From Ruditapes philippinarum (Eukaryota): DNA of 64,000 bases. Position 1 is the first letter of the stretch; every line of letters begins with the position of its first letter. The notes under the pieces are model-generated. The model worked only from the letters and a program-made list of their open reading frames with translations, made no database searches and was not told the origin of the DNA. Below, piece after piece: positions 1-64,000 of this stretch. The position numbers and the translations under genes are program-made. The stretch spans positions 248,001 to 312,000 of the forward strand of contig NW_026863297.1 of the NCBI RefSeq assembly GCF_026571515.1. The letters are read 5' to 3'.

Positions 1-63
1 AGGAGGGTGGGAGTTGTAACTTGTGTTACTATCGCGTGTCATACTTTTCTAAGTACTTCACTA

Positions 64-239
64 CAGTACAACCTCCGTTGAGGATTATCCTTTGGAAGGC
101 AAAACCTTTTGGGTGTTACTAAGAGGTGTTGATCTAGAGAGGTTAAATTTAAAGCAAAGTCTTACTTTACGAAGAATTGAAATTGTTGTTGTTAAGAGGT
201 AATAACTTTCAAGAGGGCTGCTCTGCGGAGGTTTCACTG
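64..239. mobile_element. Tc1/mariner-type MITE
   Basis: TA|CAGTACAACCTCCG ... CGGAGGTTTCACTG|TA: imperfect TIRs and TA duplication. Confidence 0.7.
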
Positions 240-369
240 TATTAACGCGCTAATTGTAGGCATATTTCCTTCCCGCGACATGATTTTTACACAGCTTGTG
301 TTTCCGTTGCGCGAATTTTTATTTTTTTATAACATATCGGACGTCTGCAAATCGTATTACCTTCTCGCA

Positions 370-600
370 CATAGGCACTTGGTTTTGGGATAAAACCCTT
401 TTGAGATCTTTTTAAAACTGATGGAATGTAACGTTTTTTGACGTAGATGTCTCGATTCTAAAACCGTCATTTTTTTTTTCGAAATTACTAAAAACGCAAT
501 GTTGATCCATAGGCACTTGGTTTCGGGATAAAAATTGAGAGGTTTGTAGAATCCGATTTGTTCGATATGTTTTGTCTTATAAAATATGATGAAACTAAAC
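370..600 (+). mobile_element. Two truncated arms of the CATAGG fold-back MITE family
   Basis: CATAGGCACTTGGTTT(T/C)GGGATAAAA at 370 and 508 match the left arm of the element at 1425. Confidence 0.7.
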
Positions 601-1004
601 TCAAAACTTAATTCCGTTCACCTTGTGCGCAATTTTTATCACTATAATTTGTAAAACCATTAAAAGTTATGCCGTAATTTTTCGCAAACCTTTGAATCTG
701 GACTGGTCGATCACATTTTGTCGACAACGCATAACGTTATACTAATAGTTAAGAAATGTTTCAAATTCTTTAAACTATAATTTCAAAAGTTTAAGACACG
801 AAAGAAGAGAAAAAGTTTCGTTCTAAAACGGCTTTACCTTGAATGCAAATCTCCAAACAAAGTCGAAAGAAAAGACTGTTTCATCTGGTTCTCCGAACAC
901 GTCATGAAATTGTATCTGTTACAAAAAAAAAGAAACATCATTGTAGATCTAATATAAAAATAAACGATGTCAAATGCATTTTAAGTCACATAAGTAGTAG
1001 TAAC

Positions 1005-1172
1005 GCTGATGATGGAGATGATGATGATGATGATAGTGCTCGGTGTCTTTTAATACCCTAGCTAATGATGATGATAATTATGGAGATGATGATAATAATG
1101 GTAGTGGTGGTGATGATGATGATGATTATAAATATAATTACGGTGGTGGTGGTAATGATGATGATGATGATT
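1005..1172. repeat. (GAT/GGT/AAT)n trinucleotide microsatellite
   Basis: Runs of gatgatgat and ggtggtggt. Confidence 0.9.
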
Positions 1173-1424
1173 GAACGTAAATCAGATCATATACATATAA
1201 GTTTTAAGATGGGCTACATACATACAACATTGTCTAAACTAGTAAAAAACGTATTGGATATGGCTTATAAATCCCCAAGTTTTTCGTGAAAATTATAACG
1301 ATGATATTTCCTTTTAAATACCGTGTATGTATAGACCTTGCAACACACCATATAACGTATAATTAGAACTGAAAACTAATATGTTAATTTGATAAAGTTT
1401 GAATGTATAATAGCACTTTGTACA

Positions 1425-1689
1425 CATAGGCACTTGGTTTCGGGATAAAAAAAAAACCTTTTGAAGGGTTTGTAAAACTCAAATTTGATTGAATGTAACG
1501 ATTTTTAACGTATATGTCTCGATTCTAAATTCGTCATTTTTCCGATATTACTAAAAAAAACACTTGTAATATCGGAAAAATGACGAATTTAGAATCGAGA
1601 CATCTACGTTAAAAAATCGTTACATTCAATCAAATTTGAGTTCTACAAACCCTTCAAAAGGTTTTTTATCCCGAAACCAAGTGCCTATG
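1425..1689. mobile_element. Fold-back MITE with 8-bp TSD (P- or hAT-like)
   Basis: About 125-bp near-perfect inverted arms, CATAGG...CCTATG, flanked by TTTGTACA at 1417-1424 and 1690-1697. Confidence 0.88.
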
Positions 1690-1989
1690 TTTGTACACCT
1701 TTAATGTTCATAGATTAAAAATAACACGTTAGCAACATTTACCCATAATCACCTGAATTTGTCCAATGGGCTTGTTCTGTGTATAATTCGGAACTGTCCA
1801 TTGAGATTTTAATGGGTGTCAGAATTGAGCAGACGACAATAACTTACCGTCTGGCCAGACTGCACGGTATTATCTCTATATACCGGTTGCATAGCCCGGC
1901 TTAGCAAAAGATGTCATATCTCTATAATACTGGATAGGGGTTTTCAAATTCTGGCCTATCTCTAAGGTATTTCATAGACTGGCCAATGC

Positions 1990-3840
1990 CGGTTCTGGTT
2001 GGATAGACTGTCTAATCAATAATATTTACTGGTTGCATAGACTGGCCTATCTTTATAATATTAGTTGCATAGACTGGCTTATTCATGCGTTGTTAGACAG
2101 ACTGGCCTACCGATACTGGTTAAATAGACTTGCTTATCTCTATATTAGCTGCATAGACTGGCCTATAAATTCTGGTTTCGAAATCTAGGCTACCTATATG
2201 CTGGTTGCAGAGACTGGCCGATCTATGTCCTGGTCTCTTAGACAGGTATATGTCTATTCTAATTAAATACACTCCATGACCTATCTCTATTCTGGTTGCA
2301 TTGACTGGTCTGTCCCTATATATCCAGGTTGCATAAACAAGCTTATCTCTTGTTCTCGTTGCACAGTCTAACCCATAGCTATTTTCGCTGCACATACTAG
2401 CCTATCTCTATTTTGGTTGCACAGACTAGCCTATATCTATTCTGGTTGCACATGCTAGCCTCTATCTATTCTGGTTGCACAGATTAGCCTATATTTATTA
2501 TGGTTGCACATGCTATCCTCTATCTATTCTGGTTGCACAGATTATCCTCTATCTATTCTGGTTGCACAGATTAGCCTATATTTATTATGGTTTGCACAGA
2601 TAAGCCTATATTTATAATGGTTGCACATACTAGCCTCTATCTATTCTGGTTGTACAGGCTAGCCTACATCTATTCTGGTTGCACAGACTAGCCTTTATCT
2701 ATTCTGGTTGCACATACTAGCCTCTATCTATTCTTGTTGCACAGACAAGCCTATATCTATTCTGGTTGCACAGGCTAGCCTCTATCTATTCTGGTTGCAC
2801 AGATTAGCCACTATCTATTCTGGTTGCACAGACTAGCCTATATCTATTCTTGTTGCACAGGTTGGCCTATATTTATTATGGTTGCACAGATTAGCCTGTA
2901 TTTATTCTGGTTGCACAGACTAGCCTATATCTATTCTGGTTGCACAGGTTGGCCTATATTTATTATGGTTGCACAGATTAGCCTGTATTTATTATGGTTG
3001 CACATACTAGGCTTCTGGTTGCACAGACTAGCCTCTATCTATTCTGGTTGCACAGACTAGCCTATATCTATTCTGGTTGCACAGATTAGCCACTATCTAT
3101 TCTGGTTGCACAGACTAGCCTCTATCTATTCTGGTTGCACAGACTATTCTCTATCTATTCTGAATGCACAGACTAGCCTCTATCTATTCTGGTTGCACAG
3201 ACTAGCCTCTATCTGTTCTGGTTGCACAGACTAGCTTCTATCTATTCTGGTTGCACAGACTAGCCTCTATCTGTTCTGGTTGCACAGACTAGCCTCTCTA
3301 TCTGTTCAGGTTGCACAGACTAACTTCTATCTATTCTGGTTGCACATACTAGCCTCTATCTATTCTGGTTGCACATACTAGCCTATATCTGTTCTGGTTG
3401 CACATACTAGCCTCTATCTGTTCTGGTTGCACAGACTAGACTCTATCTATTCTGGTTGCACAGACTAGCCTGTATCTATTCTGGTTGCAAAGACTAGCCT
3501 CTATCTATTCTGGTTGCACAGACTAGCCTATATCTATTCTGGTTGCACAGACTATCCTCTATCTATTCTGGTTTCATATACTAGCCTTTCTACATTCTGG
3601 TTACATAGACTGGTCTATCCATAAACCGGCTTATTTAAATACTGGTTGATACTGACCGACCTATCTCGATATTGGTTGCATAAACTGGCCTATCTCTAAT
3701 GTGGTTTCATCTCTATTTAGGTGCACTGACTAATCTATCTATACTTTTTGCACTTGACTGCCCTATATCTTACTGGTTGAATACGGGTGTATCCCTGAAT
3801 TACATAAACTGACCTACATTTTTTCTGGCTTCATAGGCAT
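1990..3840. repeat. 29-bp minisatellite (GACTAGCCTCTATCTATTCTGGTTGCACA); homogeneous core about 2390-3600, degenerate flanks
   Basis: About 40 clear tandem units read directly. Confidence 0.95.
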
Positions 3841-5297
3841 ATCAATATCACTGCTAGCAAAGCAAAAAATAAAAAAAATATCCCATGACACCAGCCATTT
3901 GGTAACGGTTTCATGAGTTGATATAGAAAAAAAATGATATCATATTACATATATAGTAATTAATGTTTAACAAAGTATAATATTTATCAAATATAATTGC
4001 TTGAAATAATGTACATGTATTTTTGGTCTTTGCACGAAATAGTCATCTGATATCCGACATTTGTATATAGCGATGAAAAATATCATAAATCAGTATCAAT
4101 ATTTCCAACTGAATTTAGCGTTTGTGATGATTAAAGAGCAGTTATCCAGTATTTCACTGGTCGTTAGCTGTACTTTATTGTCCCAACCCTAGTTTTCCAC
4201 TTGGTCGGCAATTGACAAAATCTGAAACATTTCGGGTCATGTAACAAGCTAGTGAAGATAATTTTAGTGCGAAAAATAGCGTTGTATTATTGCTTTCTTT
4301 ATGAAAATTCTCGTTAAATATCTGGTTACAATAAACAATGATTTCCGCCAGTACATCACAGAAGAAAAGTGACATATGTTAGAAAGTAAATGGCCAAGTG
4401 TTATCTTTTCATCAAGAGCATCCCGACTTCGATATATTATAGTATAAATTTAACAAAAGAATGCTTCATTTTTCTTTCATGTAGAGTACCATCAAAAATA
4501 AAGTAGTAATAGTATAGCGTAGTAGTAAAAATGGTATTATATATAACAGACTCTCCTTGTTTTTTTTTTTTTTTTTTTTTTTTTTGTTTTTTTTTTTTTT
4601 AAGCAGTGGCGTTTCTCACTTAAATGAGATTAGGCATTTGTCTCTTGGTTCAAAGAAAAATATCGCAAAATTGCTTATTTAGGAAGTAAAAAAGCTGGTG
4701 TAAGTCCAGATTTTGGGGAAAACTGCATGATTTTAAAGAAAATTTCAATTGAGAAGAGGCCTTTTATATGTTATCTCTGTTACAGAAGGTGAAAAGAAAA
4801 AACAAAAAGAAAGAAAAAACTGAAAAGATACGGGTACGTGGTGGCGTGGGGATCTTCTACAAGATATGAAAGCATGTTTTCATGGAACAAATAATTGTGT
4901 CAAGTATATTCAAAGTACATAATAAGCTGAGTTTTCCTGTAAATAATTAAATTCCTTTCTTTTATATAAAAAAAGGATCATATAACAATTAACTTGTAGA
5001 ATAATCGGTTTTTTTTAAACAAATACTGCAGTGTTTTACCTTGATTTTCGCGTTTTACATGATCTTCAATTCCTAATGGGGAAAGACATTGCATTAACAT
5101 AAAACATGTTGAAATACAGAGAAAATCTTTAAAAAGTCTACAGTAATCCATCGTCAAAAAACAAAACAAAAAACAAACAAACAAACAAACAAACAAAAAA
5201 CCAGAAGAACTGATAATTTCTAAATGTATTTCATATATTGCTTAATTAAATATATATTTGTATGTGATACAATGCTAGTATTATATGTATTGCATAC

Positions 5298-5432
5298 CTT
5301 TATATGGTCGTGTAAGTTTTCAGGGTCCCTGTTTTTCAGGTCTATCTCCTCTCCTTTTGTGACGTCAGCAGTGGTCACCTTGTCTTCCCCGACCGTTAGC
5401 TTAATTTCTCCTCCATTACTATCCGAAGCCAT
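5298..5432 (-). CDS. CAV: Caveolin family protein, first coding exon (45 codons; remaining exons not found in window)
   Basis: Translates MASDSNGGEIKLTVGEDKVTTADVTKGEEIDLKNRDPENLHDHIK. EIDLxNRDPxxLxD..K matches the caveolin segment just before the FEDVIAEP signature. Ends at a phase-0 donor AAG|GTATGC (5297). Confidence 0.85.
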
Positions 5433-6373
5433 TTCATCCGTGAAAAACTAACAAATTTCGAAAATAACGTGCAGAAAAAAGAAAAAATTCTATATACACA
5501 ATAACTCCGTCGCGCCTTACTGCCTGTAACCGACTTAACTACTTTCCTCCAAGTGTATTAGCATCACGGGTCACTACTTCAACAATGTAAAAATGTCATT
5601 GATGAAATGACAGCTCTACCCGTCTTTTTTATACAATCCATCCCATGCAATAAAAGATACAGTTTTTTTAACCCTAATCTTTCGTCATCCAAGCCAGGTT
5701 TAGTTCTGAAACAGATAAATTAAAATCATTTAAGATTATTTAAGATACGTTTTTTTCTTCTTTTCTTTTTTAAAAAAAGAAATACCTTTTGGGACCTAAT
5801 TACAAAATGTAACAAAAAAAAAAAAAAAAAAAAAAAAACTGTCTTAATTAATCCTTAGCCCAAGACGTGTGCTGTATTCACAGTTGAACCTCAGATTAAC
5901 TACTGGATATTTCACTTTTCAAGACTACTTAATTTTCTGATATAGAATCTCATTGAATACAATTATTATGCATTATTATAAACGTTGAAATATCTTTTTT
6001 TTTCAAAACGGCTTACATTAAGTTTTTTTGGTATATATATGATCAGTGCATGTGCTGGGATTGACAAATATACATTTTATTTGGATTTTAGAGGCGTTTT
6101 GAGGTCCACACCCCAAGTGTCTTTGTGTCAAAGTCAACGGATTTATATTACATATAAATCCGTGATAAAGTCCCATAGTATATCTGTTATTATTATACAA
6201 TCTCAAATATGACGACTTTTTCATCATTACAGATTCTCAATGAAAAGCAAAATTTGTAAACCTCCTTGTTATATTTAGTGGTTTCATGCCGTCACAATTT
6301 TTCTGTAATGAATATTTCTTCCTACGAACACTGAACAACAGCCTCGTTTTGAGAACGTGCAAACGAAGCCGAC
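5433..6373. promoter_or_regulatory. Divergent (head-to-head) promoter region, caveolin / ATP5F1C
   Basis: Start codons are about 940 bp apart on opposite strands; CpG retained near both starts; TATAAAA on - strand at 5627-5633. Confidence 0.55.
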
Positions 6374-6411
6374 ATGTTCTCCAGAAGTGCTCAAATTTTT
6401 GTGGCTCCCGG
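6374..6411 (+). CDS. ATP5F1C: ATP synthase gamma exon 1 ([13 protein letters not shown], mitochondrial presequence)
   Basis: ATG at 6374; donor GG|GTAAAC; phase 2 fits exon 2; MFSR start typical of animal gamma presequences. Confidence 0.85.
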
Positions 6412-9400
6412 GTAAACTACATATTAATTACACCTGTTGACCAGCAGATGCCTAGCTTTTAAATTGTTCTTTATAATCAATGCCTGTTTAGTATTGCCAC
6501 CTTTGTTGTTTTGATGAAAATTAGATATTTGTTCAAGGTCATTTTCCTCTTGTGTAGATCTATCCCATTCCCAATCAGCAAGTTAAACACATCCTACTAT
6601 ATAGTATATAAACGTTTGCCTGCTATCCTTGCTTGGTAGATGTCCTGGCTATCTCAAAATCAACCTGTTAAAAACCTTGTGCACCTGTCAAATTATATAA
6701 AACCATGTCTCTAATATCATTTAGAATAGAATAAATTTATTGTTATGAATATGATAGATATGAATCCTGGGGAAATATTCTTCTTATCAAGTTTGTAAAC
6801 TTGCAATGCACACGGATATCAAATCTTAACATTAAATTACCAGGGTTCTACAAACCCTTTAGTCGGACGTCTGGGACAACTCTAAAACCACTTCGGACAA
6901 CTGACATTTACTTGAATAAGCAGAAAGTCAACAAATTTTGACAGATCTATGCTTATTTTGGACAACGGTTTACTAATACAATCAAACACAGCATGGTGCA
7001 TCAGTTATCAATTTCAGCAGGCGATTAATTTCACATTGCCACATGCAATCAAAATAGATTAGACTACTTTTGTTAAGAAAATTATAAACAAAGTGGACAT
7101 GAAAAAAATCTATTAAGTCACAGAAAAAATAAAGTAAAACTGAAACAAAACATACACAGACTATTGACGGTGATTCTTGCTTATATAACAAGACTCCGAT
7201 AAAAGGCCTCTTTGCTAATCAGGATTTTATTTAAAATCATGCAGTTTCCCCAAAAATGTGAACTTAAACAGGTCTGCTTATTTACCTCCCAAATTAGCAA
7301 TTTTATTATTAGCGATAATTTTTCCCTAAATCAAGCGGCAAAGGCCTCTTCCCAATTAAGTGAGAAAAATCACTGATTGAACTTAAATGTTATAACAGCG
7401 CTGAAAGGTACCTGGGAAGATTGCTGAACAATTAAAATGGTGGCACTTCCAAAATGTTTGGGGTGAAGGACTGTATGAAATTGTTTTTCTTGATATAATA
7501 TAAAGACATAAATTTTTGTAGTCAGTATTTGTAAATGTATTACATGTACATTTGTAAATGTATCTTGTTTTTGTTTTCAGCACTCAGGTGCGTGGGATGG
7601 CCACATTGAAAGAAAGTAAGTTTATAATTTGATACATGTGTTATTATAAAATTGTTATTATTAGATTGTATTTACTTTGCACAGCAATCAATATAAATAG
7701 GATATTTTTTCTGTATAAATTTATAAATAAAGAATTATGCAAATAATAAAAGTAGGTCACAAAAATTCCCAGTAATTTAGCAGTCTGTTCTTCTGACATT
7801 GAATGACTAAGTTGTTAAAAGTTAAAATTGAATGCAGCTACAATGTTCTGTATAAACAATTTTCAGCAATATAGAAATAATTTCTTAGTTCTTTATAACT
7901 AAGAGATTTCATAAAGGGTGTAGTGGCCTAGTGGTTAATATGTTTGCCTCTAACTCCAGGTACATGTACACGTGTCATGGACAGTCACACCATGTTTATT
8001 CACTAGTCTAGGCACCAGTACTGGTTTGTTCCAGTTCTGATAAATATAAGTTGTAAGAACAGTCAAGCTGAAATAAATAAGTTCAAACTAATGAGAAGTT
8101 ATTTTTTGAACAGTTCGGCTGCGTTTGAAGTCTGTACAGAATATTCAGAAGATCACTAAGTCAATGAAGATGGTGTCAGCTGCTAAATATGCTCGTGCAG
8201 AAAGAGACCTAAGATCAGCAAGGTCCTATGGTATTGGGGCTGATGGTGCGTATTTCTTTTTGATCACAATTAGGGGTGATAAGGTTAGCTAATATGCTGA
8301 GGTTTAAATGGTGACATGATAACCGTATTAAATGTTTAACCAACCGTACAAAAAGAACTCTTACATTTAAAACATTATCTTTGTTACTGTATGACAAGTT
8401 ATGACATTTATTTTGTATGTTCTACTCAACAAGATTTCAACAAATATCCAATGAAAGAGTCACTATTTTCTGCTAGGTCCGTACTGTATACAAGATAGCA
8501 TGCAATTGAGAAAATACACAGATGTACGACTAAATTAAAAACAAAATGCCATACCTGGTCATAATTAAACAAAAGCAATATATTAAATCATTCTTAAATG
8601 TCTTTTACTGTTGGTCTAATACTAACATCGGTTACAGTTTATTGGATTTTTTAACCTTTTTTTGGCTAAAACCGAACCCGTTTAAACGGATGAACTTGGC
8701 ACCCTAATTATACCCCCGCACAACAAAGTTGTAAGGGGGGTATACTGGAATCAGCCTGTCCGTCCGTCTGGCTGTCCGTCGGTTTTTTCTTGTCCGCCCA
8801 ATAACTTAAGATTCCTTTGACCCTTAGTCTTCATATTTGGCATGGAGGTTAGTCATGATTAGTAGATGACCCCTATTGATTTTGAGGTCACTAGGTCAAA
8901 GGTCAAGGTCACAGGGACCTTGACATCAAAAAGCTTGTCCGCCCAATAACTTAAGATTCCTTTTAACCCATAGTCTTCATATTTGGCATTTAGGTTAGTC
9001 ATGATTAGTAGATGACCCCTATTGATTTTGAGGTCACCAGGTCAAAGGTCAAGGTCACAGGGGCCTTGACTTCAAAAAGCTTGTCCGCCCAATAACTTTA
9101 GATTCCTTTGACCCACAGTCTTCATATTTGGCATGGAGGCTAGTCATGATAAGTAGATGACCCCTATTGACTTTGAGGTCAAAGGTCCAGGTCATAGGGG
9201 CCATGACTTCAAAAAGCTTGTCCGCCCAATAACTTAAGATTCCTTTTACCCAGAGTCTTCATATTTGGCATGGAGGTTAGTCATGATTAGTAGATGACCC
9301 CTTTTGACTTTGAGGTCACCAGGTCAAAGGTCAAGGTCACAGGGGCCTTGACTTCAAAAAGCTTGTCCGCCCTATAACTTGAGATTCCTTTGACCCACAG

Positions 9401-11712
9401 TCTTCATATTTGGCATGGAGGTTAGTCATGATTAGTAGATGACCCCTATTGATTTTGAGGTCACCAGGTCAAAGGTCAAGGTCACAGGGGCCTTGACTTC
9501 AAAAAGCTTGTCCGCCCAATAACTTAAGATTCCTTTGACCCACAGTCTTCATATTTGGAATGGAGGTTAGTCATGATTAGTAGATGACCCCTATTGATTT
9601 TGAGGTCACCAGGTCAAAGGTCAAGGTCACAGGGACTTTGACTTCAAAAAGTTTGTCCACCCATTAACTTAAGATTCCTTTGACCCACAGTCTTCATATT
9701 TGGCATGGATGTTAATCATGATTAGTAGATGACCCCTTTTGATTTTGAGGTCACCAGGTCAAAGGTCAAGGTCACAGGGACTTTGACTTCAAAAAGTTTG
9801 TCTGCCCAATAACTTTAGATTCCTTTGACCCACAGTCTTCATATTTGGCATGGATGTTTATCATGATTAGTAGATGACCCCTTTTGATTTTGAGGTCACT
9901 GGATCAAAGGTCAAGGTCATAGGGACTTTGACTTCAAAAAGTTTGTCCACCCATTAACTTAAGATTCCTTTGACCCACAGTCTTCATATTTGGCATGGAT
10001 GTTGATCATGACTATAAGGTGACCCCTATTGATTTTGAGGTCACTGGGTCAAAGGTCAATGTCACAGGGACCTTGACAAAAAAAAGCTTTTCTTCTCAAT
10101 TGCTAAAGAATGTCCTGTCCGCAATGTATTGATTTTGACATTTTCACATTTGAAGGATGTAGTAACCTCAGATTTGGCAGGGAGGTTGTCCTTGAGCTCT
10201 AAATGGCCACTGTTGATTCTGACAAAGTGGTATGCGGGGGTATTCACGCCATGATAGTGGCAGTTCTAGTTATTTCTGATTCCATTCACATAAAGTTGTG
10301 TCTGTTAATCTTATTAAGTAAATTCACTAATAAAAATTATTCTTTTTAAGTTACGTTTTTTTGAATAAAAGGGTTTATTATTTTGATATTAAAATCCCTT
10401 ATTAAAAGCAGGACAAACAATTTAGCAGGTTTAATGTATAATTTTATTAATATCATCTTGTCAAGAGTAGGTTACATTTATATATTGTAAATAAAAAAAA
10501 ATTATCCCAGACTTTACACATAAATGAAGATTGAATTAGGATTGAATGCAAGAAATTGATTAGGCTTGTGTTCACAATTGTGGCTGTGGAGTAGAATTTT
10601 TGTTATTATGTAAAGAAAGAATACTATGTTCCATGCTCTGTTTATATTTTTTTGTTCAGCATTTTTTGAGAAGATAGCCCCAGAAGAAAAAGAAACAGAG
10701 GGCAAGAAGAGTCAAGTGTTTATTGCTATGACTTCTGACAGGGGATTGTGCGGTGGTGTACACTCGAATGTCTGTAGAGCTATCAAGGCAAAAATGAACG
10801 CCAAGGAGTCCGGTGTCGAGACCAAATTGATACTCATCGGTGATAAAGCCAGGAATATATTACAGAGGTTTGTTTTTAGCTCGACTATTCGAAGAATATG
10901 AGAGCTATTGTAGTCGCCCCGGCGTCGGCGTTGGCGTCTGCGTTGGTTAAAGTTTTTTGTAAAGTCAAATATCTCAATTATTTCTTGAGATATTCAATTG
11001 AAACTTACAATACTTATTTATAGTAACAAGGTACATCAGATTGACAAGTTGGATAACTCTGCCTACAATATTGACAGAATTATGCCCCTTTTTAATTTAG
11101 AAATTTTGGTTAAAGTTTTTTGTAAAGTCAAATATCTCAATTATTTCTTGAGATATTCAATTGAAACTTACAATACTTATTTATAGTAACAAGGTACATC
11201 AGATTGACAAGTTGGATAACTCTGCCTACAATATTGACAGAATTATGCCCCTTTTTAACTTAGAAATTTTGGTTAAAGTTTTTTGTAAAGTCAAATATCT
11301 CAACTATTGCTTGAGATATTCAATTGAAACTTACAATACTTATTTATAGTAACAAGGTACATCAGATTGACAAGTTGGATAACTCTGCCTACAATATTTG
11401 CAGAATTATGCCCCTTTTTAACTAAGAAATTTTGGTTAAAGTTTTTTGTAAAGTCAAATATCTCAATTATTGCTTGAGATATTCAATTGAAACTTACAAT
11501 ACTTATTTATAGTAACAAGGTACATCAGATTGACAAGTTGGATAACTCTGCCTACAATATTTGCAGAATTATGCCCCTTTGGAACTTAGAAATTTTGGTT
11601 AAAGTTTTCTTGTAAAGTCAAATATCTCAATTATTGCTTGAGATATTCAATTGAAATTTAAAATACTTTTTATGCCACCGCAGCATCTGCGATGCGGTGG
11701 CATATAGCGATT

Positions 11713-11743
<31 letters not shown>

Positions 11744-14700
11744 TTGTTTGTTTGTTTGTGTGTGTGTGTGTTATATGGATTATATAGTGAACTTAAAAAA
11801 TCTTCTTGTGAAAAACCACTAGTCCAATTTCAATCAAACTTGGCAGGATTGATCCTTGGGTGAAGGGCTTCCAAAGTTGTTCAAAGAATTTAATTCCATG
11901 CAGAAATCTGGTTGCCATGGCAACAAAAAGGAATTATAAGAATAAATTTTAAAAATCTTCTTGTAAAGACCCAAAAGGCCTAGAGCTTAGATATTTTGCA
12001 TAAGGCATTGTCTGGTAGACCTCTACCAAGATTGTTCAAATTATAGCCCTGGGGTCAAAATCGGCCCCGCCCCGGGGGTCATTGATTTTCACTATATGTA
12101 CATATAGTAAAAACTTAAAATACCTTTTTATAAAGACCCATAGGCCTAGAGCTTAGATATTTTGCATAAGGCATTGTCTGGTAGACCTCTACCAAGATTG
12201 TTTAAATTATAGCCCTGGGGTCAAAATCGGCCCCGCCCCGGGAGTCATTGATTTTCACTTTATGTACATATAGTTTAGACTTAAAATACCTTCTTGTAAA
12301 GACCCAAAAGGCCTAGAGCTTAGATATTTTGCATAAGGCATTGTCTGGTAGACCTCTACCCAGATTGTTCAAATTATAGCCCTGGGGTCAAAATCGGCCA
12401 CGCCCAGGGGTAATTTATTTTCCTCATATTTACATAGTAAAAAACTTATAATAAAAACTTAAAATAAATTCTCCTAGCAAATGCTAGAGGTTAGATATTT
12501 TGCATGAAACATTGTGAAGGGAACCTCTAGCAAGATTGTCCAAATAATAGCCCTGGAGTCAAAATTGCCCCCTCCCCGGGGTCATCGATTTTCAATATAT
12601 ACATATAGTAAAAAATCAAAAAAATCTTATTGTCTGAAGGTACTAGGCTTAGAGCTTTAACAAATATGTTTGTTTGTTTGTGTGTGTGTGTGTTATATAG
12701 ATTATATAGTGAACTTAAAAAATCTTCTTGTGAAAAACCACTAGTCCAATTTCAATCAAACTTGGCAGGATTGATCCTTGGGTGAAGGGCTTCCAAAGTT
12801 GTTCAAAGAATTTAATTCCATGCAGAAATCTGGTTGCCATGGCAACAAAAAGGAATTATAAGAATAAATTTTAAAAATCTTCTTGTAAAGACCCAAAAGG
12901 CCTAGAGCTTAGATATTTTGCATAAGGCATTGTCTGGTAGACCTCTACCAAGATTGTTCAAATTGTAGCCCTGGGGTCAAAATCGGCCCCGCCCCGGGGG
13001 TCATTGATTTTCACTATATGTACATATAGTAAAAACTTAAAATATCTTTTTATAAAGACCCATAGGCCTAGAGCTTAGATATTTTGCATAAGGCATTGTC
13101 TGGTAGACCTCTACCAATATTGTTCAAATTATAGCCCTGGGGTCAAAATCAGCCCTGCCCCGGGGGTCATGGATTTTCACTATATGTACATACAGTAAAA
13201 TTTTAAAATACCTTCTTGTAAAGACCCAAAAGGCCTAGAGCTTAGATATTTTGCATAAGGCATTGTCTGATAGACCTCTACCCAGATTGTTCAAATTATA
13301 GCCCTGGGGTCAAAATCGGCCCGGCCCCGGGGGTCATTGATTTTCCTCATATTTACATAGTAAAAACTTATAGTAAAAACTTTAAAAAAAATTCTTCTAG
13401 CAATTGACAAATGCTAGAGGTTAGATACTTTGCATGAAACATTGTGAAGTGAAACTCTAGCAAGAATGTTCAAATAATAGCCCTGGGGTCAAAATTGCCC
13501 CCGCCCCGGGGTCATTGATTTTCAATATATACATATAGTAAAAAATCAAAAAAATCTTATTGTCTGAAGGTACTAGGCTTAGAGCTTTAATATTTGTTAA
13601 ATGATATCATCTTTAGGTACTCTACCAAAGTTGTTCAAATTTTGCCTCTAGTGTCAAAATTTAAAGTGAACTTTGATATCAGCTGACCTTGATTTTGACA
13701 AAGTGTATTACATGTTGTCCTTTGATGCAGTCATGAAATTTTAGGCTGTGTGAAATATGACCTTCACCACCAAATTCACTAGACTCAAGTGCATTGATAT
13801 ATTCCTACTCTGATCTTTTATTGAGTTAACAATAGATTTAACCACTAATCTGATAATAAGAATTAGATATGCATTATGACAATCTTCAATTGTATAGAAA
13901 CAAAAAAAAATCTGTTCCTACACTACTATTTAGTGTTGTATTAATGCAGTGGCATAGCATTTTTTTCAAATGCAATCTTGTTTATAGTAACAATGTACAT
14001 CTGTTTTCAATGTTGCATAACTCTGCCTGCAATATTTGCAGAATTATTTGCTCTTTTGAAACTTAGAAATTTTGGTTAAAGGTTAAAGGTCTTCAAAGAT
14101 ATTTACTTGAAACTTTACACATGTACTAAGGGTCATAATTTGAGGGTCATAATTGTATGTCACTGACTAAGTTCCATAACTCTATCTTGCATTAAGGCTG
14201 ATTCATATCTCCTTTTCTACTTTAGTCTCTTGGTTAATGTTTACATGCAAGTTTTACATATCTCAATAACTATTAAAGATATTTATTTAAAACTTCACAT
14301 ATGAATTTAGGGTCATAATTGTAGGTCACTGACAAAGATCCATAATTCTATCTTGCATTTAGGCTGATTTTTCTCCCCTTTTTCAACTTAGAAATTCATG
14401 GTAAAGTTTTGCTTGTAAGCTGTTATCTCCGTAACTACTGAAGGGTTTGTGCCTTTTTTGGGACAATTTTATGCATTCATAATAATAAAGCAGTTATTTA
14501 CTTGATAAAACATCTTAATAACAAGCCTTTGTACCTTTTCTGTCAAATTTAAGTATTCATAGGTAATTAGTATTATTATACTCAAAAAACACACTTGTGA
14601 CATTGTAACCTTCCGAATAGTCAAGCCAATACTGTATAATTAGACTCTCACTAAGGCCTATAACATGAATTTATGGAGAAAAAAAATAGCCCTTTTGTGA

Positions 14701-17186
14701 ACTTAAAAAATTTAACATTATCAAGGCTCTTTTACTATCAAGCACTTAGAATAGTCGAGCATGCTGTCCTACCGACAGCTCTTGTTATACATTGAATTCT
14801 GTAGTGAAAAACACAAGCTGGTTTTGTTTATAGGTTTTGATATATTACCAACTGAAACATACTAAAACTATATCTTAAGAGTGATATACTGATTATATCC
14901 CCTGTATATAGAGTGGAGGTGGTGGTACTTTGACCTTCACTTCTGTGATCATACTAAAACTGATGTCAGGGCAGTACATTGCTATGGTTTTTTTGTGCAG
15001 CTTAACATTTCTAAAACCATAAATGATTTGAAGTTTTATTAAGATTATCTGGCTTGTCGATATCTAGATTGGTGTAGAAATATAGGTCATATGGGTAAAA
15101 AAAGAATGTCATGTGGTCGACTTACAGGAAACATTTAACACATTAGAGTGCACAGCTTTAGACCAGTGTTTAAAAATCTCTTTATTTTGATTATATGATA
15201 TTCAGAACTTGGCAAATGTGGGGTTTTCCCATCCAATCCTGGGAATCAAACAAACTTGGATCAATATAGCTTTGTAGTGCACTACCTTGCACAATAGAGT
15301 AATCAGCTGTAAATTTGTTTTGACCCTGGGATTAGATAGGAAAACCCCATATTTGAATTCTGGAGTATCTAAATACTGGTTGTCTTCCATTAAATCTATG
15401 TATATTTAAATCTATGTAGATAAAAGGTAAATCGTGATCATCTGTTTATCATTGATATATTGGTAATACTTAAACTCTACTGAGCTTAGGTATGTGATGA
15501 AATGGCCATCATGACTTGTTTTTATTATCCAGCACAAAAGATTTTAAAATACTACTACCTAATATGTGTATTTCAGACTGTATGGAAAAGATATTATCCT
15601 GGCATTTAGCAACATTGGTAAGGCACCTCCAAACTTCAATGATGCCTCATTCCTGGCTGAACAGATATCCAACTCTGGATATAAGTTTGATTCAGCATCA
15701 CTCTTCTTCAACAAATTTAGGTAAGAACTTGTTTTCTGTATTTTATCCTCAGGGGTCAATACTAGCCCCGCCTTTGGGGAAATTCCTTTTCAAACAGTAA
15801 AACATAACAATAGAAAAACGTATCGCGAGATATCGATACCTAAACATTGTATCAGGAGACCATATCATGAAGGAAATTATAACGATTTTAATCGATAATA
15901 TCAGACCATCTCTTAGACATTGTCAACAATAAAGCAAGAGCAGTTCAGTACATAAACATAACACCTTATGATATCCTTTGACAGTTGATTTTCTTTTTTG
16001 CTGCACAGGAACGTGGTGTCGTACAATACATCCAATATGACCCTTTACACGGAAGAAGTCGTAGCCGCATCTCCCAAATTGTCTGAATACGATAGCGTGG
16101 ATGAAGAAGTATTGAAGTGTTACAATGAGTACATGCTGGCAAGTCGCATCTATTACGCCCTCAAAGAGGCTGCATGTAGTGAACAGAGCTCTAGAATGAC
16201 TGCCATGGACTCTGCTAGTAAGAATGCAGGTAAGTTTTAATTTTTTACTTTCTTGCCAGCTCACATATACATGTTTAGTGAGTAAGTGACTTCCTTATCA
16301 AAATAAGTTGTTTCCCCCCTTTATCTGATGAATTTCTTAAGTTTACACAGAATTTATTTTAGTTTGATCATAAAGGCAGCTATCAGCTACTCCAATCATT
16401 TCCTGGAATCAACCAGTGCTAAGCAGTGAGTGTAAAGATTCTTGTCCAAGTTGTCCAGGTCACACTTTTTTTGTCCATTATCAATTATGTGGGTACGAAG
16501 AACAAGCTGAAAAGATAGTCAGCAAACAGTGCCAAAGTGCACAGAGGTGGATTGCCTGGTTCTATACAGGTGGCTAAGGCTAATCAGTGGAACCATTGAA
16601 GAGCATTCATGCTGGGTTTTTAAAAACTTGATCATCTTGTTTATTGAAAACATTATTACATGTATTCAGTTTATGAAAAACTTAGTTGCTGAATACCTTC
16701 TTGTGCCATTAGTGATTATGAATTGAAAATGAGACATATAATAAGTTATTCTACACAATGTTGTGAATAAATCCAGGGGCAGCAAAATCAATTGTTCATA
16801 TTGCCCAGCTTGTCTCACAGCCAGTATTGACAAGTAAAATTTTACCAGAATTTACTTTATAAATAAAATATAGACATGTAAAAAAATAATTAAGATAAAA
16901 CGAAAAAGTAAGACAAAATCAGATTTTGCTTGGCTCTGAATTATTATCCATTTATGTTTCTACTCTTTGAGTGACTAAGTTATAAAATGATGTAATAATA
17001 CTGATACTTCATCAAGAACTGCTAATAGGTTGTGGCAGATTTTTCGAATATTTTTAAATTGGATTTTACATTTGATGCTTTTCAGAGGAAATGATTGCCA
17101 AGTTAACCTTGACCTTCAACAGAACCAGACAGGCTGTCATTACTAGAGAATTGATCGAAATCATCTCAGGAGCTAACGCTTTGTAA
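6374..17186 (+). CDS. ATP5F1C: Mitochondrial ATP synthase F1 subunit gamma, whole gene: join(6374-6411,7581-7615,8114-8245,10660-10867,15577-15720,16009-16229,17086-17186), 879 nt, 292 aa
   Basis: All six introns are GT-AG with compatible phases. The product has a presequence then [54 protein letters not shown] and [20 protein letters not shown], all hallmark gamma-subunit motifs. Confidence 0.97.
7581..7615 (+). CDS. ATP5F1C: ATP synthase gamma exon 2 ([11 protein letters not shown])
   Basis: ttttcag acceptor, A|GTAAG donor, QVRxMATLK motif. Confidence 0.95.
8114..8245 (+). CDS. ATP5F1C: ATP synthase gamma exon 3
   Basis: [43 protein letters not shown]; AG/GT bounded. Confidence 0.97.
8709..10271 (+). 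mobile_element. Non-autonomous Helentron/HINE-like element carrying about 9 x 145-bp tandem units (ATP5F1C intron 3)
   Basis: Subterminal IR ATACCCCCGCA / TGCGGGGGTAT, 5' hairpin, (GTCC)n tract, 145-bp core array, 3' short palindrome GCCA-N6-TGGC and CTAGTT end, no TSD. Confidence 0.85.
10660..10867 (+). CDS. ATP5F1C: ATP synthase gamma exon 4
   Basis: [32 protein letters not shown]; ttcag acceptor, AG|GTTTGT donor. Confidence 0.96.
10876..14786 (+). mobile_element. Helentron/HINE-like element with 163-bp tandem units, interrupted by a nested element (ATP5F1C intron 4)
   Basis: Sub-TIR GCTCGACTATTC / GAATAGTCGAGC, GGCGT(C/T) microsatellite, 163-bp units 10943-11670 resuming at 13981, 3' hairpin GCTGTC-N5-GACAGC then CTTGTT. 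Confidence 0.85.
11669..13982 (+). mobile_element. Nested Helentron/HINE-like element with about 167-bp units and an internal duplication of about 925 bp
   Basis: Sub-TIR TATGCCACCGCA / TGCAGTGGCATA, 5' hairpin, (GT)n/(GTTT)n tract, 3' hairpin GCATTT..AAATGC then CTTGTT; about 11745-12660 repeated at about 12668-13590. Confidence 0.85.
15577..15720 (+). CDS. ATP5F1C: ATP synthase gamma exon 5
   Basis: [48 protein letters not shown]; AG|GTAAG donor. Confidence 0.96.
16009..16229 (+). CDS. ATP5F1C: ATP synthase gamma exon 6
   Basis: [52 protein letters not shown]; G|GTAAG donor. Confidence 0.97.
17086..17186 (+). CDS. ATP5F1C: ATP synthase gamma exon 7 (last coding exon)
   Basis: [32 protein letters not shown] then TAA at 17184-17186. 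Confidence 0.96.
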
Positions 17187-17333
17187 TCAGGGGCGTTCAT
17201 AGACATTAAAATTTTATATGTAGTCATCAGAAAACATGTAACATACACATGATCTATGTGATAGGTAACAAGTTGATGTTAATCTAATTTATATAAATCT
17301 TAAATGCGTCTGTTAAAAGATTTTTGTAGAAAA

Positions 17334-17339
17334 AATAAA
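17334..17339 (+). terminator. Candidate polyadenylation signal of ATP5F1C
   Basis: AATAAA about 150 nt after the stop codon; AT-rich context makes chance matches common. Confidence 0.4.
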
Positions 17340-17855
17340 CAGAAAGAATGATTGAGAGAATATTGTGAACTTTGAGCGTGTGACAAGTATTATGTAAGAC
17401 GCTGGACAAAAAAATTGCAAATTGTTTGGAATATTTATATATGAGTGCTTTAGTACTCTGAAAATGTGCTGTAGTTACTTATATGAATTAACAGTGCTGT
17501 GAAACTTGGTGTGATAATACTGATTATTGGTATAGACTTGGACAAATATTGGTAATGTTTTATTAAAATATTTTGAGGACAGAATTTTTTGTTGGGTTTT
17601 GTTTTTCCTGTCCTAACTCTTAACAGATCAAACGTCATGCCTGTACAGCATATGTCAAAGATTTTGAGTTTAGGCTAATGCGCAAGGTAGACATAACTTT
17701 AATTAAAGAAAAACCATATTTAAGTTGTATCTAATGACATTAAAATTTTAACCAGAAAAGAAATAGAAAAAATTCCCACATATGCTAAAATTCCCTCAGC
17801 TGCACATTGTAACCTTTTTTTCTGCCAAATTGGGTTGAAGGCCTTGTGACATTAT

Positions 17856-18897
17856 TATGCCCCCCTTCAAAGAATCGGGGGTATATTGTTTTGCTGATGT
17901 TGGTCCGTCAGTCTGTCTGTCTGTAGGTAGACCACATGGTTTCTGCTGATTATCTTATAAACTATTTATCTCAAAGTCTTCAGATTGCACATAGTGGTTG
18001 GTCATATAGAGTACATGACCCCTATTGATTTTGGGGTCACTAGGTTAAAGGTCAAGGTCACTGGGGCCTTAAATGTCATAATGGTTTCCGCTGATTATCT
18101 TGAAAAACTATGCATCAGAAAGTCTTCATATTTCACATAGTGATTGGTCATAACTAATGGATGACCTCTATTGATTTTTAGGTCACAGGCGCCTTATATG
18201 TCAGAATGGTCGTCGCTGATTATCTTGAAAAGTATTCATCACAAAGTTTTCATATTTCACATAGTGATTTGTCATAACTTGTAAATAACCCTTGTTGATT
18301 TTGGGGTCACCAGGTCAAAGCTCACAGGATCCTATGATTTCAGCTCATGAAAGCTAATTATCACAAAGTCTTTATATTTCACATAGTGATTGGTCATAAC
18401 TAGTAGTTGACCCGTATTGCTTTTGGGGTCACTAGTTCAAAGGTCACAGGGGCCTTAAATGTCAGAATCATTTCCTCTTATTTTCTTGAAAACTATGCAT
18501 CACAAAATCTTTATAATTCACATACTTATTGGTCATAACCAGTAAGTGACCCCTGTTGATTTTTGGGTCACAGGGTCCTTGAATGTTAGTATGGTTTCCG
18601 CTCATTATCTTGAAAGCTATTTATCATAAAGTCTTCATATTTCTCATATTGATTGGTCATAACTATTAGATGACCCCTAGCTCAGAGGTCAAGGTCACAG
18701 GGGCCTTAAATGTCAGAATGGTTTCCGCTCATTATCTTGAAAACTTTTTATAACAAAGTCTTCATATTTTTCTTTTTTCCATATCTAAACACTTCCATGT
18801 ACCCATTTATGGCAAGTTTGTACAACAAAATAACCAATAATGTGAGTCAAAGCAAGGGCTAGAAAGGGGGCATATGTGTCGTTTGACATTTCTTGTT
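17856..18897 (+). mobile_element. Older Helentron/HINE-like element related to 8709-10271
   Basis: ATGCCCCCCTTC / GAAGGGGGCAT sub-TIR, (GTCT)n, degenerate GACCCCTATTGATTTTGGGGTCA units, TGTC-N4-GACA hairpin and CTTGTT end. Confidence 0.8.
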
Positions 18898-19215
18898 TTA
18901 TGATTTTTTCTCACGTTTGGCAGAGATTTAGCAATCTGTGAATGTTTCTTCACTTTAAGCTTGACTATTAAAAGAATAGGAAGAGCTATTGTATTCATTC
19001 ACCCAGGGGTCAGCCTCATACTTTGGTATGCAAGTTAGTTTCTAAAAAAGTGCATAATGGAAATGGCCAAACAGGTCCCATAACTACGAGTACCTTTATA
19101 CAGAGTGATGCCTCTTGTCCTACTGCGATTGTATAGTATTATTGTATTATATTAGCTATTTAACTGCTACACTTGACAGTCCTTAAATTAAATCAACAAA
19201 ACAAAATCAACATAA

Positions 19216-19475
19216 GGGGCGTCCGTGGCCTATTGGTTAAGGTCGTTGACTTTGAACCACTTGCCCCTCACCCCTTAGGGTTCGATTCCCAACAGGGACT
19301 TTGGATTCTTTCATGTGAGGAAGCTATCCAGCTAGCTTACAGAATGTTGCTTGTTCTACTCAGGTGCACCGTTCGTGCCTAAAATAATGCACAGAAGGAG
19401 TTCTTCCTCCACCAGTAAAGCTGGAATGTTGCCATATGACCTATACTGTGTTGGTGCGACATAAAACCCAATCAA
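19216..19475 (+). mobile_element. Full-length tRNA-derived SINE
   Basis: GGGGC start, A box TGGCCTATTGG, B box GGTTCGATTCC, body GTGAGGAAGCTATCCAGCTAGCTTAC shared with several other copies, (CAAA)-rich tail; near-duplicated AAATCAACAAA(A)CAAAATCAA(C/T)ATAA on both sides. Confidence 0.88.
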
Positions 19476-19732
19476 ACAAAATCAACAAACAAAATCAATA
19501 TAAACAATTTCTGATTTTATTAGTACATAATTATATAATACATCAACAATTTTAATGTAAATAAAAGATATGAATCGGTGTTACTTTATTTACTCTTTTT
19601 CAGATGTGCATAACTTATATAACATACAGAAACATCTTGATGAACGCTTAACAATAAGGCTTAACTCTAACTCTGCTGAATATGTAAAAAGGACTTGTTT
19701 TGCATTTTTATTTGGAAACAGTCAATTGTTAA

Positions 19733-20047
19733 AGGGACTCCACTGAGATTTTTCAACATGACGGGTTGGATAAAATGTTCAAAATTTTTGTAACATCTGA
19801 TGTAGGTCTATAGCAGTAACTAGTGTGCAAAATTTCAAATCATGGGCGCACTCCCTGTTTCCAGAATAATTAGTCTAATTGTGAAAAATTAACCAAAATC
19901 AAAAAGCATTGCAACACTTTCCACTCAAATCTGGCTAATTTATTTCTGAGTATATTTTTTAATTATCTTTTGCATATCTTTAATGTTTAAATGTTCCAGT
20001 TGATATATGTAAGACATTGAATACTTTTTGACCTCAGTGGAGTTCCT
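19733..20047. mobile_element. TTAA-specific MITE (Kolobok-like), copy 1
   Basis: TTAA|AGGGACTCCACTGAG ... CTCAGTGGAGTTCCT|TTAA. Confidence 0.8.
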
Positions 20048-20161
20048 TTAATCGGAGGGACATACTGTATCTGTAATAATGTATCTGTACGCATACTGCT
20101 GGAGATGTGGGGGAGAGCAGGATGAAAAATGATCTATAAATGTGTCTATATCTCTGTTTAA

Positions 20162-20782
20162 CCTTTTCCCTTATATAAGCGTGTTTCGACGGCTTTTTGC
20201 CCCCCCCCCCTTTTGAGGCCCCAAACAGTGAAAAAATGTCCTATTTAGACCCCAAACACTGTTTTTCGTTTGAGAAATGTTGTTAAAAAAAGTGACCATT
20301 TTTTCGGCGCCGTCCCCCATCCAAATAATACATCAAGGGGTTGCCAGAAGGGGGATGTGCCCCCTTCTGTTTGGGGGGTTTGAAGGGGGGCGGAGTCCCC
20401 CTCATCGCCAAGAAAATTTTGGACTTGTGAGAGGCTTAATATGACCCCAGGTTGATCATAAGGTAACGTGTAACCAACGCTGAAAAGCCTTTGACTCTAT
20501 CTCAATCCCTTGAGAAGTTGCAGCACTTTGAAATAAATTTTGATGGAAAAAATCGAGGCAAAAAAGTGATTTTTGGCAATTTTGAGATGTCCCCTCGTTG
20601 CCATGGTAACAGGAAATTTAAGACTGAGCATGTCGTTACAAAGGCAATGGTCCAGTCAACATTTGTGCCAAGTTTGATTAGTATTGAAGCATTTTTCATA
20701 GTTTCATAGCAGTTTGAACATGTAAGAGGAGGCTTTTCAGTGAAAATGGCCATTTTTCACAATATGCTCATGGGGGAAAGGG
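20162..20782. mobile_element. TTAA-specific non-autonomous DNA transposon (piggyBac-like ends)
   Basis: TTAA|CCTTTTCCC ... GGGGAAAGGG|TTAA; GC-richer than its flanks. Confidence 0.65.
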
Positions 20783-20789
20783 TTAAATA

Positions 20790-21025
20790 ACCCTTAACCT
20801 GCTGAATCTATTAAATGGACTTGTCCAACTTCTATGTTTTAGGACCTGTCCATTATCAATTCTAGGGATATCAGGATGAAAATTTTAAGATTTATTTTTG
20901 AGTAAGCCAATCGTACATAACCTGGTCAGATTGCAGTCACTGCACCGCATTTCAACCGGATTTCAGGCTTGCCTGGCTTGGTGGCAATGGCTAATCGTTT
21001 TTGGTTCAAGCAGTATAAGGGTTAA
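20790..21025 (+). mobile_element. Abundant MITE family (CCCTTAACCTGC...AATGGACTTGTCC...AAGGGTTAA)
   Basis: Related degraded copies at about 1740-1900, 27157-27360, 30379-31262, 57990-58220 and 62074-62260. Confidence 0.65.
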
Positions 21026-21460
21026 AATCAATTTATCCGCAAGTTATCAAAATAACCATAACAAAACAAAAAAAAACAACAATCTAAATGGATGTGGTTT
21101 TAGTACAAGTACACAATAAAACAAACTAATTACAAACTAAAAGTTGGTCAACAACATGTAATAAAGAAATATAGCTTAAAAACTTAATAAAAAAAAATAG
21201 TCCAAAGTTTACTGGAAGCAAAAACATTACAACATATTTTCAATGGACATCTATAAATATACAATGTACATGTACACCATTATATGAAGATCACAGAATA
21301 TCTTGTTAAAAAATATATGTATAACAAAAACAAATTAACAGAAAAAGTACAATATTGCTGACTACCCCTAGCAAACTTAAAATACATGTATTTTACTTAA
21401 TTCACACAAAAAGCGGCAAAAAATTCAGCAATATTAGCACTTAACACTCTTCTTTATTAA

Positions 21461-21759
21461 AGGAACTCCACTGAGGTCCAAAAACATAAAATTTGAGTTT
21501 CTTACATACATTATCCAAGACACTTGAAACAATAACATAATGTAAAAGATAAATTCAGAAATATACTAAAAATAAATAGAAAATCGTATTTTTGTACTAA
21601 TCCGTTGAATTTGAGTGAAAAGCATTGTTCTGGAAGAACGGCGAAAGATAATTATCAGAAATTTCACTCACAAGTTATTGGTCGAGCGACCTACACCATA
21701 TGGAACATTCATCTCGAAAGTATATACCAATCATGTCAAAAAACCTCAGTGGAGTCCCT
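21461..21759. mobile_element. TTAA-specific MITE (Kolobok-like), copy 2, inverted relative to copy 1
   Basis: TTAA|AGGAACTCCACTGAGG ... CCTCAGTGGAGTCCCT|TTAA. Confidence 0.8.
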
Positions 21760-22361
21760 TTAATATAAACCATTGATACATATGTTATATTTCTTTACTG
21801 CTGTGCTTTAACTGTTTGTAATAATCATGATCTGTGTTCTTTGAGACATCACTTTCAATTAAATGCATTAAAATGGATGCAAATAACAGCTTACTGGCCA
21901 GAATTTGTTTATACCCAAATACTTAGATCTGATTTACTAGAAGATAGGCAAAATAACCTTTAAGAAATACCTTTTAAAGTTATCCATTTGCCTTTCAGAA
22001 ATACTTTCAAGAATTAGTCAAACTTGCTCTAATTATTTTTGATGGTCACTTAAAAGTGGACTGGTCTACAATAGGCACATTTTCCATAAGTATTTTAAAT
22101 ATGGATTTAAAATAAAAGAACTGTATCATTTGGATATTCTTATAACATATTTCTGTGAAAAAATGTTAATAAAGTTCTAAGTGGACATTTATGAACATTT
22201 ATAAAATGAATATAAATATTTACTTCTATAACACTTTATCATCTGCTATATAAATACATATATAATATATATACAATATTTGATTGTGTATATCATGCTT
22301 GCCAACAACATCCATGTATATAATTCTTTTGAGATTGTTGTATATGTCTTATACTAAAAAT

Positions 22362-23177
22362 AAGGGGTGTCACGGTTAGAAAAAATGCTAACTGTTTAAA
22401 CGACAACCTAATAACCATGTTAAACGTATTACTGACCACACTAATAAAACCCTTAGATTTTCAACATTAACTTAGTTTCTTTATTATATACTTTTAAATG
22501 AAATATTGAGAAATATTGATGAAATAAAATGCGTATTTTCATTTTCCGTATTTTCACTGTAAAAATTTATTTTTCACTGCAGTGAAACATATTTTCCGTA
22601 TTTTCACTGGTGTCTTGCCGGACTACTTTCTTTTAAATTCTGCCAGTACTCAAAATTTAAGTGAAAGTCTTTTAAACTTTAATGTCCAGGAAGAGAAAAA
22701 TGTATATAATAAACAGAAAATTCAAGTTTTTTCTATACATACATGATTTATTTTCATCTTGTGGCATGAAAATTACCATATTTCACTCGTGGCTACCGCC
22801 ACTCATGAAATATTTATTTTCATACCACTCGATGAAAATAAATCATGTATTTATAGAAAAAACTTGAATATCCTCTATTTATGACATTTAGTTTGTATTT
22901 TGTTGTACTCAAAATGATTATTATACATATCCAAATATGGAGTAACTATTTTTGATTAGGGTCGTACCATACTTTAAAAAATACATTGTTGAGTACAACT
23001 AATATACAAACAACTTGTTATATTTTGTGATGAAAAAACTAAGGAAATATTTAGAATCAATTTCTTTTTCGCCTCTTTGTCAAATACTAATAACAGTTTC
23101 CGGCTATTGAACTTTTTAACCGGTTTATAGCTAAAAACCAGCCATACCCTTTTAACGGATAAATGTGAAACCCCCTT
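22362..23177. mobile_element. hAT-like non-autonomous element with 8-bp TSD, containing an internal fold-back segment (about 22721-22868)
   Basis: AAGGGGTGTCAC ... GTGAAACCCCCTT ends flanked by CTAAAAAT at 22354-22361 and 23178-23185. Confidence 0.7.
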
Positions 23178-24153
23178 CTAAAAATTATCAACATAATTAT
23201 TTATTGTATATATTTACAGACCTTCCATTATAGACCAATTCACTTTTAAAAATTTCAAGCATAATGGAACATGTAAACATACCTCTTAAAAAAAAAAAGA
23301 AGAGACTAAATATTAACCAAAACAACAATTTCAAATCATAATATTTAAACATGGTGGTTAGTATATTTCATATACAATATGTATACAAGACATTCTTTCT
23401 GTCAATATTTAAAGCAAATAGCAAACGTTCAATTAGCAAAGCTGTACTAGAAATTGCCGTCTGCTAATGCTGAAATTAACATTTCCTATTTGAATATGTT
23501 CAGACATACGCTGCTCTGGAATAATATAATTATACATTTGTTCATTCATGCATCACAAGTTTCCGTTTTGCACTTTTTTAGACACCAAGTCGAAATAGCT
23601 CCACACATTCTCTCCTGCAGTTTTCTAATCGTAAATTGAGATGACCTTGAGATCCGAATAAAAATGACAGTGAACACAAGTACAAGCCAAGTAGTTTGTC
23701 AAGAGTATCAGCACTAAAATCATTGTTTTATCCTACATTCTCTGATTTTTTTACAATAGACTTGCCCTGCATTGGATTTTGGATGGCCTATTGTCCATTG
23801 AAGGGTTGTCAAGTTGGTAATACTAAAATAAAGTCTTAACAACAAGCCTGGCCCAACATTCAGTTTCCGAGGCTAATAGCCACAATTGCTTATATGTTTT
23901 ATATAAAGTTTTGTCTCTTTTGGCTAAAAATTGTTGTCCCATTCCGTCTTCTTCTGTCAAAGCTTGGAAAATCAATCTGTGAGCTTTTCAGTAAATATTT
24001 TGTAACCTAGAGAGCTTGCATTGATAAATTGCTTTCAATTACCTGACAAATCCAATGTCAGTTTTTGTATATACTTGTTTTTTTGTATTGTAATGATTAA
24101 TAATGACAAAGTTTTATGATGCGAGGATGTGTATTTGGCTATTTATATGAAAA

Positions 24154-24280
24154 TCATATGCTATGGCCTGAGCTGCCGGAACTGTTTGACTGACCACTAC
24201 TGTCCGAGTGTGTGGACGTGCGTTTTTCTTCATCAGTTGGTAATTCCAAAATGACCATCTTCTCTAAGACACGCACCCAT
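24154..24280 (-). CDS. FGD4: FGD-like last coding exon
   Basis: [41 protein letters not shown] then TGA; supplies the PH2 tryptophan. Confidence 0.92.
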
Positions 24281-27200
24281 CTGAAAATATTACAAGTTTT
24301 CTGTTTATTAAGGATTTGTGGTCGCAAGGTAATGGTTATAAAACTTATTTCTTTATCATGATCACAAATAAATAAAAATCATCATAAATTTATAAAAGCA
24401 TTTAACACTACAATCTTTTTTAAAACCTTAACCTGAATGCATAGACATGTCCAATTTTCCTTTTTTCGAAAAGTACAAACAATAGACTACTTCCTGTTGT
24501 AGCAAGAAAAGTACAAGTTAAAATATATTAGCTCCCAAGAAAGTTACAGTGACTTGAAGTAACTTGGCTTGTAATCGCAATTGGATTTTATAAGCTCGAA
24601 AGACAGGGTACAGTGATTTTGTTTATAAATTGTGTTTTTGAAACAGTTAATATCAATGTAAGGCAATTGACAGTAGTGATGGAAATCGGGTGAAATTTCA
24701 CCCAATCGATTACAGGTTCAATCGGATGGGATATAATCGATAACTTTCTGGTTGATAATTGCCTGAACAAGAAAGAAGAGACGTAAAATAACCTGATAGA
24801 CTGCATCCAAAATAGTTATTATATATAATTATAATGACCTACAAATAAATAAAAAGATGGATGTTGCTATTATTTCAGTTACAATACAGTACCCATAACT
24901 TAAGTAGTATTTTGACATGGACTTATTATATGTACATGACCAGATACATTTAAGCAGGAAAGGAATTTAACGGCCCTGATTTAACAACAGATTTATATTT
25001 TTAGTATGTATGTAATCAGTACAGTCCATTTACTTAAAAGAAAATTAAATATCTACATGTAGCTGGTTTGGACGCATTTGCAATGAGGGTCTGCTGAATA
25101 ACAGAAGACAAGTTAACCTTTTTTCTATGGGTGTCAAATGATGAACACCATTTTTTAGTTTTGACTAATAAAAAACTTTAATAATTTTACTCTTGTTGAA
25201 TCAGAGGCCTTATGTTAAACAGAACCCACTTTTGCATATATGTTTCAGATAGCCGTATTGAGTAGAAGATTTTCCATTTATAAAAATCCTGTCTGAATTT
25301 AAAGAAGTACAATGCTAAGTTATTTGTTCACTGGATGAGAAAACAATTCCACATCATTTGCGTCCATCGCAAGGAAAATTATTGTCAGAATTAACTCCCT
25401 TTGTTATGGTGAGTAATTTTTCACGACATCGCGAATCGGAATTTATGTTAATCAATTATTGTCGCTCTAATCATCGGCAACTAGCGACAATCGGAACATC
25501 ACTAATTCACAGTGATTGTTTGGATGTTGATCAGCCTAGAGTATTGAGCCTGATCAGACTGCATGTTTGTACAGGCTGGCATGGAGCAAAACTGGTTGCC
25601 AAGCCTATGCAGTTTCAGCTATTGTAAAAAAATAAATGACTTACTGCGTGAATTGAATTTCTGAATCTGCCTGGAAGAAGCATACATTGATATCTTTGTG
25701 AGTTAGGGAGAACACGTTGGGACGGTCTGCTGAGTCTCCTATCACCTTTACAGAATGACCAGGTAAAGGTAAAGTCTGTATCGCTGCAACATCCTGTAAT
25801 TTAAAAATATAATATAGTACACTTTTTATTCTTTTATCCATAATGTTTCGCAATATAATTGCCCTGTTCCATTGGCCTACTTTTAATTTTGTAAACTTAG
25901 TTTGTATATAAAAATCCTTTAAGCAAACTTACAATGCCATTAGGCCAGCGTGCACAGTCATGTTGGTTGACCTGTCTCTAAAATATGGCCTTTCATTAGA
26001 ATGATTAAAAGCATTTTACATTTCTGTTGTTTGGGTCTATTTTGTTGTTGTTTCAGTTATATCCTTTTGGTAAAGATTTTGGAAAAAGTAAAATCTAATT
26101 ATTAACATAAATAGTAAAATTTTATTAGGTTTGGTTTTTTCCACAGTTTTTTTAATTGTAGAATACTGCTTTCACAAATCATGTTGAAAGTAGAAAATTT
26201 TTGACAATTACTGTATAATAAGTTATTTATGTGAGGCCATAATTTTACCAATTCAACATTTTGGCTCTATTTTTACAGCAAGATATAAAAAAATATTCCT
26301 GCGTTCCTTCTTAATTATATATGACACTTAAATATTTCTTCTTTACAACAAGTCCACTAAAATTTAACCTTTTGAGAAAATTCTTAATTTTACAGCATCT
26401 TGTTTTATGGGTTTTTTTTGTCTTTTTTTAAAAAATTTTTATGGATGTTTCTGAAAAACCTTTAAAAAGCATTGCTTACTTTATGTTTCTTGTAAAAATA
26501 GAGAGCAAAATCATCATGAACGGTTATCCATTTTTTTGTCCATTTATGATCCTTGTCCATCACATTTAAATAACCACTTAGTATAGAAGCCTCATCTGCC
26601 TTGTGTATCTGAAATATATAATAAATACATACCGTAAATTCACATAATTTCCTGGGCATGAAATTTCGTGGTTTTGTCACAAGGAACGTTTTGTGGGCTC
26701 TAAAATTCATTGACTGTTTATTTTTCCAAAATGTAAAATGTAAATAAAGCAATAAAAAATAATTGTTAGATCTCGTGAATTTGTGACCTATCCACAAAAA
26801 CCACTAAAACTAGTTCCCCATGAATATAAATGATTTTGCAGGAATCAATACTGCTCAATAACTTATTGACTACTGGGAAGGGTTTAAAATTACTTGTATA
26901 AAAGATCACAAACATGACACAATGTGCATAGCGCAACATCCAGGTTGCTGCTATCCTGAAGGTCAATGTCATACATAAAGGTCAAATATTCTTGTCTGAA
27001 ACTTTTTCGGACTTTTGGAAGATTATGAATTAATTAAGAAAATATATGGACCAACTAATTATCAAGACTGCTTTTTGTAATAAGAATATGGTTTTATAAA
27101 ATCATTTCAAACAATTAACAGTAATAGTATAAATACAAGTGAAATAAATGTATGCTACCCTTAACCTGCTAAATTTGTGTAATGGTTTTACCCAGCTCCA

Positions 27201-30200
27201 AATTTGGAACAGTCCATTTAAAGTTTAAAGGATTTTGATATCAAAGTAAAGAAAAATTTGAGCTACCAACAGCCTAGAGCCTGGTCAGACATCACAGGTG
27301 TGCAGACTCAGGACAGGCTCTATTCTGGTGACAAAGGTTTAAATTACTTTCAGTTAGGCTAAGGCCGCAACTGGATAATGGAGGAAAAATATTTTGCATA
27401 CCTGAATGGCTGGTTTAGGTGATATAGGCGTAACTTCCGTTGATAACTCTAGAGAGCTAACACTTCCTTTTCCTTTCTTCAGTATATCGTAACATTTCTG
27501 ACATACTCTATTCATCTGGTTACTGTCATAGGCTAACTGGACTTTCTTAGATGAACACTTGTTACAAAATACCTGTAATATATAGTTAGTTATAGCAATA
27601 ATGGCATGGTATTAGTTGTCCCTGGAAATAGCATTATAAATGTATCACAAAATTACTGATTAAGACTGTTCATGGTCCCTTATACAAATTTCATTTAACT
27701 ACAATAACAAGAGCTGTTTGTAGGGTATTCTTTTCTATTCTCAGTACTTGATAGTAAAACAAGAGCCTGATTAATATTTCTTAGTTCAAAAAGGGCCATA
27801 ATTCTTCCAAAATTCATGTCTTACTTATGGGCCTTGGATAGTGACCTCCTATTATGCTCTCAAATAAATGTGTGAAGTTTCAAGCCATTCCCTTCAGTAG
27901 TTTTAGAGATACTAGCTTGCACACAAAAACTTAACCAAAGTGTGACACCGACATTAGTACAATAGCTCTCTCTGTTCTTCAAAATACTCCCGCTAAAAAC
28001 TGAAACTATCAAACAAGAAATAATTGCAGATTGGGGAAAGACAATAGATGAAAATAAATCCAAATATCAATCCTAATTGTTTACGCAAGCATTACATTTG
28101 TATAATATAGAAAAGTAACCACCTTGCCACATGCCCTACAATGGTGCCTCCTTTTTATGGCTGTGAACTTGTCCTGACATGACATACACATTGTCACTTC
28201 CTCGTCCTTTACCCACTGTGGAGACTTCTGTCCTAACTGGTTACCCTACAAAAGCAAACCAATCTCTTATCATATCCAGAACCATTCTTGTACACAACCT
28301 GCTTACTTTCTTACATAAATTTGTTCAGCTTCCATTTTTTTAACTCTTCATTATAAATATAGGGATATCAAGTTCAAAATTTTAAGTTAGTCAGCCAACA
28401 GTATAGAGCCTGCTAGGACAGCATGAGCAGAAGGCAGTTAAGGCTACCTAACACTTTCAAATGTCCAGGCTTTTCTGGCTCAATACTAGTGGCAATGGCT
28501 TATCACTTTCTATTTCAGCTGAAATATTTATCTAGTACCAGTCTTAAGTTCAAGCATCTGATTGGCTGATTCAAAGCACAAATTCAAATTCAACCAATGA
28601 CAGTGTTCAAGCTGGAGACTGGTATATGAAAGTTAGCTTCTTTTTATGAACAAATATTACACAACAACATCAAGCTTTCGATATAGAACTGCTTTGAAAC
28701 CTTATGGTAAAGAAGTTAATGCATCAATCAAATTTCATTTCTTATGATTTAAGTTACAAACATGTAGCAAACAGGACATTAACAGAATATAAAATAAAAT
28801 CATTGAATATCATTCCACTCTAAAATATACCAAGCAAATCTAATATTTCATACCTTTCATCAACATTAAAAAAGCTCTTAATAATATGACAAAAGCAAAA
28901 CGTATTCCAAATAAAATGCCTAATAAGCTGGAACAAGAATTTAAACCAGACTAAACTTGTTCCCAACTTTGTTGTACTAAGAGTATAATTATGTATGTAT
29001 TCCTATATAAATGTGATATATCTAGTGCATGCAACAGACTGATAATTCAAGATACATTTCTGCAGAATTATTTTCAAAAACGTTTTTATTTTCATTTTTT
29101 TTGTCATTAGCACCCCTTTAACTCTGTAAGTTGTTTATTTTTTATGATTATTTTTAACAGTCCCCACCTTTTCGAAGATAAAGGGGACATAGACATGGGC
29201 TCCATCTCTCTGTCTGTCTGTCTGTCTGTCCATCCAGCCGTCATTAAGAGATTTTGAAATAACTTGGCACAAATAATCACCATTATATGACAATGTGTCA
29301 AAAGCAACATGAAGACTCCTACCTCAAAGGTCAAGGTCACAGTTAGAGGTCAAAGCTTAACATGGTCTGTTTTATTGTTCGCTTTGTGTCCAGTGCACAA
29401 CTTCTCCATTCATGAAAGGATTTTGATATCAGTTTGCACATATATGAACAATATTAAGACAATGTGCCATTTGTAACACCCAGACCTCTACCATCAAGGT
29501 CACACATAGAGGTCAAAGCTTAACATGGTCTATTTCCTAGTCCAGAGAATAAATCCAAAAGAATGCAAGAGATTCCAGTTAAAATTAAAAATATAAATAG
29601 GTAATAGTGCACTGCGAGATAACCATAACTCCATCTCAAATAATTTTCTAATTATCTCCCCTTATTTAGTTATTTTCAGTGAAAAAACTGCTGAAATGTA
29701 CTTCTATTGACAAAGTCACAAGAATTATCTCCTTATTTCATTATATTTCTATAACAAATTTACTGTTGAATGTGCAGATCTAGCATTTATCAAGATTTTG
29801 CACTAATAGTCAAGACCCGTTGCTCAAACATTTGAAATAACACTATTGTTCACATAAAACTTCCCTAACGGGGATGTTGGTAACATTGTTACAAATTCTT
29901 GTTAAATTCAAATATTAACCTGTGCAGAAAATTAAACTTTACTAAAGAATGGTAATTAACTACGAGTAACTAATTAGCAGAAAGTTGAAAAATACTAAAG
30001 TAAATACATGTACTAATTAGAAGAAAGTTTAAACTGACTGTATTTGTGTTTTGACAAACTTACATGATACAAAATAAATATTTTCTCTTTTTGCAAAAGA
30101 AAAAGACATCATAATGAGTACACAGAGAGTCTGCTGTCTATTTATATGATACCACACAGAAGAGAATATTATAGTACATGCATATGATGGACCACTAAAT

Positions 30201-33200
30201 TTGGTCTATACATGGATAAAATTGAAAACAAAGAAAAAAAATTTTTTCTTTAAAAAAATGAATCTTTGAGTTTCTGATGAAACATAAGAAATTTTATAAT
30301 CTTAGATTGTTACCCATCATGTGTTCAAATAAAATTACAGTAATTCAAACTTACAGAGCTTTTATAGTTTGTTTTGTTTAACCTGTACCACCCTATACAT
30401 CTTCAATGGACTTGTCCATCTGTCAATCTGGACCAAACCGTTCATAATTTTTTAGGGAAATTTTGAAAATAAGTATTGATTGAATTGTGATTGAATTGTG
30501 AACAAGAAGCCATGTTATGCAATGAAAACCAGATTTTCAACGACCAAGTTTTGATGTGACAGCTATCAATATGGTAGGTCAAAGTGCACTGCAGTTATTG
30601 AGTAGAAGCTGAAAATTCTATTGAGTATTGTAAGCAAATGACCTTGACCTTGCTCCCAAATATCTAAGTGGCAATCCAAAGCTGCCACACAGCAATTTTG
30701 GTGAAGCAAACTCAAGTTATAATGTGAAAACTGAACTTCTTTCTTTTAAGCAACATTGACCTTGTTCACAGACCCCTGAGTAGCAATGCTAAGTTGCCTC
30801 TTGAAATAAGCTGCCCATACACCAAGTTTTGTGTCAATAGGCCAAAGCAAACTCAAGTTATTGAACGGAAACCAAAAGTTGACACCTGGCCGCCCGCCCA
30901 CTTTGGCATTACAACAAATTATGGTGTGGAAATTTCTATTTTTAGCTATTTTTAGTAACAGTGATCTTTACCTTGATCACAGACACAGGGTAGCAATCCC
31001 AAGCTGCCTCTTGATATACGCTATCCATACACCAAGTTTGGTGTCAATAGGCCAAAGCAAACTCAAGTTATTGAATGGAAACCAAAAGTTGACACGTGCC
31101 CGCCCACGGACTTTGGCATTACAATAACCAGTTTTCGTTGAAAACCTGGTCAACAATGAGGATCATGACCACACAGCACTGATTGCCAGCTGATCTTGGT
31201 CTGCACTGGTCACATGAGTAAATTAATTCCTCCCCCCCCCCCCCCCATCAAAGTAAAGGTTTAGCTTAGTGCCAAATAATTACTGGAAATCATGTGACTC
31301 TCCTTAAAGGCTTAAAGTTGCAAATCCCATGTTGAGACACCTTACTGTCTCCCTACTGTGCCAATTCGGCGAGCCATCGAGATAATTAAAGAAGCCTGTT
31401 TCAATTTCAAAACTAAACAGAGCAGAATTAAGTTTGATAATACATATATAAGGAAAATTTTGGTTTAATGCAATAAATTATATATTAAATATACAATCAT
31501 GTATATGTACTTTATTTTCCTTTCTTAGAAGAATGCCCATGCTGTAAAAACAACTTCATCTAGCCTACTTTCCCTTCAAAACTTGTACAACCAGAAATTC
31601 AAATAAATGTTTAAATGGCACCTAATTAAAAATAATTTTCTGCCCATGTTCAGTGTCTGCCATATCGAGAAGTTTTTTTTTTTATCAACAGATGAGGAAA
31701 TTAGCCAAAAGAAAGAAGAAATTAAGAAAACTACAAAATAAAATGCAATTAGGAACCCAAAAACTTAGATTGAGACGTATTTTCTACAATTTTTTTCGCA
31801 ACACAGTATTGATATTTGTTCTCTCTCTCTCTCTTTATAGCATGTATTTAATACAATCCACAATTTCAGGTATGAACTTTGACTATATATATTAATATTA
31901 TATCCTAAGGTTCCATTGCAACATAAATATTTTCAGTTTGTACAAGATTTTGTAGCTATATATAAAGAATTGAGAGGGGACTATGCTGGATAATTTTGCT
32001 AACAAAATGTGTACCAGATTTTTTGCAGGTAATGATGTGGTGAAAAGAGATGACATGCTTGTTGATAAACCTAGAGATACTGTTGATTCCTGATAAAATA
32101 AAAACATGAATTAAATCAATTAACATGGAATCAAATCAGTTTATATGGAGTGAATCAATAAACATGAAATTGAATCACTTTATATGGAGGGAATCAATAT
32201 TAACATGAAATTGAATCAGTTTATATGGAACAAAACAATTAACATGAAATTGAATCAGTTTATATGGAACAAATCAATTAACATGAAATGTAATCAGTTT
32301 TTATGAAACGAATCAATTAACATGAAATTGAATCAGTTTATATGGAGGGAATCAATTAACATGAAATTGAATCAGTTTATATGGAACAAATCAATTAACA
32401 TGAAATTGAATCAGTTTATATGGAATGAATCAATTAACATGAAATTGAATCAGTTTATATGTAACAAATCAATTAACATGAAATGGAATCAGTTTATATG
32501 GAGCGAATCAATATTAACATGAAATTGAATCACTTTATATTGAATGAATCAATTAACATGAAATTGAATCAGTTTATATGGAATGAATCAATTAACATTA
32601 AATTGAATCAGTTTATATGGAATGAATCAATTAACATGACATTGAATCAGATTATTTGTAACAAATCAATTAACATGAAATGGAATCAGTTTATAAGGAG
32701 TGAATCAATATTAACATGAAATTGAATCACTTTATATTGAATAAATCAATAAACATGAAATTGAATCAGTTTATATGGAACAAATCAATTAACATGAAAT
32801 TGAATCAGTTTATATGGAATGAATCAATTAACATGAAATTGAATCAGTTTATATGGAATGAATCAATAAACATGAAATTGAATCAGATTATATGTAATGA
32901 ATCAATAAACATGAAATTGAATCAGATTATATGTAACAAATCAATTAACATGAAATGGAATCAGTTTATATGGAATGAATCAATTAACATAAAATTGAAT
33001 CAGTTTATATGTAACAAATCAATTAACATGAAATTGAATCAGTTTATATGGAATGAATCAATTAACATAAAATTGAATCAGTTTATATGTAACAAATCAA
33101 TTAACATGAAATGAAATCAGTTTATATGGAGCAAATCAATTAACAAACAGAATCAAATAAGTTTATATGGAGCAAATCTATCAATTAGCATAAAAATTGA

Positions 33201-36200
33201 ATTAGTTTATGCATAGCAATGGGATCAAATCAGTTTATATGCAGCAAATCTATTCAAATCGTACAAATTTATATGGGATCAAATTAATAAACATGGAATA
33301 AACATCAGATCAAATTGGTTTAAATGCTGCAAATCAATTAACATGAAATTGAATCAGTTTGTATGGAGCAAATCTATTAATGTGAAATTAAAATCAGTTT
33401 ATATAGAACAAATCAAGTGATTGGAAATTAAATCAGTTTAATATATGGAGAAAATCCATTAACATGGAATAAAATCAGTTTATGTGATACAAATCTATAA
33501 ACATGGAATTAAATTGGTTTATATGGAAGTAATCAATAAACATACTGCATTAAATGAAATAAATTCACACTGAATAATGTGATGAAATAACAATGAGCAA
33601 ACAGCCTAAAAACTAAAATATATATCTTTAATATGGAAACTATTTATAATTTCAAGCACACATATTCAATTCAAAGCAACATTCTATTATTGCTCACAAT
33701 ACAGGCAAACAATACATTTCACAATAATAAGAGTCACAAATAATGCATGCTAACTAGAACCAAACAATCAGCATTTTAACTAATATCGTACATAGGGCTT
33801 TATAGATCTACCAGTATATATATATTTATTTCAACACTCAAAGATTCCAATCAATTTAATCAAAATTTTTCCACAACCCGAGACCTCCTCTGTTTACCAT
33901 TTATTGTCCATGAATATAAGCAATTCAGTTTATTTGCATTTAAACTGATACACTATACATGTGTATTTATATTTTTGTCATATCTGCATTTCAAATATGG
34001 AATGTTGCACTAGCAGCATCTTAATTTGTCACCTTAGTGCAGTTACAGGTTAACTCCTATTAAATAGTATAAGGAGTTTACCCATTACTGCTCTAAGGTG
34101 ACAATATCCATCTAAAATGTTAGTTTCTATATATTTTTATTAGTTTTTGGATTAAATCACATTATAAGTAAGCAGAGATGAAATGATTTATACAAGTTAA
34201 GAGATACATGATTAGTGACCTTCATCCATTTAATATTTTTTTCATATTTTGCTAAAAAATGAAAATTTGGAGTACCAGTGACTTGCCCTGCATTAAAGGG
34301 TGTAGTGGTGGTGAAAATTATGAAAACTTTTAGAACTACAGAAGCGTGTACTTATTTGAGCCGAGTCACAACAAAACCAACATACATGTAATGGTCTGCG
34401 CAGTCTGATCAGATTCCATGCTGTTAGCTTACAAACTCTATTACAAGTAGAGAAACTGATAGCGAACAGCATGGATCCTGATCAGACTGCACATATGTGC
34501 AGGCTGGTCTGGATCCATGCTGGTCGCAAACCCACTATGTTGGTTTTGTCATGATGCGACTCATTTTAATCTCTTTTAATTTAATATAGGGCATATCTGA
34601 ATAGAGTCCTAGCAAAAAGTGTCACTGTTTTGTAACACTTGTGGATTTATTATTTGAAAACAGAATAAACTATGTATCTTAACAAAATATTTATATAATG
34701 AAATTTTCAAATAATATATTCAAAAGGGTTAGCAAGTATTTCGCATCATGTGCTACCTACATAATCAGAATCTACAGACATTATTCATTAATCTATGTTC
34801 TTTGTTTTGTGTTGGGTGTTTGATTTTTATAAAGATACAAAGAAATACAAATTCTACTAATCAAAGACGCCCAAAACAGCTGTACTGTATACCAGTACCC
34901 TTTAAAACATTGCGTTGTCCATGGTTACCATGATCAAAAAATAAATAAAAATAATTAAGTGTTGGTAGGACTGTACAGATAAAAAAATACAGGCTGGCAA
35001 AAATCTATACTGGTGTCATAGGCAAGTCAATGTTACAACATTGGTTCTGAGAAATTTGAAAAAAAAAAGGTCCTCACTCACCAGATCTGGATGGTTGTCA
35101 GCTACAGGGTTTGGCGGCCCGGGATCTGATTTTACTCTACATAATTTTGATTTATGATGGTAGTCTGTGACCACTTGTTGGAATGTCTGAAAAATATAAC
35201 ACATGGTAATATAAATATAGGGAACCAGTCGAGACTTTAACACTGAACTTGTGCTAGACATAAAATAAGGAACTTATTTAGTTATTTAATTAAAGTGACA
35301 TCTGACTAAAATTATAAAAAAAATTACACTTACTGCAAACCAGTCCAAGCCTTGACCACTGTTGGCCCTGTAAAAAAACAAAAACAAACACTTAGATATT
35401 GAAAAATGTGATGGAATGAAATTGTATTTTTTAATTTGTCCTCAAAATCTGCTCAGTTTTTCCATACCCTGAATGTTTGTGCACTATCTCCCTTTAATTC
35501 TCCTAATATAACAACAAGAAATCATTTTTGTTACTAAATATAGAATCTGTTTCACTGTCGAGCAGTAATTACTGTCTAGCGGAGCCAGTTCAACTTGAAC
35601 TACCTACCATATAAAAACTATAATTATATTTATTTCTGTAATGAATGAGAACCTATGTGTACTTCAAATACAAAAAATATTCATGAAAGTAATTGCAAAA
35701 GGCAAGACAATTCTCCTTTTACTGTAATGCCTATTTAAATACCAATCTCAAAGCTATTTTATCCTTACTTTCCAAACACATATCAATCTTTTTAGCCTTC
35801 CCTGTTATTTTGTCTCATTTAGGTACCATTCTACTAAATAACAAAACCCATTCTCTATGGAGATAAAGAACAAAATGTAGATAAATGTAAGAACAAAATT
35901 TAGTTAAATCTATCCATCCTACATGTTTCCATGGTTACCAATTTTAACTACCATCCCTTTAAATCTATTTGCCTCTGTTGCTATAGTAAATAGGTAAATT
36001 AAAACTGATTGTTTTACATTTCTATTTGTTTAAACACTAAACAGCATAAAAAGCAAAAAGTCTCCAATTTTCCCCTATAATTATGTAAAAGCCTGTTTCA
36101 AAAAAAATATTGAAACATAAGAATTAATATGATCAAACTCATTCCTGGGACTAACCCACACAAGCCTGATATTCTTTGTTCTCCCAATAAAGGCCAGTTA

Positions 36201-39200
36201 TAAAAAATGTTCAGGGTTATTGCTATGCTTATACTTAAAGCTAAGCAATTCTTTCCTTAGTACACGATGATACATTTTTCAAATGTGAGCTGTACAAGGA
36301 GCAGCATGCTCTACTTTTCTCAGTACTTGATAATAATGGGGCATAACTCTGAAAAACTGCCACATAGAAACATTTTCCCTTGATAGTAAACAAGAGTTTT
36401 TAGTTTGAAGTGAATATCTATGATAGTGTTATGAGCAAAAAATCAACTTTCAGTGTTACCTAGCTGCCCTTTAGGAATGCATTATAATTTTGATCATGAA
36501 CAAGTATTCCAAGCTTGAATAGAAAAATTTTGACTGTTTTTGAGAAATTAACCTTAAGGTTAACCAAGGCAAAAAAGTGGTGTTACTTAATTCCTGAAAA
36601 TAATATTTAAAGACAATCAAAATCTGAGATCTTGAGATCAAATGAGATTGCAAAAACATTTAAACATTATTACGCACTCATCTAGGAATTCTACAGTCTT
36701 CTCAATACATTTAACACAGAATGTGTTTTGTATGGTTTGATTGTCCCCTGCCGTTATTTCCATCCCATCTACACTCAGTCGAGCCCGGAGTTTATATGAA
36801 CCCATCATTTGTTCTGAACACACTAGTAGTAAATCGTTAAACTGAAAAAAGAGAAGAGAAGATGAAAATGTTTAAATTTTTCACTTCTTCAACGATAACT
36901 TAATTATATAGTTTCTTGTATAGGTCGCACAGTCAGTTTAGGATCACTGACTTTAAATCATTTACCCACCAATACCCCCACCCCCTCTGGCCATACACAT
37001 ACACTGTTGCTTGGTAACCCATCAGGGACTTGGAATGCTTTTATGTTAGGAAGTTATACATCTAATTCACAGTATGGTCGTGGTTCTACTAAGATGTCTG
37101 CTTGAGCATAAAATATTGTCCTGAAGGGCACTGGAGGTGTTCCTCCACCACCAGTAAAGCTGGTAAAATTGCATTTGACCTTTATATTGGTCAAAATCCA
37201 ACCAAGGGAAAAATAAAACACCAACAAATAAATTAAAGTTATGCACCAATATGTCTGAAAAAAATTATAAATAAATAAGTAAAGAATGGTGAAAATATTA
37301 CATGACAGCTGATTATGTTGAAATTGCATTTTAGCTACATTCTTAAATATCATCAATATTCATATAAAATGAAGAAAATACAGCAAAATAAAACCACTCC
37401 CAAATAAAAGCTTAAAGTCCAAGTCTTACTTTCAGACTTGAAATGTTCATAAAAGTAAAATGTTGATGAAAATGTGTCCTGCTTATCTATTTATAATATA
37501 TAAAAATTTTAAAGCAACACAGGCCCTTTAATAACATAATACAAATTTTTACTCACTAAGAAAATATATCTTGCTTGCTTTTCTCCACTGCGAGCTGATA
37601 TTTTTGTTATTGGCCCTTCTTTCACAAGCTCTCTGGTTGGACTGACTAAATCATTGGTCCCTTCTCCATTCAACCGAGGTATTATGTTTAATAACTTGTG
37701 AAATTTATCCTAAAATAATACAAATATAGCATTTTTGATATACTTGTGAAAGTATCTGAGTATGTACAGAATACAATCCATGGTTAACCGATGACATATA
37801 ATGTAGTATTATTGAATATATACCAAGTGTAACCAATGACGGTGGTGGTATTGGTGGTATTGGTAGTTTTCACTCCGGATCATGGCAGGAAGCCACCTTG
37901 AAGTTTCAAGATCACAGTTCAGTCCCCGCACCGTTCCTGGGTAAGCTGTCAAGCAGTTTCCAGTAAAAAAGTTTCCTTCATTTCCGCCCAAAGGAACTGA
38001 AATTCTGTACATGCCCCGGGCAAAGGTCAGTGTAATGCCGTAGGAGGATTTCACGATCAATCCAAACCAAATGCCTGCACTGTTGGGAAAATTGGGGGGC
38101 CCGTTTCACGTCCAACACCTTCCAAGACAAAACCAAAAGGTGATGGTGGAATTAAACACATTCATCTATTGACTTGTTTCTTTACTTAGTTCAGCTGCAC
38201 TTGAACGAAAATATGCGACTCACAAATTATTTAAAGAATTCATTAACCAAGAATCTTTCCTTTAAATAACAACTTTTGTGCCTTTCATTTTTTTCAAAAT
38301 TTCTGTATGGTTTTAACAGAGAAAATGTTATAATTCAAACACAAAGTGACAGCAGTAATCAGTAAAATCTCTTAATGATCTTTTTTATACATTAATGTAC
38401 AAAGTTTCTTTCTAAAATAATGATAATATAATAGAAAAAAAAACATACAACTGAGGATATATTTTTTCTAATTTAACACACACAAAAAAAATATCCAATT
38501 ATTCTTAGAATTTCATTACTCTTGAAATAAGATACCAAACTTCATCACAATTTCCAAACATTTCCTGAAAATTTACATCAATTAAAAAGTAATTTCACCA
38601 TTATAATTAAATAAACTATTGATCAAAACACAAATTTACGCATGTTTCTCTCTATTGTCAAATGAACTAAACTAGAATTTATTTGTTTACAGAAAATTTA
38701 AATGTTTGGGGTTTATAACTATTTTGTTAAAAGGAATTGAGCTCTAGAGTTCACTCCCCTGCTACTCCAACTAAAATTACTATTACGAGTAGACTTTCCA
38801 ATGAAAATTGAAAACCAAGGTCTGTGAAGGTGACTATTTTTCACCTTGCACCTAACAGAACCTTGGCTGCATCCTTATCAAAGGTCGTACATTTTAGACG
38901 TATTACTGTGCAGTGTACAATATTGATTTACAAAATGTCATACACTTAATTGTAAGGCTGTCTTACTAAACACATTGTTATGATTAAAATGGATGTATTT
39001 GATAAGAGGGGCCCCTGGTGTTTCTCCTCCAAAAAGTGAAATTAAAGTCCACCAGATTCTGGTAGCGACTAAATAAATACATGTACTGTATAAGTGGTTA
39101 AACTCAGAAATATCACAAAAATTTTCCTCTAAGCGAAAATCATATTTCAGTTTTTCACTCTAGCTTCGAACCAGTGATTTGCTAATATTTCCACTCGCGC

Positions 39201-42200
39201 AATGTTTGGAATTTTAAATTCGTTAACTTTCGAAATGAGACACATCCTATAATACAGTATCTATTACACACACTATAAAGAGAAGGATTTAATAAATACA
39301 TACCAGCTTCTTCATGGCAGTATTGGAATGACTGGCAGCCTCAGTCACAAGGTCCAAGGCTTCTGTAAATGGCAAGAGAAATTTATGTGTAGACAACATT
39401 TATATGTTTACATTTGAATTTCATTTAAATGTCATTGTGTGGATATAAATGGATTTACTATTAGGGAAGAATATAAAAGTTATTTATAATTTTTTTTTAT
39501 AGAACTTGAGGTCAATAATAACAAACCAAAATGACCAGTACTTGAACCTAATCAAAATAAAAAGAAATAAGTAGGGGCTGATCTGTTAAATTTTTGTGTT
39601 TTTTTTGTTTGTTTTTTTTTTTGGTGGGGGAGTGGGGATTTTATGTTGCACCAACACAGTATAGGTCATATGGTTACTTTCGAGCTTTACCGAAGGAGCA
39701 AGACATCAGGTGTTCTTCTGTGCATTATTTCAGGCATGAACGGGCACCAGCGTAAAACCACCGATGTTCCATGAGCTAGCTGGAAAGCTTCTTCGCATGA
39801 AAGAATTCATAATCAGGATTTGAACACACAGCTATGATGGGCAAGTGGTTTGAAGTCTTTGACCTTAACCACTCCGCCATGGACGCCCCTACCTTTAAAT
39901 TTAGTTATAATTATAAATCTTCATTCGTGCATTACATTTTTATGTAAGTTATTAGTTAAAAAAAAAATAATAAAAGTGTGTCCAGACAAAATACTTACTT
40001 TGGGCATCAGGTCGATCTGGCGAGTCTTGTGGAAGTCTTTTTAAATAATCTGAAAAATGAAAAGGTAAAATGGAAATTACTGCAAAATCATTATTATTCA
40101 TGGGGCACTAATTTTCATTGTTTACAATCCACGAATATAAGATCTATGAAATTTCATTTCGTCTGCTGTAAGATTATTTTGCATCACATTATTTACTTTT
40201 TACCTTTTGGAAAAATTACCAGTTCACGAATTTAAGGACCCTTGAAAATGTCTTTTTTGTGATAAGGCCACAAAGTTTCATATTCAGTGGAAAAGGTCTA
40301 TAATAATCACTGCTAGCACTGGGAAACTGTTTTATTGTACTTCAATGATTTTTATTTATTTCATGAAATGTCATGGGCACATTCAATAAAACTTTGAATA
40401 GTCTCTTAAATATCTCCTTTATTACTATAAGAGAAAATTTATGGAAAAAAAAACAAATTTCATTTACATGACTGTGTATTACGTTTGGTCATGAAATCCC
40501 ATTGATATTATTTTAATATTCTGTTAACAAATTCGATCAAAATTGCACCTGCGTTAAAATGTTTACATGATAATTTCAAGATCATGAAATTTTTACAATC
40601 TGAATATCATTTAAATAGCAATATGGATAAGTTAAAGAAGACATTGCCTTGGGGCTGCGTTCTGTGAACATGGCCTATCTTGGTTCTCATATTTTTTTAA
40701 AAATTTATTACAGAGCTTTCATGAACCAAGGCAGAGTGTCATGAATATTCATTAAGGTTCATAAAATTGCTCTTTATGTAATGACAGTCATGGAAATTTC
40801 TATTAAGTGATGATAATATTTTCTTGTAGCAACTGGTATTACCAGTATGAAACCAGTGCATACCAAGATCAGTCCCCCTTAAACCTACTGGCATAAAACT
40901 GATTTTACCCATGAAACCAGTGCAAACCAAGATCAGTCCGTATATTGGTGCCTTCTGATTATTTGGTGTGCACTTGATTCAGTCAATACATATCATATGA
41001 AAATTCCTTCTATACCACAATGGATTAAATACAAGTAGTTTTTTTCCCAGATTGAATGAATGGTCCATATCCATTAAGATAATTTTTAGGGTTTAAACTG
41101 TAATTTTGAAAGAAAAATTTTTACCTTTAAGGAGCTTTTTCGTATCTAGGCAACTCGTTGGATAGGCTCTAACATGTGATGCTGTAGGGTTTTTAGTTGT
41201 CCGTCATTCTGGTGGAGTTTTGCTTGATGAGAAAAACAAAGAAAATTCAAATAGAAATATAAGTTCATTTGCTACACTAGAGTTAAGGTAAGTCTTTACT
41301 CACAGCAATGATTTAAATTCTATCCCGCCAAAAAATGTCTTTAACATAAGCTAGTATTGTACTCAATGATCCAGTCATTTTTCCGTGAACGCGATTTATT
41401 TTTTTTCACCCAATACTTTGGCATTTTTCATTAATTTTTAAATTGTTTTAACAACCAGAATTTTATAATAGCGTTTAAAAAGGTTTAAAATTTATTTTAA
41501 ATAAAATTTTAAAGCCCCCAAAAAATTTTTTTCTTCATTAAAGGAATTAAAACCCGTCTAACAAAAACACAAAAGGGCAGATTGGTTTTTTGCAAATAAA
41601 ATTTTTATTTTTAAAAGATTATAGAAGGGGAACCTTCCACATTTCCATTTTTTTTTTTCCTGGGGGGCTTTAAACTTTGGGCTTAAAACCAAAGGGTAAA
41701 ATTGTAAATGGTCTTTTTTAAAAATGTTTGCAAAACCCCGCATATTGAAATTTGGGAAAAAGGGGAACCATTTTTTAAAGTATATGATTTTAATTTTTTT
41801 TAACACTAAGAACTTTATCAAACTTAAAACATCTTGTTTCCAAAGAATTTTTATTATTTCCCAATTTTCTATGTCATACATGGCAAACATGGTGGGGGGG
41901 GGGGGTAAATGTCCGGGACAATATACAGAAAATTACAGAAAACCAACCAAAAAGTCACTGAATTTTGTATGTGCAAGCATTAATAGATTATAATTGCAAT
42001 ATTTATAAATGCAGTTTAGTAAAGGGGAAATTTACAATTCAGAACGTACTGAAAAACATAGAAGTTTACTCTTCACTAACATATCATATTTTGCTTTAAA
42101 ATGACTAAAACACAGCAGAATTATGTACATATAAGGATTTCAAAATTCAAACAACAATTGGGCATCAAATTTATTCATTGTGTCAAGATGATATTTAGTT

Positions 42201-45200
42201 CTTTTGTGTCTCATTAATTTAACATAGTCATAGAACTTTTGCTTAATGTTTATCATCTTTGCAAGCCTGGTGTAGGCATATCTAAAATTATTTCAAAAGC
42301 TAAGAAAATTTCTGATGTTGGAACTGCATTACTCGGTCATTGACTGCAATTCAGCATTATTTTGACTTTTCATATTAAAGTCAGTTATGTTGCTACCTTA
42401 ATAACAACTAAGAAGTGCCAGAGGCATGATATTTAAATAATGATAAACTTTACTTGATTCAAATCGTTGATATTGGAGAGCAAACAACCTTGCAATAATG
42501 ACCTTGACCTTTGACCTATAGGACTAGAAATAAATATTTTTTCTGATCACTAACCTTTATATCCTGAAGAAGTGTAGCAAATCGCGGCGATTGTGACGTC
42601 CATTTATCAATCATGGCCATCGCCTTGTCATAATTCTTCACATACTCTGTATAGATCTTCAGGAAGGGCGCCAGCTTTGCCATTACATCACCAATCCTCT
42701 GAGAGCTTGACCTGGAACCAGAAAAAACAAGATGGATGACTGTCTAGATTCTGGATCAGTAGACGGGAAAATTGGGACAGTTGCCAGTCATTACACAAAA
42801 TAATAATCAATCAGAAAAGTCAAAGAAGATAATAACATTCCTTTTGAAGAAATTCCCACCTACAGCGGCTGTATTAACTAATAAATTATACCAAATCAAG
42901 TCCAAATGTTTTAAACATGGCTAACATTGATAAATTTTATTCTTATTTTATTTTCAATTTCAATAATGAATAGTTTTATATTGAGTTTAAAGCTCACATG
43001 CTTTATAATACTGCATATTTTTAAATGCTGCATTTCATTGGATAATCGTGACATTTAATTGGCTAATTGGCTTATATACACGACTACTGTCAATTTATGA
43101 AGAAATCTCACTTTTTTTGTCTAAATAAGGAAGTTTGCTGTATTATAAAATCGTTATAGATATTCCTGAAAAATGTTTATAACTAATAATATAACTTAAT
43201 CTCTTAAACAATGCCAAAACCCCAGTCAGCTGACTTTTCTTAAGAAATAAATGTACAGAAGTTCAACTGGTTGCAAGAGAAATCTGAGCTACTGAGAAAC
43301 ACCTTTTTCAGGTGTTTCATTTCTTATTCTTCCACAAAATTTCAAACAGGTTCAAATTATACTTTTGTATGATCTTGTGGACAAAAATAAATTATTATAA
43401 TTAATTTGAATTTGAAACAGTCTATTGTTAATTTAAGAGATTATAAAAGGTAAAATAGGACCCATTGAAGGTAATTTTTACTCTAAGGAAGCTAACAATC
43501 TGGTCAGTGTGCTGAGACGTCCTAGCTGGTACAGATGTATAGACCCGCATGGCATTTTACTTGTGACATTCCCCTATTAAAACAATTAATGTAAACCTCC
43601 TCATAGCTGCCCTTTGTAAAGCAATAACCTCTTTACAATAAAAGCCTCATTTTTCTCCCAAAAAAAACTTCACAATAAAAAACCTGTCTTGAGCAAACAC
43701 CTCTCGGCAACATTCAAATTCTTTGGTCTCCCAGGGTGTTGCTTAGCAGAGGTTTTACTGTACGTACCAATGCTGCATCCTATCTTCAAGTTGAGGGAGC
43801 AGGAAATCTTTGTGAAACAAGCATATAGGTTTTATGTTCGCAAACATTGTATTGATGTCGTCTGCTGGCAGGAAGTTACCGTTCTTGCTCTCCATGGTAA
43901 CGCGGAAATGGAACGTCTACAAAAATATGCAAAAATATATTGGCTTAAAGTTCAGTCGTAAAGTACATTTTTGACTTTTTGCCATAATTTAATAAGTTTT
44001 CTGACTTACAGATTTTATTCATTTACTTTTAAAAAGACTATTTTGGTCTAACATACCAGTGTATAGCCATGCAAAGTTTGATAATTTCTATGCATAAACA
44101 TGCATTTTTTTTACCTAGGACGGAAAAATGTTTAGAATAATAAGACATTTATTATAAACATTGTTAAATCAAATCTATTGTCTCATAAATCAGCTACCAT
44201 ATTAAACCATAATATCGGATGATCTTATTCAGAAGCTTTATCCTCAATCATTACAGATAAACATTACATAATAGTTGTATTTTGAAACAATACATATTAG
44301 TTTTATAGAGAATATAAATTTTGTTTGTTTGTTTTGCATGTAAGAAAGAAAAGTGAACAACTGGTTGCAATATTTACATGAGTGGCATACCCATACGTGA
44401 AAACATAACAGGTCATATGTTCATGAGTGGATATATATAATTTCATCTTATATGCAAACAAACAAGTCTTCTTTTTTATTTCAAAAGGAAGATTTATTGA
44501 CTTTTGCTGCAAAATTTGTGATGTAACATGTTAATGTTGGAAATTTTCTGTTTTTGAAATTTCTCAAATTTCTCTACTAACGACATTCAATGTGCAAATT
44601 TTTATAGGTTTTCTGTAATAATGCACATTTGAGCCGTGTCACGACAAAACCAACATAATGGGTTTGTGACAAGCATGGATCCAGACCAGCCTGCGCATCC
44701 GCGCAGTCTGATCAGGATCCATGCTGTTCGCTGTCAGTTTCTCCACTTGTTATAGAGTTGATAAGCGAACAGCATTGGATCCTGATCAGACTGCGCGAAT
44801 GCGCAGGCTGGTCTGGATCCATGCTGGTCGCAAACGCACTATGTTGGTTTTGTCGTGACACGGCTCATTTCTCTTATTTCAGCAAAATTGTAATAATACT
44901 TAAATGCTTTACACCATCATTCAAAATAAAGTTTGGCTTCTGTAAAATTATCAACATATATTATTGCACTATCTACTGACAGTAAGAGTTGGAATATATC
45001 TTCTGTTAAAATGTCTGCAGCTTTTACAAGGAAAACCACATGAGTGGGTAGAAATTATTCCCTGAAACTTGCTGAAAATATCATCCTTGTTGATTATAAA
45101 CCTTTATTTTTCTCCATGAATTTAATATTGGTAAAAACCACAAAATTTCCACTTGATATTCTAAACATGTATAATATCTGATTTAGTCTAGGGAAAAATT

Positions 45201-48200
45201 ATTTTACGTAATAGTAAATATAGATCTTAATCCCTTGTGAAATTCTTCCTTCTTATACCTGTTTTAATGTGGTTTCCATAAAAATACCAGTATAGGGAAT
45301 AATTTAATATATAAAACACATGAAATGTTACATTTCTTATTAAGATTCCTGAAATTAGCAAAAACTTCAGGTTGTTAATCTTCCTAACTAAACCATATCT
45401 TTCTAGTCTTGAACAAGGTATTACTTGATCTACATTAAACTAGGTATTAACTGTTTAACCTAACTAGGCATTACATGATCTACCCAACTAACCAGGCACT
45501 ACCTGTTTTACCTTACCAGGCATTACCTGATCTACCTAACTAGGCATTACCTGATCTACCTAACTAGACATTACATAATCTACCAAACTAGGCATTACCT
45601 GTTTTATCTAACTAGGCATAACCTGTTATACCTAACAATGCATTACCTGATTTACCTAACTATGCATAACCTAATCTACCTAACTAGGCATTACCTTATC
45701 TACCTAACTAGGCATAACCTGCTTTACCTAACTATGCATTACCTAATCTACCTAATTAGGCAATACCTAATCTACCTAACTAGGCATTACCTGATCTACG
45801 TAACTAGGCATTACCTAATCTACCTAACTAGGCATTACCTGATCTACCTAACTAGGCTTTACCTTATCTATCTAACTAGGCATTACCTGATCTACCTAAC
45901 TAGGCTTTGCCTAATCTACCTAACTAGGCTTTACCTAATCTACCTAACTAGGCATAACCTGTTTTACCTAACTAGACATTACCTGTTTTACCTCACTAGA
46001 CCATTCCTGATCTACCTAACTAGGCACTCCCTGTTCTACCTAACTAGGCATTACCAAATCTACCTAACTAGGCATAACCTGTTTTACCTAACAATGCATT
46101 TCCTGTTTTACCTAACTATGCATTACCTAATCTACCTAACTAGGCATTACTTGATCTACCTAACTAGGCATTACCTAATCTACCTAACTAGGCATTACCT
46201 GTTTTGTCTAACTAGACATAACCTGTTTTACGTTATTTACCTAACTAGGCATTACCTAAACTACCTAAATAGTCATTACCTGATTAAACCAAAAAATAAA
46301 TATATTACCTGATCTATAAGGTTTAATCTAGCTACATAGGCCCTCTCAGTTGTAAGAAGTTCATGTGCGATCTGATGTAGCTTATCTTTGGGTTTCTCCT
46401 CTTCTTCCTATAGAAAAATAAATTCCCCATTCATTAATGAATCAAGTGTACTTAAAACTGATAAGCTAATTAGTACTGTTAGATAAAATAAACTAAAATA
46501 GCATTTGACATGAACAGCACCTAAAATATATCTCTATGTTTAATTGAATGAACAATTTGTCTACAATTTCATGACTGGGCTTGATAAGGCAATTGACTTG
46601 AACTAGACAATATAAATGAATACATGTAATAAGTTTTAGTTAAACCTAAAGACAACTAAATAAAACCATGAACAAAAATATTCTGTTGGAATTCTATTCT
46701 ATGTACATTGTATATAAAGTTATGTATGTGCATTCAATGGGTCCATGGTCCCTGCGTTGAGAGGACACGGTCCCTGCGTTGAGAGGACACGGTCCCTGTG
46801 TTGAGAGGACATGGTCCCTGCGTTGAGAGGACATGGTCCCTGCGTTGAGAGGAAATGGTCCCTGCATTGAGAGGACATGGTCCCTGCGTTGAGAGGACAT
46901 GGTCCCTGCGTTGAGAGGACATGGTCCCTGCGTTGAGAGGACTCATTGCCCCTTTGTGCATTATTTCAGGCACAAACAGGCACTCGAGTAGAACCACAGA
47001 CATTTTGTAAGCTAGCTGGATAGCTCTCTCACATGATGCTGGCACTGCTCGAACCTTAGTAACAGTGGTGAGAGGCAAAGGGGTTTAAAGTCAGAGGCCT
47101 TAACAACTTTTTCAATTCAATTCATCTTCCATGAAATATTTTAATACAAAAGATGGGTGGAATTCCTTAATAATACATGTACAAGCAAAAAAAAAAACAC
47201 TGATTAATTTGAAGTCAAAAGAAAAGTAACGTAAAAGATAAAGTCAGATGAAATCTTTAAATGTTTAAAACAACTCCTTTTATGTAAAAAGTTAGGTATC
47301 TGAAAAAGTGTAATCAAGTTCAAAAGCCACCTCTGGGCCTCAGTGCCTTGTCAAGATTAATGTCTATATGAAATAATAAGAAATATGAATTTCATTTAAA
47401 ATTAACTGATACATTAATACAAAGCCAGAAAATGAAAAAATCAAATGTCAAAATCTGTCTGGCAGACTGTTTTTACATGAGACATGTGTAAATAGAAAAT
47501 GTGTAACGGTGACAATTTACATGAAAAAAATAATAATAAATAAAGAAATAAAAAACAAAATAAAAAAAACAACAAGTAAAGTAATGTGATACTAAAATGA
47601 ACATTGAAGACTGTACAAGGAAGATTTTTTCAAAAGATACCATTTCTTCCACACTATTTACAAATCATTTAAGCTGGAATGCACATATCATATAGAATGC
47701 ACTTTCCAGTTCATTAATTTTTCCCAAGATTTCAATCTTTCCAATACCTTAAATTTTCATGTAATTCTTTTTTTTCAAACTCAAAAGTTATCTCCCTTTC
47801 TTACACCCATTTTCTTAGTGACATTAAAATTATCTCCCCTTCCAACAATCATTATTTTTTCTTTCTTCCAACAAACATTAATTTTTCTTTGTGATAATAA
47901 TTGTACAATATAATTCAAAATAATCACAAACTTATCATTTGTTCATTAATATGTTTGGGATTTTTTTCCTACCTTTTTTAAGTCCAGTGATAAAATCATG
48001 CATGTTATCTGTTTAATTTAACTTCAAAATCAATTCATTGTTGAAAAGATTACATTTAAGAGAAAATCAGAAAGAAGTTAAATTATAATTTGCATAAACA
48101 TATTTATCTTAAAAACCAATTTTCTACTTTTGAATTAATATCTATTTTACTATCTATTATTTAAAACATGGACTTTTAAAACCGTTTTATGAGCATTACA

Positions 48201-51200
48201 CAAGATAAATTTAGATTTAAAAAGCACATTTAAAATGTAAACCACATGCTATAAAAGGTTTACATAATTATACAACATTTTCCTGTACAGCATTCCAGGC
48301 ATATGCACTTGAAAACATTTAGGTGCAGCCCTCAAAACATGTATACATGCACAACAGCCAGATTTTTTTAATTAAAAACACAAGCATCTCTTACCTTTAC
48401 ATGTAAACTTAATTCCACCATATTTCTAATGTTTTTTTTTATATTTAAATTATATAAATCCAACCAATTTTATCATTTAAATAAATCCATAATTTAAATC
48501 ACTCCTCAAAATATTGTAACAAGTGTAAGCTGGGATGTTATATAAATAAATTCCCAGTATAAAGAAAGTTTAGAAACAACCTATATAACAATGAATTTCG
48601 AAACAAAAATGATTCCTTTATCCACAAGTATATCCTCAAAAGAACTTCCTTTATTTAACAATACATGTTTGTTTCTAACTCACAAGTAGTTTAAAGTTCA
48701 TCCATGTATTAAAGTCAGAGTATCAACATACAAAAAAAATTCCTATGTTTTTAGTGCTGGCAAAACTATATCTGAACCCCCAACCAAAAATCTGCAATAT
48801 TAATTTAGGGAAATATTAAAGGCAGCTGTCTATTAACATCTCTCCCCTGCAGACAGGCTCGGTTTTTACTACCATTAGCTCATTCACATATTGTGCCAAT
48901 TTCTCAATTAATCGCGCCCCCCCCCCCCCCCCCCCCCCTCTCTATATTTATTATCAGCACTCAATTTGATTGAGAGATGAATTCTCTTCTCTACCAGAAA
49001 TAAATTTATATGGAAACATAAAAAAGACTTAATGATGGTATCTTTAAAGTATTCACATTCTTAGTATTAGATTTACTATGAAATAAAAGTCAGATCTTTA
49101 TTTGAATTCTTTAGTGCTTTTTGTTCTCTTAGACAAAGCTTTACTGGATTCTTCCTAACAAAACATTTCAATGTTACAAAGAAGAAATTGGAACGCATTA
49201 AATATCAATATGTATGTTAAATAATTTATGATTTATTTACAAAAGTTCATGACTTATTAACAAAAATTCATGATTTTTATAGTAAAATTAATCTTGCATT
49301 TCAATTCATTTGCATTTTATAAAAATTCATGACAAATTCATAAAAGAGTAAATGATAGAAACAATAAATTCTTTAAACATTACATAATAAGCAATACAAT
49401 TAGTAAGCACTTTGGTCAATTATCTTAAATAAAATCATTATGATTGAAAGATTTTTGAATTTTTCATCAAAATAAATATCATGTTTATTTATCAATATGA
49501 TTACCTATGATTGAAATATACTATTATTAAGAAAAAATAAAATAAAGTGTGATCTTAAGCAAATGTAATTTTTTTTTAAAAATTTGCAATAAAAAAGTTA
49601 TGTATCAATTAATATTTTATATTTATTTCTTCAGCTTTTACTAAGAGTTTAACCATGATACATGTATAACTACACTATATATAATCACATAAGGAATTTA
49701 AAATCTTTGTCTTGAAAGCAGCAGCTGCTAAAGTATGGTGTGAAAATGTGTCCTTAATTCCAATTATTTAACACAATAATATAACAACATTATTTTTTTC
49801 ATGATAAAAATATTATCACAACAATCCATTGAAGCAAAGAAACAAGAAAACTGCAGACAATCAAAGCTTCAGGGCTGATTCATTCATAGAGAAAGATTGA
49901 GGGAGAGATGACAGATATAATAGACAGAATATGAGCCGCGTCACGACAAAACCAACGTAATGCGTTTGCGACCAGCATGGATCCAGACCAGCCTGCGCAT
50001 CCGCGCAGTCTGATCAGGATCCATGCTGTTCGCTTACCAACCCTATTGCAAGTAGAGAAACTGATAGCGAACAGCATGGATCCTGATCAGACTGCGCGGA
50101 TGCGCAGGCTGGTCTGGATCCATGCTGGTCGCAAACGCACTATGTTGGTTTTGTTGTGACGCGGCTCATATCATCATTAGAATATCAACATTAGCAGTTG
50201 GTTCTTGGTGAGTAATTCTACTCAATGAGTAATAAATCAGTATGAAGAATCATTTTGTGCACGGAAAACCTGTGCATGATGAGCTAGGCTGATAGTGTAA
50301 GATCAGTCATGTTTGTATGGTACTAAATTTTGTAAGTTTGTTCAGTTAGTATTAAATCAGTATGAAAAACCATTTTGTGCATGGAAAACCTGTGCTAGCT
50401 GCTTAAAGTAAAATCCTGCATATTTGTATCGTGTCTAATTTTGTGGATTTTTAACTGTTGTACATTTACAAAAACAAAAAAATATTCTAAAGTAATATCA
50501 TTAATATACTGAAATTATAAATGTATTATAAGTTACAAAGAAAAGGATGTAAAACTATGATATACCAAAAGGTTTTAATATTATTTTCATTCAAACTACA
50601 AGATATTTATAGGATGGTCCTTATGAGTACAGAGGTACTCAAATAAAATACAGTAACTAGGACAAATAAGTGTCACAGGGTGAGAAAATGTGCAGCCTGA
50701 CCTTCGGAATATCATTCTATGGCTCTAAAAACTAAGCTATCTGGCAGCTTACACATCTTTTCTCCTAAACAGTGAACTGATTTGAGCCACAACAGATGAC
50801 CAAGCCTCATTTGCTGTCATAGTGACATATTAACAAACTTATACATATTTAATAAATTAATAAGTAATATATATGTATAGACACATGTAATAATAGCATC
50901 ATAACTAATAAGTTTCACAAACTACATGACTAAGGAAACTTTATAATTCTTCTTGATAAGACAGAGAAAGATTTCATGCATCATTGTGACCTTGACCTAC
51001 TGACCTCAAAATCAATAGGGGTCATCTACTTGTCATACCTAGTGTTAAGGCGTATACCTAAGACTTCCTCATTAAGGACATGGTTCTAGGAACTTGTACA
51101 CATTGGAATCAAGTTATTTTGCTCTTAATTTTGAAAAATATACCAGGAATAATAATGGTGGTATGCTCATACTCAGGTTAGACCCCTGGTGATAAGGTGT

Positions 51201-54200
51201 GTGGACTGGTTACTTTATGTAAAAAGAATTTTTATTAATTTTGATTCACAGTCTAAAAATTCCACTAACTCATTTTCATTAAACCAGTCTAGGGGGGAAG
51301 TTTACTGTGTGTTGCTTTATGTGGGGGCTTTGGAGTTGATTAACCTTTTTTGAATTAAAGAAATAAAGATAATAAAAGATAAAGAGATAACAAGATTTGT
51401 CTTCCTTCTGAACACCTATACTAATACATGAGGGTATTTTTTGTAAATTAGAGAACTGTATCTAGCTTGAAACAGAGAACAGAAGCTATGATCTTAATTG
51501 AGATTTATCTTTCTAAAACTGCATGGGTTCATAAAAACATTCATTCCATCACCCTGGAAGTATTAATGTTTGTCTAAAGTACTCAACAATGATTATTCAC
51601 TTCCTGCTTTACCTAAATTAATTAAAATTAATCCAAACAAAAAGAAAATGCTTTTTAATTCATGTTTGAATGAACTTATATCTAATTTTTATTTAAAATT
51701 GGGTTTAATGTCGCACCTACACAGTATACTATCATATGGCACCTTTTCCAGCTTTACTGGTGAGGCAAGATCTCGGGTGCCCCACTGTGCCTGAATTAGC
51801 ATCTGAGTAGAACCACCAACATTCAGTAACCTAACCTGTTCTCATATGAAAGAATCCTAAGATACTTGCACCCAGAGGCAAGTTGTTTGAAGTCACTGAT
51901 TTTAACCATTCAGCCACAGATGCCCTTTTATCTAAACTGTTAATAGATGTAAGTAACAACAAATTTTGAATGGGGTTTGTAAAGTGCAACTTCCAACCCT
52001 CCCATAGTGAAAGAAAACCCTGAAGTTACTCTTAAATAGAGTGCCTATATAGGTGTTTTACTTATTCTCTATACAACGTCTCCACTTCAGTTACACCATT
52101 TTGACTTAGTCAGGTCAGAACTTTTTAGATCCATTGTTAATAAGTATTTCATTTATTATAAATCATTTCAATATGCGAGACTACCATCAGCATGGTCTCA
52201 GAGTCAGGCTTGCCCGAACTTTAATCGCCATCTAAGCTTCTCAGTTTTTTGAAAATTTGAAAAATATTTGCTTATGAAATCTCTTATGCTCTGTTCTAAT
52301 ATAACGAAGTAAGAAAATGTCTGTTATGTCCATTTTACAAAATCAGCAGGGTACAGAATAATAAAGTGATTACTGAACTTTGCAGCATATTATATTTCTG
52401 CTAAATATATTTTAATCTTTAAAATCTAATATATAATCTGCTTATATATATATAAAAGATCTTACTTTTAATAATAATTTTATAATATTACATGAAGAAT
52501 TAATATTGTTAGTAAACAAAATTATGCTCAATATACATGTATATTTAAGATTCAAGTTTCGTTTTATGTGACTGTTTTATTTTGACTTGAAAACAAAAAA
52601 GCACCTACCATTTATTATCACTGGCTTGTTAAATGTTGCATATTAACTGGGGATTACACCCATGTCTTGTTTATACATGTATATATATATATCCAGCTAT
52701 AACATTTATCGTTTCACTAAAATGGTCCAGTGTTCACATAAAAAGCGACTAGGGAACTGTTTCACTAATTAATTGAACTTTTTCTTATAACAATTAATAT
52801 TCAAAAGAACAAACAGGCTATGTACTGTTTATTATTAATATAAAAGCACTTTTTGTTAAAATAAAGATAATATTAATAAAAATTATCATTTAACTGATGA
52901 TCCGTCCCATATATATCGTATATATCCGTTTTTAAGCCAATATAATCCACTGTTAAATATCCATCAAACAACTAAATAACAAAATGTATATTCCTCTACT
53001 TTTATATGTCTTTGAAAGATTACTTTAAATGTCCGATTTATTTTCACAAAGCTTTGAAAAATATCCAATAAGCTTATCCAAAAACTGTTTACAATTTGAA
53101 ATCTATTAATCAACACAATGTCCGATTCACATGTAAAACTGAACAATTAAATAATCTGCTTATATCCAATACATTGTAGTATAAAAACTGTTAAAACAAA
53201 AAAAAAATGTCTGAATTCTAAGTTAAGCTTTGAGAAATGCAACTACAATGTATACATCTTATAATTGTATAAAATTGAAATATACAAAATGTACGCAAGA
53301 AATAGATAAACATGAAGTGGCGAGTCAATAGCCGACTTCCTTCCTATATTAGATCTTTAGATGCGTTTGTGTTACAGTCATTAAATAACAATATTAACTT
53401 AAACATTAAAAACAATATTGATAAACAAAAAATCGTTTTTCTCAAATTTGAACGTTATAATTATTATACAGTGGTGAATTCATGCAAGACCGGATTTTGT
53501 CGATGTTTTGTTGTATACAATGTACACTATTTTGCTGTTGAATGCACATTGAATATGCTTATCTACATAAAAGATGAAGTTTACATTATACACAGCTTAC
53601 ATACAATGAATATACAATCTATAGATGTAAGAAATCAATAGCCTACAGAGGTAACATTTCGTGTTTCAGATGAAAAGAAAAAAAAAAGCTCTTATGAGTA
53701 AATATTCTCTTGCTTTCTTGTGAATGAATTCAGTTATGAGAGGTTTCACAGGTAGAAGAAATCCCTGACTAAGAGTTTATGTTCCTAATGAATGAAACAA
53801 GAAAGCTTTTATGGTCCTGCATTGCTCACCTGAAATTCTTGTCTGAATGTGACCTTCTTGAACGTGTGATTTAATGGAATATAGTTAATGGTTTACTTTA
53901 ATTAATATATAACTTTGCCTGCACATGCCTTAACTCTAAGTTTATTGAAAAATGATAAAATTATGACATTTTCAAACAGATCTTGTCACTCTGACATGGT
54001 CACATGTAGATAAAGGTAGTTCACTTTGAACTATTTGTCACTTAATGCTGTGGATTTGAATCATGCTGGGAGTGATTGATACTTGTATGGTTATCTTTTC
54101 AGTCACACAGATATTGTTACGGGCAAATGGTGACTTTCCCAGTCAAGACTTAATGTGCCCTCCATGCTTAATATTTCAGTCTGAGTAGAGCTACTGACCT

Positions 54201-56280
54201 GTATGCCAGCTGGATAGCTTCCTCAAATGAAAGAATCCAAAGTCCTGACAGGATTTAAAAGGTTTGAATTCAGTAACCGTAGTCACTTGGCCACACAGAT
54301 ACCTTTTTATTTAAAGGCCACACAAATACCTTTATTATTTAAGAAAGGTTAGCTTGTATAGAATTCTCACAATTTGTTTCCTGTCTGAAATAATGTATAT
54401 TGATATTCTAGGGAAAGGGTAGGGGATATAGAAAGTACCCAGATAACCGTACAAGTGTAAATGCGACTGTAAACTTATCAACTGGAAAAAAGATTTTAAA
54501 GCGGAATATGTTTGCATGATTGAAGAAAGGAGAAAAAGATGCTTGATTTTCTAAAAATAACAGAGGATGCCATTCCTTCCACCAGTGTACAAAGAAGGGA
54601 ATATAATGAAAATAGTATGATAGAGCAAACTAAAGCAATACACATGCAAGTCATGCTTACTACATAGTACATACCCAAGTTTGAAAAATTATGCATTCAA
54701 TTAAAATCCAGAGAAAATACAGAATCAGCCATAAAAAAAACGACAAATATCCAATGTTATTTTCAAATGCCACCAAACAAATAGTGCACAATAATCAATC
54801 AAGATGCACTAAGTCTATTTATGGTGCACAACAAAATTCCCAAGAAGACATCATCCAGTACAAACATGTACAATTTATCTTACCTTCTTTTTGGAATCAG
54901 ACAGCGAGTCAAAATCACAGTCGAAGTCTTCGAAACTAAGTTCACATTTTGACCAATTCTCATCAAATAGTTCGGCAGGATTTAGGGGAAGAAGTCCGTA
55001 ATCGAAACTCTGTGACACACAGCCTCTTTTCTCTGTGGACCCAGTCTGACCTGCAGACTGTTCAACAGTACTTTCAACATCACATGACAAACAGTTTCTA
55101 TTTTTAGCACAAGAAGACAGAACAGCACCGTTAGTGTTTCTATAATCATTAGTGTTACAATTTTCAGAATCACCGAGTTTGTTAGATTTAAGATTGCGTA
55201 GTTTCGGAGGAGATCTGATATGTGAGTTAAAAGAAAAAGAAGAGGAAGAGAGGGAGTTCAAGCGAGATTGTGGTATGCTTTTATTTCGTTCCAGATTAAA
55301 TCTTTGAAGCGCTTTACTTACATGGTTATCACTGTCTGATACCGAGTTTGTCTGAGAATTTGCACGAGATGAAGATGATCCTGAGGAAGTATTCGAACTT
55401 CTATCAGAAGTAGAATGTCTTGTTAATTTTGATCTTACATCACTGCTCTCTAAACTACCACTAGTCCTTTTATCTGATGCTGTAGAAATATTACTGATCC
55501 TTTTTTCTACAGTTGTAATTTCTTCCACTTCTTCTCCTGTTCCGTCATTGTCATCCCCAACTTCCTGTACCCACTCGTTCCATCCAGAATCCTCTGGATC
55601 TATATCTAATTTCAGTTTAGCATCTTCACTTATTGCCTCGCCATTTTCTAAATGTTCACTCTCGCTACTTACAGACTTAGCGGGTTCTGGTTTTAATTTA
55701 TTCTCATTTATCTTAGCTACAAGAGCTTTAACATAACCTTCTTCCATTACTGCTGTATTAAAACTTTCATCCTGAGAATCTGAACAATAGAACTGTTTGA
55801 TATTTTTGTTTATTTCTCTGATTTCTTGATCAAACTCTTCATTTCTGAAGGTTTTTTGTTTCTGTAAAGGCGAATGTGATCCAGGTTGGGAACAAACTGA
55901 ATCAGTGTCACTAGATTCATTTAAAGCCTGAAAACTTTTTAATCTTTCTTTAACAAGTCCATGAAATGTAGGTGAAGCAGGTGTTGACCAAGACTTCCGT
56001 TTAGATGTTGGCGAAAAATCACTCGTTGATTCTAATAATGATGAGCCTTTACCAGAATCAGTTGATTCACCACTAGCAGGTCTGTTTGAGCATGATAATA
56101 ATTCCTCAACAATAGCTTCTGCCTGTTGTAGACACTTTTCAGAATCTGGCGAAAGTGGTTCTTCTGGAACCTCTACCGGCTCTTCATTTGTTGTGTTCAG
56201 GCCATTGCTATTGCGTCTGCTGACTCGCTTTGAAACAACTCGGTTTATAAGATGCTCAATAAACTTTGGTTTTCCTGGTG
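24154..56280 (-). CDS. FGD4: FYVE, RhoGEF and PH domain-containing protein (FGD1-4/frabin-like Cdc42 GEF), 5'-partial, 16 exons
   Basis: Spliced exons give DH ([42 protein letters not shown]), PH1, FYVE ([16 protein letters not shown]) and PH2 in the canonical FGD order. Phases are consistent except the damaged exon at about 41.1 kb. The exact paralog name is tentative. Confidence 0.92.
25645..25793 (-). CDS. FGD4: FGD-like exon, PH2
   Basis: [49 protein letters not shown](Q). Confidence 0.93.
26480..26608 (-). CDS. FGD4: FGD-like exon, PH2
   Basis: [43 protein letters not shown]. Confidence 0.93.
27402..27572 (-). CDS. FGD4: FGD-like exon, FYVE C-half
   Basis: [31 protein letters not shown]...PAIQ. 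Confidence 0.95.
27706..27999 (-). mobile_element. Short copy of the 10876-14786 Helentron-like family
   Basis: AACAAGAGCTGT and AATAGCTCTC..TTCTTC..GCTAAAAA are reverse complements of that element's ends. Confidence 0.65.
28123..28245 (-). CDS. FGD4: FGD-like exon, FYVE N-half
   Basis: [41 protein letters not shown]. Confidence 0.96.
29160..29903 (+). mobile_element. Degraded Helentron/HINE-like element
   Basis: GTCCCC..GGGGAC hairpin, (GTCT)n, AAGGTCAAGGTCAC cores, GTAACA-T-TGTTAC hairpin and CTTGTT end. Confidence 0.7.
30501..31154 (-). mobile_element. Helentron/HINE-like element inserted in a MITE
   Basis: AACAAG end, TTTTCAACGA / TCGTTGAAAA sub-TIR, internal repeat with about 210-bp offset; host MITE halves at 30379-30500 and 31155-31262. 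Confidence 0.65.
32015..32089 (-). CDS. Candidate frame-preserving cassette exon of the FGD-like gene ([25 protein letters not shown])
   Basis: ttttatcag acceptor, CTG|GTACAC donor, 75 nt, phase 0-0, open frame; no homology support. Confidence 0.3.
32100..33545. repeat. 39-bp minisatellite (ATTAACATGAAATTGAATCAGTTTATATGGAATGAATCA)
   Basis: About 25 clear plus about 10 degenerate tandem units; the unit is a diverged dimer of about 19-20 bp. Confidence 0.95.
34358..34562. mobile_element. Fold-back MITE, GAG...CTC termini, 4-bp TSD (Sola-like), internally deleted copy
   Basis: ATTT|GAGCCG ... CGACTC|ATTT. Confidence 0.82.
35082..35186 (-). CDS. FGD4: FGD-like exon, PH1-FYVE linker
   Basis: [35 protein letters not shown]; ttttcag / GTGAGT. 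Confidence 0.85.
35334..35367 (-). CDS. FGD4: FGD-like 34-nt exon, PH1 C-terminal helix
   Basis: [11 protein letters not shown] supplies the conserved PH tryptophan and repairs phase 2 to 0; tacag / GTAAGT. Confidence 0.85.
36678..36841 (-). CDS. FGD4: FGD-like exon, PH1
   Basis: [45 protein letters not shown]. Confidence 0.92.
36925..37205 (+). mobile_element. Degraded tRNA-derived SINE
   Basis: CAGGGACTTGGA and TTCCTCCACCA..GTAAAGCTGG match the 19216 copy. Confidence 0.65.
37557..37709 (-). CDS. FGD4: FGD-like exon, PH1 start
   Basis: [39 protein letters not shown]; GTGAGT donor. Confidence 0.94.
39304..39362 (-). CDS. FGD4: FGD-like exon, DH domain end
   Basis: [19 protein letters not shown]; cag / GTATGT. 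Confidence 0.93.
39634..39889 (-). mobile_element. tRNA-derived SINE, near full length
   Basis: Reverse complement of the 19216 copy from GGGGCGTCC through to the tail. Confidence 0.85.
39999..40049 (-). CDS. FGD4: FGD-like exon, DH domain
   Basis: [17 protein letters not shown](K); cag / GTAAGT. Confidence 0.93.
41125..41222 (-). CDS. FGD4: FGD-like exon, DH domain, frameshifted as assembled
   Basis: PE(C)GQL / [13 protein letters not shown] / PRYE / LLK are readable only across several 1-2 nt insertions; donor AAAG|GTAAAA intact; acceptor boundary approximate. Confidence 0.8.
42555..42711 (-). CDS. FGD4: FGD-like exon, DH domain
   Basis: [52 protein letters not shown]. Confidence 0.95.
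43768..43916 (-). CDS. FGD4: FGD-like exon, DH domain
   Basis: [49 protein letters not shown](W). Confidence 0.95.
44631..44866. mobile_element. Fold-back MITE, GAG...CTC termini, 4-bp TSD (Sola-like)
   Basis: ATTT|GAGCCGTGTCACGAC ... GTCGTGACACGGCTC|ATTT, about 100-bp arms. Confidence 0.9.
45400..46290. repeat. 24-bp minisatellite (ACTAGGCATTACCTGATCTACCTA) abutting an FGD exon donor
   Basis: About 35 tandem units; explains the spurious (TRHYLIYL)n ORF. Confidence 0.95.
46309..46407 (-). CDS. FGD4: FGD-like exon, DH domain start
   Basis: [33 protein letters not shown]; tag acceptor, CAG|GTAATA donor. Confidence 0.95.
46745..46942. repeat. 22-bp minisatellite (CATGGTCCCTGCGTTGAGAGGA), about 9 units
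   Basis: Near-identical tandem units at 22-bp spacing. Confidence 0.93.
46947..47107 (-). mobile_element. tRNA-derived SINE, 3'-truncated at the 22-bp array
   Basis: GTGCATTATTTCAGGCAC..GTAAGCTAGCTGGATAGCT matches the family body. Confidence 0.75.
49933..50167. mobile_element. Fold-back MITE, GAG...CTC termini, 4-bp TSD (Sola-like)
   Basis: ATAT|GAGCCGCGTCAC ... GTGACGCGGCTC|ATAT, about 100-bp arms. Confidence 0.9.
51697..51925 (-). mobile_element. Degraded tRNA-derived SINE
   Basis: GGGTTTAATGTCGCACC..CCAGCTTTACTGGTG..GAGTAGAACCACC match the family. Confidence 0.72.
54884..56280 (-). CDS. FGD4: FGD-like large N-terminal exon (1397 nt, Ser/Glu-rich, probably disordered)
   Basis: Inside the 495-aa ORF; ttttcag acceptor at 56281-56283; AAG|GTAAGA donor at 54883; phase 0 joins the first DH exon. 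Confidence 0.85.
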
Positions 56281-57639
56281 CTGAAAATACATAAATATAC
56301 AAAATTATATTAAAATCAATAACTATATGCAACATATCCAAAAAGATTTTTGGGTTGAACAAGGGTCATGACCTCATTTAGAACCTGACACAAGATCCCT
56401 TTGTTTAGGGGCAGGAACCTTTAAAACCTGACAGTCTGCTTTACATTAAAACTACATCTACCATATTGTCTCTATTAAATGCACTCAGGGACTTGTTAAT
56501 TGGAAACAATACGGTATGTTATATTATAAGTTTATGACAAATTTGTACATATCCATTTCATGTTCAGTCTCTCAATAAAAACAATGCCTCTTTTCTTTGA
56601 CTGACCATGATTTATATTCACAAATACAAAATCTCTGCAGATTTTAAACTTCCTTTATATCTAATATAGATGTAAAAACATGCCTATGAATGTCACAAGT
56701 TTTTCCTGCACAAAAAACTGAACACTTGAACTGAAGAAAACAGAATCATAACTGCATTTATCATTAAAACTTATCAAAATGACAAACCTTTTAAACCTGA
56801 AAGGAGTCCTATCAAAGAGTGTATCCCATTCAAATTTACTGGATTAATTTCAACAGAATACCGATTCGCCTTTTTAGAAAAATGTCCAATCATTTTATTG
56901 TAACCTGACACTTCACCAAATTTATTTATTTTTCCTCTTTAAAAAAAAAACTTCATTCACATCTTTTTAATCCACTTTTTTGCAATTTTAACTGGGGCGT
57001 ATTTTCCTATATTTTTGATTTAAAGTTGACGAAAATAAAAAAGAAGAAAAGATTTACACAAAACAACCCATATCACGCTATGAAAAATTTATATTATGAA
57101 TTCATATACATGTTTATAAAAATATTGTAACATCAATTTCATTTCTTTTATGATTTCCCATTAAACCATTAAAATTTCTTTTACATCTATCATATGTTTT
57201 CACTGTCCATTAAATTTAACAACTGCGGACACCGAAAATAGTATACTTTATATTTAAAAATATAAAAGTCTTTCAGGAATGGCTTATTAAGTATATAAAG
57301 ATGATATAAAGTATATGATTCAAGTTCGATCTTATTTTATTTTTCTTGTTTATGATAGATTCCTTAAATGTATCGAAGCATGTTGTACTTTTCTCAATAG
57401 GTTCAAGTTTCCTCCGTAAACCATATTTCAAACCCACCATTGTTTCTATACCCTTTTTAACCAAGGTTAAGGAAATTGCAAGGTTATTTGGTGCAGAAAT
57501 AACAGGGTATGTGTGATGTCATCACTGGAGATCTATACTTAACTCCCTATTGATGATGTTGTTGGTTGATTTTGTTTGTTTTTTTGTGTTGTTTTCGGGG
57601 GGGGGGGGGGGGGGGTGTAGGGCAGGGGAAAGTGGGGTT

Positions 57640-57890
57640 GGGGGTTAATGTTGCATCAAAACTGTAAAGATCATAAAGCAAATTTTTAACTGGTGAAGAA
57701 AGACCTCAGGTGCCCCTCCATTATTTCAGGCACAAATAGGCACAATAGAACAGCTGACATACCATATAAGCCAGCTGGTTAGCTTCCTCACTTGAAAGTA
57801 TCCAAAGTCCCTTGTTGAATTCAAACCCACAGCGGTAAAGGGCAAATGGTTTGAAGTTTATAACCTTAACTATTTGGCTACAGGCACCCC
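57640..57890 (-). mobile_element. Degraded tRNA-derived SINE
   Basis: GACCTCAGGTGCCCCTCC..AGCTTCCTCAC..GGTTTGAAGT..ACCTTAAC; further fragments at about 54105-54305, 58706-58865 and 59210-59340. Confidence 0.75.
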
Positions 57891-59751
57891 AATCCTATTT
57901 TCCCTTATTTTAGAGGACAGCAACAAATGCAGAAATAATTTCATCCCAGGAGAAGTCACTGTTTCTTAAATGTTACATTACAAGATTTATTTAAACCATA
58001 TCCACACTAAATATCTAACATGGACTTGTCCATCTTACAATCTGGAAAAAAAACATTTATCAGTTTTAGGGAGAATTTCAAAATACAAGTACATGTATGT
58101 ACAGACTGGATAGTGAACAGTGCAGACGATGATCAGACAGACACAGATGTGCTGGATGATCTTGGTCTACACTGGCTGCATGGTTTGATTCAATCTCCAC
58201 CACCAGCAGGTTGTGGTTAAAGTCTCATTCAATAGAATTTTTAGAAATTGTAGCTAGATATGCAGGGGTACAAGCTCACAAGCCCTAGATTTGAAGTCAG
58301 ATCACTGTATGAGAACAGGGTAGTTATTTATTGTAATACAAATGTTAATTTTTCTGCTGATTCTAAATTCAATTGTTCTCAAATAATCGATTTTCATTTA
58401 ACAGTAACATACTAGAATTTAAAAAGGAATAACCATATAAACACACCATACAGACTTCCATTAGCCAAAAATTCTTATGATTCCATGCTACTTGTTTATT
58501 CCAAGCAGCCAAAACCATGGAGATTTTTCTCTCTTTTTTGTATTATATATTCAAATCAATATGTACATACAGTTTTGTAGTATGGACTAGAATAATTCAT
58601 TGCCAAAATGATATATCACAGTGCCTGAATTTTAGCATAAAGGAAAAATAATCATAATTTCTATCAAATTTATTTCTATTATACATTTATATATGCTATA
58701 CAAAACTGGCACCTGAGTAATACCACCAACATTCTGTAAGCTAGCTCAGGAAAGTTTTCTCACATGAAAGAATATGAAGACGCTGGCGTGGTTAGTGAAC
58801 CTACAGTAGTAAGAGGCAAGTGGATTGAAGACACAGACGTTACCACTGGCCTATGGATGCTCCCAGAGCAAAATCATGTACAATGTACTATCTCAATGAA
58901 TATTAAATAACAAATAAAATCTAAATATTTTAATCTCTCACCATGGTAAATCTTATTTAATGATACATAACCTATTTCAAACCAGGAAGTCCACAAAATA
59001 TTCACTTTAAAAACCAGATTATCTCAGTCTTTTAACATCTATTCATTTAAATTCAATTTGCATTTTGTATACATCATTGTAAAATACAGGATGAAACATA
59101 CAAAAGGTCTGAACTTTTTTTAAAGATGTGTTCAATCAGGAAGTACATTTTGTATAGTAATCATACATTAACTTTTTTTAAGAATTTGTAGAGTTTTCAC
59201 AGCCTCTTTTTGTGTTCTGTAAGTTAGCTGGATAGCCTCCTCACAAGAAAGTATCCAAGACCTTTTGACTTGATTCAAACCTTGAACAGCAGTCCAGGTC
59301 TTTCAAACCTTGAACAGCAGTGTGGGACCTTAACCCAGTGTCTTTCTTTATCACTTTGGTATAAGAAATTAATTTCAAAAAGGAAACATAAACTAAAGTC
59401 ATGTATCACTCATTTTCTTACAATCTTGTATAAAAGTGTTTAGATAGTTGTTTTTTTAACCTTTTGCAAAATATAGAATCTAATTGATTTTTTCAAGTAC
59501 ATTGTACTTTTGGCAATAACATATAAAACTGAATGGAAGACAAAATGGAGGCTGTACTGTATTGACATCTGGATGTATGAATCAGAATTTATCAATACTA
59601 GAAATTCTGCAGTTCCAGTGTATTCATTATTCATAGCCTATTAAGCTGTCTTTTATGATGTAAGAAGATCATTTTGATCATTAATTTATTAATCACATAG
59701 AAATAGTGTTATTAAAGCATTGGGTGCAAAAAAATTGTGTTTTTTTTCTCA

Positions 59752-60112
59752 AGAGAAAGGAGGGGGAGGGAAAGAAGAAGGGGAGGAAGATAGGGAAGTC
59801 AGTAAAGGGGGGAATTAAGAAGAGAGGGTGGGAGAATGGGAGTGAAGATTGGAGTGGGTAAAGGCTGAAGAGGGGGAAGTCAGTAAAGGGGGAGGAGGGA
59901 GGTGGAGAAGGCAAGAGGAGCAAGGGAATGGGAATAAGGGGATGGGGAATGAGGGAAGGGGAAATATGTAAGGTGGAGGGGAAAGATGGGAAGTGAGAAA
60001 AAGGAGGTAGAAGGGAGTTGGAAAGGGGAAGTGGGGGAAGGGAGTGGGAGGAGGAAGATGAAAAGAATTGGGGATAGATAGGAGAGGAAGAAGTGGGAAA
60101 GGAAAGCTAGGT
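59752..60112. repeat. Polypurine/polypyrimidine (GA-rich) low-complexity tract
   Basis: About 360 bp almost entirely G and A on + strand, many GGG runs. Confidence 0.9.
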
Positions 60113-60469
60113 AAAATTCCAGGCAATTCACAAAGGACACTTGCATATCATACTTTGTAAAATCAAGAAGGAAAAACAAAAAAACAAACAAAAGAATACA
60201 TAACAAATATATAAATCCATAAATGTTAACACTATTTTATATAAATTTCAAACATAATTCTTTATACCTACCCCACATACACATCCTGATGTCTGTAACG
60301 ATCTCACAAAACCACCAGACAATAGTTAGTATCAAGTAAAACATTGATTCATCTTTCAACAGTCATACTTAATTAACAAAATTTATAACCAAAAAAAAAC
60401 AATCCATGAAAAAGCTTATTTTTCTTCTATATTAGATTTCATTTTCATATAACCAATTCTTCTTATTCA

Positions 60470-60725
60470 CACTTAACCTTTAATCATAAATGATTTTCAC
60501 ACTTTTCATTTAATAATCACACTTTTCAATCACACTTTTCATTTAATAATCAAACTGTTCATTTAAAATTACACTTTTCATTCAATAATCTCACTTTTCA
60601 TTTAATAATTCACACTGTTCATTTAATAATCACTCTTTTCATTTATTAATCACACTTTTCATTTAATCATAAATATTAATTCACATATTTCATATAATGA
60701 TAAATTTTAATTCACACTTTTCATG
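60470..60725. repeat. Degenerate about 20-bp minisatellite (CACACTTTTCATTTAATAAT)
   Basis: About 10 imperfect tandem units. Confidence 0.8.
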
Positions 60726-61649
60726 TTATCACAAATGTTACATTACTGTGGTGAACAGCAGAAATTATTTATTTCTCCAAAATTCCATAAAAAGAATAAT
60801 CTTTTATTGTATTAATTTATCTTCATCAATAATCCCAATAAGTTCACAAAAAAGATATTTTATCCAAAAATTTATTTGAAGCAGACGACAAAATATATTT
60901 TCAGCACAAATACCAGCACATCTCTCAACAACTTATGGTGAGTCATCAAACCAATACTCTTTTAGAATAATTCCATATTAGATCCAACATTAAACAATCT
61001 TCCTGCTTCGATTCTTTCCAAAAAAAAAAGAAATGCCAATTTTTTTCTTCATTATTTTTTTTTCACATCATGGTTCTGTTTTCTCCATGGTTGTGTTTCA
61101 TGAAATTTTCATGCATTTTTTTTTAAGTGTGTGTATAAGGACTGGAACCAGAGTATGAGCAAAATCAATTCCCGATGGGACTTGTGGGGGTGAATTAAGG
61201 AAGCTGAGAGATGTGGATCAATATCTTCTCTATAACAAGCCGAACACTCAGATTTGTCTTCTCTATATCATGCTTAAAGACAACAAATTTAGGGGGGAAA
61301 AAGGAAAGAATTAGTTAGGTTTTTTGGCATTAGTTATATGAAAAATAAATAAATGAACATTGTTTAGTTTTATCCTAAATGTCTGTGATTGCGTACATAT
61401 ACATTTACATTAAGAATTCTCATTCCACTTTCCACGCAATATGAAATCTAATAAATCATTTTAAGTTAAAGAAACTTTTGAAATTATTTTATAGGCCTCA
61501 AGTAAATTTTTTTTAAAACTTTTTTGGGACAAGTTTAATGAATTTATAGGTCATGTGACAATGTATGTGATATTGTTTCAATCACTTTATCACATACCTG
61601 TGCCGCTTTTCCAACTCAGTAAAAATGATATTATGGTTATATTTTTAAA

Positions 61650-61958
61650 AGGGCCATATAACCTTTATAACAAATATTATAATACTGCATGTTTGTTATG
61701 TTGCTTTTCATTGGATAATCGTGATGTTTATATAGTTTTATTTACACGGCTGTTGTCGATTTATGAAGAAATCTCACTTTTCTGACTAAAAATGATACAT
61801 GCTGTATTATAAATTAGTTATAAAGATTTTTAACAGGTTATATGGCCTTATATAAACGATTGTTTGCAATATATACCTCGCCTGGTGGCTAGGGTTATAT
61901 TTCAAAACAATCATTTATATAGGGCCATATAACCTGTTAAAAATCTTTATAACTAAAA
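61650..61958. mobile_element. Fold-back repeat element; related segment at about 43000-43200
   Basis: TTATAAAGATTTTTAACAGGTTATATGGCC / GGCCATATAACCTGTTAAAAATCTTTATAA inverted arms; TTTCATTGGATAATCGTGA and ATTTATGAAGAAATCTCACTTT shared with 43030-43115. Confidence 0.65.
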
Positions 61959-62974
61959 TATAAGAGCATATTCAGATACTTATCAGATAGCATAGGTGTA
62001 CACTGCCACTCGCTTGCCCAACTCATATATTCACATATTGGTCACATTAAAAATGGCCATATTAACTCTGAATTAACCCGCTGAATATTTTGTTCTGTAT
62101 TTGCCTAGAACAACCCACTTGAAGATTATTTTCTATTAGCAAAACAAAAAAAATATTACGCTACCAACAGTATCGAACCTGGTCAGACTGCTCCCATGGC
62201 TCGACTGGCTCTATACCAGTGGCAAAGGTTGATTACTTTTGGTTTCAACAGGGTAAGAAATAATCCATTAAAAAATTAAAATCTACAAATAAATATTTAA
62301 ACAAATATTTTAATCAAAAGCAACCAGGAAAAAAACCTCAAGAGATATACAAAACGTTTTAGCAAAATAACTTGCGTGACTGAATTGATTCCTACCTGTA
62401 TTGTTAAGTCTTTAAACACCTGTAATTTTCTATTGTCTTATTTAGAAGACATTTAAATAACTGTGGTTAGATTGGCATTAATTTTATAAAGCAAGAAATC
62501 AATGGCACAATTCAACCCCAGAAATGCAATTATAAAACATATTCTGTACAGTCAAAACCCTTTCTAACATATCAATTGCATAAAAAAACCCTAACTTTAC
62601 ATTTTGAGAAAATAAAAAAGTTATCATTAATTTTAATCATTTTCCCTTCATTGAGCCCCTTTGCATGAATGACCTTAAAATGCGGTCACAAATCAATATG
62701 GAGTGACTCAGATTTTTCATGAAACTCTTATAGAGCAAATCTATGCATTCTGAGTACAAGACTGATCTAGAATCCCAATATCCAATAATTATTCTCTGTC
62801 AATTACCTTGTATTGTGTTTTATTTAGTGCAGCAGTTTATAGAATTCCTATAAACAGGAGCAATTAACAACCAAGGAAGGTGAGGGTGTAAGGACACAAG
62901 ATAATGTTTCTGAAACAAAACGTAGAGTTTGATTCATTCAAATTAATGATGTAATAAAAAAATCTGATTAATAC

Positions 62975-63680
62975 AGTGTGATCCAGAATAATAAATGTGA
63001 TCCAGATTGAGTGTGATCCAGAATAATGAGTGTGATCCAGAAAAGTGAGTGTGATCCAGAATAATAAATGTGATCCAGATTGAGTGTGATCCAGAATAAT
63101 AAATGTGATCCAGAATAATAAATGTGATCCAGAATGAGTGTGATCCAGAATAATAAATGTGATCCAGAATAATAAATGTGATCCAGAATGAGTGTGATCC
63201 AGAATAATAAATGTGATCCAGAATAGTAAGTGTGATCCAGAATAATAAGTGTGATCCAGAATAATGAGTGTGATCCAGAATAATGAGTATGATCCAGAAT
63301 AATGAGTGTGATCCAGAATAATGAGTGTGATCCAGAATGGTGAGTGTGATCCAAAATAATGAGTGTGATCAAGAATAATGAGTGTGATCCAGAATAATAA
63401 GTGTGATCCAGAATGATGAGTGTGATCCAGAAAAGTGAGTGTGATCCAAAATAATGATTGTGATCCAGAATAGTAAGTGTGATCCAGAATAATGAGTGTG
63501 ATCCAGAATATTAAGTGTGATCCAGAATAATGAGTGTGATCTAGAATAATAAGTATGATCCAGAATAATGAGTGTGATCCAGAATAATAAGTGTGATCCA
63601 GAATCAATGAGCATGATCCAGAATGATTGTGATCCAGAATAAATGAGTGTGATGTGCAAAAACAATGTGATCAAGAATAA
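62975..63680. repeat. 19-bp minisatellite (GTGTGATCCAGAATAATGA) with 16-bp variants
   Basis: About 37 tandem units; explains the repetitive ORFs at 62864-63674. Confidence 0.95.
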
Positions 63681-64000
63681 TGTTGCTGATATAATACCAC
63701 TGCACTTATAATGATTAAATTCAGAAGGTATATATTAATATATTTTAGGAATACTATTACATGTATTTACCTCTCATAAAAATGTTTACTAGAAAGAATC
63801 ACACTTGGCCCTTCCACGCTTTGCAAGATCCTGGCCTACAAAATCCCTGTCGAATTTAACTGAACAAGTACCAGATCAAGATACTCTAATAAGTATACTA
63901 TTTCATACAAATAAGGGTTCAATGAAAAAGCATACTTCAATCAAAACTAAAAAATAATGTTGACCCTCATTATTTAAATGTTCAACTGCCACAAATGTTC

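What the first reader, a model, noticed from the sequence alone, without database searches (positions are those of the whole stretch)
45400..46320. Intronic minisatellite built from copies of the adjacent exon's own splice donor
Seen: the first DH exon of the FGD-like gene ends ...ATAGATCAG|GTAATA (46309). About 20-30 nt into the intron a 24-bp array of about 35 units begins. Its sense-strand unit, TAGGTAGATCAGGTAATGCCTAGT, shares 13 identical bases (TAGATCAGGTAAT) with the true exon/intron junction. Each unit has two AG|GTA motifs, so the pre-mRNA carries dozens of donor look-alikes right behind the real one. The nearest (46280) would extend the exon by 29 nt and shift the frame, and the array is full of sense-strand TAG stops. 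Inference: the array was seeded by slippage across the splice junction. It may act as a U1 snRNP decoy field, an NMD-coupled expression switch, or an AG/GT re-splicing ladder whose strength varies with copy number.
Basis: partly seen in the sequence, partly recalled or inferred. Interest (0 to 1): 0.7.

Follow-up and report, generated by a model that had tools for sequence, protein, structure and literature searches.

The report
Splice-donor minisatellite in clam FGD intron
The end of one exon of a clam cell-signalling gene, with its splice signal, closely matches a 24-base unit repeated about 36 times in the next intron; the one transcript join that could be read uses the true signal, so this is likely a harmless repeat of a kind already known from human and lancelet genes.

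Summary
In detail: 36 units of 24 bp fill the start of the intron behind the first RhoGEF (DH) exon of a clam FGD4-like gene, found nowhere else in the genome search. The exon peptide is old, so exon-to-array is the likely direction. The proposed functions are unsupported. The one readable RNA join is canonical; donor columns are no better conserved than other columns; all 59 donor-like array sites would give a premature stop; 53 of 54 AG|GT sites lack a pyrimidine tract. RNA depth was too low to exclude a small leak. Reads suggest a second allele at the array start. This is a new member of a known kind: junction-spanning minisatellites (human F7, CBS, ABCA7; amphioxus 'mirages'). The scan noted this kind before on other DNA, including several other genes of this genome (unchecked notes).

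The parts
46309..46407 (-). First DH-domain exon (99 nt, 33 aa) of an FGD4-like RhoGEF gene
   Evidence: Translation; matches P0001; RNA-type contig X7 record of 512 nt
46304..46341 (-). Likely seed of the repeat: last 33 exon bases plus GTAAT; holds two TAGAT direct repeats 14 nt apart (46330, 46316)
   Evidence: 46341-46326 matches the rotated unit 13 of 16; 46316-46304 matches 13 of 13
46303..46311 (-). Authentic splice donor CAG|GTAATA (no +5 G)
   Evidence: Joined to 43916 in X7 contig; 7 of 9 consensus letters
46268..46291 (-). First, decayed unit with the nearest pseudo-donor CAG|GTAATG at 46280 (+29 nt; frameshift)
   Evidence: a 3-nt deletion at 46295 in 5 of 5 X23 and 2 of 2 X24 reads would make it +26, still frameshifting
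45413..46291 (-). 24-bp minisatellite, 36 units, variant types GATT, GATC, AAAC at unit positions 7-10; most decayed at both ends
   Evidence: only locus in genome searches
43917..46308 (-). Host intron (2392 nt)
   Evidence: X7 contig skips it; P0001 reads DQ|TF
43768..43916 (-). Next DH exon (TFHFRV...MQH)
   Evidence: its own donor joins to 42710 in 4 of 4 runs

Best explanation
This is a single-locus intronic minisatellite whose unit matches the adjacent exon end and donor at 21 of 24 letters and likely arose from them; the spliceosome likely uses the first, authentic donor and removes the copies with the intron, so the array is likely tolerated rather than regulatory. Inferred steps: a 38-nt piece spanning the junction was duplicated, lost 14 nt between its two TAGAT repeats, and the 24-nt result expanded by slippage or unequal crossing-over. 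The copies are as good a match to U1 as the real site, so position (first donor after the exon, as shown for human F7) is the likely discriminator, helped by the real site being more open in folding models. Any leak would give a premature stop and would likely be cleared by nonsense-mediated decay.
For: Shown: unit found only in this array (9 of 9 hits at up to 1 mismatch, 26 of 26 at up to 3; 1 BLAST place). 13-nt match beyond all 6267 control windows; second exon block 13 of 16, reached by 5 of 1479 random stretches. Peptide around the junction conserved in 20 of 20 listed proteins. Canonical join 46309 to 43916 in one X7 contig. Donor columns not conserved above background. All 59 listed G|GT array sites lead to a stop. 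Real donor opening energy 1.7 kcal/mol vs median 4.1 for the 47 AG|GTA copies; 5 of 59 sites are more open. Known: F7 pseudo-sites are functional but unused; amphioxus mirages do not disturb splicing.
Against: Only one contig shows the join letter for letter, from a run whose RNA status is a guess; raw RNA runs laid only 15 and 18 reads, with no spliced end reaching the 3-read listing threshold; the loose-end table on the acceptor side was swamped by a transposon, 548 rows unseen. The real donor lacks +5 G, unlike 7 of 7 other donors of the gene that were scored, and 12 of 59 array sites bind U1 as well or better in the model, so a leak is plausible. The two-block origin was found after looking (post hoc). 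The first intronic 29 nt are not a clean unit. No related species' DNA was available to date the array.
Confidence: 0.75

Rival explanations
1. ABCA7-like leak: the nearest pseudo-donor (46280) is used in a few percent of transcripts and feeds NMD, and/or array length changes skipping of a neighbouring exon, so alleles differ measurably in FGD dosage.
For: 46280 equals the real donor from -5 to +5 and in U1 energy (-8.1), and is fairly open (2.6). ABCA7 shows about 2% one-unit retention and length-dependent exon skipping; 6-16 and CBS use two pseudo-sites. Reads suggest alleles at the array start.
Against: No loose end at 46280 in any of 4 runs (low depth). In ABCA7 the retention did not vary with length. 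No sign of selection on donor columns.
Confidence: 0.18
2. Selected regulatory device: U1 decoy field or AG/GT recursive-splicing ladder tuned by copy number.
For: 47 AG|GTA motifs in 0.9 kb; the site at 46280 has 70% pyrimidines upstream, like true acceptors (60-75%).
Against: 0 array AG|GT sites have +5 G; median upstream pyrimidine share 0.45, 53 of 54 at most 0.5; 46280 is only 29 nt from the donor; GT is broken in 4 and 5 of 36 units, at background rate.
Confidence: 0.04
3. Coincidence or reverse flow: the array came from elsewhere, or arose from intron sequence and later converted the exon end.
For: The first 17 intron bases do not look like the unit; genome search counts are lower bounds.
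Against: No second locus; control windows reach at most 10 nt; the exon codons spell a peptide conserved far outside clams; 0 of 36 units carry the exon's ATG at unit positions 22-24, and the exon keeps its own letters.
Confidence: 0.03

Closest known systems
Human F7 intron 7 37-bp VNTR; also 6-16, CBS intron 13, lamin B2 and PDGF intron 4 minisatellites (Borensztajn et al. 2006, PMC1557585; abstract, Introduction and Discussion read)
   Same: Intronic tandem array right behind an exon; unit repeats the exon end and donor; many pseudo-donors behind the true one; most upstream donor used.
   Different: Here the unit is not a straight copy: it looks like the junction piece with a 14-nt internal loss, the first unit is decayed so that the spacing is 29 not 24 nt, each unit has gained a second AG|GTA, and silence of the copies is shown by one contig only, not by minigenes.
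Amphioxus 'mirage' minisatellites (Adh3, globins BflGb6, BflGb9; PMC3087553, passages read)
   Same: Tandem copies of an exon/intron boundary in a marine invertebrate; unit size within the 10-72 bp given for Adh3; ends of the array less homogenised; haplotype differences.
   Different: Length instability and RT-PCR were shown there; here only read-level hints of a second allele, no length measure.
Human ABCA7 intron 18 25-bp VNTR (De Roeck et al. 2018, PMC5954066; passages and the splicing results section read)
   Same: About 25-bp unit carrying the donor; use of the next copy gives frameshift, premature stop and NMD.
   Different: There the leak (about 2%) and length-linked exon skipping were measured; neither is shown here.

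Membership tests
Junction-spanning minisatellites (F7 type / mirages) | Head-to-tail array of minisatellite-size units in the intron next to an exon | tested here: met
   36 x 24 nt starting 18 nt into the intron
Junction-spanning minisatellites (F7 type / mirages) | Unit repeats the gene's own exon end and splice donor | tested here: met
   13 of 13 across the junction plus 13 of 16 further up; 10 units keep CAG|GTAAT
Junction-spanning minisatellites (F7 type / mirages) | First element spans the exon/intron boundary, contiguous with the array | tested here: inconclusive
   Junction-to-first-copy spacing is 29 nt (26 in some reads), not 24; the linking unit is decayed
Junction-spanning minisatellites (F7 type / mirages) | Locus-specific, not a dispersed repeat | tested here: met
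   (tool warns counts are lower bounds)
Junction-spanning minisatellites (F7 type / mirages) | Authentic donor is the one mainly used | tested here: inconclusive
   One contig with the canonical join, none with an array donor; depth too low for shares
Junction-spanning minisatellites (F7 type / mirages) | Polymorphic in copy number | tested here: inconclusive
   Sequence variants at the array start in X23, X24, X5; length not measured
Splicing-associated tandem repeats (ABCA7 type) | Repeat length correlates with a splicing outcome | not testable with these tools
   Needs paired genotypes and RNA
Recursive splice sites | Pyrimidine tract before AG|GT (definition recalled, from no call) | tested here: not met
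   53 of 54 sites at most 50% pyrimidine; only 46280 reaches 70%

The most novel reading that the evidence does not exclude
Because this exon's true donor is weak (no +5 G) and its nearest copy is just as strong, natural alleles of the array set a heritable leak of FGD transcripts into nonsense-mediated decay or exon skipping in wild clams: an ABCA7-like splicing rheostat in an invertebrate, in a genome where such junction arrays seem common enough to test donor-choice rules across many loci and alleles.
Probability: 0.12. Interest if true: 0.45.

Novelty: new member of a known kind. Interest (0 to 1): 0.17.

Why it matters
As it stands it is one more example of a described repeat type. Its small added value is that the seed can be read base by base (a junction piece with a 14-nt loss between short direct repeats), and that true and false donors are equal in strength, which makes it a clean natural test of 'first donor wins' in a mollusc. 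If alleles changed FGD dosage, it would be a functional splicing VNTR outside humans.

Tried and rejected
RNA folding of the array gave z = -9.66 against 20 dinucleotide shuffles; rejected as evidence of a special structure because 10.75% of 400 arrays built from shuffled units fold as well (RNA) and 72.75% (DNA). Raw RNA reads X23 and X24 (4-5% of each run read) gave 15 and 18 reads and no spliced end at listing level: uninformative on leak. The acceptor-side lay was swamped by a high-copy transposon; loose ends at 43916 were not among the rows shown, so the upstream partners of the X16, X18 and X20 contigs are unread. A protein search of the genome with the exon found only this copy, so no paralogous intron served as control. 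One gene donor (40001) was mis-placed and dropped, leaving 7. A 33-nt unit near 46243 could be a relic of the longer seed, but a 9-nt duplication inside the unit explains it as well. P0001's longest contig has the same length as the window's contig, so its exon structure is not independent evidence. PMC10078293 (passages) gave no closer case. No claim of absence from print is made; four paper searches listed no mollusc case by title. Supplements were not opened; the ABCA7 tables and amphioxus alignments may hold more detail.

Full report
Observation. The minus strand carries a 99-nt exon at 46407-46309 ([33 protein letters not shown]) ending CAG|GTAATA, and the next exon starts at 43916. The next exon matches P0001 at 100%, which a source names FYVE, RhoGEF and PH domain-containing protein 4-like of Ruditapes philippinarum; tblastn places 16 pieces of it on the minus strand of the window. 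TRF finds a 24-bp array at 45412-46225, 33.7 copies, 82% matches; my segmentation gives 36 units between 46291 and 45413. The 13-mer shared with the junction stands in 5 of 36 units. Units are most decayed at both ends (6, 2, 6, 4 mismatches first; 5, 2, 5, 5 last).

More than chance. The longest exact match between the circular unit and the 116 nt of exon plus flank is 13; 6267 overlapping control windows from both strands reach at most 10. Among 36 flanks of 18 arrays on 264 kb of this contig, the focal flank is the best (13; next 11). Pattern searches of the 1.41-Gb genome gave 9 hits at up to 1 mismatch and 26 at up to 3, all in this array, and BLAST gave one place; the tool warns such counts are lower bounds.

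Origin. The exon holds a second block, 46341-46326, that matches the rest of the unit at 13 of 16 (5 of 1479 random stretches do as well). The two blocks overlap at TAGAT, which occurs twice in the exon 14 nt apart, so the 38-nt piece 46341-46304 less those 14 nt accounts for 21 of 24 unit letters. I found this after looking, so it is strong but post hoc. The peptide here is conserved in 20 of 20 listed proteins, from bivalves and snails to a sea spider and ants, so the exon is the old partner and the array likely the derivative. Duplication, loss between short direct repeats, then expansion is inferred, not shown.

Splicing. A 512-nt contig of run X7 (RNA by guess) joins 46309 directly to 43916. 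The following join, 43768 to 42710, is seen in 4 of 4 runs. No join from an array donor was listed, but the test is weak: raw runs X23 and X24 laid 15 and 18 reads, none giving a spliced end at the 3-read level, and the acceptor-side table was swamped by a transposon. In models, the true donor scores 7 of 9 consensus letters and -8.1 kcal/mol with U1; 12 of 59 donor-like array sites equal or beat that; none of the AG|GT sites has +5 G, nor has the true donor, whereas 7 of 7 other scored donors of the gene do. The true donor is more open (1.7 kcal/mol) than 54 of the 59. All 59 would give a premature stop: 46280 in the next exon, the other 58 inside the extension. So the array cannot add protein.

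Function. Donor columns depart from consensus at 7.2% and 9.3%, other columns at 7.8%: no sign that the motifs are kept. Only 1 of 54 AG|GT sites has an acceptor-like pyrimidine share, against a re-splicing ladder. The strong RNA fold (z -9.66) is what repetition gives.

Variation. Five of 5 X23 reads and 2 of 2 X24 reads at 46295 lack 3 nt, and 5 X23 reads continue after 46275 with array-like but different letters; in X5 a contig identical to the window over 46236-46327 has depth 54.9 against 100.3 just upstream, as expected for a heterozygote. This hints at alleles at the array start; length was not measured. Four X23 reads also have an unexplained loose end at 46314, so some of these reads may not come cleanly from this locus.

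Comparison. PMC1557585 (abstract, Introduction, Discussion) describes the F7 intron 7 VNTR whose first element spans the junction, with functional but unused pseudo-donors chosen against by 5'-to-3' scanning, and lists 6-16 and CBS (two nearest pseudo-sites also used), lamin B2 and PDGF (only the true site). PMC5954066 (passages and one results section) describes the 25-bp ABCA7 VNTR: one-unit retention near 2%, subject to NMD, not length-dependent, while downstream exon skipping is. PMC3087553 (passages) describes amphioxus 'mirages' that do not disturb splicing. The finding works like these and meets the tested defining features, with contiguity, donor use and length polymorphism inconclusive. 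Earlier notes of this scan list 19 findings with these words in at least 12 genomes and several in this genome; they are unchecked leads and gave me the amphioxus paper, which I then read.

Verdict. Real, junction-derived, likely neutral; new member of a known kind. Interest 0.17. An ABCA7-like allele effect is not excluded (about 0.12).

Noticed in passing
window 44627-44870: Palindromic element with 92-nt arms, 95% complementary, hit by thousands of contigs in each of 4 runs: likely a high-copy miniature inverted-repeat transposon in the same intron.
   Followed up: partly
window 41120-41215 (-): A DH exon missing from P0001 is present but garbled by frameshifts ([16 protein letters not shown] in different frames), inside a homopolymer-rich stretch near 41100-41950; likely assembly error rather than a broken gene.
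   Followed up: partly
window 32114-33543: A second minisatellite (39-bp unit, about 36 copies) ends 24 nt before an acceptor of the same gene at 32090 and fades into its pyrimidine tract; its sense consensus has no AG, so it makes no decoy acceptors.
   Followed up: partly
window 46744-46942: Young 22-bp array (9 copies, 95% matches) 340 nt upstream of the focal exon, unrelated to it.
   Followed up: no
window 46275-46314: X23 reads with a loose end at 46314 (4 reads, agreement 0.7) that fits neither exon nor array; adapter, mixture or another locus.
   Followed up: no
window 44016-45400: Run X7 has intron contigs at depth about 7-11 against 4.5 for the spliced contig, but none upstream of the exon; contigs cannot rank levels, unexplained.
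   Followed up: no
window 8789-13563 and 18054-18769: Long-period tandem arrays (145, 163, 166, 122-124 bp).
   Followed up: no
L028 9466-9627: A 26-bp array with a donor-like motif on the minus strand and an 11-nt match in its flank; may be another junction-derived array.
   Followed up: no
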